In this document: piece by piece, positions 1 through 32,210 of the stretch
Layout: the number at the start of each line of letters is the position of its first letter
Position numbering within the stretch: the first letter of the stretch is position 1
Assembly: GCA_016839445.1 (NCBI GenBank)
Contig: JAEOUG010000145.1
Span: 1-32,210, forward strand
Origin: Candidatus Thorarchaeota archaeon
GTDB taxonomy: Archaea; Asgardarchaeota; Thorarchaeia; Thorarchaeales; Thorarchaeaceae
Reading direction: 5' to 3'
DNA: 32,210 bases
Translations under genes and position numbers: made by a program
Notes under the pieces: generated by a model
The model's database searches: none
What the model saw: only the letters and a program-made list of their open reading frames with translations
What the model was told of the DNA's origin: nothing

Positions 1-235
1 CGTAGTCGGGATCGCGGGTTGGAACTCACCCGCGTGAACCTGGAATCCCTAGTATCCGCGTGTCACTATCGCGCGGAGAATACGTCCCTGCTTCTTGCAC
101 ACACCGCCCGTCGCTCCATGCGAGCGGACTTGGGGTGAGGTGTCGTCCACTGGGCGATGACGAATCTTGGGTTCGCAAGTAGGGAGAAGTCGTAACAAGG
201 TATCCGTAGCGGAAGCTGCGGATGGATCACCTCCT
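1..235 (+). rRNA. rrs: 16S rRNA, 3' end (partial, begins before window), archaeal type
   Basis: Universal SSU motifs TTGCACACACCGCCCGTC (~95-112), AAGTCGTAACAAGG (187-200), helix 45 with GGAA loop, and anti-Shine-Dalgarno GGATCACCTCCT (224-235). Confidence 0.98.
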
Positions 236-250
236 ATGCTTTATCCATCT

Positions 251-355
251 CAGATGGGTAAGAAGTAGAGGCGGCGGAGTTAGTTGTGCAGCTTAGGTTG
301 CATCCAGGGAACTTTCCCACACCCACATTGTTGAGCACCCTTTTCATTTTGCATA
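251..355 (+). repeat. ~105-nt structured repeat, copy 1 (native 16S 3' trailer, ending in a T-rich terminator-like tract)
   Basis: Starts ~15 nt after the 16S end; 265-314 is identical to 923-972; internal hairpins TGCAGC-TTAG-GTTGCA and GGGA-ACTT-TCCC; ends CCCTTTTCATTTTGCAT. Confidence 0.92.
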
Positions 356-433
356 GTCAATCCAACGCAGTAGACATGCTGTATTGCTGTCAGGCAACAA
401 CGAGATTATAAGCAACTATCAGTACTATAAGTC

Positions 434-631
434 ATGATAGATATGAGCGAGACAACCACTATTCCTCTCACTAAGGCGACTCGTGATCTCTTGAAGCGGT
501 TCGGACAGAAGGGAGAGACCTACGATGAACTCATTCGCCGTCTCCTTGAGGTAGCCCAACAGGTGGAATTCGCTAACAGGCAGAGACGAATACTCGAGGA
601 AGAGGAGTTCGTGCCGCTTGACCAAGTATAG
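434..631 (+). CDS. Putative antitoxin, ribbon-helix-helix-like
   Basis: 65 aa (start may be ATG 443); TTIPLTKATRDLLKRFG..GETYDELIRRLL resembles archaeal RHH antitoxins; acidic C-terminus; overlaps the downstream RelE gene by 14 nt. Confidence 0.8.
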   Translation: MIDMSETTTIPLTKATRDLLKRFGQKGETYDELIRRLLEVAQQVEFANRQRRILEEEEFVPLDQV

Positions 632-899
632 AGTTCTGCTTTCTGAGTCCGCGGTTTCTCAACTGAGTTTGCTTGATGGAAAGCAGAAGAGCAGAGTCAG
701 GAAAGCTCTGTTCACGTTAGAGGACGACCCCTTCAGAAGGAGATCTGGTACAGACATCAAGAGGCTTCTGACTCCGAGTGAACCAGCTCTGTTCCGACTG
801 CGGATAGGTGACTATCGCGCTATCTACTTCGTAATAGACCAAGAAGTCAGGGTGACCGAGATAATCCATCGAAGTAAGGGATACAAGTGGCTGGAGTAG
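618..899 (+). CDS. relE: RelE/ParE family type II toxin
   Basis: 93 aa basic protein, YRVLLSESA...FRLRIGDYRAIY...IIHRSKGY, typical RelE signature. Confidence 0.9.
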   Translation: MTKYRVLLSESAVSQLSLLDGKQKSRVRKALFTLEDDPFRRRSGTDIKRLLTPSEPALFRLRIGDYRAIYFVIDQEVRVTEIIHRSKGYKWLE

Positions 900-908
900 T
901 CTTCACCC

Positions 909-1011
909 CAGATACGTAAGAGGTAGAGGCGGCGGAGTTAGTTGTGCAGCTTAGGTTGCATCCAGGGAACTTGCCCTCCTCACATTGTTGAGCACCCTTT
1001 CATTTTGCATA
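909..1011 (+). repeat. 16S-trailer repeat, copy 2
   Basis: CAGATACGTAAGAGGTAGAGGCGGCGGAGTTAGTTGTGCAGCTTAGGTTGCATCCAGGGAACTT...GAGCACCCTTTCATTTTGCATA; near-identical to 251-355; begins 10 nt after the relE stop. Confidence 0.95.
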
Positions 1012-1041
1012 TTTCGTTGGTTGTAGTAGATTCCCTTATCG

Positions 1042-1527
1042 TCACTTCAAGTAGTAGCTGTGATCACAGCAATCATCCCCACTCATGAGTCGTTTCGTAA
1101 TCTTGAACTCCATGGCCGGATTGAAGCCTGCAACTATGTGGGGATCAGTACTGCAATGAAACACTAGTCCATGCTCAGGCTTACCAATCTCGAGATACGT
1201 GTCTGCGATAGGGCATTTCGTGCAACGGATCTGTGCAGAGTTCTCGGTCCTCTCGACTGTGAACTCACCGCCTGCCTGCTCAAATGAACTCCACAGTGTG
1301 TCGAGAATGGCGTCGATGTCGTTGCTTCCGTGCTGTTTGGCAATCTCAAACCACGTTTTCTTGATGGTGTCGGCAATAATCTCAAGGACCCGTTTCTCTG
1401 CTTGTGGTCCGAATTCCCTCTCATATCTCTCAACAAGAGATCTCAGTCTCTCCGGATCTGGTCGAGCACTATGGATCTGCTTCACCAATTCCTTGAGTCG
1501 ATCATCTTCAGTATGAAGGTCTGTCAT
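1042..1527 (-). CDS. L-2-amino-thiazoline-4-carboxylic acid hydrolase-like (ATC hydrolase/V4R-like) protein, paralog 1
   Basis: 161 aa; CTKCPIA...FHCSTD..IVAGFNP.....KRLMSGDDCCD Cys pattern typical of this family; true activity unknown. Confidence 0.75.
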   Translation of the reverse strand: MTDLHTEDDRLKELVKQIHSARPDPERLRSLVERYEREFGPQAEKRVLEIIADTIKKTWFEIAKQHGSNDIDAILDTLWSSFEQAGGEFTVERTENSAQIRCTKCPIADTYLEIGKPEHGLVFHCSTDPHIVAGFNPAMEFKITKRLMSGDDCCDHSYYLK

Positions 1528-1602
1528 GTTTCAGTCTGTGGCTGAACAGCATAAGAAGCACTAGCTCCAATTGAGTTCAAGGGAAAGCAGTCTGTCCACC
1601 TT

Positions 1603-1704
1603 AGATGGGTAAGAAGTAGAGGCGGCGGAGTCAGTTGTGCAGCTTGGGCTGCATCCAGGGAACTTGCCCTACTCACATTACTGAGCACCCTTTCTGTTTT
1701 GCAT
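1603..1704 (+). repeat. 16S-trailer repeat, copy 3
   Basis: AGATGGGTAAGAAGTAGAGGCGGCGGAGTCAGTTGTGCAGCTTGGGCTGCATCCAGGGAACTTGCCC...CTGAGCACCCTTTCTGTTTTGCAT; several substitutions preserve or improve predicted pairing. Confidence 0.93.
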
Positions 1705-1746
1705 TATCCATGTCGATAGTCCTGTCTGCAGGTGTACGCCTTCACT

Positions 1747-2508
1747 TCATAATGAGGCGACCACCAACATCTCGAAGTCCTCAGTTGTCAGTTCATGCTC
1801 TCTAGAGAACTCGCCGAGCCTGGCACCGAAGATGCAGATGTTTCTGAAACCGAGGCTCTTCAGTAGCCATGTTATCTCACTTGGCACGTAGTACCTCTCG
1901 TTTGCCCTGAGTTCCAGCTCTTTGCCGTCATCATCAGTGATTGTGATGATGCTGTGGTCCCTGAATGTCATGAGGTCAAATGTATTGGATCTGTATGTGG
2001 CCTTCCCGTCCTTTGTGCCCACTGCATGGAACTCCTCAACTGAGTGGCAAAGCGGAAACAACCCGTTCAGGCTGGTGAAGATGAACCTGCCAGGACTGCG
2101 AAGGGCCCTGGCCACGCCCTCCAGTATCTGATAGTTCATCTCATCGGTCTCCATGAGTGGAAAGGCGCCCTCGCAGAGCATGATGGCGGCATCGAACTCA
2201 TTTTCGAATGGGAGCTCTCTGGCATCAAGGCGCAGGAACTCTACCTCCACACCTGCCTCCTCAGCTTTCTGCTTGGCCCTGACGAGCTGGGCCTCTGACA
2301 GGTCGATGCCAGTTACATCGTATCCCCTCTTGGCCAGTTCTATTGCATGTCTTCCAGTACCGCAGCCCACATCAAGAATGCGGAGTGCCTTGTCACGGGC
2401 CAGCTCCTTCTCGATGAAGTCGCATTCCCCCAGCGTGCCTTTGACGAACGACTCCTCGTCGTACTTTCTGGCATAATTCTCGAAGAGGGCCTCGTACCAT
2501 TCCTTCAT
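1747..2508 (-). CDS. Class I SAM-dependent methyltransferase
   Basis: 253 aa; motif I ILDVGCGTGRH, VTGIDLS, LDARELPFENEFD. Confidence 0.92.
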   Translation of the reverse strand: MKEWYEALFENYARKYDEESFVKGTLGECDFIEKELARDKALRILDVGCGTGRHAIELAKRGYDVTGIDLSEAQLVRAKQKAEEAGVEVEFLRLDARELPFENEFDAAIMLCEGAFPLMETDEMNYQILEGVARALRSPGRFIFTSLNGLFPLCHSVEEFHAVGTKDGKATYRSNTFDLMTFRDHSIITITDDDGKELELRANERYYVPSEITWLLKSLGFRNICIFGARLGEFSREHELTTEDFEMLVVASL

Positions 2509-2821
2509 CTTGCTTCCTCTTGAGTGTCTACGATATGGGACTATGGACGGATATTATCTAAAGACTTCTACTCCTGAGAATAGGTCACAACTCACAAGGT
2601 ATCTGTCGCAGAAGCTGCCTGCTGGAAGAGGATGAGATTTCCAGTCGCGCCTGTACCACGATTCGAGAAGCGCTGTAGTGCTACCCCTAATCGGTCACAT
2701 GATTGACGGTCAGAAAAGACCACGGCTTTCAAAACGGCAATGGATTTGGAGGCTGTTGCTTCATTGCTGTCTTGAGGCTTGTTATATGCACCGAGTGCGC
2801 ATCTAGACCAGTGAGAGTCAG

Positions 2822-3868
2822 ATGTCTGGCCAGAAGGAATACGACGGCAGTAGGATCTACCTTTCGTTGGCAGGTAGCGGTGACCCATGGAGTTCTCTAA
2901 GCAAATTAAGAAAGAGGATTCTGAGAGAGCTGCATGATGCGCCTGATGTCGGCAATCTAGCATCGATACTTGACAAGACTCCTGATGAACTAGAAGCGGA
3001 GATTCATCCAATGATGGCGGCAAGTCTTGTCCATGAGACAGACGGAGGATTTCGGCCATCATTTCTTGTCACAGATGAATCTGAGACTCAGAGGGTGTTT
3101 GCTCATGCATCCGATTTTTCTAAGGCTCTAGTTGACACGACAGAAGCGAAGCTCTCTTGGATCAAATCAGAGTATGAGAAACTCGAGATCAATCAAGAGC
3201 ATGGTTTCGAAGAGGTATCCCTCTTCTTTCTAGGTGGACGAATACTTGACATCAAACTGCTCGAGAAACTGACGGGACACAATCGGGTGATGCCTCCTGC
3301 TCCGGCACGACCAAGTCCGAGTAGGCCCGATGCCCATTACTACTTCTACATGGTTGAAGGAGATCCCAAGAATCTTGGAGGATGGGGGCAAGATGATTCC
3401 AGAATGCCCTGGGATGGCTGGTACTTCATAACGTTTGGACAGAATGTAGTAGATGGTGAATACAATCCTCATCGTAGGTCGTTAGAGAAGCAATACGAAG
3501 AACTCATAGAATCTGGAAAAGCAGATACTCCGGAATTCGTCGGTGCAAGCTTGGGCATCCCTGTTGTGAGTCTATCCGATTCCAACATGTGGGAGAATAC
3601 CGCAGATCTCCTTGCTGAAGAACTCTGTGGATGCTATGAAGAATCTGTAGAATCCATCAGAGCATTACACAAGGGTCTGCGATCAGGCACCTACGCCCCC
3701 CACAGCATTGGTGAGTTCTTCTGCTGGTATGCTCATATTGCGTATGCCAATGCAATCGAACTAATGGAGGAACGAGGTACACTAGATATTCCCGACTCAC
3801 GCCTCCAATCGGCTATATGGTGCAGAGAAAGAGAAAACGAAGGATTGCTGGCTCATCTATCAGATTGA
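2822..3868 (+). CDS. Hypothetical protein, possible N-terminal winged-helix
   Basis: 348-aa long ORF; RILRELH...VGNLASILDKTPDELEAEIHPMMAASLV resembles a wHTH; remainder unrecognised. Confidence 0.7.
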   Translation: MSGQKEYDGSRIYLSLAGSGDPWSSLSKLRKRILRELHDAPDVGNLASILDKTPDELEAEIHPMMAASLVHETDGGFRPSFLVTDESETQRVFAHASDFSKALVDTTEAKLSWIKSEYEKLEINQEHGFEEVSLFFLGGRILDIKLLEKLTGHNRVMPPAPARPSPSRPDAHYYFYMVEGDPKNLGGWGQDDSRMPWDGWYFITFGQNVVDGEYNPHRRSLEKQYEELIESGKADTPEFVGASLGIPVVSLSDSNMWENTADLLAEELCGCYEESVESIRALHKGLRSGTYAPHSIGEFFCWYAHIAYANAIELMEERGTLDIPDSRLQSAIWCRERENEGLLAHLSD

Positions 3869-3875
3869 CTGCTCT

Positions 3876-3905
3876 ATCATCTTTGGCGCCGTTCCATTTT
3901 GCATA
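3876..3905 (+). repeat. Eroded 3' remnant of the 16S-trailer repeat
   Basis: CATCTTTGGCGCCGTTCCATTTTGCATA versus repeat end CATTGTTGAGCACCCTTTCATTTTGCATA; the following spacer (3906-3935) resembles 1012-1041. Confidence 0.6.
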
Positions 3906-3935
3906 TTCAGTTGGCTGAAGTGGATTCTCATTTTG

Positions 3936-4421
3936 TCACTTCAAGAAGTAATAGTGATCACAGCAATCATCTCCACTCATGAGCCGTTTCGTTATCTTGA
4001 ACTCCATGGATGGATTGAAGCCTGCTACAATGTGAGGGTCAGTACTGCAATGGAACATCAACCCATACTCAGGTCTGCCAATCTCAAGATAGGTGTCTGC
4101 TACCGGACACTTGGTACAACGAATCTGCGCTGAATTCTCTGTCCTCTCAACTGCAAACTCTGCCCCTACTCTCTTGAAGGGTTTCCATAGCGTATCAAGA
4201 ACGCCATCAATGTCGTTGCTCTCTACCCTCTTGGAGATCTCGGTCCATGCTCTCTTGGTGGTTTCTGCAATGATCTCGAGAACCCGATCGTCTGCCTCTG
4301 GCCCGAACTCCCTCTCGTATCTATCGAGAAGAGACTTCAACAGCTCCGGATTAGGCCGGGCGCCATGAATCTGGCTGACCAGTCTTCTGAGTTCGCCATC
4401 CTGTGTTTCCGAGTCCTTCAC
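3936..4421 (-). CDS. ATC hydrolase-like protein, paralog 2
   Basis: Clearly homologous to 1042..1527 (shared VERTENSAQIRCTKCP, FHCSTDPHIVAGFNP, MEFKITKRLMSGDDCCDH); GTG at 4421 gives the same 161-aa length, so the 4484 start is probably too long. Confidence 0.8.
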   Translation of the reverse strand: MKDSETQDGELRRLVSQIHGARPNPELLKSLLDRYEREFGPEADDRVLEIIAETTKRAWTEISKRVESNDIDGVLDTLWKPFKRVGAEFAVERTENSAQIRCTKCPVADTYLEIGRPEYGLMFHCSTDPHIVAGFNPSMEFKITKRLMSGDDCCDHYYFLK

Positions 4422-4495
4422 AGCTCTGTCCTTGGCTAGCTTGGATAAAAGACAGCAGTTCCACGCAAGTGGGACATGCCACAAGTTACTTCTTC

Positions 4496-4520
4496 TTAGA
4501 TGCGAGTACAGGCGACTGGA
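4496..4520 (+). repeat. Eroded 5' remnant of the 16S-trailer repeat
   Basis: TTAGATGCG-AGTACAGGCGACTGGA versus copy 3 TTAGATGGGTAAGAAGTAGAGGCGGCGGA, at the same distance (~75 nt) from the paralog start codon as copy 3 is from paralog 1. Confidence 0.5.
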
Positions 4521-4652
4521 TCTACCGGTTCAGCCTCCCCGTTGTGCCGTAGGCACTCTATGGCAAACGCCTGTTTGTCCGCTCGTGCTTAAATTCTTAA
4601 TACAATTCGAGTCTGCATATCTTCACCATAGAATTGGCACAGCTAACTAGAG

Positions 4653-5666
4653 GTGATTCATCTGCAGCACCTGAGACTGAGTGGTTCATACTACGACATT
4701 GGCAGAGCCTTTGGAGAATCGAGAAGGGGCCTTGACCAATACGGAGAACCAAGTGAGAAGAAGATTGAGCTTACTCTGAAGTATGGGGAGCTGCTACGGG
4801 AGCATGCCTGTGGCCTCCATGATGAGCTGATGGGTTTCTCTGACGGAATCGGACTGAGCCACGAGTCAGTCCTAGTAGCGCAGCTTCTTCCTCCTTGGGC
4901 AACGGGCTGTAATCTGTTCTTCGTAGGTGGGGAGCATACCGAACGCGGTTTCCCTATCTTTGTGAGACACATGGACTGGATAGAGGACGATTTAGAGCGT
5001 CTCGTTATGCTCGAGACAAAGCCCGAGGGAAAGAACGGCGTTCTCGGCTTCAGTTTCGCTGAGATAGGCTGCTATGATGGAATGAACGCTGGTGGTCTGG
5101 CCATAGGAACGGCCTCAGTTCCGTTCTTCAATGGAGCAAAATGCGTGGGTCTCCAAGATAAGCACGTGACCCGATGGGCACTCGACAACTTCTCGTCGGT
5201 TGAGGAAACCGTCGACTATCTGAAACATATCCCTCATGCAGAGGCAATCAATTTCCTCGTCGCGGACAAGACTGGGACCTCCGCTCGGGTGGAGGTAACA
5301 CCTACAAGGGTTCGGGCTGAAGTAGCGAGTGATGGTCTGAACGTCGTCAACAACTTCTTCATCCTCGAAGGCACGCGAGAACTTGACAGCATGCCCACGA
5401 GTGACAGGTCCTGGACTTACAACAGGAGAATCCACGACTGGTTCTCTAATGCAGGAAACAATATTGGGCTGCAAGAGGTGAAGGAAGTCTGCCGTAGTCA
5501 TGAGGAAGGTATATGCGAGCACCTGCAGGATCCTCCGGGGGGCACGATTTACTCATGGATTTCAGAACTGGGGACAAGCACAATCCATCTCTCAGTGGGC
5601 TATCCTTGCTCCAATCAGTATGTTCCGTACCATATTCCACAATCATCTGAAAGGGGCAAGAACTAG
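4653..5666 (+). CDS. Peptidase C45 family Ntn-hydrolase (acyl-CoA:6-APA acyltransferase-like)
   Basis: 337 aa; LSGSYYDIG, DELMGFSDG, G|CN autoproteolytic Cys, RHMDW, DGMNAGGLAIG, NFLVADKTG, GYPC. Confidence 0.85.
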   Translation: MIHLQHLRLSGSYYDIGRAFGESRRGLDQYGEPSEKKIELTLKYGELLREHACGLHDELMGFSDGIGLSHESVLVAQLLPPWATGCNLFFVGGEHTERGFPIFVRHMDWIEDDLERLVMLETKPEGKNGVLGFSFAEIGCYDGMNAGGLAIGTASVPFFNGAKCVGLQDKHVTRWALDNFSSVEETVDYLKHIPHAEAINFLVADKTGTSARVEVTPTRVRAEVASDGLNVVNNFFILEGTRELDSMPTSDRSWTYNRRIHDWFSNAGNNIGLQEVKEVCRSHEEGICEHLQDPPGGTIYSWISELGTSTIHLSVGYPCSNQYVPYHIPQSSERGKN

Positions 5667-5813
5667 GGGCGCGAAGCTGGTTCTTCAACTCAGGCTCGCC
5701 CGGGAACCATCTACTGGGACACATTGCTGGCATCCGGTTCCTTCTGCCAGCCACACCAGAAACCAATTCAATAGCCGGCAAAGTACTAATACTCTCTCAG
5801 TGGTCGCAGGTTC

Positions 5814-6383
5814 ATGCCAACCATCCGCTCCAGAGATCTCCTTCTAGCTCTACTTCTGGGAACTGGGTTGCTGCTCGTAAGCTACTACAGCCAGATTGAG
5901 CTGCTCGAATACAGACTCTGGCAAGGCGTTGACATTGCTGTTATTGATAGTGTCCCTCCAGTCACGCTCTTTGGGTTGATTCATGCCATTCTTGGCCTCT
6001 CCCTGTTCCTACCAAGCTTCTATCATGTCATGGAAGTTGTCCGAGTCAATCGAAGTGTTCATGCAAGCAAGAACCAGCCGCTCAGTCTCTTGAGGGACGG
6101 TTACTACGCAAGCCGAAGACATCCGATGACCGGGATGTTCATGTTCATTGCAGCTGGCCTCTTCGTGTCCCTTTGCTCTCTCATTGGTCTGATTCTAGTA
6201 GTATTATTCATCGCATTCTTCCATGTGACCACTCTGTATGAAGAGAGGACGTGGTTACTACCGAGGTTCGGGACGCAATACAAAGACTACATGAGCGAGG
6301 TTCCTCGCCGCTACTTCAGACCACACCATCTCGCCTATCTGGTTGCAGTGCTGGCATTCACCTCTGTAGGTATTGTCTTCTAG
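5814..6383 (+). CDS. Isoprenylcysteine carboxyl methyltransferase/PEMT-like membrane protein
   Basis: 189 aa hydrophobic; LLRDGYYASRRHPM, EERTWLLPRFGTQYKDYMSEVPRR match the ICMT/PEMT C-terminal motif. Confidence 0.8.
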   Translation: MPTIRSRDLLLALLLGTGLLLVSYYSQIELLEYRLWQGVDIAVIDSVPPVTLFGLIHAILGLSLFLPSFYHVMEVVRVNRSVHASKNQPLSLLRDGYYASRRHPMTGMFMFIAAGLFVSLCSLIGLILVVLFIAFFHVTTLYEERTWLLPRFGTQYKDYMSEVPRRYFRPHHLAYLVAVLAFTSVGIVF

Positions 6384-6479
6384 GGCATGAATGGGCCCGT
6401 CGGCCGTTTCCCCTCCCCCAGCTGCGTTCGCAGCAACATATTAAGCAAGGCTGAGTGCTGCTGAGCCGGGGACGTAATT

Positions 6480-7247
6480 ATGGAAAAGAAGATTCTCCTC
6501 GCCAAGATGACTTGGCAGGAAGTGGAAGAGATTCTCAAGGACACAGACATTGCTGTTGTTCCAGTTGGTTCAACAGAGCAACACGGCCCTGCCCTGCCCG
6601 TTGACAATGACGCATTCATCGCAACCCAGTTTGCACAGCGTGTGGCTGAGAGCATCTGGGACCGGCAGAAAGTGGTCGTCACTCCCACCATCTCTTTCGG
6701 ATACTCACCGCATCACATGCAGTTCAAGGGCACGATAACGATACGAGAGTCCACCTTGGCTGATCTCATTGTAGATGTGTGCACATCACTTGAACAGCAC
6801 GGATTCAAGAGAATCATCCTCGTCAATGGGCACGGCGGCAATTCAACTGCTATATCCAATGCGCTCCATGCTATGAGCAACGTCGTCATGGCGAAGATCT
6901 TCAGCGTGAATTGGTGGGACCTAGCATCTGACACAATCCGCGAAGTTGCCACTCGTCCTGTCTTCCATGCATGCGACATGGAAACGTCCGTCGCCTGGTT
7001 CTTGGAGCAAAGAGTACTCGAAGACAAGCGGGTCGACGAACCCGGTCGTAGCATAGTCCCTGGATTCGTAGAACCGGATATGCTCGCTCCCCCACCCAAA
7101 GCGTCGGCTGCATTCATGATGAAATACGTAACCGATTCAGGAGTTGTCGGCTACTCAACGAAGGCAACCAAGGAAAAAGGACAACAGATTGCAGAAGTGG
7201 TCCTCGAAAGACTGGAGGACTTCATCTTGAAGGTCGCAAGAGGCTGA
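6480..7247 (+). CDS. Creatininase/amidohydrolase family protein
   Basis: 255 aa; PVGSTEQHGPALP, GYSPHH, VNGHGGN, HACDMETS, ATKEKG. Confidence 0.93.
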   Translation: MEKKILLAKMTWQEVEEILKDTDIAVVPVGSTEQHGPALPVDNDAFIATQFAQRVAESIWDRQKVVVTPTISFGYSPHHMQFKGTITIRESTLADLIVDVCTSLEQHGFKRIILVNGHGGNSTAISNALHAMSNVVMAKIFSVNWWDLASDTIREVATRPVFHACDMETSVAWFLEQRVLEDKRVDEPGRSIVPGFVEPDMLAPPPKASAAFMMKYVTDSGVVGYSTKATKEKGQQIAEVVLERLEDFILKVARG

Positions 7248-7339
7248 ATGACTAAGAGTATGACATCCCTGTGAGGAGAACATGGGCTCGTCTATGCTTT
7301 GACAACAAGATAGATTACGCGCTGTCAGGCGCCACACAT

Positions 7340-8191
7340 ATGATTGCCGAGCTGGAGAGAATTAACCTCAACTACCAGGTGTTCGGTGAAGGGAAGCCAG
7401 TCCTGATCTTTCATGGTTACTTCGGGATATCCGATGGGATGATTGAGATCTTCGAGCCGATTTTCAGGGACTTGGATGGATGGAAGCGTATCTATCTTGA
7501 TTCGCCCGGAAACGGCAAGTCCGAAGCTCCGGACTGGATTGAATCCTCCGACCAGGTGCTACAGGTTGTGGAGGAGTTCATCGACAGAGTGGTTCCTGGA
7601 GAAGACCTGCTATTGGCCGGGTATTCGTACGGTGGCTATCTCAGCATGGGTCTTGTCAGCAGAAGACCAAAACAGATCAAGGGTGTCCTTCTGGTATGCC
7701 CTCTGGTCGAGCCTGATGATAACAAGAGACACATACCCAGCTCGGAGCTTCGGAAGGTGAATCTTGGATTCTTCGACAGCTTGGATGCGGGACTCAGAGG
7801 ACTTCTTACCAGCGGGCAAATGGGAATGGTCGTTGTGCAGCCTCGCTCCTTTGAACGTGCAGAGCGTGTTTATACTCCCGGACACCAGGCAGCGAATGCG
7901 GAGTTCCTGAACCGCATAAGGGAGCAAGCCTATAGCTTCTCCTTTGACATTCTCCAGACCCAGTTTGAGAAACCGGCCCTAATCATCACTGGCAGGCAAG
8001 ACAACTCAGTTGGTTATCTTGATGCGTGGAAGTTGGTGGAGCGCTTCAAGAGAGCATCATTCGCGGTACTTGATGCGGCGGGTCATGGTCTGCCCCTTGA
8101 ACAGGAAGAGGTCTTCGCAAGTCTCGTAAGAGAATGGATTGAGAGGGTAGAAGCCTTCGGTCAGGACTCAAGTCTGAGCCAGACACACTGA
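7340..8191 (+). CDS. Alpha/beta fold hydrolase
   Basis: IFHG, DSPGNGKS, nucleophile elbow GYSYGG, GRQD, AGHGL; ATG at 7340 is a more likely start than 7271. Confidence 0.9.
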   Translation: MIAELERINLNYQVFGEGKPVLIFHGYFGISDGMIEIFEPIFRDLDGWKRIYLDSPGNGKSEAPDWIESSDQVLQVVEEFIDRVVPGEDLLLAGYSYGGYLSMGLVSRRPKQIKGVLLVCPLVEPDDNKRHIPSSELRKVNLGFFDSLDAGLRGLLTSGQMGMVVVQPRSFERAERVYTPGHQAANAEFLNRIREQAYSFSFDILQTQFEKPALIITGRQDNSVGYLDAWKLVERFKRASFAVLDAAGHGLPLEQEEVFASLVREWIERVEAFGQDSSLSQTH

Positions 8192-8252
8192 CTCATTGAA
8201 TGTTTTCCTAGTCGACCGCGGTGTTGAATAGGCCTCCTGACATTACTGAACC

Positions 8253-8744
8253 GTGGAATCCATGGAGGTTACTATCAGAGAGATTGGTGTCATTAGAAGC
8301 CCCTTCAAAGCTAGTGACAGCATTCCAATCCAGTCTAGTATGTCTGACGCTCAGGGCGAAGCCGAGATCTTACCAGAGTACGTTGAAGGGCTGCACTCCC
8401 TTGACGGATTCTCCCACATCATTCTCCTCTACTGGTTTCATAGGACGAAGGCTGTGAAGATGCGAGTCACTCCATACCTTGACACCAAGGAACACGGTCT
8501 CTTTGCCACCCGGGCCCCGTCCAGACCGAATCCAATCGGCTTCTCTGTAGTCAGACTCCTTCGGATAGAGGGCAACCGGCTCATCTTCACTGGTGCTGAC
8601 ATGCTTGATAGCACACCGCTGCTCGACATCAAACCCTTCGTACCTCGTTTCGATAATCGTGAAGACGCAACATCCGGTTGGCTAGCCAGCTCTCTCGAGA
8701 GCAAACCAGAGGTTCATCACTCAGATGATCGGTTCCACGAATAG
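8253..8744 (+). CDS. tsaA: tRNA (N6-threonylcarbamoyladenosine(37)-N6)-methyltransferase TrmO/TsaA-like
   Basis: IGVIRSPF, FSHIILLYWFH, GLFATRAPSRPNPIG, DMLDSTPLLDIKP; start may be ATG 8262. Confidence 0.92.
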   Translation: MESMEVTIREIGVIRSPFKASDSIPIQSSMSDAQGEAEILPEYVEGLHSLDGFSHIILLYWFHRTKAVKMRVTPYLDTKEHGLFATRAPSRPNPIGFSVVRLLRIEGNRLIFTGADMLDSTPLLDIKPFVPRFDNREDATSGWLASSLESKPEVHHSDDRFHE

Positions 8745-8752
8745 ATGGTAGA

Positions 8753-9457
8753 TCAGATCAGGAGCTTTTGCTCACGTCTGAGAATGTGGTATGCCCTGTA
8801 GAGGAAGGCGAGGAAAAAGCCCAGGACCAGAATCACATCAACAGTGATACGTAGAGAGCTCTCCGCGAATAGCAGAACAGGAAGTAGCTCAACCACTACG
8901 AACAGAAACAGATAGAACCAGGAATTGGTCCACTTGTTCTGAACCAAGTACATCGCTCTGTGGTCGAGATCCTCCACCTCGCCGGGTGCGTCTTCCAGAC
9001 GAAGAGATTGCCAGTGATTTCGTGCCGACCTTGCCCCTGCAGGCTCCGCCAGCTTGAAGGTGGCCAAGACTGACAGGCCCAAGGGGGCATACGACAGCAG
9101 ATACAAGATGCTTTCTTCAGGAGGCACGAGGCTTACAAACATGGAAAGTGAGAGGAGCGTGCCAACGATGAGGATGGGAAGGCTGATCAAGATTCCGACC
9201 GCCGTATAGACCAAGCCCAATCTTAGGTCTACGCTCTGCTTCCGAATCGCTGAATGGTAGAGAAGTCCTATGACCGCCACAACAATGAGTTCCCCCCACA
9301 TCTCAGGCAGCAGGTTGCTTCCTGTTATCAGAGCAAGAACAGATGTTAAGAACATGGAAAGCCCGAAGGCCGCAAGAATGGAATTGCTTCTCCTATCCAT
9401 TCTCTGTAGCTGGGACCTGTCGACGGACAGAGATAGTCGCTCCCTGAATTCCTCCAT
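8753..9457 (-). CDS. Hypothetical integral membrane protein
   Basis: 234 aa with ~6 hydrophobic segments; GGAG just upstream of ATG. Confidence 0.7.
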   Translation of the reverse strand: MEEFRERLSLSVDRSQLQRMDRRSNSILAAFGLSMFLTSVLALITGSNLLPEMWGELIVVAVIGLLYHSAIRKQSVDLRLGLVYTAVGILISLPILIVGTLLSLSMFVSLVPPEESILYLLSYAPLGLSVLATFKLAEPAGARSARNHWQSLRLEDAPGEVEDLDHRAMYLVQNKWTNSWFYLFLFVVVELLPVLLFAESSLRITVDVILVLGFFLAFLYRAYHILRREQKLLI

Positions 9458-9665
9458 GCTCCTTCCACTTCTCCAGATACTACACTTCGCTCATCCACAT
9501 TGAAGGTTCAGAAAAGGATTCCGAGGATCCCACATAGGTCCATCCCCTGGCTGTGCGAACCATTCTGCTTCTTGTCTCTTTACATAGACTCAAATGACGA
9601 AGCACTATGGCATTGCTAAGGTGTTCAATTTGCGTATAGAACCATTGCTCAAAGCCCTCGGGAAC

Positions 9666-10061
9666 ATGTCCACTGATTTCCTCGCCACAGTGCTTGACAC
9701 ATTCCCAATGGAGTTCTCGGTCATTGATGCGGATGATAATGTTCTGTTCTGGAACCAACATGGCATTCGAATCTTCAAGCGCGGACCTGCGGTGATTGGC
9801 AGGAATGTTCGAATGTGTCACCCGAAGGATAGTCTGAACAAGGTAGAGAAGGTGCTGGAGGTCCTCAAGAGTGGAAAGCAGGACCATGTCGACTTCTGGT
9901 TGGATCTTCCCGAGGGTGAGACGCCGCGCAAGCTCCTCATTCGCTACTTCGCTATTAGGTCCGAGAAGGGAGAATACATCGGGACACTGGAGACCACAAT
10001 CAACCTCACTCCACTCCAGGCGATAAAGGGAGAGAACCGGTTAGGCGATTTCGCCCCGTAG
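9666..10061 (+). CDS. Stand-alone PAS-domain protein
   Basis: LDTFPMEFSVIDADDNVLFWN..RIFKR..AVIGRNVRMCHP..S...V..V; YFAIRSEKGEYIGTLE; likely start ATG 9666. Confidence 0.85.
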   Translation: MSTDFLATVLDTFPMEFSVIDADDNVLFWNQHGIRIFKRGPAVIGRNVRMCHPKDSLNKVEKVLEVLKSGKQDHVDFWLDLPEGETPRKLLIRYFAIRSEKGEYIGTLETTINLTPLQAIKGENRLGDFAP

Positions 10062-11360
10062 CTCAGGTTCCTCCTGTCCATTCACACGATTGTTCCGTCT
10101 CTCCCTAGCTGGATCTCTGGCTTTCACAAGCGCAAGGGCCGCCACGATCAGAAGCATCGCTGCAATGGCGAATGGAAATCCACTGATAAGGCCCGAATGA
10201 GTTTCTCCAGACACGGGGATGGCCGTGATGTCAGCAAGGTATCCTAGCAGCGAAGGTCCGACAACATACCCCATATCAGAGATTGTACGGTACATCGCCA
10301 TTGCTATTTCGAGGTTATCCTGAGGTGACACATCTGTCACATAGGCCGCAATTGGCCCTGAGAGGCCTACGAATGCACCGTAGATAGTCATATGGAGCAT
10401 TAGACTGGTGATGTCGGAAGACATAGGAAGAACTAGGATGCTCGTCGCGGTAAGGAGGAGGCATCCAATGAGCGGCCCCTTCCTTCCTATCCTATCTGAG
10501 ATTCCTCCCATTGGTGTGATGACGAGTGCTGTAGCAATTCCTGCTAGAGTGAGGACCAGTCCGATCGCACCAGATCCCAGCCCAAGATTGTTCGCGGATA
10601 GCAGGGGGATTAGAGTGCTCCTCACTCCGGTTCTGATGAAGAACAGGGCAAACGTGGCGAATGTGGCCAAGGCAAACGAGGGATAGGTAAGCACTTGCCA
10701 AATGTCGCGGGAAATTGAATCCCTTTCTTCGCTCTCCTGCTTGTTTCTAGAACTGGGCAGTCTCGGGAGAGCGAGAGTAGGAATGATGCCCACACCTGCA
10801 ACTACTGCATAAGCAAAGAAGGGTGCAGTTATGCCAAAAGCGTCGGCCAAGACCCCTCCAAATGTGGGCCCGAATATGCTACCCAAGAGGAGCATTCCCA
10901 TGTACATGCTCATCCACTGACCTCGTTTCTCCTCTCCAGCGATCTGCGCAAGGAATACATTGGCGGCGGTGACGTAGAGGGCGGAGCCGGCTCCTTCCAT
11001 CATTCTGGCCACGACTAGCAGCCAGTAGGTAGAGGCCAAGCCCGCAAGCACAGAGGACACTGCGAGTAGGAGGAGCCCTCCGATCATGATCCTCTTCTTG
11101 TCTATTCTTCTGGATAGAAGCCCTGCGGGGATGTCCAAGAAGACCCTTGTCAGTGCAAACGATGAGATGACGAATCCTACCAGCGTGTACGAGACATCGA
11201 AGCTCTCGGCATAGATCGGCAGAATGGGGGCAACCATGCTGAGTCCAAGTAGGACGAAGAACGTGACAACTGACAAGTTCACGACTGTGAGCAGACTCGG
11301 CTCGGGAACACTACCTATTGATTCATGATGGGTGTTGTCATCCTCTCGCAACAAGACCAA
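10041..11360 (-). CDS. MFS transporter
   Basis: 439 aa, ~12 TM segments, motif A-like GLLSRRIDKK and GGISDRIGRK. Confidence 0.92.
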   Translation of the reverse strand: MVLLREDDNTHHESIGSVPEPSLLTVVNLSVVTFFVLLGLSMVAPILPIYAESFDVSYTLVGFVISSFALTRVFLDIPAGLLSRRIDKKRIMIGGLLLLAVSSVLAGLASTYWLLVVARMMEGAGSALYVTAANVFLAQIAGEEKRGQWMSMYMGMLLLGSIFGPTFGGVLADAFGITAPFFAYAVVAGVGIIPTLALPRLPSSRNKQESEERDSISRDIWQVLTYPSFALATFATFALFFIRTGVRSTLIPLLSANNLGLGSGAIGLVLTLAGIATALVITPMGGISDRIGRKGPLIGCLLLTATSILVLPMSSDITSLMLHMTIYGAFVGLSGPIAAYVTDVSPQDNLEIAMAMYRTISDMGYVVGPSLLGYLADITAIPVSGETHSGLISGFPFAIAAMLLIVAALALVKARDPARERRNNRVNGQEEPELRGEIA

Positions 11361-11461
11361 TGACCTTCTCCGGTGCTACACTGTATGGAGATTAGAGGGT
11401 TGTTGGAGTCCTCCTGATAGTCTTGCTGGTCAAGCAGGTGTGTCTGAATGCCTGGGAGTGC

Positions 11462-12478
11462 CTATCTTGTTTCCAATCTCAGATCTCGAATCTGCTTCCC
11501 TATCGTGCCTTCTATTTCCCCGATTCTCTTTCGTAGACTCTCAATTGCCTTCATCTTGGCATCTAGGGCGCTCTTCTTCTCTCGGTCAATCTTCATGTAC
11601 TCCTCATAGGCCTCTGACCAGGCCTCTCGCGTTTCCGTGATCTGCTTCTTCAGGTGCTCGTACATGATACGCTTGACATGGATCGTATTCCTGAGATTGA
11701 GGAGGGCGGTTTCCTTGCCTGTGGTGAATTCCGCGAGGTCCGATTCGGCCGCCTTGAGTTTTGCCTTGAGGTCCACTAGCTCAGTCATCGAGAGTCCAAT
11801 CTGCGCTTCCTGCACGAAGTCTTGTTCAGGAACTGCCTCGCTCCGGGAATTGGCTTCCACAGTCACGACCGGAGTGGTCTGCATCTCAGCTAGTTCCTCG
11901 GGTTTCTCCTCTGCAGACGCATCGCTATCCTCCTGCCTGATCATCAGTCTGCAGAGCGATCGAAATGCCTCTTCGATGTTCTCTCCGGTGACAGCAGAGG
12001 TTTCTATGAACACGGCGGGGGTGTTCAGTTTCTCTCCGAACATCTTGGCAAAGGCCTGCCCTTCTTCAGACGTAATCACGTCCTCGGGAGGGTATGATGG
12101 GCGCAGGTCCACCTTGTTAGCTGCGATGATGAGAGGGGGAAGTCCTCCGAGGAAACCGTGTGCCTCCACAAGCCACTTCGAGGCGTTGTCAAACGATTCG
12201 CGGTCCACAACGGAGTATGCAAGAATCATGCCTGCGCATCCCTCGTAGTATCGGCGCCGGAGTCCGCTGAATGCCTCCTGACCAGCTATGTCCCAAATAA
12301 CTAGACGCACCGATAAGCCGTCCAGATCCATTGTCTTGTTGGCAAAGTCCACCCCTAGGGTGGGTATGTAGTTGGTCTTGAAGACCTGGCCGAGGTATTT
12401 CCTGCGAATGCTTGTCTTCCCAACAAACCCGTCCCCAATGAGACATACCTTGAATTGCCAACGGAGCTGCTCAGACAC
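11462..12478 (-). CDS. Rab-like small GTPase with C-terminal coiled-coil extension
   Basis: G1 GDGFVGKTS, G2 YIPTLGVDF, G3 WDIAGQE, G4 NKVD, G5 ETSA; followed by an acidic linker and ~110 aa of heptad-rich helix. Confidence 0.92.
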   Translation of the reverse strand: MSEQLRWQFKVCLIGDGFVGKTSIRRKYLGQVFKTNYIPTLGVDFANKTMDLDGLSVRLVIWDIAGQEAFSGLRRRYYEGCAGMILAYSVVDRESFDNASKWLVEAHGFLGGLPPLIIAANKVDLRPSYPPEDVITSEEGQAFAKMFGEKLNTPAVFIETSAVTGENIEEAFRSLCRLMIRQEDSDASAEEKPEELAEMQTTPVVTVEANSRSEAVPEQDFVQEAQIGLSMTELVDLKAKLKAAESDLAEFTTGKETALLNLRNTIHVKRIMYEHLKKQITETREAWSEAYEEYMKIDREKKSALDAKMKAIESLRKRIGEIEGTIGKQIRDLRLETR

Positions 12479-12600
12479 CTAACTTCCTCCGAGGGCGGCG
12501 CAATAATGGTACCAATCTGGTGCTTATAGTGGTATTTCGACTGTGCTGACGGTACTCCCTGGTCATCTAGGCCAGACGCTTCTGCACTCTCACGGATTTA

Positions 12601-12624
12601 TTTATATATCGAGATTATTCGATA
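12601..12624 (+). promoter_or_regulatory. TATA box with adjoining palindrome (candidate ArsR operator)
   Basis: TTTATATA (12601-12608) overlapping TATCGA-N6-TCGATA (12607-12624), upstream of acr3-arsR. Confidence 0.6.
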
Positions 12625-12675
12625 ATAAACAGAAGGCCTCCGGGGAATCCGGTAGAAACAAGGAGAAACGCGAGA

Positions 12676-13704
12676 GTGACGGACGAGAAGAAGCTTGGTG
12701 TCTTTGAGAGGTATCTCCCGCTCTGGGTTGCAGTGTGTATGGCCATCGGGATTGCTCTGGCTCTTACTATCCCCGGTCTTGGAGAGTCCATCAATGCTTG
12801 GCAGATTGGAGGAATCTCAGTTCCCATTGGTGTCTGTCTTTTTCTCATGATGTACCCGGCGATGTTGAACATCAAGGCCTCAGAGCTGAGGAAGTTAGGC
12901 AGGAATCCGAAGCCGATACTGCTAACGGTAGTATCCAACTGGGTCATCGCTCCTATTGTCGGCTTTGCCTTGGCCAATCTCTTCTTGGCAGGAAATCCTG
13001 AACTGATAGTTGCCATCATCCTGCTATCTTCAAGTCCCTGCACTGCCATGGTTCTAGTGTGGGGATACCTTGCAGAAGGGAACCAGGAACAGAATGTTGT
13101 TAACACCAGTCTCAACACGGCGACAATCATCATTCTCTACGCACCGGTTGTTGCATTGCTTACAGGGATATCCTCAATCCCCCTTGACCGCGCGGCTCTG
13201 TTCATCTCTGTACTCGTCTTCATAGGGATTCCTCTGCTTCTTGGTCTTGTCAGCAGACGATCACTTGTGAAGTGGAAGGGACAGATGTGGTTCGATGAGA
13301 GGTATCGTCCTGCAGTAGGGAAGGTTGCCCTCATGGCCCTGCTCACCACTCTTGTTGTGTTGTTCTCGCTGAATGGACTTGTCATGCTCGAGAATCCAGA
13401 CCTGCTAGTGTTGGTGTCCATTCCACTTCTTCTCGGGTTTGCCGTAGTTGTCGGATACAATCTCATAGTGACGCGGGTTGCAGGGCTCGGATACAGAGAA
13501 GGTGTCATCACTGTAATCATTGGTTCCTCAAGTCACTTCGAGATTGCAATTGCTACCGCCGTTGCGATGTACGGAGTAGGATCTATTCCAGCCCTTGGCA
13601 CGACCATGGGACTTTTCTGGGAAGTGCCTGTGATGTTGGGTATAGTCTACCTTGGGAAGTACCTTCGAGACAATGACTTCTGGAGAGGAGAGGAAATGCA
13701 ATGA
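12676..13704 (+). CDS. acr3: ACR3 family arsenite efflux transporter
   Basis: FERYLPLWV, MMYPAM, NWVIAP, SPCTAMVLVW, SSHFEIAIATA, EVPVML. Confidence 0.95.
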   Translation: MTDEKKLGVFERYLPLWVAVCMAIGIALALTIPGLGESINAWQIGGISVPIGVCLFLMMYPAMLNIKASELRKLGRNPKPILLTVVSNWVIAPIVGFALANLFLAGNPELIVAIILLSSSPCTAMVLVWGYLAEGNQEQNVVNTSLNTATIIILYAPVVALLTGISSIPLDRAALFISVLVFIGIPLLLGLVSRRSLVKWKGQMWFDERYRPAVGKVALMALLTTLVVLFSLNGLVMLENPDLLVLVSIPLLLGFAVVVGYNLIVTRVAGLGYREGVITVIIGSSSHFEIAIATAVAMYGVGSIPALGTTMGLFWEVPVMLGIVYLGKYLRDNDFWRGEEMQ

Positions 13705-13994
13705 CTGAAGAAGAGACTCGAGAATGGAGGGCTGAGTTTCATCGTGCTCTTGGAAACCCAGTTCGTCTAGAGATACTCGACTATCTCTTAGAGGGAGAGC
13801 AGTGCCAGTGCGACATCTTTCCTCGTATTGGCCTGTCCCAGTCGACAGTTTCTGCATATCTCTCTCAGATGGTGCGGGCGGACATCCTGAAGGTAAGAAA
13901 GGACGGAGTCAGGAAGCTGTACAGTCTTAGCAGTCCAGAAGTGAGGGACATCGTCGGCAGTACCCGTCGTTTGGCCTTAAAGAGAACTGGTTAG
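13701..13994 (+). CDS. arsR: ArsR/SmtB family transcriptional regulator
   Basis: ALGNPVRLEILDYL, CQCD (CxC metalloid site), SQSTVSAYL; ATGA overlap with acr3. Confidence 0.9.
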   Translation: MTEEETREWRAEFHRALGNPVRLEILDYLLEGEQCQCDIFPRIGLSQSTVSAYLSQMVRADILKVRKDGVRKLYSLSSPEVRDIVGSTRRLALKRTG

Positions 13995-14078
13995 ACCGGT
14001 TCTAGGAAACTCCAAATGCCACTCTCTCTCAGATTTCCTTGTTGGCGATTGGTAGGAGTGTAGAAATCCTCCTTCATA

Positions 14079-15920
14079 CTAGTCCTTGCTATGCTGCTCG
14101 ATTGTCTTGGTCCACGGCGCATACTCTCTGAAGGCCTTGTCAAGTATCTGCATGATTGGAATACCTAGGAGCAGGAACAATCCCCCCACTCCGGTTCGAA
14201 CAAGGAAGAGGTTCGCGAAATACGCAAAGACTCCACCAAAGACCACGTAGAGCAAGAACAGGACAAGCATTACTGGAGTCCAGAGGAGCGCTGCCATTCG
14301 GAACTGGAATTGCTGCCGGAAGGCGGAGAGGGATAACACAAGGCTCACTCCGAGGACAACCAATGGCAGGAACCACCCACTCAAGTAGAATGATCTGCCA
14401 TACACCTCTAGGAATCCGAGTAGTGAGAGAGATGCGCGTCCCTCTATCGAGAGATATGGAAGCAAGAATCCCGGGACAATCATGAACATGCCAATCAGGT
14501 ACGGAATCTCGCGTAGAAACACTGTGACATCAGGTCGCCACAGTCCCATCTTGATGATTGCGACTAGTCCGACGAACGACAAGAGAATGCCTAGAGGGAA
14601 CAATAGGGAGCCTGCAATGGATGAGTAGACGCATGAAGAAGTGGCCCCACCGTTCTCGCTGGCCACAAGCACGAAGAACAGGACCTCACCGATGGAGGTT
14701 GGCACAACCCATCGGGAATGGAGCTGGGCTCCATGGATGGTTCGCAGAGGCATCAAAGAAACTGACCATACAGCGCCAGGCTCCGTAGAACGCCAGCAGA
14801 CAAGGACTCCGCTTTGGTCACTCACATTGGCCGTGACATGTATCCCTCCGCCGAAAAACGTGACCTGTGAGGAGTAATCCACTTCCATGTGTGGAAGTCG
14901 TGGCTCGGCCCTGTAGTTGCTCGCTAGCCAGTTCACGATCTCTGGCCCCCAAGACGGATGGAACATGTGGCCCCAATTCGGGATTATACTGAGCGTCAGG
15001 TCTGCTTGGATGGAGTCAACAGTGTCCATCAGCGAAACCAGAGGAAAGAACTGGTCGTCTGTCCCGAACATCATGAGCACAGGTCTGGTCAGGTTTGGCG
15101 TGTAACCCAGTGGGTCGAACCACCTCACGATGTTTTCAAGCTGTACTGAATGGATGGAGTAGTCCGGCTCAATCACGCTGTTGAGCAGAGACCCAGAGGT
15201 GATGGCATTCATCAGATTGCCGCCCGATATGATGTGCACTGACCCGTCTACTCGGGAGTCTATTGCAGACACGATGTAAGTCACTAGTCCGCCCATAGAT
15301 GCTCCTGCTACAACGGTCGCATCTGTGTCAACTAGAGACAGTGTTTCCATCAGCGTGACCGCTCGTGCAGCGGCCCAGACAGAGTGATAGATGCTTGCAT
15401 CGCTTGGTCCGGTCGTCACGTTCAGAAACGTGCGCGGCCCCAATGGAGGATACCCTGTGGACCCACCTGATCCTGGCTGGTCAATCGCCATGACCACAAA
15501 GCCTTCTGAAGCAATCTGTCGGAGAACCTGTATGTAGACCTGATATTCTTCTCCGTAGCCATGGAGGAAGAGAATGGAGGGAATTGAGCCTGTGACGTCT
15601 GTTGGCCAGAGAATGACGGAGTTGATTCTGACATCCTCCCCGTGGTAGGACTCGCTCTGGTAGTCAAGGCGCCACTCAGTCAGGTTGATTGGTCCACTTG
15701 CCCCCTCATAGATATGTGGAGTTGTCGAGTGGTTGGAGATATCTAGGGGGAGGGACTCGGCTTCAGAGAGGTCCCAGAAGCTAGTGTCGAATGTGTCACT
15801 CTCTGGAACCTGAGCAGTTCGCTGAGGGAAGCTGGGCAGGAAAGCGAATAGAACCCCTACGCTGCAGGACAGGAAGGTTATCATGACCACGATTGAGAAA
15901 GTCGCCAGTCTCTTGTCCAC
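14079..15920 (-). CDS. Membrane-anchored alpha/beta hydrolase (esterase/peptidase-like) with C-terminal TM bundle
   Basis: 613 aa; N-terminal TM, FLHGYG, DQPGSG, GASMGG, GTDDQFF, NWGH; ~5 C-terminal TM helices. Confidence 0.85.
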   Translation of the reverse strand: MDKRLATFSIVVMITFLSCSVGVLFAFLPSFPQRTAQVPESDTFDTSFWDLSEAESLPLDISNHSTTPHIYEGASGPINLTEWRLDYQSESYHGEDVRINSVILWPTDVTGSIPSILFLHGYGEEYQVYIQVLRQIASEGFVVMAIDQPGSGGSTGYPPLGPRTFLNVTTGPSDASIYHSVWAAARAVTLMETLSLVDTDATVVAGASMGGLVTYIVSAIDSRVDGSVHIISGGNLMNAITSGSLLNSVIEPDYSIHSVQLENIVRWFDPLGYTPNLTRPVLMMFGTDDQFFPLVSLMDTVDSIQADLTLSIIPNWGHMFHPSWGPEIVNWLASNYRAEPRLPHMEVDYSSQVTFFGGGIHVTANVSDQSGVLVCWRSTEPGAVWSVSLMPLRTIHGAQLHSRWVVPTSIGEVLFFVLVASENGGATSSCVYSSIAGSLLFPLGILLSFVGLVAIIKMGLWRPDVTVFLREIPYLIGMFMIVPGFLLPYLSIEGRASLSLLGFLEVYGRSFYLSGWFLPLVVLGVSLVLSLSAFRQQFQFRMAALLWTPVMLVLFLLYVVFGGVFAYFANLFLVRTGVGGLFLLLGIPIMQILDKAFREYAPWTKTIEQHSKD

Positions 15921-16051
15921 TCTGCTGTCTCCACACGTCTCTGTGTTGTTGCTCGCAGAAGAAGGACCTCTTCAGCGAAGGTATAACTCTTACTCAGGCG
16001 GAGGTTTGGCTCCAGTAACTCTTTTCTCGCCATGATGCCTTTCATAGTGAG

Positions 16052-16726
16052 ATGACCGGGTACTACTCGGACCTGCTATCGGGCGAGCGCCTGAAGAAGT
16101 GCTATGAACTGGCTCCCGCTAGGACTCGGCAGTATCTAGAGGCCGAAATCCAGCACGTTCTGGATAACATATCTCCAGATGACGCTGTTCTGGAGCTTGG
16201 CTGCGGCTACGGTCGTGTTCTTAGAAGAATCAAGGCAAGAAGCGCATCTCTTGCAGGAATAGACACATCCTTTCACAGCCTAAAGATGGCCAGAAAGGAC
16301 GCAGGACTTGCCGAAGCCTTCCTCGCACAGATGAACGCAGGGAAGATGGCATTTGCCAGCGGCAGCTTCGATGTCGTTGTGTGTATTCAGAATGGATTAT
16401 CGGCGTTCAAACTTGACCCTAAGGAACTGCTTCTGGAGGCGCTACGGGTTATGAGGCCGGGAGGATTGTGCTTGTTCTCCACTTATGCAGAGCGCTTCTG
16501 GGAGTCTCGACTTGAATGGTTTGAAATACAGGCCAAGGCGGGCTTGCTGGGTGAGATCGACTGGAATCTGACGAAGAATGGCAAAATCATCTGCAAGGAT
16601 GGCTTCAGCGCCACTACGTTCACTGTGGATGATTTCGTGGGTCTGAGAGAAGAGCTTGCCTTGCAGGCCACAATCACAGAAGTAGACGAATCAAGCCTCT
16701 TCCTTCAGGTAACAGCAAGTGACTGA
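16052..16726 (+). CDS. Class I SAM-dependent methyltransferase
   Basis: VLELGCGYGR, GIDTS, SFDVVVC, LRVMRPGG. Confidence 0.9.
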   Translation: MTGYYSDLLSGERLKKCYELAPARTRQYLEAEIQHVLDNISPDDAVLELGCGYGRVLRRIKARSASLAGIDTSFHSLKMARKDAGLAEAFLAQMNAGKMAFASGSFDVVVCIQNGLSAFKLDPKELLLEALRVMRPGGLCLFSTYAERFWESRLEWFEIQAKAGLLGEIDWNLTKNGKIICKDGFSATTFTVDDFVGLREELALQATITEVDESSLFLQVTASD

Positions 16727-16738
16727 AATCCAGTGCGG

Positions 16739-18289
16739 TCACTGAACCTCTGGGCGCGCTTCTGTAGTGTCACTGCTAGATTCGGCTCTGCTCTTCTTTG
16801 GTCTTCCTCTTCTTCTCTTGACGATCTTCCTTGTGGTCTCTACTGGCACTTGGAAGGTATGCCTTAATCCGTCCACAGTTGAGATGTTCTTGACATTCCG
16901 CCGAGTTTCAGCGGCAATGGCCTCCAGCACAACACGCTCATCTACTTCTCCGGTTTCTTTGACCAGTGACAGCCGATGAAGTGCGAAGATGCCGATTATC
17001 GCAGAAATCAGGAATAGGAAATCAAGGCCACCCACGTGATATGTGTGAATAACGATAGCTCCGCCCGGGTCGGTGAAGGTTATCGAGAAGAAGAGCTCCC
17101 TATTGGCGAAGAAGTCTGACAGGACACCCCCGAGTATTGGCGCGATGGCTCCTGCAACGGCCATGACAGTGCCTCTGGCTGCAAGATAGGCGGCGGATTC
17201 TCCTCTTGGCGCAAGTTTGAGGCCGATAGTGCCCGATGTCAGATTCACGCCTGCAGCTGAGAAACCCGTCAAGAGGTGCACAAAGACAAGAAGGGGAATC
17301 AGGAGGGACAAGCCTGCGGCTACTCGTGAGAATGTCCAGAGAAATGTGCCCACTAGGAAGAGCGGCACTGCTACTCTCAGTATTGTCTTGTTGCTGAATC
17401 GGTCAGTGTACCTGCCCCAGAATCTATAGAACATGATACTCACAAGCTGCGTCAGCGCAGTCAGGACTGTGGCTAGCGGCATTCCTAGGCTCAGGTAGTC
17501 TTCAGAGAGAAGGTACACGGCGAAGAAGGGTGCGGCGAGGCCTGTGCTGAACGACCACGCAGCGGAGAACCATAGGAGGTTCCTGAAGTTGGAGTCCTCA
17601 AAAGGACGTGCCACCAAGTCGGAGAACCTCGTAGACTTCTGAGATACGATGGTTGGTGGCTCCGGTGTTGACACGGTGTAGAAGATTGCGGACATCCCGG
17701 CGAGAAATGCTATGAAGAACAGGAAGGAGTACGCCCTAAGTTGTATGAAGAGGCTACTGCTGCTCCATATTCCGACGAACGCACCCCCCACAAGAGAGGC
17801 AACCACCGCCACAATGCCACTGAGAGCCATCCGCTTCGAGAAGAAGCGCCCGAGCTCTTCTACAGGCACTAAGTCACGTAGCCATGAGTTCCAGCTGGGT
17901 GAACCCAAGGCTGTAAAGAGAGCCTGAACTGCCACGACTCCGACGAGTAAGATTAGGCCAGACTCGCCAGTGGATAGGATGGGGATTGCCACCATTGTCA
18001 GGATTGCTAACCTGTTACCAATCTGAGTAATGAGGTTGAGCCGTCGCCTACTACCGACCTTTGTGATCAGATAGACTGCTGGAATCTGAAGTAGCTGTGC
18101 CATCGAAGGGATGGCTGCAAGGATACCTATGACAGTGTTTGGAGCTCCCAAGAGGAGGGCGAATCCGACAAGGAAGATACTCTCTGTGAAGGTCAACTTG
18201 ACCTGAACGGTGATCCCTTGCTTCATCATGTTGCTCAGGGCTTTTTCCGTTTCTTCCTTGGTGAGCGATTCACTGTCTGTGTGAGTCAA
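16739..18289 (-). CDS. MFS transporter
   Basis: 516 aa, 12+ TM segments, WNSWLRDLVP..ELGRFF, WGRYTDRFSNK. Confidence 0.9.
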   Translation of the reverse strand: MTHTDSESLTKEETEKALSNMMKQGITVQVKLTFTESIFLVGFALLLGAPNTVIGILAAIPSMAQLLQIPAVYLITKVGSRRRLNLITQIGNRLAILTMVAIPILSTGESGLILLVGVVAVQALFTALGSPSWNSWLRDLVPVEELGRFFSKRMALSGIVAVVASLVGGAFVGIWSSSSLFIQLRAYSFLFFIAFLAGMSAIFYTVSTPEPPTIVSQKSTRFSDLVARPFEDSNFRNLLWFSAAWSFSTGLAAPFFAVYLLSEDYLSLGMPLATVLTALTQLVSIMFYRFWGRYTDRFSNKTILRVAVPLFLVGTFLWTFSRVAAGLSLLIPLLVFVHLLTGFSAAGVNLTSGTIGLKLAPRGESAAYLAARGTVMAVAGAIAPILGGVLSDFFANRELFFSITFTDPGGAIVIHTYHVGGLDFLFLISAIIGIFALHRLSLVKETGEVDERVVLEAIAAETRRNVKNISTVDGLRHTFQVPVETTRKIVKRRRGRPKKSRAESSSDTTEARPEVQ

Positions 18290-18393
18290 GTGGGTTCATG
18301 CCATCCTGAATTCAAGTACCTAATGAAGCTTGCATTGCTGCATGCAGGAAGAGCTCGTCGAACTCCTCCATCGTTCGCGTGGTATCAGTTCGC

Positions 18394-18999
18394 CTACACG
18401 AGCTCGCCCTTTGCTGCACCTATGATGCGGACTGAACCTAGAATCAGGAAGACTGCTCCAAGGACCAACCTCAGAGTCAGGAATCCTAGGCCTGAGAACA
18501 CTGCTGCGAAGAACCCAAAGAGAAAGACTAAGCCGCCACCTGCGACATAGAGGGCTCTAAGCCAGTATGAAATGCTCTTCTCGCTGTATCCTACGACCAT
18601 CCTTGAGAGTCCGACTAGCATAATCGCGAAAGTCAGCATGGTGACCAAGAATGTGATAGCTAGGTCTCTGAACACTATGGCGACCGCAGAGAGGAGAATC
18701 GCTACGAGTCCACTGATGATCTTCATAGCTCGGGACTGGGTAGTCAGCGCATCTGTAGATACGCTCTTGAATACGCGCGCTAGACCAATGAAGACCAGGC
18801 CAATCGCCATGCTGAAGACCAGAGTCGCTTCTGCCAAGGTTGGGCTCAGTGTGATCCACATTCCCACAATAATAGTGACAATGCCAATTGCTATGTCTGC
18901 CGCTCTGACCCATGGTTTCTGCGCTTCGAGAGTCATGTCCAACATACTGGCTGCATGGTCTATTTGTGTTTCCATGGATTCTACTTGGTCCTTGTACAC
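18394..18999 (-). CDS. HdeD/DUF308-like membrane protein
   Basis: 201 aa, six TM helices in three repeated hairpins (IGIVTIIVG / SGLVAILLS / GGGLVFLFG). Confidence 0.7.
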   Translation of the reverse strand: MYKDQVESMETQIDHAASMLDMTLEAQKPWVRAADIAIGIVTIIVGMWITLSPTLAEATLVFSMAIGLVFIGLARVFKSVSTDALTTQSRAMKIISGLVAILLSAVAIVFRDLAITFLVTMLTFAIMLVGLSRMVVGYSEKSISYWLRALYVAGGGLVFLFGFFAAVFSGLGFLTLRLVLGAVFLILGSVRIIGAAKGELV

Positions 19000-19023
19000 A
19001 ATCTGACTAGAGCGGGCGAAGTC

Positions 19024-19260
19024 TCACTCCTTGGAGATGTTCTTTGCTGTCAGGATGTTAGTCCCACCAAGCTGGTCGTACTCGACCACCACCCGGTTTC
19101 CTCTCTCAATGGTTTCGTAGTTCGTGCTCATGTCAACTTTCAGCTTCACGTGGTTCTGATCCGGGGTCTGCACAGTAATGTATCCATACTCCTTGTCCGT
19201 TGTTGGAAGTCTGGCAGTCTGTGATGCGACTATCTCTCCGGAAATGGTCTTCTTCGACAT
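19024..19260 (-). CDS. Small hypothetical protein, possibly OB-fold
   Basis: 78 aa, beta-rich (ISGEIV, YITVQT, RGNRVVVEY); RBS AGGTGA upstream of ATG. Confidence 0.7.
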   Translation of the reverse strand: MSKKTISGEIVASQTARLPTTDKEYGYITVQTPDQNHVKLKVDMSTNYETIERGNRVVVEYDQLGGTNILTAKNISKE

Positions 19261-19400
19261 ATTCTCACCTACTGTCTACCTATTCCGAGAACCTTTCGCA
19301 TATGAGATTTTCGAATCGAATAGAGCTTTTTTCACCATTTTTGGTTCTATTGTAGCTATATAAGGCAAAATCGAGATTATGATACCTTCAGTATCCTGAG

Positions 19401-19455
19401 CTTTATAAGGGTCGATTCATACATCTAGTCTGAAGGGTCGTCATACTAGATGTAT
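19401..19455 (+). promoter_or_regulatory. TATA box and long inverted repeat upstream of ssb-tfb
   Basis: CTTTATAA at 19401-19408; ATACATCTAGTCTGA (19419-19433) / TCATACTAGATGTAT (19441-19455), 14 of 15 complementary. Confidence 0.65.
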
Positions 19456-19529
19456 CACTTGTTAGATGCTAGAAGCCTCATTGTAGATGTGCAGTTTGGA
19501 CGTCCCTCAGTATAGTTGGCGTGATTTGA

Positions 19530-20063
19530 ATGACTTCTGAAGTAGAGAACGAAAGCGAGAAGATTGAAGATACTCCGAAGACAGATATTGCGAACCTCGA
19601 GCCCAGGATGAAATCGGTCAATGTGACCTTCAAGGTGATTGGCAAGAGCGATGTTCGAGAGGTGTCATCCAGACGCGATGGCGACCTTCACCGCATAGTG
19701 GACGCAACGGTTGGCGACAAGACTGGCACGGTCCTAGTTCCACTCTGGGACGGCAGCATTGAAGCCGTCGAAACCGGAAAGACCTACACACTTGAAAATG
19801 GTTACACAGGTCTCTTCCGAGGGAACCTCCAATTGAAGATAGGTAGACATAGTGAACTCAAGGACTCCAAAGAAGAGATCGATGACGTGAACCTCGAGAT
19901 TGACATGTCCGCCAAGGACCACCGCCCAGAACGATCACAGCACTACTATAGGCCCAGAGGAGGCTCGGGTTATCGGGGTCAGTCATACGGTGGCGGATAC
20001 AGCGGCGGAGATGGTGATAGGCGTAGTCGTGGTCGCAGAGACAGAAGAACACGTAGTTGGTAG
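19530..20063 (+). CDS. ssb: Single OB-fold ssDNA-binding protein (crenarchaeal SSB-like) with Gly/Arg-rich tail
   Basis: IANLEP.MKSVNVTFKVI, VGDKTGTV.V.LWD, LENGYT.LFRGNLQLKIGR; disordered G/R/Y/S tail. Confidence 0.85.
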   Translation: MTSEVENESEKIEDTPKTDIANLEPRMKSVNVTFKVIGKSDVREVSSRRDGDLHRIVDATVGDKTGTVLVPLWDGSIEAVETGKTYTLENGYTGLFRGNLQLKIGRHSELKDSKEEIDDVNLEIDMSAKDHRPERSQHYYRPRGGSGYRGQSYGGGYSGGDGDRRSRGRRDRRTRSW

Positions 20064-20075
20064 TGATCAGTTTCC

Positions 20076-21032
20076 ATGGTATCTACTGGGAATAAGAGTA
20101 GACCTGCCCAGTCCGGACGAAAATCCAAATTCATCACATGTCCGGAGTGTGGCGGACGCAAGATAGCAAGAATCCCAAGAAGTGGTGAGTCTGTCTGTGC
20201 AAACTGCGGCTTGGTGATCTCGGAGCGCCGAATAGATACGGGTCCTGAATGGAGAGCGTTCACGGCTGATGAGAGAACGGCACGAACTCGCACGGGTGGA
20301 CCAGTGAAATACACTCATCATGACAAGGGCTTGGCCACTACGCTCGGCTGGCGAAACACAGACTCCTCTGGAAGGAAGCTCTCTTCCAGGCGACGTGCAG
20401 AGATAGCTCGACTGCGGAAGTGGCAGCTCAGGAGTCGTGTTCACAGCTCAGTGGACAGGAATCTCTCTCAGGCGCTATCTGAACTCGAGAGGCTCTCATC
20501 ACAACTTGAGCTGAAGCGCGGAGTCAAGGAACTTGCGGCCATGCTCTACAGAAAGGCCATTGTCAACAGGCTCATTCGCAGTAGGTCTATTGATGCACTT
20601 GTCGCCGCTGCAGTATACGCTGCTTGCAGGATTCGGCAGATTCCCCGGTCGCTGAAAGAGATTGCTGACCCCTCTCACATAGACTGGAAGAAAGTGGGCC
20701 GGCACTACAGATTGCTTGTCAGGAAGCTGAAGATCAAGATGCCTATTCCTGATCCTTCGAACTATGTTCCCAAGCTGATAACCGAGCTGGGATTGCCGGG
20801 TATCATGCAGGAAAAGGTTCTCGAAGTTCTCGATCGTGCAAAGGCTCATGGGGGGCTAATCATTGGTCGAGACCCCAGAGGACTGGCCGCGGGAGCAATT
20901 TACATTGCATCTATCCTCACAGACAATCGTGTCACCCAGAGGGAGATTGCGTCTGCAGCTGGTGTGACTGAGGTCACTGTCAGGAATCGATACAAGGATC
21001 TTGTAAGGAAACTAGAGCTATCTCTACCGTAG
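20076..21032 (+). CDS. tfb: Transcription initiation factor IIB (TFB)
   Basis: Zn ribbon CPECG...CANCG, B-reader GPEWRAFT, two cyclin repeats, TQREIA..AGVTEVTVRNRYK. Confidence 0.97.
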   Translation: MVSTGNKSRPAQSGRKSKFITCPECGGRKIARIPRSGESVCANCGLVISERRIDTGPEWRAFTADERTARTRTGGPVKYTHHDKGLATTLGWRNTDSSGRKLSSRRRAEIARLRKWQLRSRVHSSVDRNLSQALSELERLSSQLELKRGVKELAAMLYRKAIVNRLIRSRSIDALVAAAVYAACRIRQIPRSLKEIADPSHIDWKKVGRHYRLLVRKLKIKMPIPDPSNYVPKLITELGLPGIMQEKVLEVLDRAKAHGGLIIGRDPRGLAAGAIYIASILTDNRVTQREIASAAGVTEVTVRNRYKDLVRKLELSLP

Positions 21033-21057
21033 AAGAGACAATGGTGCCAGAAGCAAA

Positions 21058-22170
21058 CTAGTCCAGTTCAAGCTTGGTGTCTTCTAGCCAAGTCATACGT
21101 GGATCGACTGGATGTGTGAAGATCCGGCCGACTCTTTCCGGATCCTTCGCCTGATGATACTTGAAAACGAACACTCCATCATGTATGCCCAGTATCTCGA
21201 TTTTCCCGGTGGGATGTGACATGATGAAGCGGAATCTCTTACCATGACCGTCGAGATTCCTGTCCACACCCTCAATGATCCTCACGCCATCAACAAGTGG
21301 AACCTGAAACTGGGCCTTCACTCGCTTTACGGGTCTGCACTGAAACACATAGTATGGCAGAACTCCAATAGTCAGCAGGCCTCTCAACAGTTCAGTCATT
21401 TCCTCGAGCGAGTCATTTACTCCCTTGAGCAACACAGTCTGATTGCCGACAATGATGCCTGCCTTCTGAAGCCTTTCCACTGCCGCCCTTGATTTCTTTG
21501 AGATCTCTCTACGGTGGTTGAATTGTGTGACAACATAGATCCGTACTTTGCTGGATGAGTATTCTCTTAGCATTTCAACGAGGTTCTCATCCATGAGAAT
21601 CCGATCCGGAAACGTGACTGGCACGCGGGTTCCGAATCTAATGAAGTCCAGATGTGGGATTACTGACAGTGGGTGCAGGATGCTCTCCAGCTCTGAGTTG
21701 GAGAGGACAAAGGGGTCTCCTCCCGTTACGAGTACATTGTTTATCTCGGAGTGGCCTTCAATGTAGTTCGCAACTTCTCGGATGTCCTGAAGGACCTCGT
21801 CCGTTTCTACTCCCACAAGTCTCTTTCTGAAACAGTGTCGGCAGTATGTTGCACACTCATTCGTTGAGAGAATGACTGCAGTCTGTCTGTATTTGTGTTG
21901 TAGACCTGGCATGACGGTGTTCGAGCGCTCTCCACTCGTATCATAGGTGCCCTTTGGGGACTTCTCGCTTGGATTTGGCACCGCCAGTTTTCTAATAGGG
22001 TCCTTTCTGCTCGACCGTTCAATGAGTGACATATAGTACTGCGAAACACGAACTGGGTGTTTCTTGCATATCTCCTCGAGCGCATGCTTCTCTGTTTCAT
22101 CTACGTCTAGGAATGAGGAAAGACCCTCCACTGACGTAACGCAATCATCTAGGAGAGATTCCCATCTCAT
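21058..22170 (-). CDS. kamA: KamA family radical SAM protein (lysine 2,3-aminomutase-like)
   Basis: GLQHKY, CATYCRHCFRKR (CxxxCxxC), VTGGDP, RFGTRVPV..P.RI, NQTVLLKGVND, PYYVFQC; substrate not certain. Confidence 0.88.
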   Translation of the reverse strand: MRWESLLDDCVTSVEGLSSFLDVDETEKHALEEICKKHPVRVSQYYMSLIERSSRKDPIRKLAVPNPSEKSPKGTYDTSGERSNTVMPGLQHKYRQTAVILSTNECATYCRHCFRKRLVGVETDEVLQDIREVANYIEGHSEINNVLVTGGDPFVLSNSELESILHPLSVIPHLDFIRFGTRVPVTFPDRILMDENLVEMLREYSSSKVRIYVVTQFNHRREISKKSRAAVERLQKAGIIVGNQTVLLKGVNDSLEEMTELLRGLLTIGVLPYYVFQCRPVKRVKAQFQVPLVDGVRIIEGVDRNLDGHGKRFRFIMSHPTGKIEILGIHDGVFVFKYHQAKDPERVGRIFTHPVDPRMTWLEDTKLELD

Positions 22171-22179
22171 GGTTTCACT

Positions 22180-22353
22180 CTACTCATTGCTTGGTTGAGC
22201 AGGAGGATCACTTGTCATTCGAGCTATGATTGCCATCTTCCTGTCCAGCTCAGGCCAGTCTGCCAACCTTCTTCTCTCTCTCAGTCTATCCTTTTCATTC
22301 TCTGTCCAATTGGTAATTGGCGGTTCGTCTGTTAGTTCTGTTCTCTTCTGCAT
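22180..22353 (-). CDS. Small hypothetical protein directly upstream of kamA
   Basis: 57 aa from ATG 22353 (MQKRTELT...), preceded by RBS AGGTGAT; stops 9 nt before the kamA ATG. Confidence 0.5.
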   Translation of the reverse strand: MQKRTELTDEPPITNWTENEKDRLRERRRLADWPELDRKMAIIARMTSDPPAQPSNE

Positions 22354-22570
22354 GATTATCACCTGACAATGCGGCCACGGCGCACCTGTGACACAATGAG
22401 GGCTTTTCTGCCGTTCCGCTGTCTGGCTGTTGCTTTGCCCGCTCTCGCCTGTAGGGTCGAGAATTGCCAGTGTCGTTCCCTTGAGCGGGTTAGTCCTTCC
22501 GTTGGATAGCTTCTATCTGGAGCCGATTCTTATTAGTCTTATCATTTTCTTTAAATAGGGTATGATGACT

Positions 22571-22601
22571 TAAAAGGACCCTAAATGACCAGAAGGGCCC
22601 T
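22571..22601 (-). terminator. Stem-loop plus T-run downstream of the GNAT gene
   Basis: Minus strand AGGGCCCT-N11-AGGGTCCT-TTT. Confidence 0.45.
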
Positions 22602-22636
22602 ATAAGGCCTTTTCATAACGACACACTCCGGGCCAA

Positions 22637-23428
22637 TCAGATCTCTGCTCGTACGAAGAAGATGGGTTCTACTGGGGAGTAGCTGAAGCCCATCCTTTCG
22701 TAGAGTTTCTGAGCTGCGAGATTGTTTGCGAAATAGTGAAGGATGGCAAGGTCCGAACGTTGCAGTATGTCTTCTGCTACGGCCTTGATGCATGCCTCTG
22801 CGTATCCCTTTCTTCTGTGGTCTGGATGAGTTGCCACGTTCCCAATCTCTGAACCGTAGTGTGTCATGTAGTGGACGCCAGCCACACTCACTATCCCGTA
22901 GTCCTCAGTGATGATTCCATAGAAGGGTCCGAGTTCGAGAGCGGTCGGCGTCCATGCTGGCGTACCACAGACTCTGTAAAGCTCCTTGAGTTCTTCTGAA
23001 TCATCCTGGGTCATTCTCACCGGCTCCGACTTACACTCGCACCGGAGTTCCGTTTCAAAATCAGCGTACATTTGCTTCTCCAACGTCGGGTCTACTTCCT
23101 TACACAGTGATTGAAGCTGCTCTAGCTGTTCCTGCGTGCAGATGGCAACGAAGCCCGACATCGAGAGCCTATCTCTGAACTCGTCCATCAGACGCTTCAG
23201 GTATGAGGTGTTCTCACTCCAGAATGCAGTAGCAACGAAGTCCAGGTCGCTGTAGAGGGAGAATACTGCCCGAATCCTGCCGTTGTCTCTGAGGACTTTC
23301 ACATCGCACCACTCGAGCAGCTGCGTGCAGTCAGCAATCAGAGTTATGTTCTCCAGAGGCTTCTCTGCAAGCATACGAAGGACCTCCATGGAGTTCTGAT
23401 CAGTTAGGGGTTCGATTTCTATAGGCAA
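22637..23428 (-). CDS. GNAT family N-acetyltransferase (FR47-like C-terminal domain)
   Basis: IVSVAGVH, EIGNVATHPDHRRKGYA, NLAAQKLYERMGF. Confidence 0.9.
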   Translation of the reverse strand: MPIEIEPLTDQNSMEVLRMLAEKPLENITLIADCTQLLEWCDVKVLRDNGRIRAVFSLYSDLDFVATAFWSENTSYLKRLMDEFRDRLSMSGFVAICTQEQLEQLQSLCKEVDPTLEKQMYADFETELRCECKSEPVRMTQDDSEELKELYRVCGTPAWTPTALELGPFYGIITEDYGIVSVAGVHYMTHYGSEIGNVATHPDHRRKGYAEACIKAVAEDILQRSDLAILHYFANNLAAQKLYERMGFSYSPVEPIFFVRAEI

Positions 23429-23534
23429 ACTGGACCAACCCGAGAGAGACGAGAGCTGCTACCCGCGATTATGAACCTTCTCAAAGAACTCACAACACCT
23501 CTCCTTCTGATTGTCACCAGGCATGTGAGTGGAA

Positions 23535-23581
23535 CACAAAAGAAGAAGAAACCGTCCTGAGCCTGCCGGCCGAGGACGGTT
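23535..23581 (-). terminator. Stem-loop terminator of the acidic micro-gene
   Basis: Perfect 9-bp arms AACCGTCCT (23550-23558) / AGGACGGTT (23573-23581); followed on the minus strand by TCTTCTTCTTTTGT. Confidence 0.7.
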
Positions 23582-23607
23582 CAACTCATTGGCGACAAAC
23601 TGGGTAT

Positions 23608-23730
23608 CTACCAGTCTTCGTCGTCATCGTCGAAGTCTTCGTCGTCATCGTCATCCCAGTCGTCATCATCGAGATCTTCATCCCAGTCGTCATCATCTTC
23701 TGGGCCTGTGAAACGATAGCTGTACTTCAT
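23608..23730 (-). CDS. 40-aa Asp/Glu-rich micro-protein with DDDDW-type repeats (absent from the ORF track)
   Basis: Hand translation MKYSYRFTGPEDDDDWDEDLDDDDWDDDDDEDFDDDDEDW*; RBS AAGGTG 8 nt upstream of ATG; terminator 27 nt downstream. Confidence 0.75.
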   Translation of the reverse strand: MKYSYRFTGPEDDDDWDEDLDDDDWDDDDDEDFDDDDEDW

Positions 23731-23966
23731 GGTGATTACACCTTTTCCGTCCCTGCCTACCACAGAAACAGTTATGCGTGACTGGAACCGTCAACACATC
23801 TCATATTGCCTTTTCAGCAAACTTCGTTGTCCAAAACCCTCTGAAGACGGCAAATCGCGTTTTCGACGCCATTGATTGAACAAGTGGGTTTTCCATCTCC
23901 ACAAAGAAGAAATACAGACCTGTTACACACGCGACGTGGTGTCACCTTAGGGAACTTGTCTATGAT

Positions 23967-24803
23967 GTGCAGTCTATGAGCGGGATTGAGCCTCAGGACT
24001 CCTCTGCTGAGGAGCTCGTTCAGCAGGGTCGGCCAACTATCATTGTTCTACTTGAGCGTAGCGAGGGCCTGAGGGAGGCAGCGCGACTTCTCGCACAAAT
24101 CCAGGGGATGCAGAGAATTGCGAGAGGCGTATTTCAATACAACATGAGCTATACAAAACTTCGCACATCGAGGGATCTGCCCAAGCACGTGGCACTTCGG
24201 AAGACGCGTTCAATCCCTAGGGTGCGAGAGGCTGTGGGGGACGCCTCACCTGCCAGGACCTATGCGCTTGTCACATATCGATTCGAAAATCCCACCGCCA
24301 AACAGAAGAAGGTCGTTCAAAGACTCAGACGAAGAGCCCCGGCTGTCAGATTAAGACCCGGCGTACTTCTCTTCCCCCATATAAGGGCTGGAGAATCGAG
24401 GAAGCAGTTTGGAGTTGAGTCAGAGCGGCCACCCATAGGCTCACTCGACTTCACAAGGAGACTGTCCGAGCTTTGCGCGCAGGTTCACCGGCTGACAAAA
24501 CTCCGCCTGGCTAATCCGGGCGACACCATGTTCGTCAACGAAGCAATCGAGTCGACAATCGCGTCCGCCTCGGAAGCCATGGAAGAGAGGCTTAGAGTCC
24601 TGAGGGGGGCCACCAAGGATGAGGGCATTCCAACAAGGAAACTCAGGGAGCGGTATAAGGAGATCTCAAGAGACTTCAAGGATCTCAAGATGACGGCATC
24701 CGTCATCCGCCATGTTTGGGGATACGACTCAGGTAGTCGCTTGAGGCGTGTCTATGACCTCCTTCTCGGTACACGGAGGGCAATCTCCGACAGAGCGGCA
24801 TGA
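23967..24803 (+). CDS. Basic hypothetical protein, possible PaaX/Cas2-like ferredoxin-fold central domain
   Basis: 278 aa, Arg-rich; TYALVTYRF...KKVVQRLRRR..VRLRPGVLLFP weakly resembles that domain; the ORF is likely real, the domain call is weak. Confidence 0.55.
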   Translation: MQSMSGIEPQDSSAEELVQQGRPTIIVLLERSEGLREAARLLAQIQGMQRIARGVFQYNMSYTKLRTSRDLPKHVALRKTRSIPRVREAVGDASPARTYALVTYRFENPTAKQKKVVQRLRRRAPAVRLRPGVLLFPHIRAGESRKQFGVESERPPIGSLDFTRRLSELCAQVHRLTKLRLANPGDTMFVNEAIESTIASASEAMEERLRVLRGATKDEGIPTRKLRERYKEISRDFKDLKMTASVIRHVWGYDSGSRLRRVYDLLLGTRRAISDRAA

Positions 24804-24875
24804 CTCCCGGTATGATTGGTGCCCATCATGCGCTATTGGGTCGCCTTTTATTCAGAGTCCTGGTAGACACTTTCT

Positions 24876-26300
24876 ATGGAACCCAACAGAGTGCTTGTTC
24901 TGCTGTTCACTGTACTCCTTATTGTCACTCCCTCCTCCGCAGTGCTACTTCGGGTTCTAGGCACTGAAAGCATCTCATTAGATACCGCCCCTCAGGACAG
25001 TGACGAGCTTGAAATCGAGTGCAGTTCGGTCATCGTGACCGGCTCTGCCGCCAAAGACGGTCGAGCAATCCTGCTCAAGAACAGGGACTGGCCTTCAGAC
25101 AGAGCCCATCGCCCCATCTACTACCCTGCCACACCGAGCACTTACGCAGTCGTGGCAATCAATCAATTCACTATGGGGATAAACGAAGTGGGTCTAGCTG
25201 TCATGAACACCGCAATGCCCTCATTGGAACCAGACCCTGCGTATGGCAATCTGCCTCTGAATCAGAAGATACTGGAGACGTGCGAGTCTGTGGAAGAGGT
25301 TGCCCGTAGACTCAACGACTCGAGAGATGTACTTGGGCCTACGTACAGGTCATCTCTGGGAACCGTTGCCACGTGCGTAGGAGTGGTAGATAGATTCGGA
25401 GCGGGCGCGTTCTTCGAGATCAGCAATACGCAAGCCTACGCTGAGTTCGTTGTTGACGGCTACTCAACAAGAGCCAATACTCCGAGAATCTATGGAGGTA
25501 TATCTGCGCCGCCGGGCGGCAGAGATAGGTATCTCTTGGATGCATTAGATGCAGTCTTTTCCGAAAAGGGAGTGGTCTCGTGGCTTGATGTCATGCAGAG
25601 AGTATCGCGCTACGTGAGAAACAAGGAGAGCGGCACCAGCTACTTCTCGATTGACGGCGAAGCCTGCAATATGAACACTGTTGCATCCATGGTGGCCGTG
25701 AGCGGCGATGAGAGATATGACGGGAAGCTGAACTGCATGTGGGCCGCCTGTGGCCCTAACCCTCTGGCCGGCGTATTCATGCCCTCCATGGTACACATCG
25801 GCGAGCCGCCTCCGGTCCTGTCATCTCTCTGGTGCGAAACTGGTGACAAGTGGCTCTCCTGCTATGCCACAGAACCTAGCGAAACAGTGCTTCTCGACCC
25901 CTATCGAGTCCGGGAGGTTCAAGATGTTGCGTTCTTTACGGAGAACTACACCTGCTCAGAGTATGACCACCTAATGTCAACGATTCAGGACGGGCTTGAC
26001 AACACTCAACTGGGGGTTGTCCTGAGTGAGTACATCCAGAGAGTAGTACCCTATGCCGCTGAGGTGTATGTTGATGAGAACACAACATTGGAGCCCCCTC
26101 AGCGAACTGATCATACATTCACGACACAGGGCACTACATCAGGCACAACGTCCAGTGGCACATCATCAGAAACCGGCTTGACTACCACACCCACATCCGT
26201 TGCCACAAATGAGTTTCTAGCTGCCCTTGAGATGGGTCTTGGTCTGGCAATAGGCCTTGTAGCGGTGATCATGCTGGCTAGATGGAAGAAGCTACTGTGA
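24876..26300 (+). CDS. Secreted, C-terminally anchored Ntn-hydrolase (C45-like)
   Basis: Signal peptide, E|CSSVIV...DGRAILLKNRD, MGINEVGLAVMN; Thr/Ser-rich linker; C-terminal TM followed by RWKK. Confidence 0.82.
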   Translation: MEPNRVLVLLFTVLLIVTPSSAVLLRVLGTESISLDTAPQDSDELEIECSSVIVTGSAAKDGRAILLKNRDWPSDRAHRPIYYPATPSTYAVVAINQFTMGINEVGLAVMNTAMPSLEPDPAYGNLPLNQKILETCESVEEVARRLNDSRDVLGPTYRSSLGTVATCVGVVDRFGAGAFFEISNTQAYAEFVVDGYSTRANTPRIYGGISAPPGGRDRYLLDALDAVFSEKGVVSWLDVMQRVSRYVRNKESGTSYFSIDGEACNMNTVASMVAVSGDERYDGKLNCMWAACGPNPLAGVFMPSMVHIGEPPPVLSSLWCETGDKWLSCYATEPSETVLLDPYRVREVQDVAFFTENYTCSEYDHLMSTIQDGLDNTQLGVVLSEYIQRVVPYAAEVYVDENTTLEPPQRTDHTFTTQGTTSGTTSSGTSSETGLTTTPTSVATNEFLAALEMGLGLAIGLVAVIMLARWKKLL

Positions 26301-26360
26301 CTGACCCCTCACTCTAAGCCTTCCTCAACTGAGAACGAGATTTCGCACCAGAATACAGCT

Positions 26361-26624
26361 TCAATCTAGCAGCTTCTTGAAGGTAATCCAACGTATTCCA
26401 TCGTCGTCCTTCATCACGACCATCCTAAGGTCCATTTCCTTTGCATAGCTTCGGAGTGTGTGATGTGTAAGTCCCATGTATTTTACCACGTCATCTAGAC
26501 TCATCGGCTCTTCGGATTCCTTATACTTCTCAACCAGCTTCGTGAATCTTGGATAGTTCCTAGCGCGCCCTCTCCGATATCTCAACTCTGATTCGGGTTT
26601 TCTTCTAATTTCGTCTAGCCTCAT
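26361..26624 (-). CDS. Small basic putative DNA-binding (HTH) protein
   Basis: 87 aa; MSLDDVVKYMGLTHHTLRSYAK is HTH-like. Confidence 0.6.
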   Translation of the reverse strand: MRLDEIRRKPESELRYRRGRARNYPRFTKLVEKYKESEEPMSLDDVVKYMGLTHHTLRSYAKEMDLRMVVMKDDDGIRWITFKKLLD

Positions 26625-26736
26625 ATTCGACCGATATTTCGGTAGGAATATTCACTTATAATTCTTCTCTATCTAATCTCTAATGTACCTCTATCGCAAC
26701 TCTTATTATGACTCTAATCGATAGTTAACCAAGGAA

Positions 26737-27408
26737 ATGAAACGTTTGAACAATAGAGACGAAGAAATCAAGAAAGGCGTCATAGACTCATTGTACTGGG
26801 ATGGCAGAGTTGATGCGTCCAATGTGAATGTCGACATCCACGACCAGAGAGTTACCCTTAGAGGCTCTGTAGCGAGCTACTCTGCCTCGGAGGCTGCTCT
26901 CTTCGATGCCTGGAGAGTTCCCGGTGTGACAAAGGTTGACAATCAGCTTCTGGTCAGGTTCCCATCACAGGCCAGACTGCCGTCTGACGAACAGATTCGG
27001 TCTAATGTCAAGAACATGCTTCTATGGAATGAAAGCACAAGAGACCAAGACATCGATGTCAAGGTAAAGAATGGGACTGTGGAGTTGGAGGGTTCTGTTG
27101 ATGCGTATTGGAGGAAGCTCCGCGCTGAGCAGATCGTCAAGGACGCTACAGGAGTAGTCGGCATCACTGACCGCCTTGCGGTCGTTCCAACAAAGGCGAT
27201 TCTAGACAACGTAATCGCTGAGGATATCACAAACGCGATAGATCGAGACTATGCCGTAAGAATCGATGACATAGATGTCAGGGTGCAAGATGGAAAGGTG
27301 ACTCTCTCCGGGAAACTACCAAATCGTTCGGCAATTGATGCCGCGCTTGATGCAGCATCCAACACATTCGGCGTCAAAGAAGTCGTCGACAGACTCGTCA
27401 TTGAATAG
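26737..27408 (+). CDS. Triple BON-domain protein (OsmY-like)
   Basis: Three repeats of D..I...V...L......I.V.V..G.V.L.G.V...........A....GV..V.N/D.L.V; no signal peptide. Confidence 0.9.
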   Translation: MKRLNNRDEEIKKGVIDSLYWDGRVDASNVNVDIHDQRVTLRGSVASYSASEAALFDAWRVPGVTKVDNQLLVRFPSQARLPSDEQIRSNVKNMLLWNESTRDQDIDVKVKNGTVELEGSVDAYWRKLRAEQIVKDATGVVGITDRLAVVPTKAILDNVIAEDITNAIDRDYAVRIDDIDVRVQDGKVTLSGKLPNRSAIDAALDAASNTFGVKEVVDRLVIE

Positions 27409-27474
27409 CAATAGTCTTGCTGAGAGCTGTAGCTCTCCCCATTCTCTCCTTTATGGTTCCTGACAGGTTCTTTG

Positions 27475-27915
27475 CTAGTCTGTTTCGAAAGCAACTAAGT
27501 TCTCAAGAACTCGCTTGAGGTACGACTCAAACTGGTCTATCTCCTCACTAGTGAAGTTGTCGTAGAACAGCTTGGTCATGGCGACAGAGAGATCGATGTA
27601 TGCCTTCTGAAGTTTGTTGGTTTTCTCAGTCGTCCTGATCAGAACCTTTCTTCTATCCTCCTTTGACTGGACGCGATCGATATACCCGGATTCCTCGAGA
27701 TTGTCCAACAACTCACTCAAAGTGGACTTCCTCAGCAACGTCCTCTTGGCTATGTCATTGATCGGGACCTCATCCCTCTCCCAAAGGGCAAAGAGCACTC
27801 TCCCCTGTCCTGGTCCGATTTCGATCTCCTTCTGCTTCAGTAGTTCTGCAAAGACCCGCCTGCCCAGGTGATGGATCTTGGTGATTAGAAACCCGCCTTC
27901 TCTCTGTGACATCAT
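27475..27915 (-). CDS. MarR family transcriptional regulator
   Basis: QGRVLFALWE, KSTLSELLDNLEESGYIDRV.SKEDRRKVLI. Confidence 0.92.
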   Translation of the reverse strand: MMSQREGGFLITKIHHLGRRVFAELLKQKEIEIGPGQGRVLFALWERDEVPINDIAKRTLLRKSTLSELLDNLEESGYIDRVQSKEDRRKVLIRTTEKTNKLQKAYIDLSVAMTKLFYDNFTSEEIDQFESYLKRVLENLVAFETD

Positions 27916-27922
27916 TCCTACA

Positions 27923-28387
27923 TTACTCCAATCTGAACTTGAAAGTCTGACTTCCGGTCCATCCCTTTACAGTCGATGGAAGGAGTCTGAGCACTGTATG
28001 GTCGGTATCATCGTACCCCTTTGGATAGTATCTTTCCCACCCATCGTGCCAAATCTCCTTCTTCAGCTCCACTTCCTTAACTATCTCAACCGTGCCTCCC
28101 AACATCACTCCTTGCCAGTTGTCGGAATTGCAGTAGTACGCTGAGACTCTTGGATTATCCAAGATGTGAGGAATCTTCTCAGAACTTGTGTTTGTAGTGA
28201 AGATGACCATCAGGGCCGTCGCGTGATCCTCGAATAGAGGAATCAGCTTTGGAAATCGATCCTTGTTGCGAAGATTGAACATGGCCCTTGTGTGCGGTGC
28301 TCCATCTTCGTCCACAGTTGTGAGATATGACGGCCAAGCCGTTTCCAGAACATGTAGACACAGCTTCGTCAATTCAGTGTCTGACAT
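27923..28387 (-). CDS. Pyridoxamine 5'-phosphate oxidase-like FMN-binding protein (general stress protein 26-like)
   Basis: YLTTVDEDGAPHTRAM, FTTNTSSEK...I..NPRVS.YY, WERYYPKG..D; ATG 28387 with AGGTG upstream is more likely than 28498. Confidence 0.85.
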   Translation of the reverse strand: MSDTELTKLCLHVLETAWPSYLTTVDEDGAPHTRAMFNLRNKDRFPKLIPLFEDHATALMVIFTTNTSSEKIPHILDNPRVSAYYCNSDNWQGVMLGGTVEIVKEVELKKEIWHDGWERYYPKGYDDTDHTVLRLLPSTVKGWTGSQTFKFRLE

Positions 28388-28407
28388 CACGCTACACCTT
28401 GCACTAA

Positions 28408-28446
28408 TAGTTCGATACCGAACTAAGATAATTCGAGGTCGAACTA
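28408..28446. promoter_or_regulatory. Tandem palindromic operators (candidate MarR sites)
   Basis: TAGTTCG-ATAC-CGAACTA (28408-28425, perfect) and TAATTCG-AGGT-CGAACTA (28429-28446, one mismatch), 21 bp apart, directly upstream of the PNPOx-marR operon. Confidence 0.8.
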
Positions 28447-28520
28447 TATTGCTTTCGGTCGCAGCCGTCATTTGGTGCTTCGTCAGGAAGCACACCAATG
28501 TGGAACGCGCGGCGAAGAAT

Positions 28521-29375
28521 CTAGTTGGATTTCTCTTCGCTTCGTTTGTCCCTGACCTTATCCATGAACTCAGGAGTGATTATGGTGACGCCCTCCGTCT
28601 TTGCAGCCTCTACAACGCCCTTGAAGACTCGCTTGAGGAAGATGCGAGGGACGTTGATAATCTTCTCGCATGCCTCAGGGGTCCACTCAACAGATGGATC
28701 GTATCTCTGAGCAGCGTACATTACCGTGTTGACGTTGACTCCCTTGGATTTTGGTATGTCCACGGCATACGGTTTCTTCGTTTCGGCAAACCAGAATGAG
28801 GTGTTGTCGCGAAAGCCCCAGTCAATTGGCAGACTGGGAAAGCGCTTGGCCTCTAGACCATTTACAATCGCATCTCTGTACTCCCTTCTCAGAAGGATGT
28901 TGTCGACTCGAAGCAAGAAGTTCGAGCATCCCTCAATCAAAGAGACCTCATGGGATTCATCCCATGTACACTCGAAGATCTGAACCGCCTCTTCAACAAG
29001 CTCTGGATGCTCCCCGTTTCCATTATCACGCCGCGAGGGAATCAGCGTGAAGATGCTGTTCTTCATCTTCTCCTCTGTGGATTCTCCCGGGAAGCCAAGC
29101 GTGACGCAGTTCTCCATGTACTTCTTCTCATCTGGAATGAAGTTGATGGCGCACATTCCAGTCCTTCTGATGTTGGTCGCTGTGTTGCTGTCTTCTCGAC
29201 AGATAAGCATCATAGCGTACTTCCCCTCGCCTGCGATGATGTGGGGGAAACAGAGTGAATAGGGTCCCAAGTTCGTCTGCCCTGACTCTGCGAGGGTGCT
29301 TACTAGAACGACTGGCATTGGAAAGAAGCTTGATGTCTGGTAGAAGTTGTCTAACATCCGAATCTCTTCGAACAT
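28521..29375 (-). CDS. Flavin reductase-like (DIM6/NTAB) protein with C-terminal PCP_red-like domain
   Basis: PMPVVLVST....GQTNLGPYS, SNTATNIRRTG.CAINF, FEC; C-terminus WTPEACEKIINVPRIFLKRV...V...AK.EG..IIT.EFM. Confidence 0.8.
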   Translation of the reverse strand: MFEEIRMLDNFYQTSSFFPMPVVLVSTLAESGQTNLGPYSLCFPHIIAGEGKYAMMLICREDSNTATNIRRTGMCAINFIPDEKKYMENCVTLGFPGESTEEKMKNSIFTLIPSRRDNGNGEHPELVEEAVQIFECTWDESHEVSLIEGCSNFLLRVDNILLRREYRDAIVNGLEAKRFPSLPIDWGFRDNTSFWFAETKKPYAVDIPKSKGVNVNTVMYAAQRYDPSVEWTPEACEKIINVPRIFLKRVFKGVVEAAKTEGVTIITPEFMDKVRDKRSEEKSN

Positions 29376-29489
29376 CTCTGATTGTCACCTAAGGGCTGTC
29401 AATGCGCAATCCACGGTCCCATGGATGTCGGGGCTTCTGACGCCCATCTGAATATTAGAGTATTCCTGATATCATCGGATTGGAATGAG

Positions 29490-29524
29490 AGAAAAAGAAG
29501 GGGGGAAGCAGGAACCCTGCTTCC
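29490..29524 (-). terminator. Stem-loop plus T-rich terminator
   Basis: GGAAGCAGG (29504-29512) / CCTGCTTCC (29516-29524); minus strand continues CCCCTTCTTTTTCT; 10 nt after the stop of 29534..30475. Confidence 0.7.
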
Positions 29525-29533
29525 AAGTGTAGA

Positions 29534-30475
29534 TTACCTGCGCTTGATGAAGATTGCAGCAAGCACCACGACGACAACGCCGCCACCAATCAGCGCCAGA
29601 GTCACCGGGTCAATGGTGAATCCTGCGGGACCGATACCAATGATGGGATCGTAGACAAGTGTGTCGTTGCCGAAGTAATCGAAGGCTAGGTAGATTGCCT
29701 GACCTGCCTCAAGTCCATCGCCCTCGCCGTAGCTTGCATTGACCTGGAGTGTGTTCTGTGCAGCTAGTGCGGTTTCGTTGTACTCGAAGTAGCCGTTCTG
29801 GAACTGGAACTTGGTTCCAGTCTTGTGCATGCCTCCAGCATCACGAGTGCCCATGGCCTGACCGTGGTTGCTCTCACTCAGGTTGAACTGGAGAACAAGC
29901 ATAGAGTCATCATAGGTCCACTCCCAACCATCAACAACAAGATCGAACTTCATCTCGCCAGGAGTGGTGAGATCCAAGTGGACCCTGACCTCCATGTAGA
30001 CGTCAAAGGGTGACAGACTTGGGAGCTGACCATAGTCAACCCCAGTCCCCTCGGGACGTGGGTCGAAGGTTGATGTGGTTGTAAAGTTGAAGTGAACGGC
30101 AGTCACATTACCGTCGGTTTCCTCAAGCTCAAAGCCGCTGAAGTCCCAGCCGCTCGTGGGGAGCGCGAAGGGAGCGCCGACCATCAGGTCCGTACCGTGA
30201 TCATATACGCCGTTCTCATTGATGTCATTGACCTCGTACATCTTGACGAACATGACGTGATAGTCAACAGTGGGGCTATTGGGATCCCACCAGTGGAAGT
30301 GTGGGGCCTGATTATTGCCAGTCACTTTGATGGATATGTCATCTGTGTCCAGAGTGACGATACCCTCTGTGTACTGGTAGTTAATCGAGCTGCCCTGCGC
30401 GGCTGCAAGCGGTACACCGATTGCGATCAGTGTCAGTGCGAACAGTGCAAGTGTTACGTTCTTGTGGATGTTCAT
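29534..30475 (-). CDS. Secreted/cell-surface protein with C-terminal membrane anchor
   Basis: Signal peptide (..PLAAA|Q), acidic beta-rich body with NxS/T sequons, C-terminal TM followed by KRR. Confidence 0.8.
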   Translation of the reverse strand: MNIHKNVTLALFALTLIAIGVPLAAAQGSSINYQYTEGIVTLDTDDISIKVTGNNQAPHFHWWDPNSPTVDYHVMFVKMYEVNDINENGVYDHGTDLMVGAPFALPTSGWDFSGFELEETDGNVTAVHFNFTTTSTFDPRPEGTGVDYGQLPSLSPFDVYMEVRVHLDLTTPGEMKFDLVVDGWEWTYDDSMLVLQFNLSESNHGQAMGTRDAGGMHKTGTKFQFQNGYFEYNETALAAQNTLQVNASYGEGDGLEAGQAIYLAFDYFGNDTLVYDPIIGIGPAGFTIDPVTLALIGGGVVVVVLAAIFIKRR

Positions 30476-30617
30476 TACATCACCGAGTACGCCCGCTCAG
30501 ATAGTATTTATAGCCAGTATGAGACAGCAACCTTCTTCCGATGGGCAATATCTTCTATAAGGACTCAAATGATGCGAATATGGTTTATGAATGCTTCAAA
30601 TGGTTCCTCTTCACTTA

Positions 30618-32210
30618 TCATATGAGTAATTCCCGGGCCCTAGAGAGCACGTTCTCCACCGAGAGACCATACTCCTTGAAGACCACCTTGCTAGGAGCTG
30701 AAGTTCCGAATCGTTCGACAGACACAACTGCGCCTCTGTCACCTACCCATCGATGCCAGCCCTGCGAGACCCCCGCTTCTACTGCGAGCCTGGCAGTGAG
30801 ATCTGGTGGTATGACAGAGTCTCTGTACTCCTTTGACTGGTTGATGAAGAGCTCCCAGCTTGGGAACGAGACAAGTCGGACGCCTCTTCCTTCTTCAGCA
30901 AGTCGCTCGCCCGCTTGGACAGCAAGTGATAGCTCAGAGCCAGAAGCCATGAGTACAATCTCAGGTTCTCCTCCGAGATCAGCGAGCACATATGCACCAC
31001 GGGCCAGACCCTCCGCGGAGCTGTACCTCTCTCTATCCAAGATTGGTATCTTCTGCCGCGTGAGTGCCATCAATGTGGGCCCGTTCCTCTGAGTGATGGC
31101 AATCTTCCAGGCCTCTACTGTTTCATTCGCGTCGCCTGGTCGAATGACAGTCAGCTGCGGAATTGCCCTGAGAGCGGCAAGGTGTTCAACCGGTTGGTGC
31201 GTCGGTCCATCTTCGCCAACTCCGATGCTATCGTGAGTGAAGACCCAAATGCTGCCGTGGCCTGACAAGGCTGAGAGGCGGATTGAGGGACGCATATAGT
31301 CTGAGAACATTAGGAAGGTCCCACAGAAAGGTATCACTCCCCCGTGAGCAGCCATTCCGTTCACTATGGCAGCCATTGCGTGCTCTCGGACTCCGAAATG
31401 GATGTTGCGTCCCATTCTCTCATCAGCCTGGAATGAGCTACTGCCATCTATCCATGTCTTATTGGAGGGAGTCAGATCTGCTGAGCCTCCTATCAGCTCC
31501 GGGAGTTTCTTGGCCAGTGCGTTGATTACCTTTCCAGAGACTGCTCTCGTCGCCATCTCTCCATCGGCAGCACGAAATCCAGGAAGGGCTCCTTCCCAAC
31601 CCTCTGGAAGTGAAGAATTCATCCTCCTGGTGAGTTCATCGGCCAGTTCAGGATGTTCTTTGGCATATGATTCTAGTCTTCGCGTCCAGTGTTGCTCTTC
31701 CTTCTTCCCATTAGTACCTACTTCACGGAAGTGCGCTAGGACATCATCAGGAACAAGAAAGCTTGGTTCAAGAGGCCATCCGAGTTTCTTCTTGGCGCCT
31801 GTGAGTTCCTCTTCTCCTGCCGGCTCTCCGTGTGCCTTGGCTGTGTCCTGCTTGTTTGGTAGGCCAAATCCAATATGGGTCCTACAGGCAATCAGAGAGG
31901 GTCTGGGGTTCTTCTTGGCCGCTTGAATCGCCTTGTCTACTGCATCTACGTCGTTGCCATCCGCGACACGCTGCACATGCCACCCTAGAGCCTCGAATCT
32001 AGCGCACCTGTCTTCAGAGAAGGTGAGGTCCGTGCTGCCGTCGATTGATATCAGGTTGTCATCATAGAGTAGTACAAGCTTCGCTAGTCTGAGGTGACCT
32101 GCAAGACTTGCTGCCTCGCTTGAGATTCCCTCCATCAGGTCTCCGTCAGTCACAATGGCGTACGTATAATGGTCTACAATCTCGTGGCCCGGCCGGTTGA
32201 ATGTTGCCGC
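30618..32210 (-). CDS. tkt: Transketolase, single-chain type (5' end outside the window)
   Basis: Frame is open to the window edge ([28 protein letters not shown]); [34 protein letters not shown]. Confidence 0.97.

Follow-up and report, generated by a model that had tools for sequence, protein, structure and literature searches.

Contig JAEOUG010000145.1 of a Thorarchaeota (Asgard) archaeon, of which we analyzed a stretch of 32,210 nucleotides (hereafter the window), opens inside the 16S rRNA gene, while the 5' part of the gene lies on a separate contig of the same genome. The 16S end, which is of a plain type without a 31-nt hairpin insert, is followed by a series of units, each made of one to a few accessory genes and delimited by direct repeats of ~105 nt (Table 1). 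These repeats are paralogues of the 16S trailer, often joined to the last 27-90 nt of the 16S gene, which many relatives include in the repeated unit. The gene calls are crude (longest ORFs) and Pfam cut-offs varied among scans from 0.01 to 1e-10; the Pfam assignments match the gene content proposed in the initial annotation, with an antitoxin and a toxin, two ATC_hydrolase genes, a methyltransferase and an ORF belonging to no family. The stop codon of the toxin gene lies 3 nt ahead of repeat copy 2, and in two further contigs, L045 and L051, the AAT-family gene lies between repeats as a unit.

Table 1. Features of the 16S-proximal part of the window, and the 5' part of the 16S gene.
Feature	Position	Strand	Evidence
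16S rRNA gene, 5' part, separate contig	G000:C6:11-780	-	
16S rRNA gene, 3' part (model positions 1243-1478)	1..235	+	Rfam RF01959, 220 bits
Repeat copy 1, true 16S trailer	245..355	+	nhmmer E 2e-21
Unit 1 antitoxin (DUF7557)	434..631	+	Pfam PF24434, E 9e-8
Unit 1 ParE/RelE-family toxin	618..899	+	Pfam PF05016, E 3e-7
Repeat copy 2	903..1011	+	92% identity to copy 1; nhmmer E 8e-19
Unit 2 ATC_hydrolase-family gene	1042..1527	-	Pfam PF14196, E 9e-18
Repeat copy 3	1597..1704	+	87% identity to copy 1; nhmmer E 9e-19
Unit 3 SAM-dependent methyltransferase	1747..2508	-	Pfam PF13649, E 4e-22
Worn pseudo-16S 3' end	2596..2642	+	22/25 identical to 195-219; long-unit profile E 2e-6 in 8 kb
Unit 4 ORF, 348 aa, no Pfam family	2822..3868	+	
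Repeat remnant, 3' third	3864..3909	+	Window self-comparison; bound 3864 set by eye
Unit 5 second ATC_hydrolase-family gene	3936..4484	-	Pfam PF14196, E 2e-18
Possible worn repeat, 5' part	4494..4555	+	By eye against consensus: CTTAGATG..AGTACAGGCGAC
AAT-family (acyl-CoA:6-APA acyltransferase-like) gene	4653..5666	+	Pfam PF03417, E 2e-18
Worn repeat at AAT gene end	5643..5747	+	nhmmer E 5.5e-5; only E 0.076 genome-wide

Three approaches confirm the full copies at the ~660 and ~690 nt spacing noted earlier. Self-comparison of the window aligned positions 246-348, 904-1006 and 1597-1699, with start-to-start distances of 658 and 693 nt; BLAST of positions 236-360 against the whole genome returned copies 2 and 3 (E 2e-36 and 1.7e-32), the seven remaining matches all having E values of at least 0.17; and an nhmmer profile built from relatives recovered the three copies at E 2e-21 to 9e-19.

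Beyond the full copies, four worn remnants lie further out in the window. The first contains a helix-45-like stretch and the beginning of a 31-nt hairpin insert, a type absent from the genome's own 16S; it matches a shorter profile at E 0.0037, its trailer part is no longer detectable on the 3' side, and it is probably the trace of an old joint between units. The earlier statement that no copy contains 16S sequence is therefore correct for the three full copies, but not for this remnant nor for the units of relatives that include the gene end. The remnant previously noticed near 3876-3905 retains only the 3' third of a copy and starts a 300-nt duplication (992-1291 vs 3886-4185, 79%) that includes the ATC_hydrolase gene. 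A further one, proposed at 4496-4520, resembles by eye the worn 5' part of a repeat, although positions 4494-4555 give no significant profile match, and the one at the end of the AAT gene was missed by a later profile.

In archaeal pre-16S rRNA, leader and trailer pair into a helix that is cut by the splicing endonuclease. In the window, copy 1 comprises a small 5' hairpin (CCATC-TCA-GATGG), the 3' strand of this processing stem and a U-rich tail (CCCTTTTCATTTTGCAT). The best-conserved block of copy 1 forms a 13-bp perfect core (GCTCAACAATGTG/CACATTGTTGAGC) with the leader on G000:C6, within a ~75-bp leader-trailer helix, and the profile search finds the corresponding inverted copy in the leader (G000:C6:871-937). 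According to both BLAST and profile, this is the only inverted copy in the genome, which has no further direct full copy. A similar leader-trailer complementarity exists in L042 and L056. Cofolding with the leader gives -102, -101 and -93 kcal/mol for copies 1, 2 and 3, respectively, the pairing core of copy 3 (CACATTACTGAGC) having two substitutions. What sets this locus apart from the usual processing stem is the presence of many extra direct copies of the 3' strand, bounding protein-coding units. Among 61 near-full copies, the top strand folds more stably than the bottom one in 55 with RNA parameters (mean -28.4 vs -21.4 kcal/mol) and in 46 with DNA parameters. RNAalifold, applied to 52 of the 61, supports a 4-bp hairpin only; by eye, the small 5' hairpin varies in sequence while keeping its pairing, frequently with a C-UUCG-G loop.

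The repeat is widespread in the family. We obtained 128 profile matches in 21 contigs or stretches from 15 congeneric MAGs, 126 of which are co-oriented within their contig, the other two being inverted and lying just upstream of 16S. Further copies are present in five of nine genomes from other genera of the family, and metagenome contigs provide 70 more in 32 stretches from other assemblies. Some array-bearing contigs are 120-243 kb long, and the arrays begin at the 16S end in the window as well as in L042, L043, L055, L056, L058 and L060. The cassette-like array delimited by 16S-trailer copies that was originally described is supported. A MITE or REP-like dispersed repeat was rejected, as whole-genome BLAST and profile searches place the own-genome copies (three full, one worn, and that of the leader) at the 16S locus only.

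Across arrays, the cargo consists of toxin-antitoxin (TA) pairs, acetyltransferases and methyltransferases, and the smallest units measure 0.55-0.7 kb. The comparison of relatives that had been suggested reveals variation in both number and order of units; for example, G002 has three units where G004 has one, between flanks that are 92-93% identical. Homologues of the TA unit occur in nine other congeneric contigs, with a repeat behind each, and the 5' repeat type is identical in all ten TA units. At least this unit has a conserved upstream region of its own that resembles a promoter. Across species, no pair of repeats has both neighbouring gene families in common; 58-70 pairs share the left neighbour only and 32-46 the right only (ranges by segment scored), but these counts are not independent, because copies within one genome are related, and the left-only signal may stem largely from the ten-member TA family. 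The first 22 nt of the repeat track the upstream unit (identity 0.67 vs a background of 0.545) and positions 49-71 track the genome (0.658 vs 0.60); the 3' block is ~82% conserved even among unrelated copies. The initial proposal that insertion always occurs at the 16S boundary and pushes older units outwards is not supported as a general rule: identity to copy 1 declines with rank in some arrays (rho -0.61 in L056, -0.8 in L094, -0.95 in L103), but not in L042 (+0.11) and L043 (-0.11), where the fifth copy to follow still matches copy 1 at 97% identity. The 16 copies that retain the 3' part only are truncated at scattered points, starting at profile positions 31-61.

The 16S end itself has been duplicated repeatedly. 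We counted 16 full-length 16S ends with the 31-nt insert, pseudo or true, five of which served to build the profile; 12 are internal to arrays, some of them in genomes that have a plain-type 16S end themselves. In G001, an internal unit and the true 16S end with its trailer are 98.3% identical over 239 nt. In other genera, the duplicated 16S portion measures 27 nt (L100) and 43 nt (L094). The left bounds of the duplication differ, lying at +9, -27 or -43, or starting from ACAAGG.

Concerning known cassette systems, the attC core of integrons consists of R'' (RYYYAAC) and R' (GTTRRRY) boxes that are inverted and pair with each other. When the 61 near-full copies were scanned with these consensus motifs, GTTRRRY was present in 50, RYYYAAC at 40-150 nt upstream in one, and a complementary R box in none. 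We therefore rejected an attC identity, given the missing inverted core and the better folding of the top rather than the bottom strand, and the integron analogy drawn previously fails on these defining features. A permissive Rfam search of positions 230-1760 returned nothing at E <= 10, Rfam being devoid of the attC model of IntegronFinder/HattCI. The arrays also differ from integrons and CALINs by the absence of IntI, many antisense genes, conservation that extends ~20 nt beyond the GTTGAGC motif, and homology of the repeat to an rRNA trailer; the missing IntI does not by itself exclude a CALIN, because CALINs lack it by definition. On the other hand, integrons and CALINs have been reported in Archaea, and as described there they share with our arrays a cargo of TA pairs, GNAT acetyltransferases, methyltransferases and a Cass2-like protein, as well as a unit order that differs among relatives; the terms '16S' and 'rRNA' are absent from the main text of that report (Ghaly et al., 2022, PMC9668308).

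Consistent with the earlier remark that no recombinase is visible in the window, Pfam scans of the ORFs from the window and from the arrays of relatives identified no recombinase family. The tyrosine recombinase family PF00589 has no match over the cut-off in the own genome and is absent from 20 of the 28 genomes of the genus; in the eight that possess it, none of the matches lies on the array contigs examined. Integrative elements and genomic islands are known to accrete in tandem at the 3' ends of tRNA and tmRNA genes. Our arrays resemble them in that a stable RNA gene is targeted at its 3' end, in carrying accessory genes, in having one direct repeat per event that may include a partial copy of the gene end, and in the head-to-tail arrangement of units behind an intact gene. 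However, here the target is the 16S end with its processing-stem trailer, the units are small and integrase-free, the duplication has variable limits, and no tyrosine recombinase is present in most genomes of the genus. Mobile DNA directly behind 16S is also found in another Asgard archaeon, Heimdallarchaeum, where tRNA-Arg and the single 16S gene are separated by the inserted elements HeimM2 and HeimV2, one of them carrying a homing-endonuclease-like gene; unlike our arrays, each of these is a lone element (8 and 44 kb) that brings its own machinery, and an array of trailer copies is not among the features described for them (Wu et al., 2022, PMC8813620). As the initial annotation had supposed, our literature search returned no account of a system whose cassettes are delimited by an rRNA trailer.

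Altogether, we consider it very probable that these arrays represent a flexible gene island that occurs family-wide, is anchored at the 3' terminus of an unlinked 16S gene and recombines at the trailer copies. The complete scenario, in which the recombination is homologous and performed by the host, has in our view even chances of being right. The sequences directly show the anatomy and distribution of the arrays, the shuffling of units, the duplicated 16S ends and the absence of a linked recombinase; how the crossovers proceed, through which circular intermediates and by which enzyme, we infer from end products only. Units would be gained, lost and swapped via recombination within the segment formed by the 16S end and the trailer. 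A circular piece carrying one copy would duplicate the segment by a single crossover, so that the new unit would be followed by an orphan trailer, with or without a pseudo-16S end in front of it. Where linear DNA comes in, a double crossover at two of its copies would replace the intervening units. General homologous recombination of the cell would be at work rather than a dedicated integrase, the homology arms being the best-conserved DNA between species.

The strict co-orientation of the copies, their confinement to one locus and the 3' block conserved in every copy would, however, also fit a sequence-specific enzyme, and a trans-acting recombinase of an unrecognised family may have been overlooked, because the MAGs are 71-99% complete. 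A dedicated site-specific system acting in trans (an unrecognised integrase, homing endonuclease or RNA-guided nuclease), with the 16S 3' end and trailer as attachment site, in the way island integrases use tRNA/tmRNA ends, is possible yet doubtful. Each integration would restore the 16S end and displace the old one. A partial duplicate of the targeted RNA gene's 3' end, as observed here, is the hallmark of such integrations. The Heimdallarchaeum elements between 16S and a tRNA gene fit this possibility, as do an HNH endonuclease gene immediately ahead of a pseudo-16S end in L043 and a TnpB-like gene behind the first trailer of several genomes. But the HNH gene is present in one array only, the TnpB-like query has no match in the own genome, and no enzyme gene is common to the arrays. 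The scarcity of PF00589, the variable left bounds and the scattered truncation points also argue against such a system, as does the fact that none of the viral contigs searched carries the repeat core. We likewise regard it as unlikely that the 16S 3' end and the processing-stem trailer form the true attachment site of an unrecognised recombination system, protein-only or RNA-guided. In that case, each integration would deliver a new 16S terminus (helix 45, anti-Shine-Dalgarno region, adjacent small inserts) and shunt the old one downstream, Thorarchaeota would swap rRNA 3' ends between species in addition to cassettes, and the internal insert-type pseudo-ends of plain-type genomes would be a fossil record of this process.

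Alternatively, the copies may be kept for their function as RNA, either as a 3' hairpin and U-tract that terminates or stabilizes the transcript of the preceding gene, or as a partner of the leader, in which case the array would have arisen as a side effect of selection for this module and not from an insertion mechanism. The position of copies 3-9 nt behind the stop codons of sense genes, the better folding of the top strand, the maintained 5' hairpin, the U-rich tail and the ability of copies 1-3 to cofold with the leader all point in this direction. Nevertheless, 59 of 145 array ORFs are antisense to the repeats, which cannot therefore be their terminators, RNAalifold supports no more than the 4-bp hairpin, copy 3 has two mismatches in its leader-pairing core, and both the pseudo-16S ends and the confinement to a single locus are left unexplained. 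We find this account quite improbable, although an RNA function is compatible with a recombining island and both can be true together. Finally, it is hardly credible that the array is an assembly chimera stringing together the 16S flanks of several strains. It is true that the data are short reads, that the contig starts inside a 16S gene split over two contigs, that the joint between 16S and copy 1 is unbridged among the Logan pieces listed, and that 16S is followed by at most 1.3 kb of sequence in 9 of 20 contigs from other genera. However, the copies are distinct sequences, because they differ mutually by 8-13%, and Logan contigs from four runs of four studies, one of these runs perhaps being the source sample, bridge the joints with no mismatch from copy 1 through the TA unit to copy 2 (285-952), from copy 2 through the ATC_hydrolase gene and copy 3 to the methyltransferase (943-1846), and across copy 3 (1434-2283 and 1411-1745). 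Moreover, the same architecture is found in the 15 congeneric MAGs, the five genomes of other genera and the 32 metagenome stretches.

Such arrays are easily missed, because they are located exactly where MAG assemblies break, and their position bears on the extent to which a 16S gene can be assigned to a genome bin. Heavy import of genes is a known trait of Asgard archaea, but its routes are poorly known. Here, a whole family has a fixed hotspot that collects and swaps small accessory and defence-type genes, whose joints are copies of an rRNA processing signal instead of attC or tRNA sequences. Should host recombination alone be responsible, the most conserved DNA of the cell would offer a universal landing pad across species; should a dedicated enzyme be involved, it would represent a new kind of site-specific system that also moves rRNA ends.

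The window, which is the entire contig C119 of its genome (G000), starts within a 16S rRNA gene whose end is placed at 235 by Rfam; SSU was the sole match to the window in the gathering search, and a permissive search returned no Rfam match at E <= 10 within 230-1760. The initial annotation had claimed that the stretch directly behind the 16S gene recurs downstream, and self-comparison together with BLAST against the 2.9-Mb genome indeed yielded two further direct copies, with 92% and 87% identity to the post-16S stretch (E 2e-36 and 1.7e-32), the remaining seven BLAST matches having E of at least 0.17. A genome-wide search with a profile built from relatives returned these three copies, a weak fourth, one inverted copy on another contig (C6), and nothing else. 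As these are the only matches in the whole genome, a dispersed MITE can be ruled out. The more distal remnants proposed by the annotation fared unequally: one corresponds to the 3' third of a copy and opens a 300-nt duplication, seen in self-comparison, in which an ATC_hydrolase gene is copied along with it, whereas the other (4496-4520) matches the repeat's 5' part in visual comparison only. Later profiles recovered neither the worn copy at 4494-4555 nor the one at the weak fourth position. Pfam searches returned the same gene content between copies as first listed: a DUF7557 antitoxin with a ParE/RelE-family toxin (TA), an ATC_hydrolase-family gene, a SAM methyltransferase (MT), an ORF without family, a second ATC_hydrolase gene, and an AAT-family gene.

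Coordinates of repeat copies, 16S segments and genes in the window, elsewhere in its genome (G000) and in contigs or stretches of relatives (L-numbers)
Feature	Location	Strand	Remark
16S rRNA gene, 3' part	window 1-235		
16S rRNA gene, 5' part	G000:C6:11-780	-	
Repeat copy 1	window 246-348	+	self-comparison
Repeat copy 2	window 904-1006	+	self-comparison; start 658 nt after copy 1
Repeat copy 3	window 1597-1699	+	self-comparison; start 693 nt after copy 2
Weak fourth copy	window 5643-5747	+	profile built from relatives; E 0.076 genome-wide
Inverted copy	G000:C6:871-937	inverted	profile built from relatives
3' third of a copy	window near 3876-3905	+	
Worn insert-type 16S end	window 2596-2642		
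Ras/Roc-family small GTPase gene	window 11465-12478	-	downstream of array; same family flanks array in L048
Giant ORF	L055:5937-12746		
Giant ORF	L060:4034-11113		
Giant ORF	L102:320-7499		
Giant ORF	L103:385-5824		870 aa
Giant ORF	L111:5696-10477		after three copies
HNH endonuclease gene	L043:14955-15500	-	directly before internal pseudo-16S end
IS605-type OrfB/TnpB gene	L044:2875-4095	-	between antitoxin and toxin
16S 3' region with hairpin inserts	L060:11316-11391	-	

The 5' part of the split 16S gene lies on the minus strand of C6, and the inverted copy therefore sits in the 16S leader; 16S model positions ~826-1242 could not be located in the assembly. Leader and trailer cofold into a helix of ~75 bp, at the base of which GCTCAACAATGTG pairs perfectly with CACATTGTTGAGC over 13 bp, and the same helix is obtained in two relatives. 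Across all copies, conservation is highest in this leader-pairing block and the U-rich tail that follows. Copy 1 is therefore the strand that forms the 3' side of the pre-16S processing stem, and its U-rich tail is probably a termination tract. Judging by cofold energies with the leader (-102, -101 and -93 kcal/mol for copies 1, 2 and 3), pairing with it could be nearly as good for copies 2 and 3 as for copy 1, copy 3 having two mismatches in the leader-pairing core. A conserved self-hairpin was considered as the main feature and dropped: RNAalifold, applied to 52 of the 61 near-full copies (leaving out nine with long inserts or poor ends), keeps a 4-bp GGGA/TCCC hairpin only. In 55 of 61 copies the top strand gives a better fold than its complement, and by eye a small 5' hairpin, frequently with a C-UUCG-G loop, changes in sequence while its pairing is kept. 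Both features point to a life as RNA.

Contigs from the Logan collection bridge copy 1, TA and copy 2, likewise copy 2, ATC, copy 3 and MT, and also span copy 3, all with zero mismatches; they derive from four runs of four studies, and one of these runs may be the source sample. The junction of the 16S gene with copy 1 is spanned by none of the Logan pieces listed, joints within 101-245 being left out as 16S or trailer sequence common to other organisms. Neither this gap nor the parts of the window that single runs leave uncovered is counted as evidence. An assembly artefact as the source of the array is very unlikely. Farther along, a Logan joint from 4987 to 5508 occurs in three runs (side 27), and one contig (run X1) matches the window from 3839 on, preceded by 255 other letters that end in the apparent 5' part of a repeat copy; it may represent a strain variant with another unit upstream.

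Arrays of the same element are present in 14 other congeneric genomes, with 128 profile matches (window included) in 21 contigs or stretches, spaced by ~0.3 to 10 kb. Within each contig the copies are co-oriented (126 of 128), the two exceptions being inverted and immediately upstream of the 16S gene, and the array begins at the 16S 3' end wherever the contig includes it. An exact-pattern scan of one genome per species (185,579 species) found the repeat core in 31 stretches, titled Thorarchaeota or Promethearchaeota (25), 'uncultured archaeon' (5) and Burkholderiales (1). Nine genomes from other genera of this GTDB family extend 6 kb or more beyond the 16S gene; five of them carry one to four extra trailer copies and four carry none. 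One genome of the neighbouring family showed neither the element nor a self-repeat. Of 20 contigs representing other genera of Thorarchaeota, nine (L095-L099, L105, L107, L109, L110) stop within 1.3 kb past the 16S 3' end, which suggests that repeats behind the 16S gene break short-read assemblies there. Metagenome contigs of other assemblies contributed 70 further copies in 32 of 33 stretches. One of these contigs, of 1336 nt, carries a copy near each end and was considered as a circle, but its copies are only 91.5% alike and it is an array fragment. An exact-pattern scan with the G000-specific central hairpin gave no matches in metagenome contigs, and thus no close strain variants, and two forms of the conserved core gave none in viral contigs, hence no candidate attP-bearing virus.

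The units between the repeats have been reshuffled relative to each other. Using neighbour families from clustered crude ORF calls of all arrays, we found no cross-species repeat pair sharing both left and right neighbour family, against 58-70 sharing the left only and 32-46 the right only, the counts varying with the segment scored. The window's TA unit recurs in nine further congeneric contigs, where its neighbours differ. The initial annotation had asked for a comparison of gene content behind the 16S gene, and unit number does differ: between G002 and G004, whose flanks are 92-93% identical, three repeat-bounded units (3.1 kb) stand against one (1.4 kb), and G003 has two extra units between the 16S gene and a giant gene relative to G001 and G016. 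The cargo includes ParE, VapBC and HicA toxin-antitoxin pairs, GNAT acetyltransferases, methyltransferases, glyoxalase-like, Cass2/GyrI-like, MerB-like and nucleotidyltransferase-like proteins, restriction-modification genes, and many ORFs without family, which is the usual content of integron arrays. In one relative (L044), an IS605-type gene splits the TA unit.

Many units exceed the trailer; their opening stretch duplicates the 16S terminus (in order ACAAGG, helix 45, GGATGGA, a 31-nt hairpin insert and TCACCTCCTA), and the trailer comes after it. This insert-bearing end is the real 16S end in G001, G003 and G016, and by position in G015, and it also occurs inside the arrays of G018, G013, G012, G023 and G004; where the own 16S end of these five was in view (G018 and G013), it is plain. 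The window likewise contains a worn insert-type end, its own 16S being without the insert. The internal unit of G001 is 98.3% identical across 239 nt to the true 16S end plus trailer, and in two other genera the duplicated segment includes the last 27 and 43 nt of the 16S gene. The same footprint results when an element integrates into a tRNA gene at its 3' end. As known from gene sequence, the 16S 3' region of several Thorarchaeota (L060, L055, L058, L111) contains two short hairpin insertions: 28-30 nt are inserted at UCGUA^ACAAGG, and 31 nt between GGAUGGA and UCACCUCC, immediately upstream of the anti-Shine-Dalgarno region. The 16S of the window (compare 190-235) has neither.

The anatomy of the array fits recombination within the segment formed by the 16S end and the trailer: a circular piece with one copy would duplicate the segment by a single crossover, and a double crossover between two copies would swap the intervening DNA. 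Repeat positions 1-22 track the left-hand unit (identity 0.67 vs 0.545 background) and positions 49-71 show greater similarity among copies of one genome (0.658 vs 0.60), the pairs behind these values being not independent, while the last block is ~82% identical everywhere. All ten TA units end with one 5' repeat type. Partial copies retain either the 3' part only (16, whose starts range from profile position 31 to 61) or the 5' part only (5), and a sharp crossover point was rejected, as they start or end at scattered positions. Decay that increases away from the 16S gene, as proposed initially, is seen in the window and three arrays but fails in two others, in one of which the fifth copy after the first still shares 97% identity with it.

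We infer, with about an even chance of being right, that the agent is the cell's own homologous recombination, which we rank above a dedicated site-specific system, itself unlikely, on three grounds: the duplicated segment has variable bounds, its truncations are scattered, and a recombinase is missing. As initially claimed for the window, no recombinase was visible among the ORFs scanned there; the ORFs scanned from arrays and their flanks, from other genera and from metagenome contigs likewise yielded no recombinase family. No tyrosine recombinase exceeded the cut-off in the own genome, and Phage_integrase (PF00589) was found in eight of 28 congeneric genomes, with no match on the array contigs fetched. 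The other 20 (71-99% complete) gave no PF00589 match at all, not even to a Xer-type recombinase. TnpB-like genes are present in some arrays, and a 555-aa TnpB-like protein, encoded behind the first trailer in several relatives, was dropped as a general driver because a search with it did not find it in the own genome. Next to a giant ORF without Pfam family (1463-1723 aa, shorter in L103), L055, L060, L102 and L103 encode a protein of ~555 aa that has a Cas12f1-like TNB (TnpB-like) domain; the giant ORF, found in four genera, follows the first trailer in four genomes and a later copy in L111. An HNH endonuclease gene adjoins a pseudo-16S end in one array. Finally, copies may be retained partly for an RNA role, as terminator or stabiliser, as their folding would suggest, but this leaves unexplained both the antisense genes (59 of 145 array ORFs) and the pseudo-16S ends.

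Concerning known systems, the repeats cannot be classed as attC sites: GTTGAGC agrees with the R' consensus in 50 of 61 copies, but a partner R'' is present in one and a complementary R box in none, and the strand that folds is the wrong one. Integrons and CALINs have been described in Archaea, with enrichment in Asgard (Ghaly et al., 2022; PMC9668308), and the main text of that paper contains neither '16S' nor 'rRNA'. Single elements between the 16S and a tRNA gene have been reported in Heimdallarchaeum (Wu et al., 2022; PMC8813620). In the literature on integrons in Archaea, Asgard and Thorarchaeota, represented mostly by search listings, we found no account of rRNA-trailer copies as cassette joints. 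The array is a real, family-wide feature, and it is a variation on two known kinds, accretion at the ends of stable-RNA genes and integron-like arrays.

Follow-up and report, generated by a model that had tools for sequence, protein, structure and literature searches.

A conserved acidic-tryptophan micro-ORF beside a basic-protein gene in Asgard archaea, suggesting an undescribed charge-pairing module

The micro-ORF and its neighbours

The DNA considered here, termed the window, is a stretch of 32,210 nucleotides from a Candidatus Thorarchaeota archaeon (assembly GCA_016839445.1, contig JAEOUG010000145.1). On its minus strand lies a micro-ORF rich in acidic residues and punctuated by tryptophan, and next to it, in divergent orientation, a gene for a basic protein, referred to as the partner. 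The features of the locus, each with its basis, are as follows.

23608..23730, minus strand: acid/Trp micro-ORF of 40 aa plus TAG stop (translation, codon counts, relatives beside the partner gene)
23613..23652, minus strand: 21-nt (7-codon) in-frame tandem duplication of 1.9 copies (TRF: period 21, 100% matches)
23739..23745, minus strand: Shine-Dalgarno-like AAAGGTG, 8 nt 5' of the ATG (read from the sequence)
23536..23581, minus strand: hairpin (stems 23550-23558 and 23573-23581) with a U-rich tract at 23536-23549 (folding)
23731..23966, no strand assigned: divergent intergenic region between micro-ORF and partner, 236 nt (blocks matched by eye)
23967..24803, plus strand: partner gene, 278 aa from a GTG start, or 275 aa from ATG 23976 (profile, model, charge)
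22637..23428, minus strand: GNAT acetyltransferase gene, 180 nt downstream of the micro-ORF (context only)
21058..22170, minus strand: KamA-family radical SAM aminomutase-like gene (TIGR00238, 234.8 bits against a cutoff of 199.2; context only)

Translation of the minus strand from ATG 23730 to the TAG at 23608-23610 yields the 40-aa protein MKYSYRFTGPEDDDDWDEDLDDDDWDDDDDEDFDDDDEDW. It begins with MKYSYRFTGP and continues as a 30-residue acidic tract that carries W16, W25, F33 and the C-terminal W40. Counted directly, D and E make up 25 of these final 30 residues, the interruptions being W, L, W, F and W, exactly as the first-pass annotation had described, and the net charge is about -23.5. 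The same annotation had held that the codons are mixed and the DNA is no pure microsatellite. Indeed, GAC is used 12 times, GAT 9 times and GAA 4 times, and TRF found only imperfect short-period arrays besides one perfect 21-nt duplication; thus, the micro-ORF is not a simple microsatellite. The duplication likely explains why the protein has 40 aa here, as against the usual 25-27 aa in relatives. The antisense frames of the micro-ORF are also open.

The ribosome-binding site noticed earlier is the AAAGGTG listed above, whose GGTG forms a small inverted repeat with the CACC directly 5' of the ATG. In relatives, this position is taken by GAGGTGA, AAGGTGA or GGAGGTG. An alternative start at GTG 23763 would give 51 aa; ATG 23730 is preferred on account of the position of this motif and the N-termini of the relatives. 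Between the micro-ORF and the GNAT gene, the hairpin at 23550-23581 is followed by UUCUUCUUCUUUU, with a folding energy of -27.6 kcal/mol and a z of -2.58, and none of 200 shuffles was equally good. It was not flagged by a consensus terminator scan, and hairpins are dispensable for archaeal termination. The idea that the micro-ORF has its own hairpin terminator is, therefore, confirmed only in part: the hairpin and the U-rich tract are present, and the scan did not recognize them as a terminator.

The intergenic region also holds candidate conserved blocks. Three blocks were picked out by eye, namely AAAGGCAATATGAG (minus strand, 23800-23813), ACAAAGAAGAAATA (about 23901-23914) and the palindrome GGTGTCACC (23938-23946). 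The alignment of 10 related intergenic regions from the same genus contains the invariant blocks TAATATCTTTGTC, GGTGACAC and TTTACTC, to which the window was matched by eye and with no statistic attached.

How rare such a frame is was assessed in the whole assembly of 2.9 Mb, which was scanned for ORFs of 14-70 aa whose D/E content reaches 55% or more and which contain two or more aromatics. Three frames emerged, and the micro-ORF at 23608-23730 is the only one that is Trp-punctuated and preceded by a Shine-Dalgarno-like motif. With a single such ORF in the genome, the probability that it lies beside the partner by chance is negligible.

Conservation of the micro-ORF across the phylum

Direct protein searches fail with a sequence of such low complexity. 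A genome search with the 40-aa protein reached 2 of 41 genomes, that is, its own genome and a match at E 0.62, and a search for homologous proteins produced 14 candidates, none of which scored. Look-alikes in the ESM Atlas belong to unnamed clusters with scores of up to 0.87 and serve as a lead only. Pattern searches were, therefore, of more use. The pattern W-[DE]4-W is found in 19 of 28 same-genus genomes, with 34 matches and none for the controls, and the pattern [DE]4-W-[DE]3 in 218 of 400 genomes of the phylum, the control matches being 2. The same type of micro-ORF is also present in other records of Candidatus Thorarchaeota.

Of the two genomic links of these micro-ORFs, the one to the partner gene is stronger than that to GNAT. 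When loci with a homologue of the partner gene were examined, an acid/Trp micro-ORF lay nearby in 44 of 50, spread over several families and more than one class of the phylum; three of the six exceptions lie at contig ends. The distance to the partner is 131-429 nt, apart from second micro-ORFs at around 825 nt in two loci of the family labelled f32. The two genes are divergent in 27 cases (131-377 nt), and the micro-ORF lies downstream in tandem in 19 (358-825 nt). As the orientation differs among lineages, the adjacency has outlasted rearrangement. The basic protein that the first-pass annotation had singled out as a neighbour is thus a conserved genomic partner.

The micro-ORFs beside the partner, 47 in number, are 25-57 aa long, most often 25-27 aa. 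A Shine-Dalgarno-like motif stands 4-16 nt upstream of 43 of them, the background being 11.5% when every ATG triplet of these loci is counted. The last residue is Trp in 38 and Phe in five, and in the microprotein alignment M1 and the C-terminal W are invariant. Among pairs of the same length, pN/pS is 0.17 (24 pairs; pS 0.83, pN 0.14) and 0.35 (14 pairs), the pairs and the related genomes being non-independent samples. The acid run starts at residue 11 in the window and at residues 4-10 in the relatives, with residue 4 being the rule in the same genus. The N-terminus in the window (…YRFTGPEDDDDW) is closer to the type of family f12 (e.g. MIKYHYPPEDDEEDW…EDDW) and to forms from other families (…LFGPEDDDEDW…) than to the MHFDD type of its own genus. 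Homology of low-complexity peptides across classes lies beyond proof by sequence statistics. Nevertheless, frame, start, Shine-Dalgarno motif and the Trp-stop ending are widely kept, so that the refutation named in the first reading, loss of the reading frame in relatives, does not hold, and the comparison of sequences establishes the micro-ORF as a real, conserved gene under purifying selection in an Asgard-type archaeon.

The acid/Trp type is not confined to loci with the partner. Families f9 (100 of 135 genomes) and f18 (14 of 22) are rich in the pattern, and the longer versions that other families carry, of 45-86 aa, have the look of ordinary disordered proteins. Clustering of 43 loci from partner-less families revealed no conserved neighbour, the context being kept within genera only. 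Given the frequency of such micro-ORFs in families devoid of the partner, their function cannot rest on it alone.

The basic partner and a poly-Lys micro-ORF

The partner protein has a pI of 10.9 and a charge of +22.9, as against -23.5 for the microprotein of the window. Its 34 aligned homologues keep this character (pI 10.0-11.4, net charge +17 to +40) and share the near-invariant residues R81, K115, R119 and R178, along with P137. Across 30 loci, the charges of partner and micro-ORF are uncorrelated (Spearman 0.04, p 0.84), which gives no hint that the two are matched stoichiometrically. The partner profile is found in 87 of 400 genomes of the phylum: in 59 of 85 genomes of family f1, 17 of 19 of f12, 3 of 3 of f13, 2 of 3 of f31, 3 of 5 of f32 and 1 of 4 of f15. 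By the same profile it is absent from f9 (0 of 135) and f18 (0 of 22). Since f1 and f2 are the only families in the class of the window, and the remaining ones belong to other classes, the pairing spans classes.

The protein of the window belongs to no Pfam or NCBIfam family, and PaaX and PaaX_C in particular gave no match. PF20803 (PaaX_M), which models the central, Cas2-like domain of PaaX, is matched by 5 of 53 relatives, three of them above the 24-bit cutoff and the best at 33.2 bits. The family comprises 108 clusters among 1.84 billion representatives; none of these is longer than 295 aa, and fused forms are, therefore, not seen. The nearest Atlas clusters are hypothetical proteins of Candidatus Thorarchaeota. 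PADLOC, which does not hold the full toxin-antitoxin library, assigned no family to four partner proteins (from the window and related loci), to the relative P0053 or to the microprotein. One relative of 56% identity bears the name "tRNA pseudouridine synthase TruA"; this was not borne out, as seven members gave no pseudouridine-synthase Pfam match at E <= 10.

The AlphaFold2 model built on the partner alignment (pLDDT 88.3, pTM 0.83) shows two tandem beta-alpha-beta-beta-alpha-beta domains of the ferredoxin-like, PaaX_M/Cas2-like kind, at about 24-79 and 98-181, followed by a C-terminal three-helix bundle at 186-277. This predicted fold is taken as established at the level of the model. Comparison with solved structures gave scores that all lie within the generic ferredoxin-like range: Foldseek with the whole model places E. 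coli PaaX 8a39 best (E 2.7e-3, prob 0.89, TM 0.26), and VIA-align with the N-terminal model likewise places 8a39 first (Z 7.0, rmsd 1.9, 58 residues aligned), followed by Cas2 proteins at Z 6.5 and Lrp/AsnC RAM domains at about 6 (Cas2 and RAM together, 5.8-6.5). Foldseek with the N-terminal model returned engineered ferredoxin folds and Cas2c. The likeness to PaaX thus consists of a top but weak structural match, the few PF20803 matches and a helical C-terminal domain. The partner, however, has a ferredoxin-like domain (24-79) where PaaX has its N-terminal winged helix, and no winged-helix Pfam match was seen at the N-terminus of the window protein or of 53 relatives. VIA-align of the full model is dominated by three-helix-bundle matches such as spectrin repeats (Z about 12) and is uninformative. 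A search of solved structures with the partner profile gave coiled-coil noise only, the best E being 0.0053. A complex prediction for partner and microprotein scored 0.01, was run without controls and counts neither way.

In 28 of 50 partner loci the acidic micro-ORF has a poly-Lys companion of the form M[AGS]KKK...KKK. It encodes 17-31 aa (e.g. MAKKKPAKKAKPATTSKKKK), has its own Shine-Dalgarno-like GTGAT and matches no Pfam family. In f1, f31 and f32 it is co-directional and lies 46-136 nt downstream of the acid ORF, at a constant spacing of 72-73 nt in six of the same-genus loci examined; in f12 it sits between the partner gene and the acid ORF. No such element is present in the window or anywhere in its assembly. 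In partner-less families, one and the same micro-ORF may encode both a Lys-rich N-terminus and an acid/Trp tail (e.g. MKGPKDKKKDEEEDWDDDDDDW…), and in f32, where the partner is present, combined forms stand beside it. The joining of the two parts in single micro-ORFs points to a functional link between the two types of charge.

Interpretation and known systems

An ending of acidic residues and Trp is also seen on other proteins. In the same genome, the only other clear [DE]3-W endings are those of TBP (…EGEDWGVTYEEEDDW; PF00352) and of a Zn-ribbon protein with an acidic tail. The acidic run and terminal Trp of TBP are kept in 19 of 20 complete frames from the same genus, as compared with none of six from other families. 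Acid/Trp tails occur on PCNA homologues of another family, and acidic tails that end in DDDDDW on assorted bacterial proteins. Its presence on bona fide proteins such as TBP shows that the ending is used as a protein motif.

The first-pass annotation had proposed a nucleic-acid mimic or interaction hub, and a role of this kind would still be the best reading. We favour, tentatively and with somewhat less than even confidence, a disordered, Trp-anchored polyanion that would bind basic partners and neutralise them, or mimic nucleic acid for them. The microprotein would be free-standing and intrinsically disordered, with a net charge of about -17 to -24, three or four aromatic anchors and a Trp that is nearly always kept at the C-terminus. 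It would belong to a module with the basic protein of PaaX_M/Cas2-like tandem domains and, in most lineages but not in the window, with the poly-Lys microprotein. Binding in trans may proceed through electrostatics and cation-pi contacts between Trp and Lys/Arg, the peptide serving as a nucleic-acid mimic or as a charge-neutralising chaperone or antagonist, which would set how much free partner is available for nucleic acid. The common divergent promoter region might keep the expression of the two genes in balance. At the level of the sequences, the conserved neighbourhood and the opposite charges are firm; binding, mimicry and the regulatory outcome are what we infer from them.

Known systems offer partial parallels for such a trans-binding peptide. 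Prothymosin-alpha is a polyanionic disordered protein that pairs with the Lys-rich linker histone H1. In related loci an acidic microprotein likewise lies beside a polycation, and the Lys/Ala/Pro-rich micro-ORFs there resemble H1-tail-like repeats. Unlike that pair, the two archaeal microproteins have only 20-40 aa and are encoded side by side, a third and folded basic protein belongs to the module, and the Trp anchors have no counterpart in prothymosin-alpha/H1. The acidic run with a terminal aromatic and its free carboxylate is also reminiscent of the SSB C-peptide and the T7 gp2.5 tail, as is the TBP of the same genus. The acidic-aromatic C-peptide of E. coli SSB is reported to occupy the ssDNA site of the OB domain (PMC3936761), and the T7 gp2.5 tail to regulate DNA binding by gp2.5 (PMC10359462). 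These tails are cis parts of DNA-binding proteins, whereas the microprotein is separate, longer and multivalent, with its three to four aromatics. The precedent of acidic-aromatic C-terminal peptides in a DNA-binding site favours binding in trans. A stable microprotein is not guaranteed, as N-terminal acidic runs are reported to destabilise translating ribosomes (PMC9718836, PMC12673854).

This last property gives rise to the main rival, a cis-acting sensor in which the translation of hard acidic codons matters and not the peptide. Stalling or abortion would set the expression of a neighbouring gene, namely the poly-Lys ORF in relatives and GNAT or KamA in the window. Poly-Lys is itself a problematic sequence for ribosomes and is found co-directionally downstream in f1, f31 and f32, and in the window the hairpin and U-tract between the ORF and GNAT are arranged as in an attenuator. 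The ORF is short and its acid run early, at residue 11 here and residue 4 in same-genus relatives, a setting reported as the most destabilising (PMC12673854, PMC9718836 and 10.1101/2021.02.02.429294). Consecutive acidic residues near the N-terminus of a short ORF are shared with the MgtL-type leaders (bacterial Mg2+ sensors), and in the window GNAT follows 180 nt downstream behind the hairpin. However, the micro-ORF differs from that type in lacking a constant co-directional gene downstream: in f12 the acid ORF closes its strand run and the next gene is convergent, so that nothing downstream is left to be regulated. An acid run alone would suffice for destabilisation, yet the aromatic positions and the C-terminal Trp are conserved. 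The same ending is carried by TBP, the acid/Trp motif is common to full-length proteins, and the 45-86-aa versions resemble ordinary disordered proteins. A sensor is considered rather unlikely. Less probable again is a cation buffer or carrier, an alternative already raised in the first-pass annotation: the polycarboxylate would take up metals (Mg2+, Ca2+ or others) or polyamines, and its association with the basic proteins would be incidental. The extreme carboxylate density (25 of 30 residues) is in its favour; nevertheless, it leaves the Trp spacing and terminal Trp unexplained, as well as the adjacency to the basic protein and the poly-Lys ORF, and no transporter or metal-homeostasis gene is among the conserved neighbours.

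The kinship that had been suggested with DSS1/Sem1 or the WASP family would make the peptide a hub for the proteasome, RPA/SSB or actin-related proteins, and it fares worse still; we regard it as very improbable. DSS1, of about 70-90 aa, combines two acidic-aromatic sites with a linker and a helix at the C-terminus, and it is thought to act partly as an ssDNA mimic. The microprotein shares the small size, the disorder, the acidity and the spaced Trp/Phe, its host is an Asgard archaeon, and the window also contains TFB and an SSB-like OB-fold gene at a distance of 2.5-4 kb. However, with 40 aa (25-57 aa in relatives) it is roughly half as long or less, and its single acid/Trp tract takes up everything as far as the C-terminus, leaving no space for a helix. 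The window protein belongs to no Pfam family at E <= 0.01, including DSS1/Sem1 (PF05160); the DSS1_SEM1 profile matched none of the 31 aligned members at E <= 10, although the composition filters of HMMER may mask weak matches. WH2 likewise gave no Pfam match with the window protein or with the 31 members at E <= 10, and only 10 non-acidic residues precede the tract, where a VCA region would have its WH2 (V) and connector (C) helices. The conserved partner is a PaaX_M/Cas2-like basic protein and not a proteasome, RPA or actin-family gene, nor a PCI or OB-fold protein; DSS1/Sem1 itself is reported from the proteasome lid and the BRCA2, RPA and TREX-2 complexes (PMC6218214). Literature that joins Asgard with Sem1 was not found in our searches. 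In proteins of 25-57 aa that lack the other DSS1 and VCA elements, the resemblance is compositional, a possibility that the first reading had itself allowed for. Slightly less credible is a RiPP or peptide-derived cofactor, with the microprotein as a precursor or scaffold that GNAT and the KamA-family radical SAM enzyme, both encoded downstream, would modify. Both genes follow the ORF on the same strand in the window, GNAT orthologues occur in 18 of 28 same-genus genomes, and a paralogous micro-ORF such as MHFDDDDLWEEEDWDDDEWEDDDDDW stands directly upstream of GNAT in 11 of 17 loci of the genus. Against this, the GNAT link is restricted to one genus, and the partner that recurs across classes is a basic protein of non-enzymatic appearance. 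The idea fails as the KamA adjacency is unique to the window, other genes being found in the related loci examined. The layout of a type II toxin-antitoxin pair is not seen either, the genes being divergent (27) or 358-825 nt apart with the micro-ORF downstream (19). That there is no gene at all, and only a chance open frame over a GAY-rich repeat, can hardly be believed. The DNA is of low complexity with open antisense frames, the ORF is shorter than the usual limits of gene callers, and direct protein search finds almost nothing; but start, Shine-Dalgarno motif, frame, Trp positions and the Trp-stop are kept across classes while synonymous change is saturated (pS 0.83 against pN 0.14), and the control patterns gave 0 against 34 matches and 2 against 218 of 400 genomes.

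The binding of basic partners by a Trp-anchored polyanion thus remains the preferred reading, and the evidence as a whole suggests a charge-pairing module without earlier description and speaks against kinship with DSS1. A bolder version, which we consider unlikely and offer as speculation, is that Asgard acidic-aromatic microproteins found throughout the phylum are prokaryotic forerunners or analogues of DSS1, of acidic activation domains and of acidic tails. They might form very tight disordered polyelectrolyte complexes or condensates with the poly-Lys microproteins and the Cas2/PaaX_M-like protein. By way of the [DE]n-Trp-COOH ending they might also compete for a common reader with the tails of TBP and, in other families, of PCNA, thus tuning how basic proteins gain access to nucleic acid. 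The published literature that was searched holds no description of the microprotein, the partner or the module, and nothing that joins Thorarchaeota with microproteins. Such peptides are not mentioned in the passages covered of the preprints 10.64898/2026.07.02.735847 and 10.64898/2025.12.15.694180. No family model covers the microprotein, the partner or the module either.

Microproteins that fall below the limits of gene callers are largely unmapped in archaea, and here one has been kept in more than one class of the lineage nearest to eukaryotes, together with a fixed partner of no known family. If translation itself is what is sensed, then the sensing of ribosome destabilisation would be extended to archaea. 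If instead the peptides bind, they would provide a minimal and genetically tractable polyanion/polycation system for the control of a nucleic-acid-binding protein, and a test of whether acidic-aromatic motifs of the eukaryotic type already served Asgard archaea.

Genes around the micro-ORF and its ribosome-binding site

The acid/Trp micro-ORF lies close to several recognizable genes of the window:

19530-21032, + strand: SSB-like OB-fold gene (PF21473) and TFIIB/TFB gene
21058-22170, - strand: KamA-family radical SAM aminomutase-like gene
22180-22362: 60-aa ORF between the KamA-family gene and the GNAT gene
22637-23428, - strand: GNAT gene

The KamA-family and GNAT genes, which lie on one strand, are reminiscent of the beta-lysine pair ablA/ablB; both score far below the equivalog cutoffs (242.9 against 525.4 for AblA, and 19.1 against 205.1 for ablB). 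The TFIIB/TFB gene directly follows the SSB-like gene, at 2.5-4 kb from the micro-ORF.

A CACC lies within a few bases of the micro-ORF's SD motif, GGTG, and is able to base-pair with it (GGTGTAATCACC, window 23731-23742). Such pairing would form a small hairpin covering the ribosome-binding site. Two f12 loci have the same potential pairing (TCACCTAAGGTGA, upstream regions of L084 and L088), which is not general among relatives.

Additional features of the module in relatives

At 28 of the 50 loci carrying homologues of the basic partner gene, the acid/Trp micro-ORF is adjoined by a poly-Lys micro-ORF of 17-31 aa, with the pattern M[AGS]KKK…KKK-stop and its own SD-like motif. Examples from related loci, and a further basic ORF, are:

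L104:2713-2775, + strand: poly-Lys micro-ORF
L086:2778-2873, + strand: poly-Lys micro-ORF
L094:1225-1296, - strand: poly-Lys micro-ORF
L100:3571-3639, + strand: 22-aa Arg/Lys ORF (MRKKWKKKRARKIRRKRRKKQK)

The poly-Lys micro-ORFs matched no Pfam family, and none was found in the window or elsewhere in its assembly. The Arg/Lys ORF, located 0.7 kb away from the module in one f12 genome, bears a weak likeness to ribosomal protein L41 (PF05162; 14.8 bits, below cutoff).

In seven genomes of one genus, g25 (G368, G371, G375, G376, G377, G379 and G383), the partner gene has a single in-frame TGA inside the profile match. Possible explanations are recoding, splitting of the gene, or a defect common to these genomes.

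Acidic endings with a C-terminal Trp on other proteins

Similar endings occur on larger proteins:

G000:C131:28015-28638 (L252), - strand: own-genome TATA-binding protein (TBP), tail …EGEDWGVTYEEEDDW
G000:C25:20321-20740 (L253), + strand: own-genome protein, Cys-rich (Zn-ribbon-like), whose long acidic tail ends in …DLDEDW
L061:640-1560 and L064:619-1530: PCNA homologues (PF00705) with acid/Trp tails

The Cys-rich protein matches FYDLN_acid weakly and below threshold (17.2 bits; cutoff 23.9). The PCNA homologues of another family in the phylum (L061, L064, L068, L070 and L072) carry acid/Trp C-terminal tails of 30-40 residues, …DEEDWDEEDEEFEDWDDDDE, with an RFC-like AAA+ gene after the PCNA gene. 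DDDDDW-stop endings are also present on unrelated bacterial proteins (loci L132-L211), including membrane proteins of ~445 aa from Lachnospiraceae and Eubacterium, cyanobacterial proteins of ~700 aa (…QDNWDDDDDW), Obscuribacterales proteins of ~200 aa and mycobacterial proteins of ~450 aa.

The own-genome TBP has an acidic tail that closes with a C-terminal Trp. The acid and Trp ending is found in 19 of 20 complete TBP frames of the same genus (loci L275-L299), and in none of six from other families. Here, TBP and the microprotein share the same ending.
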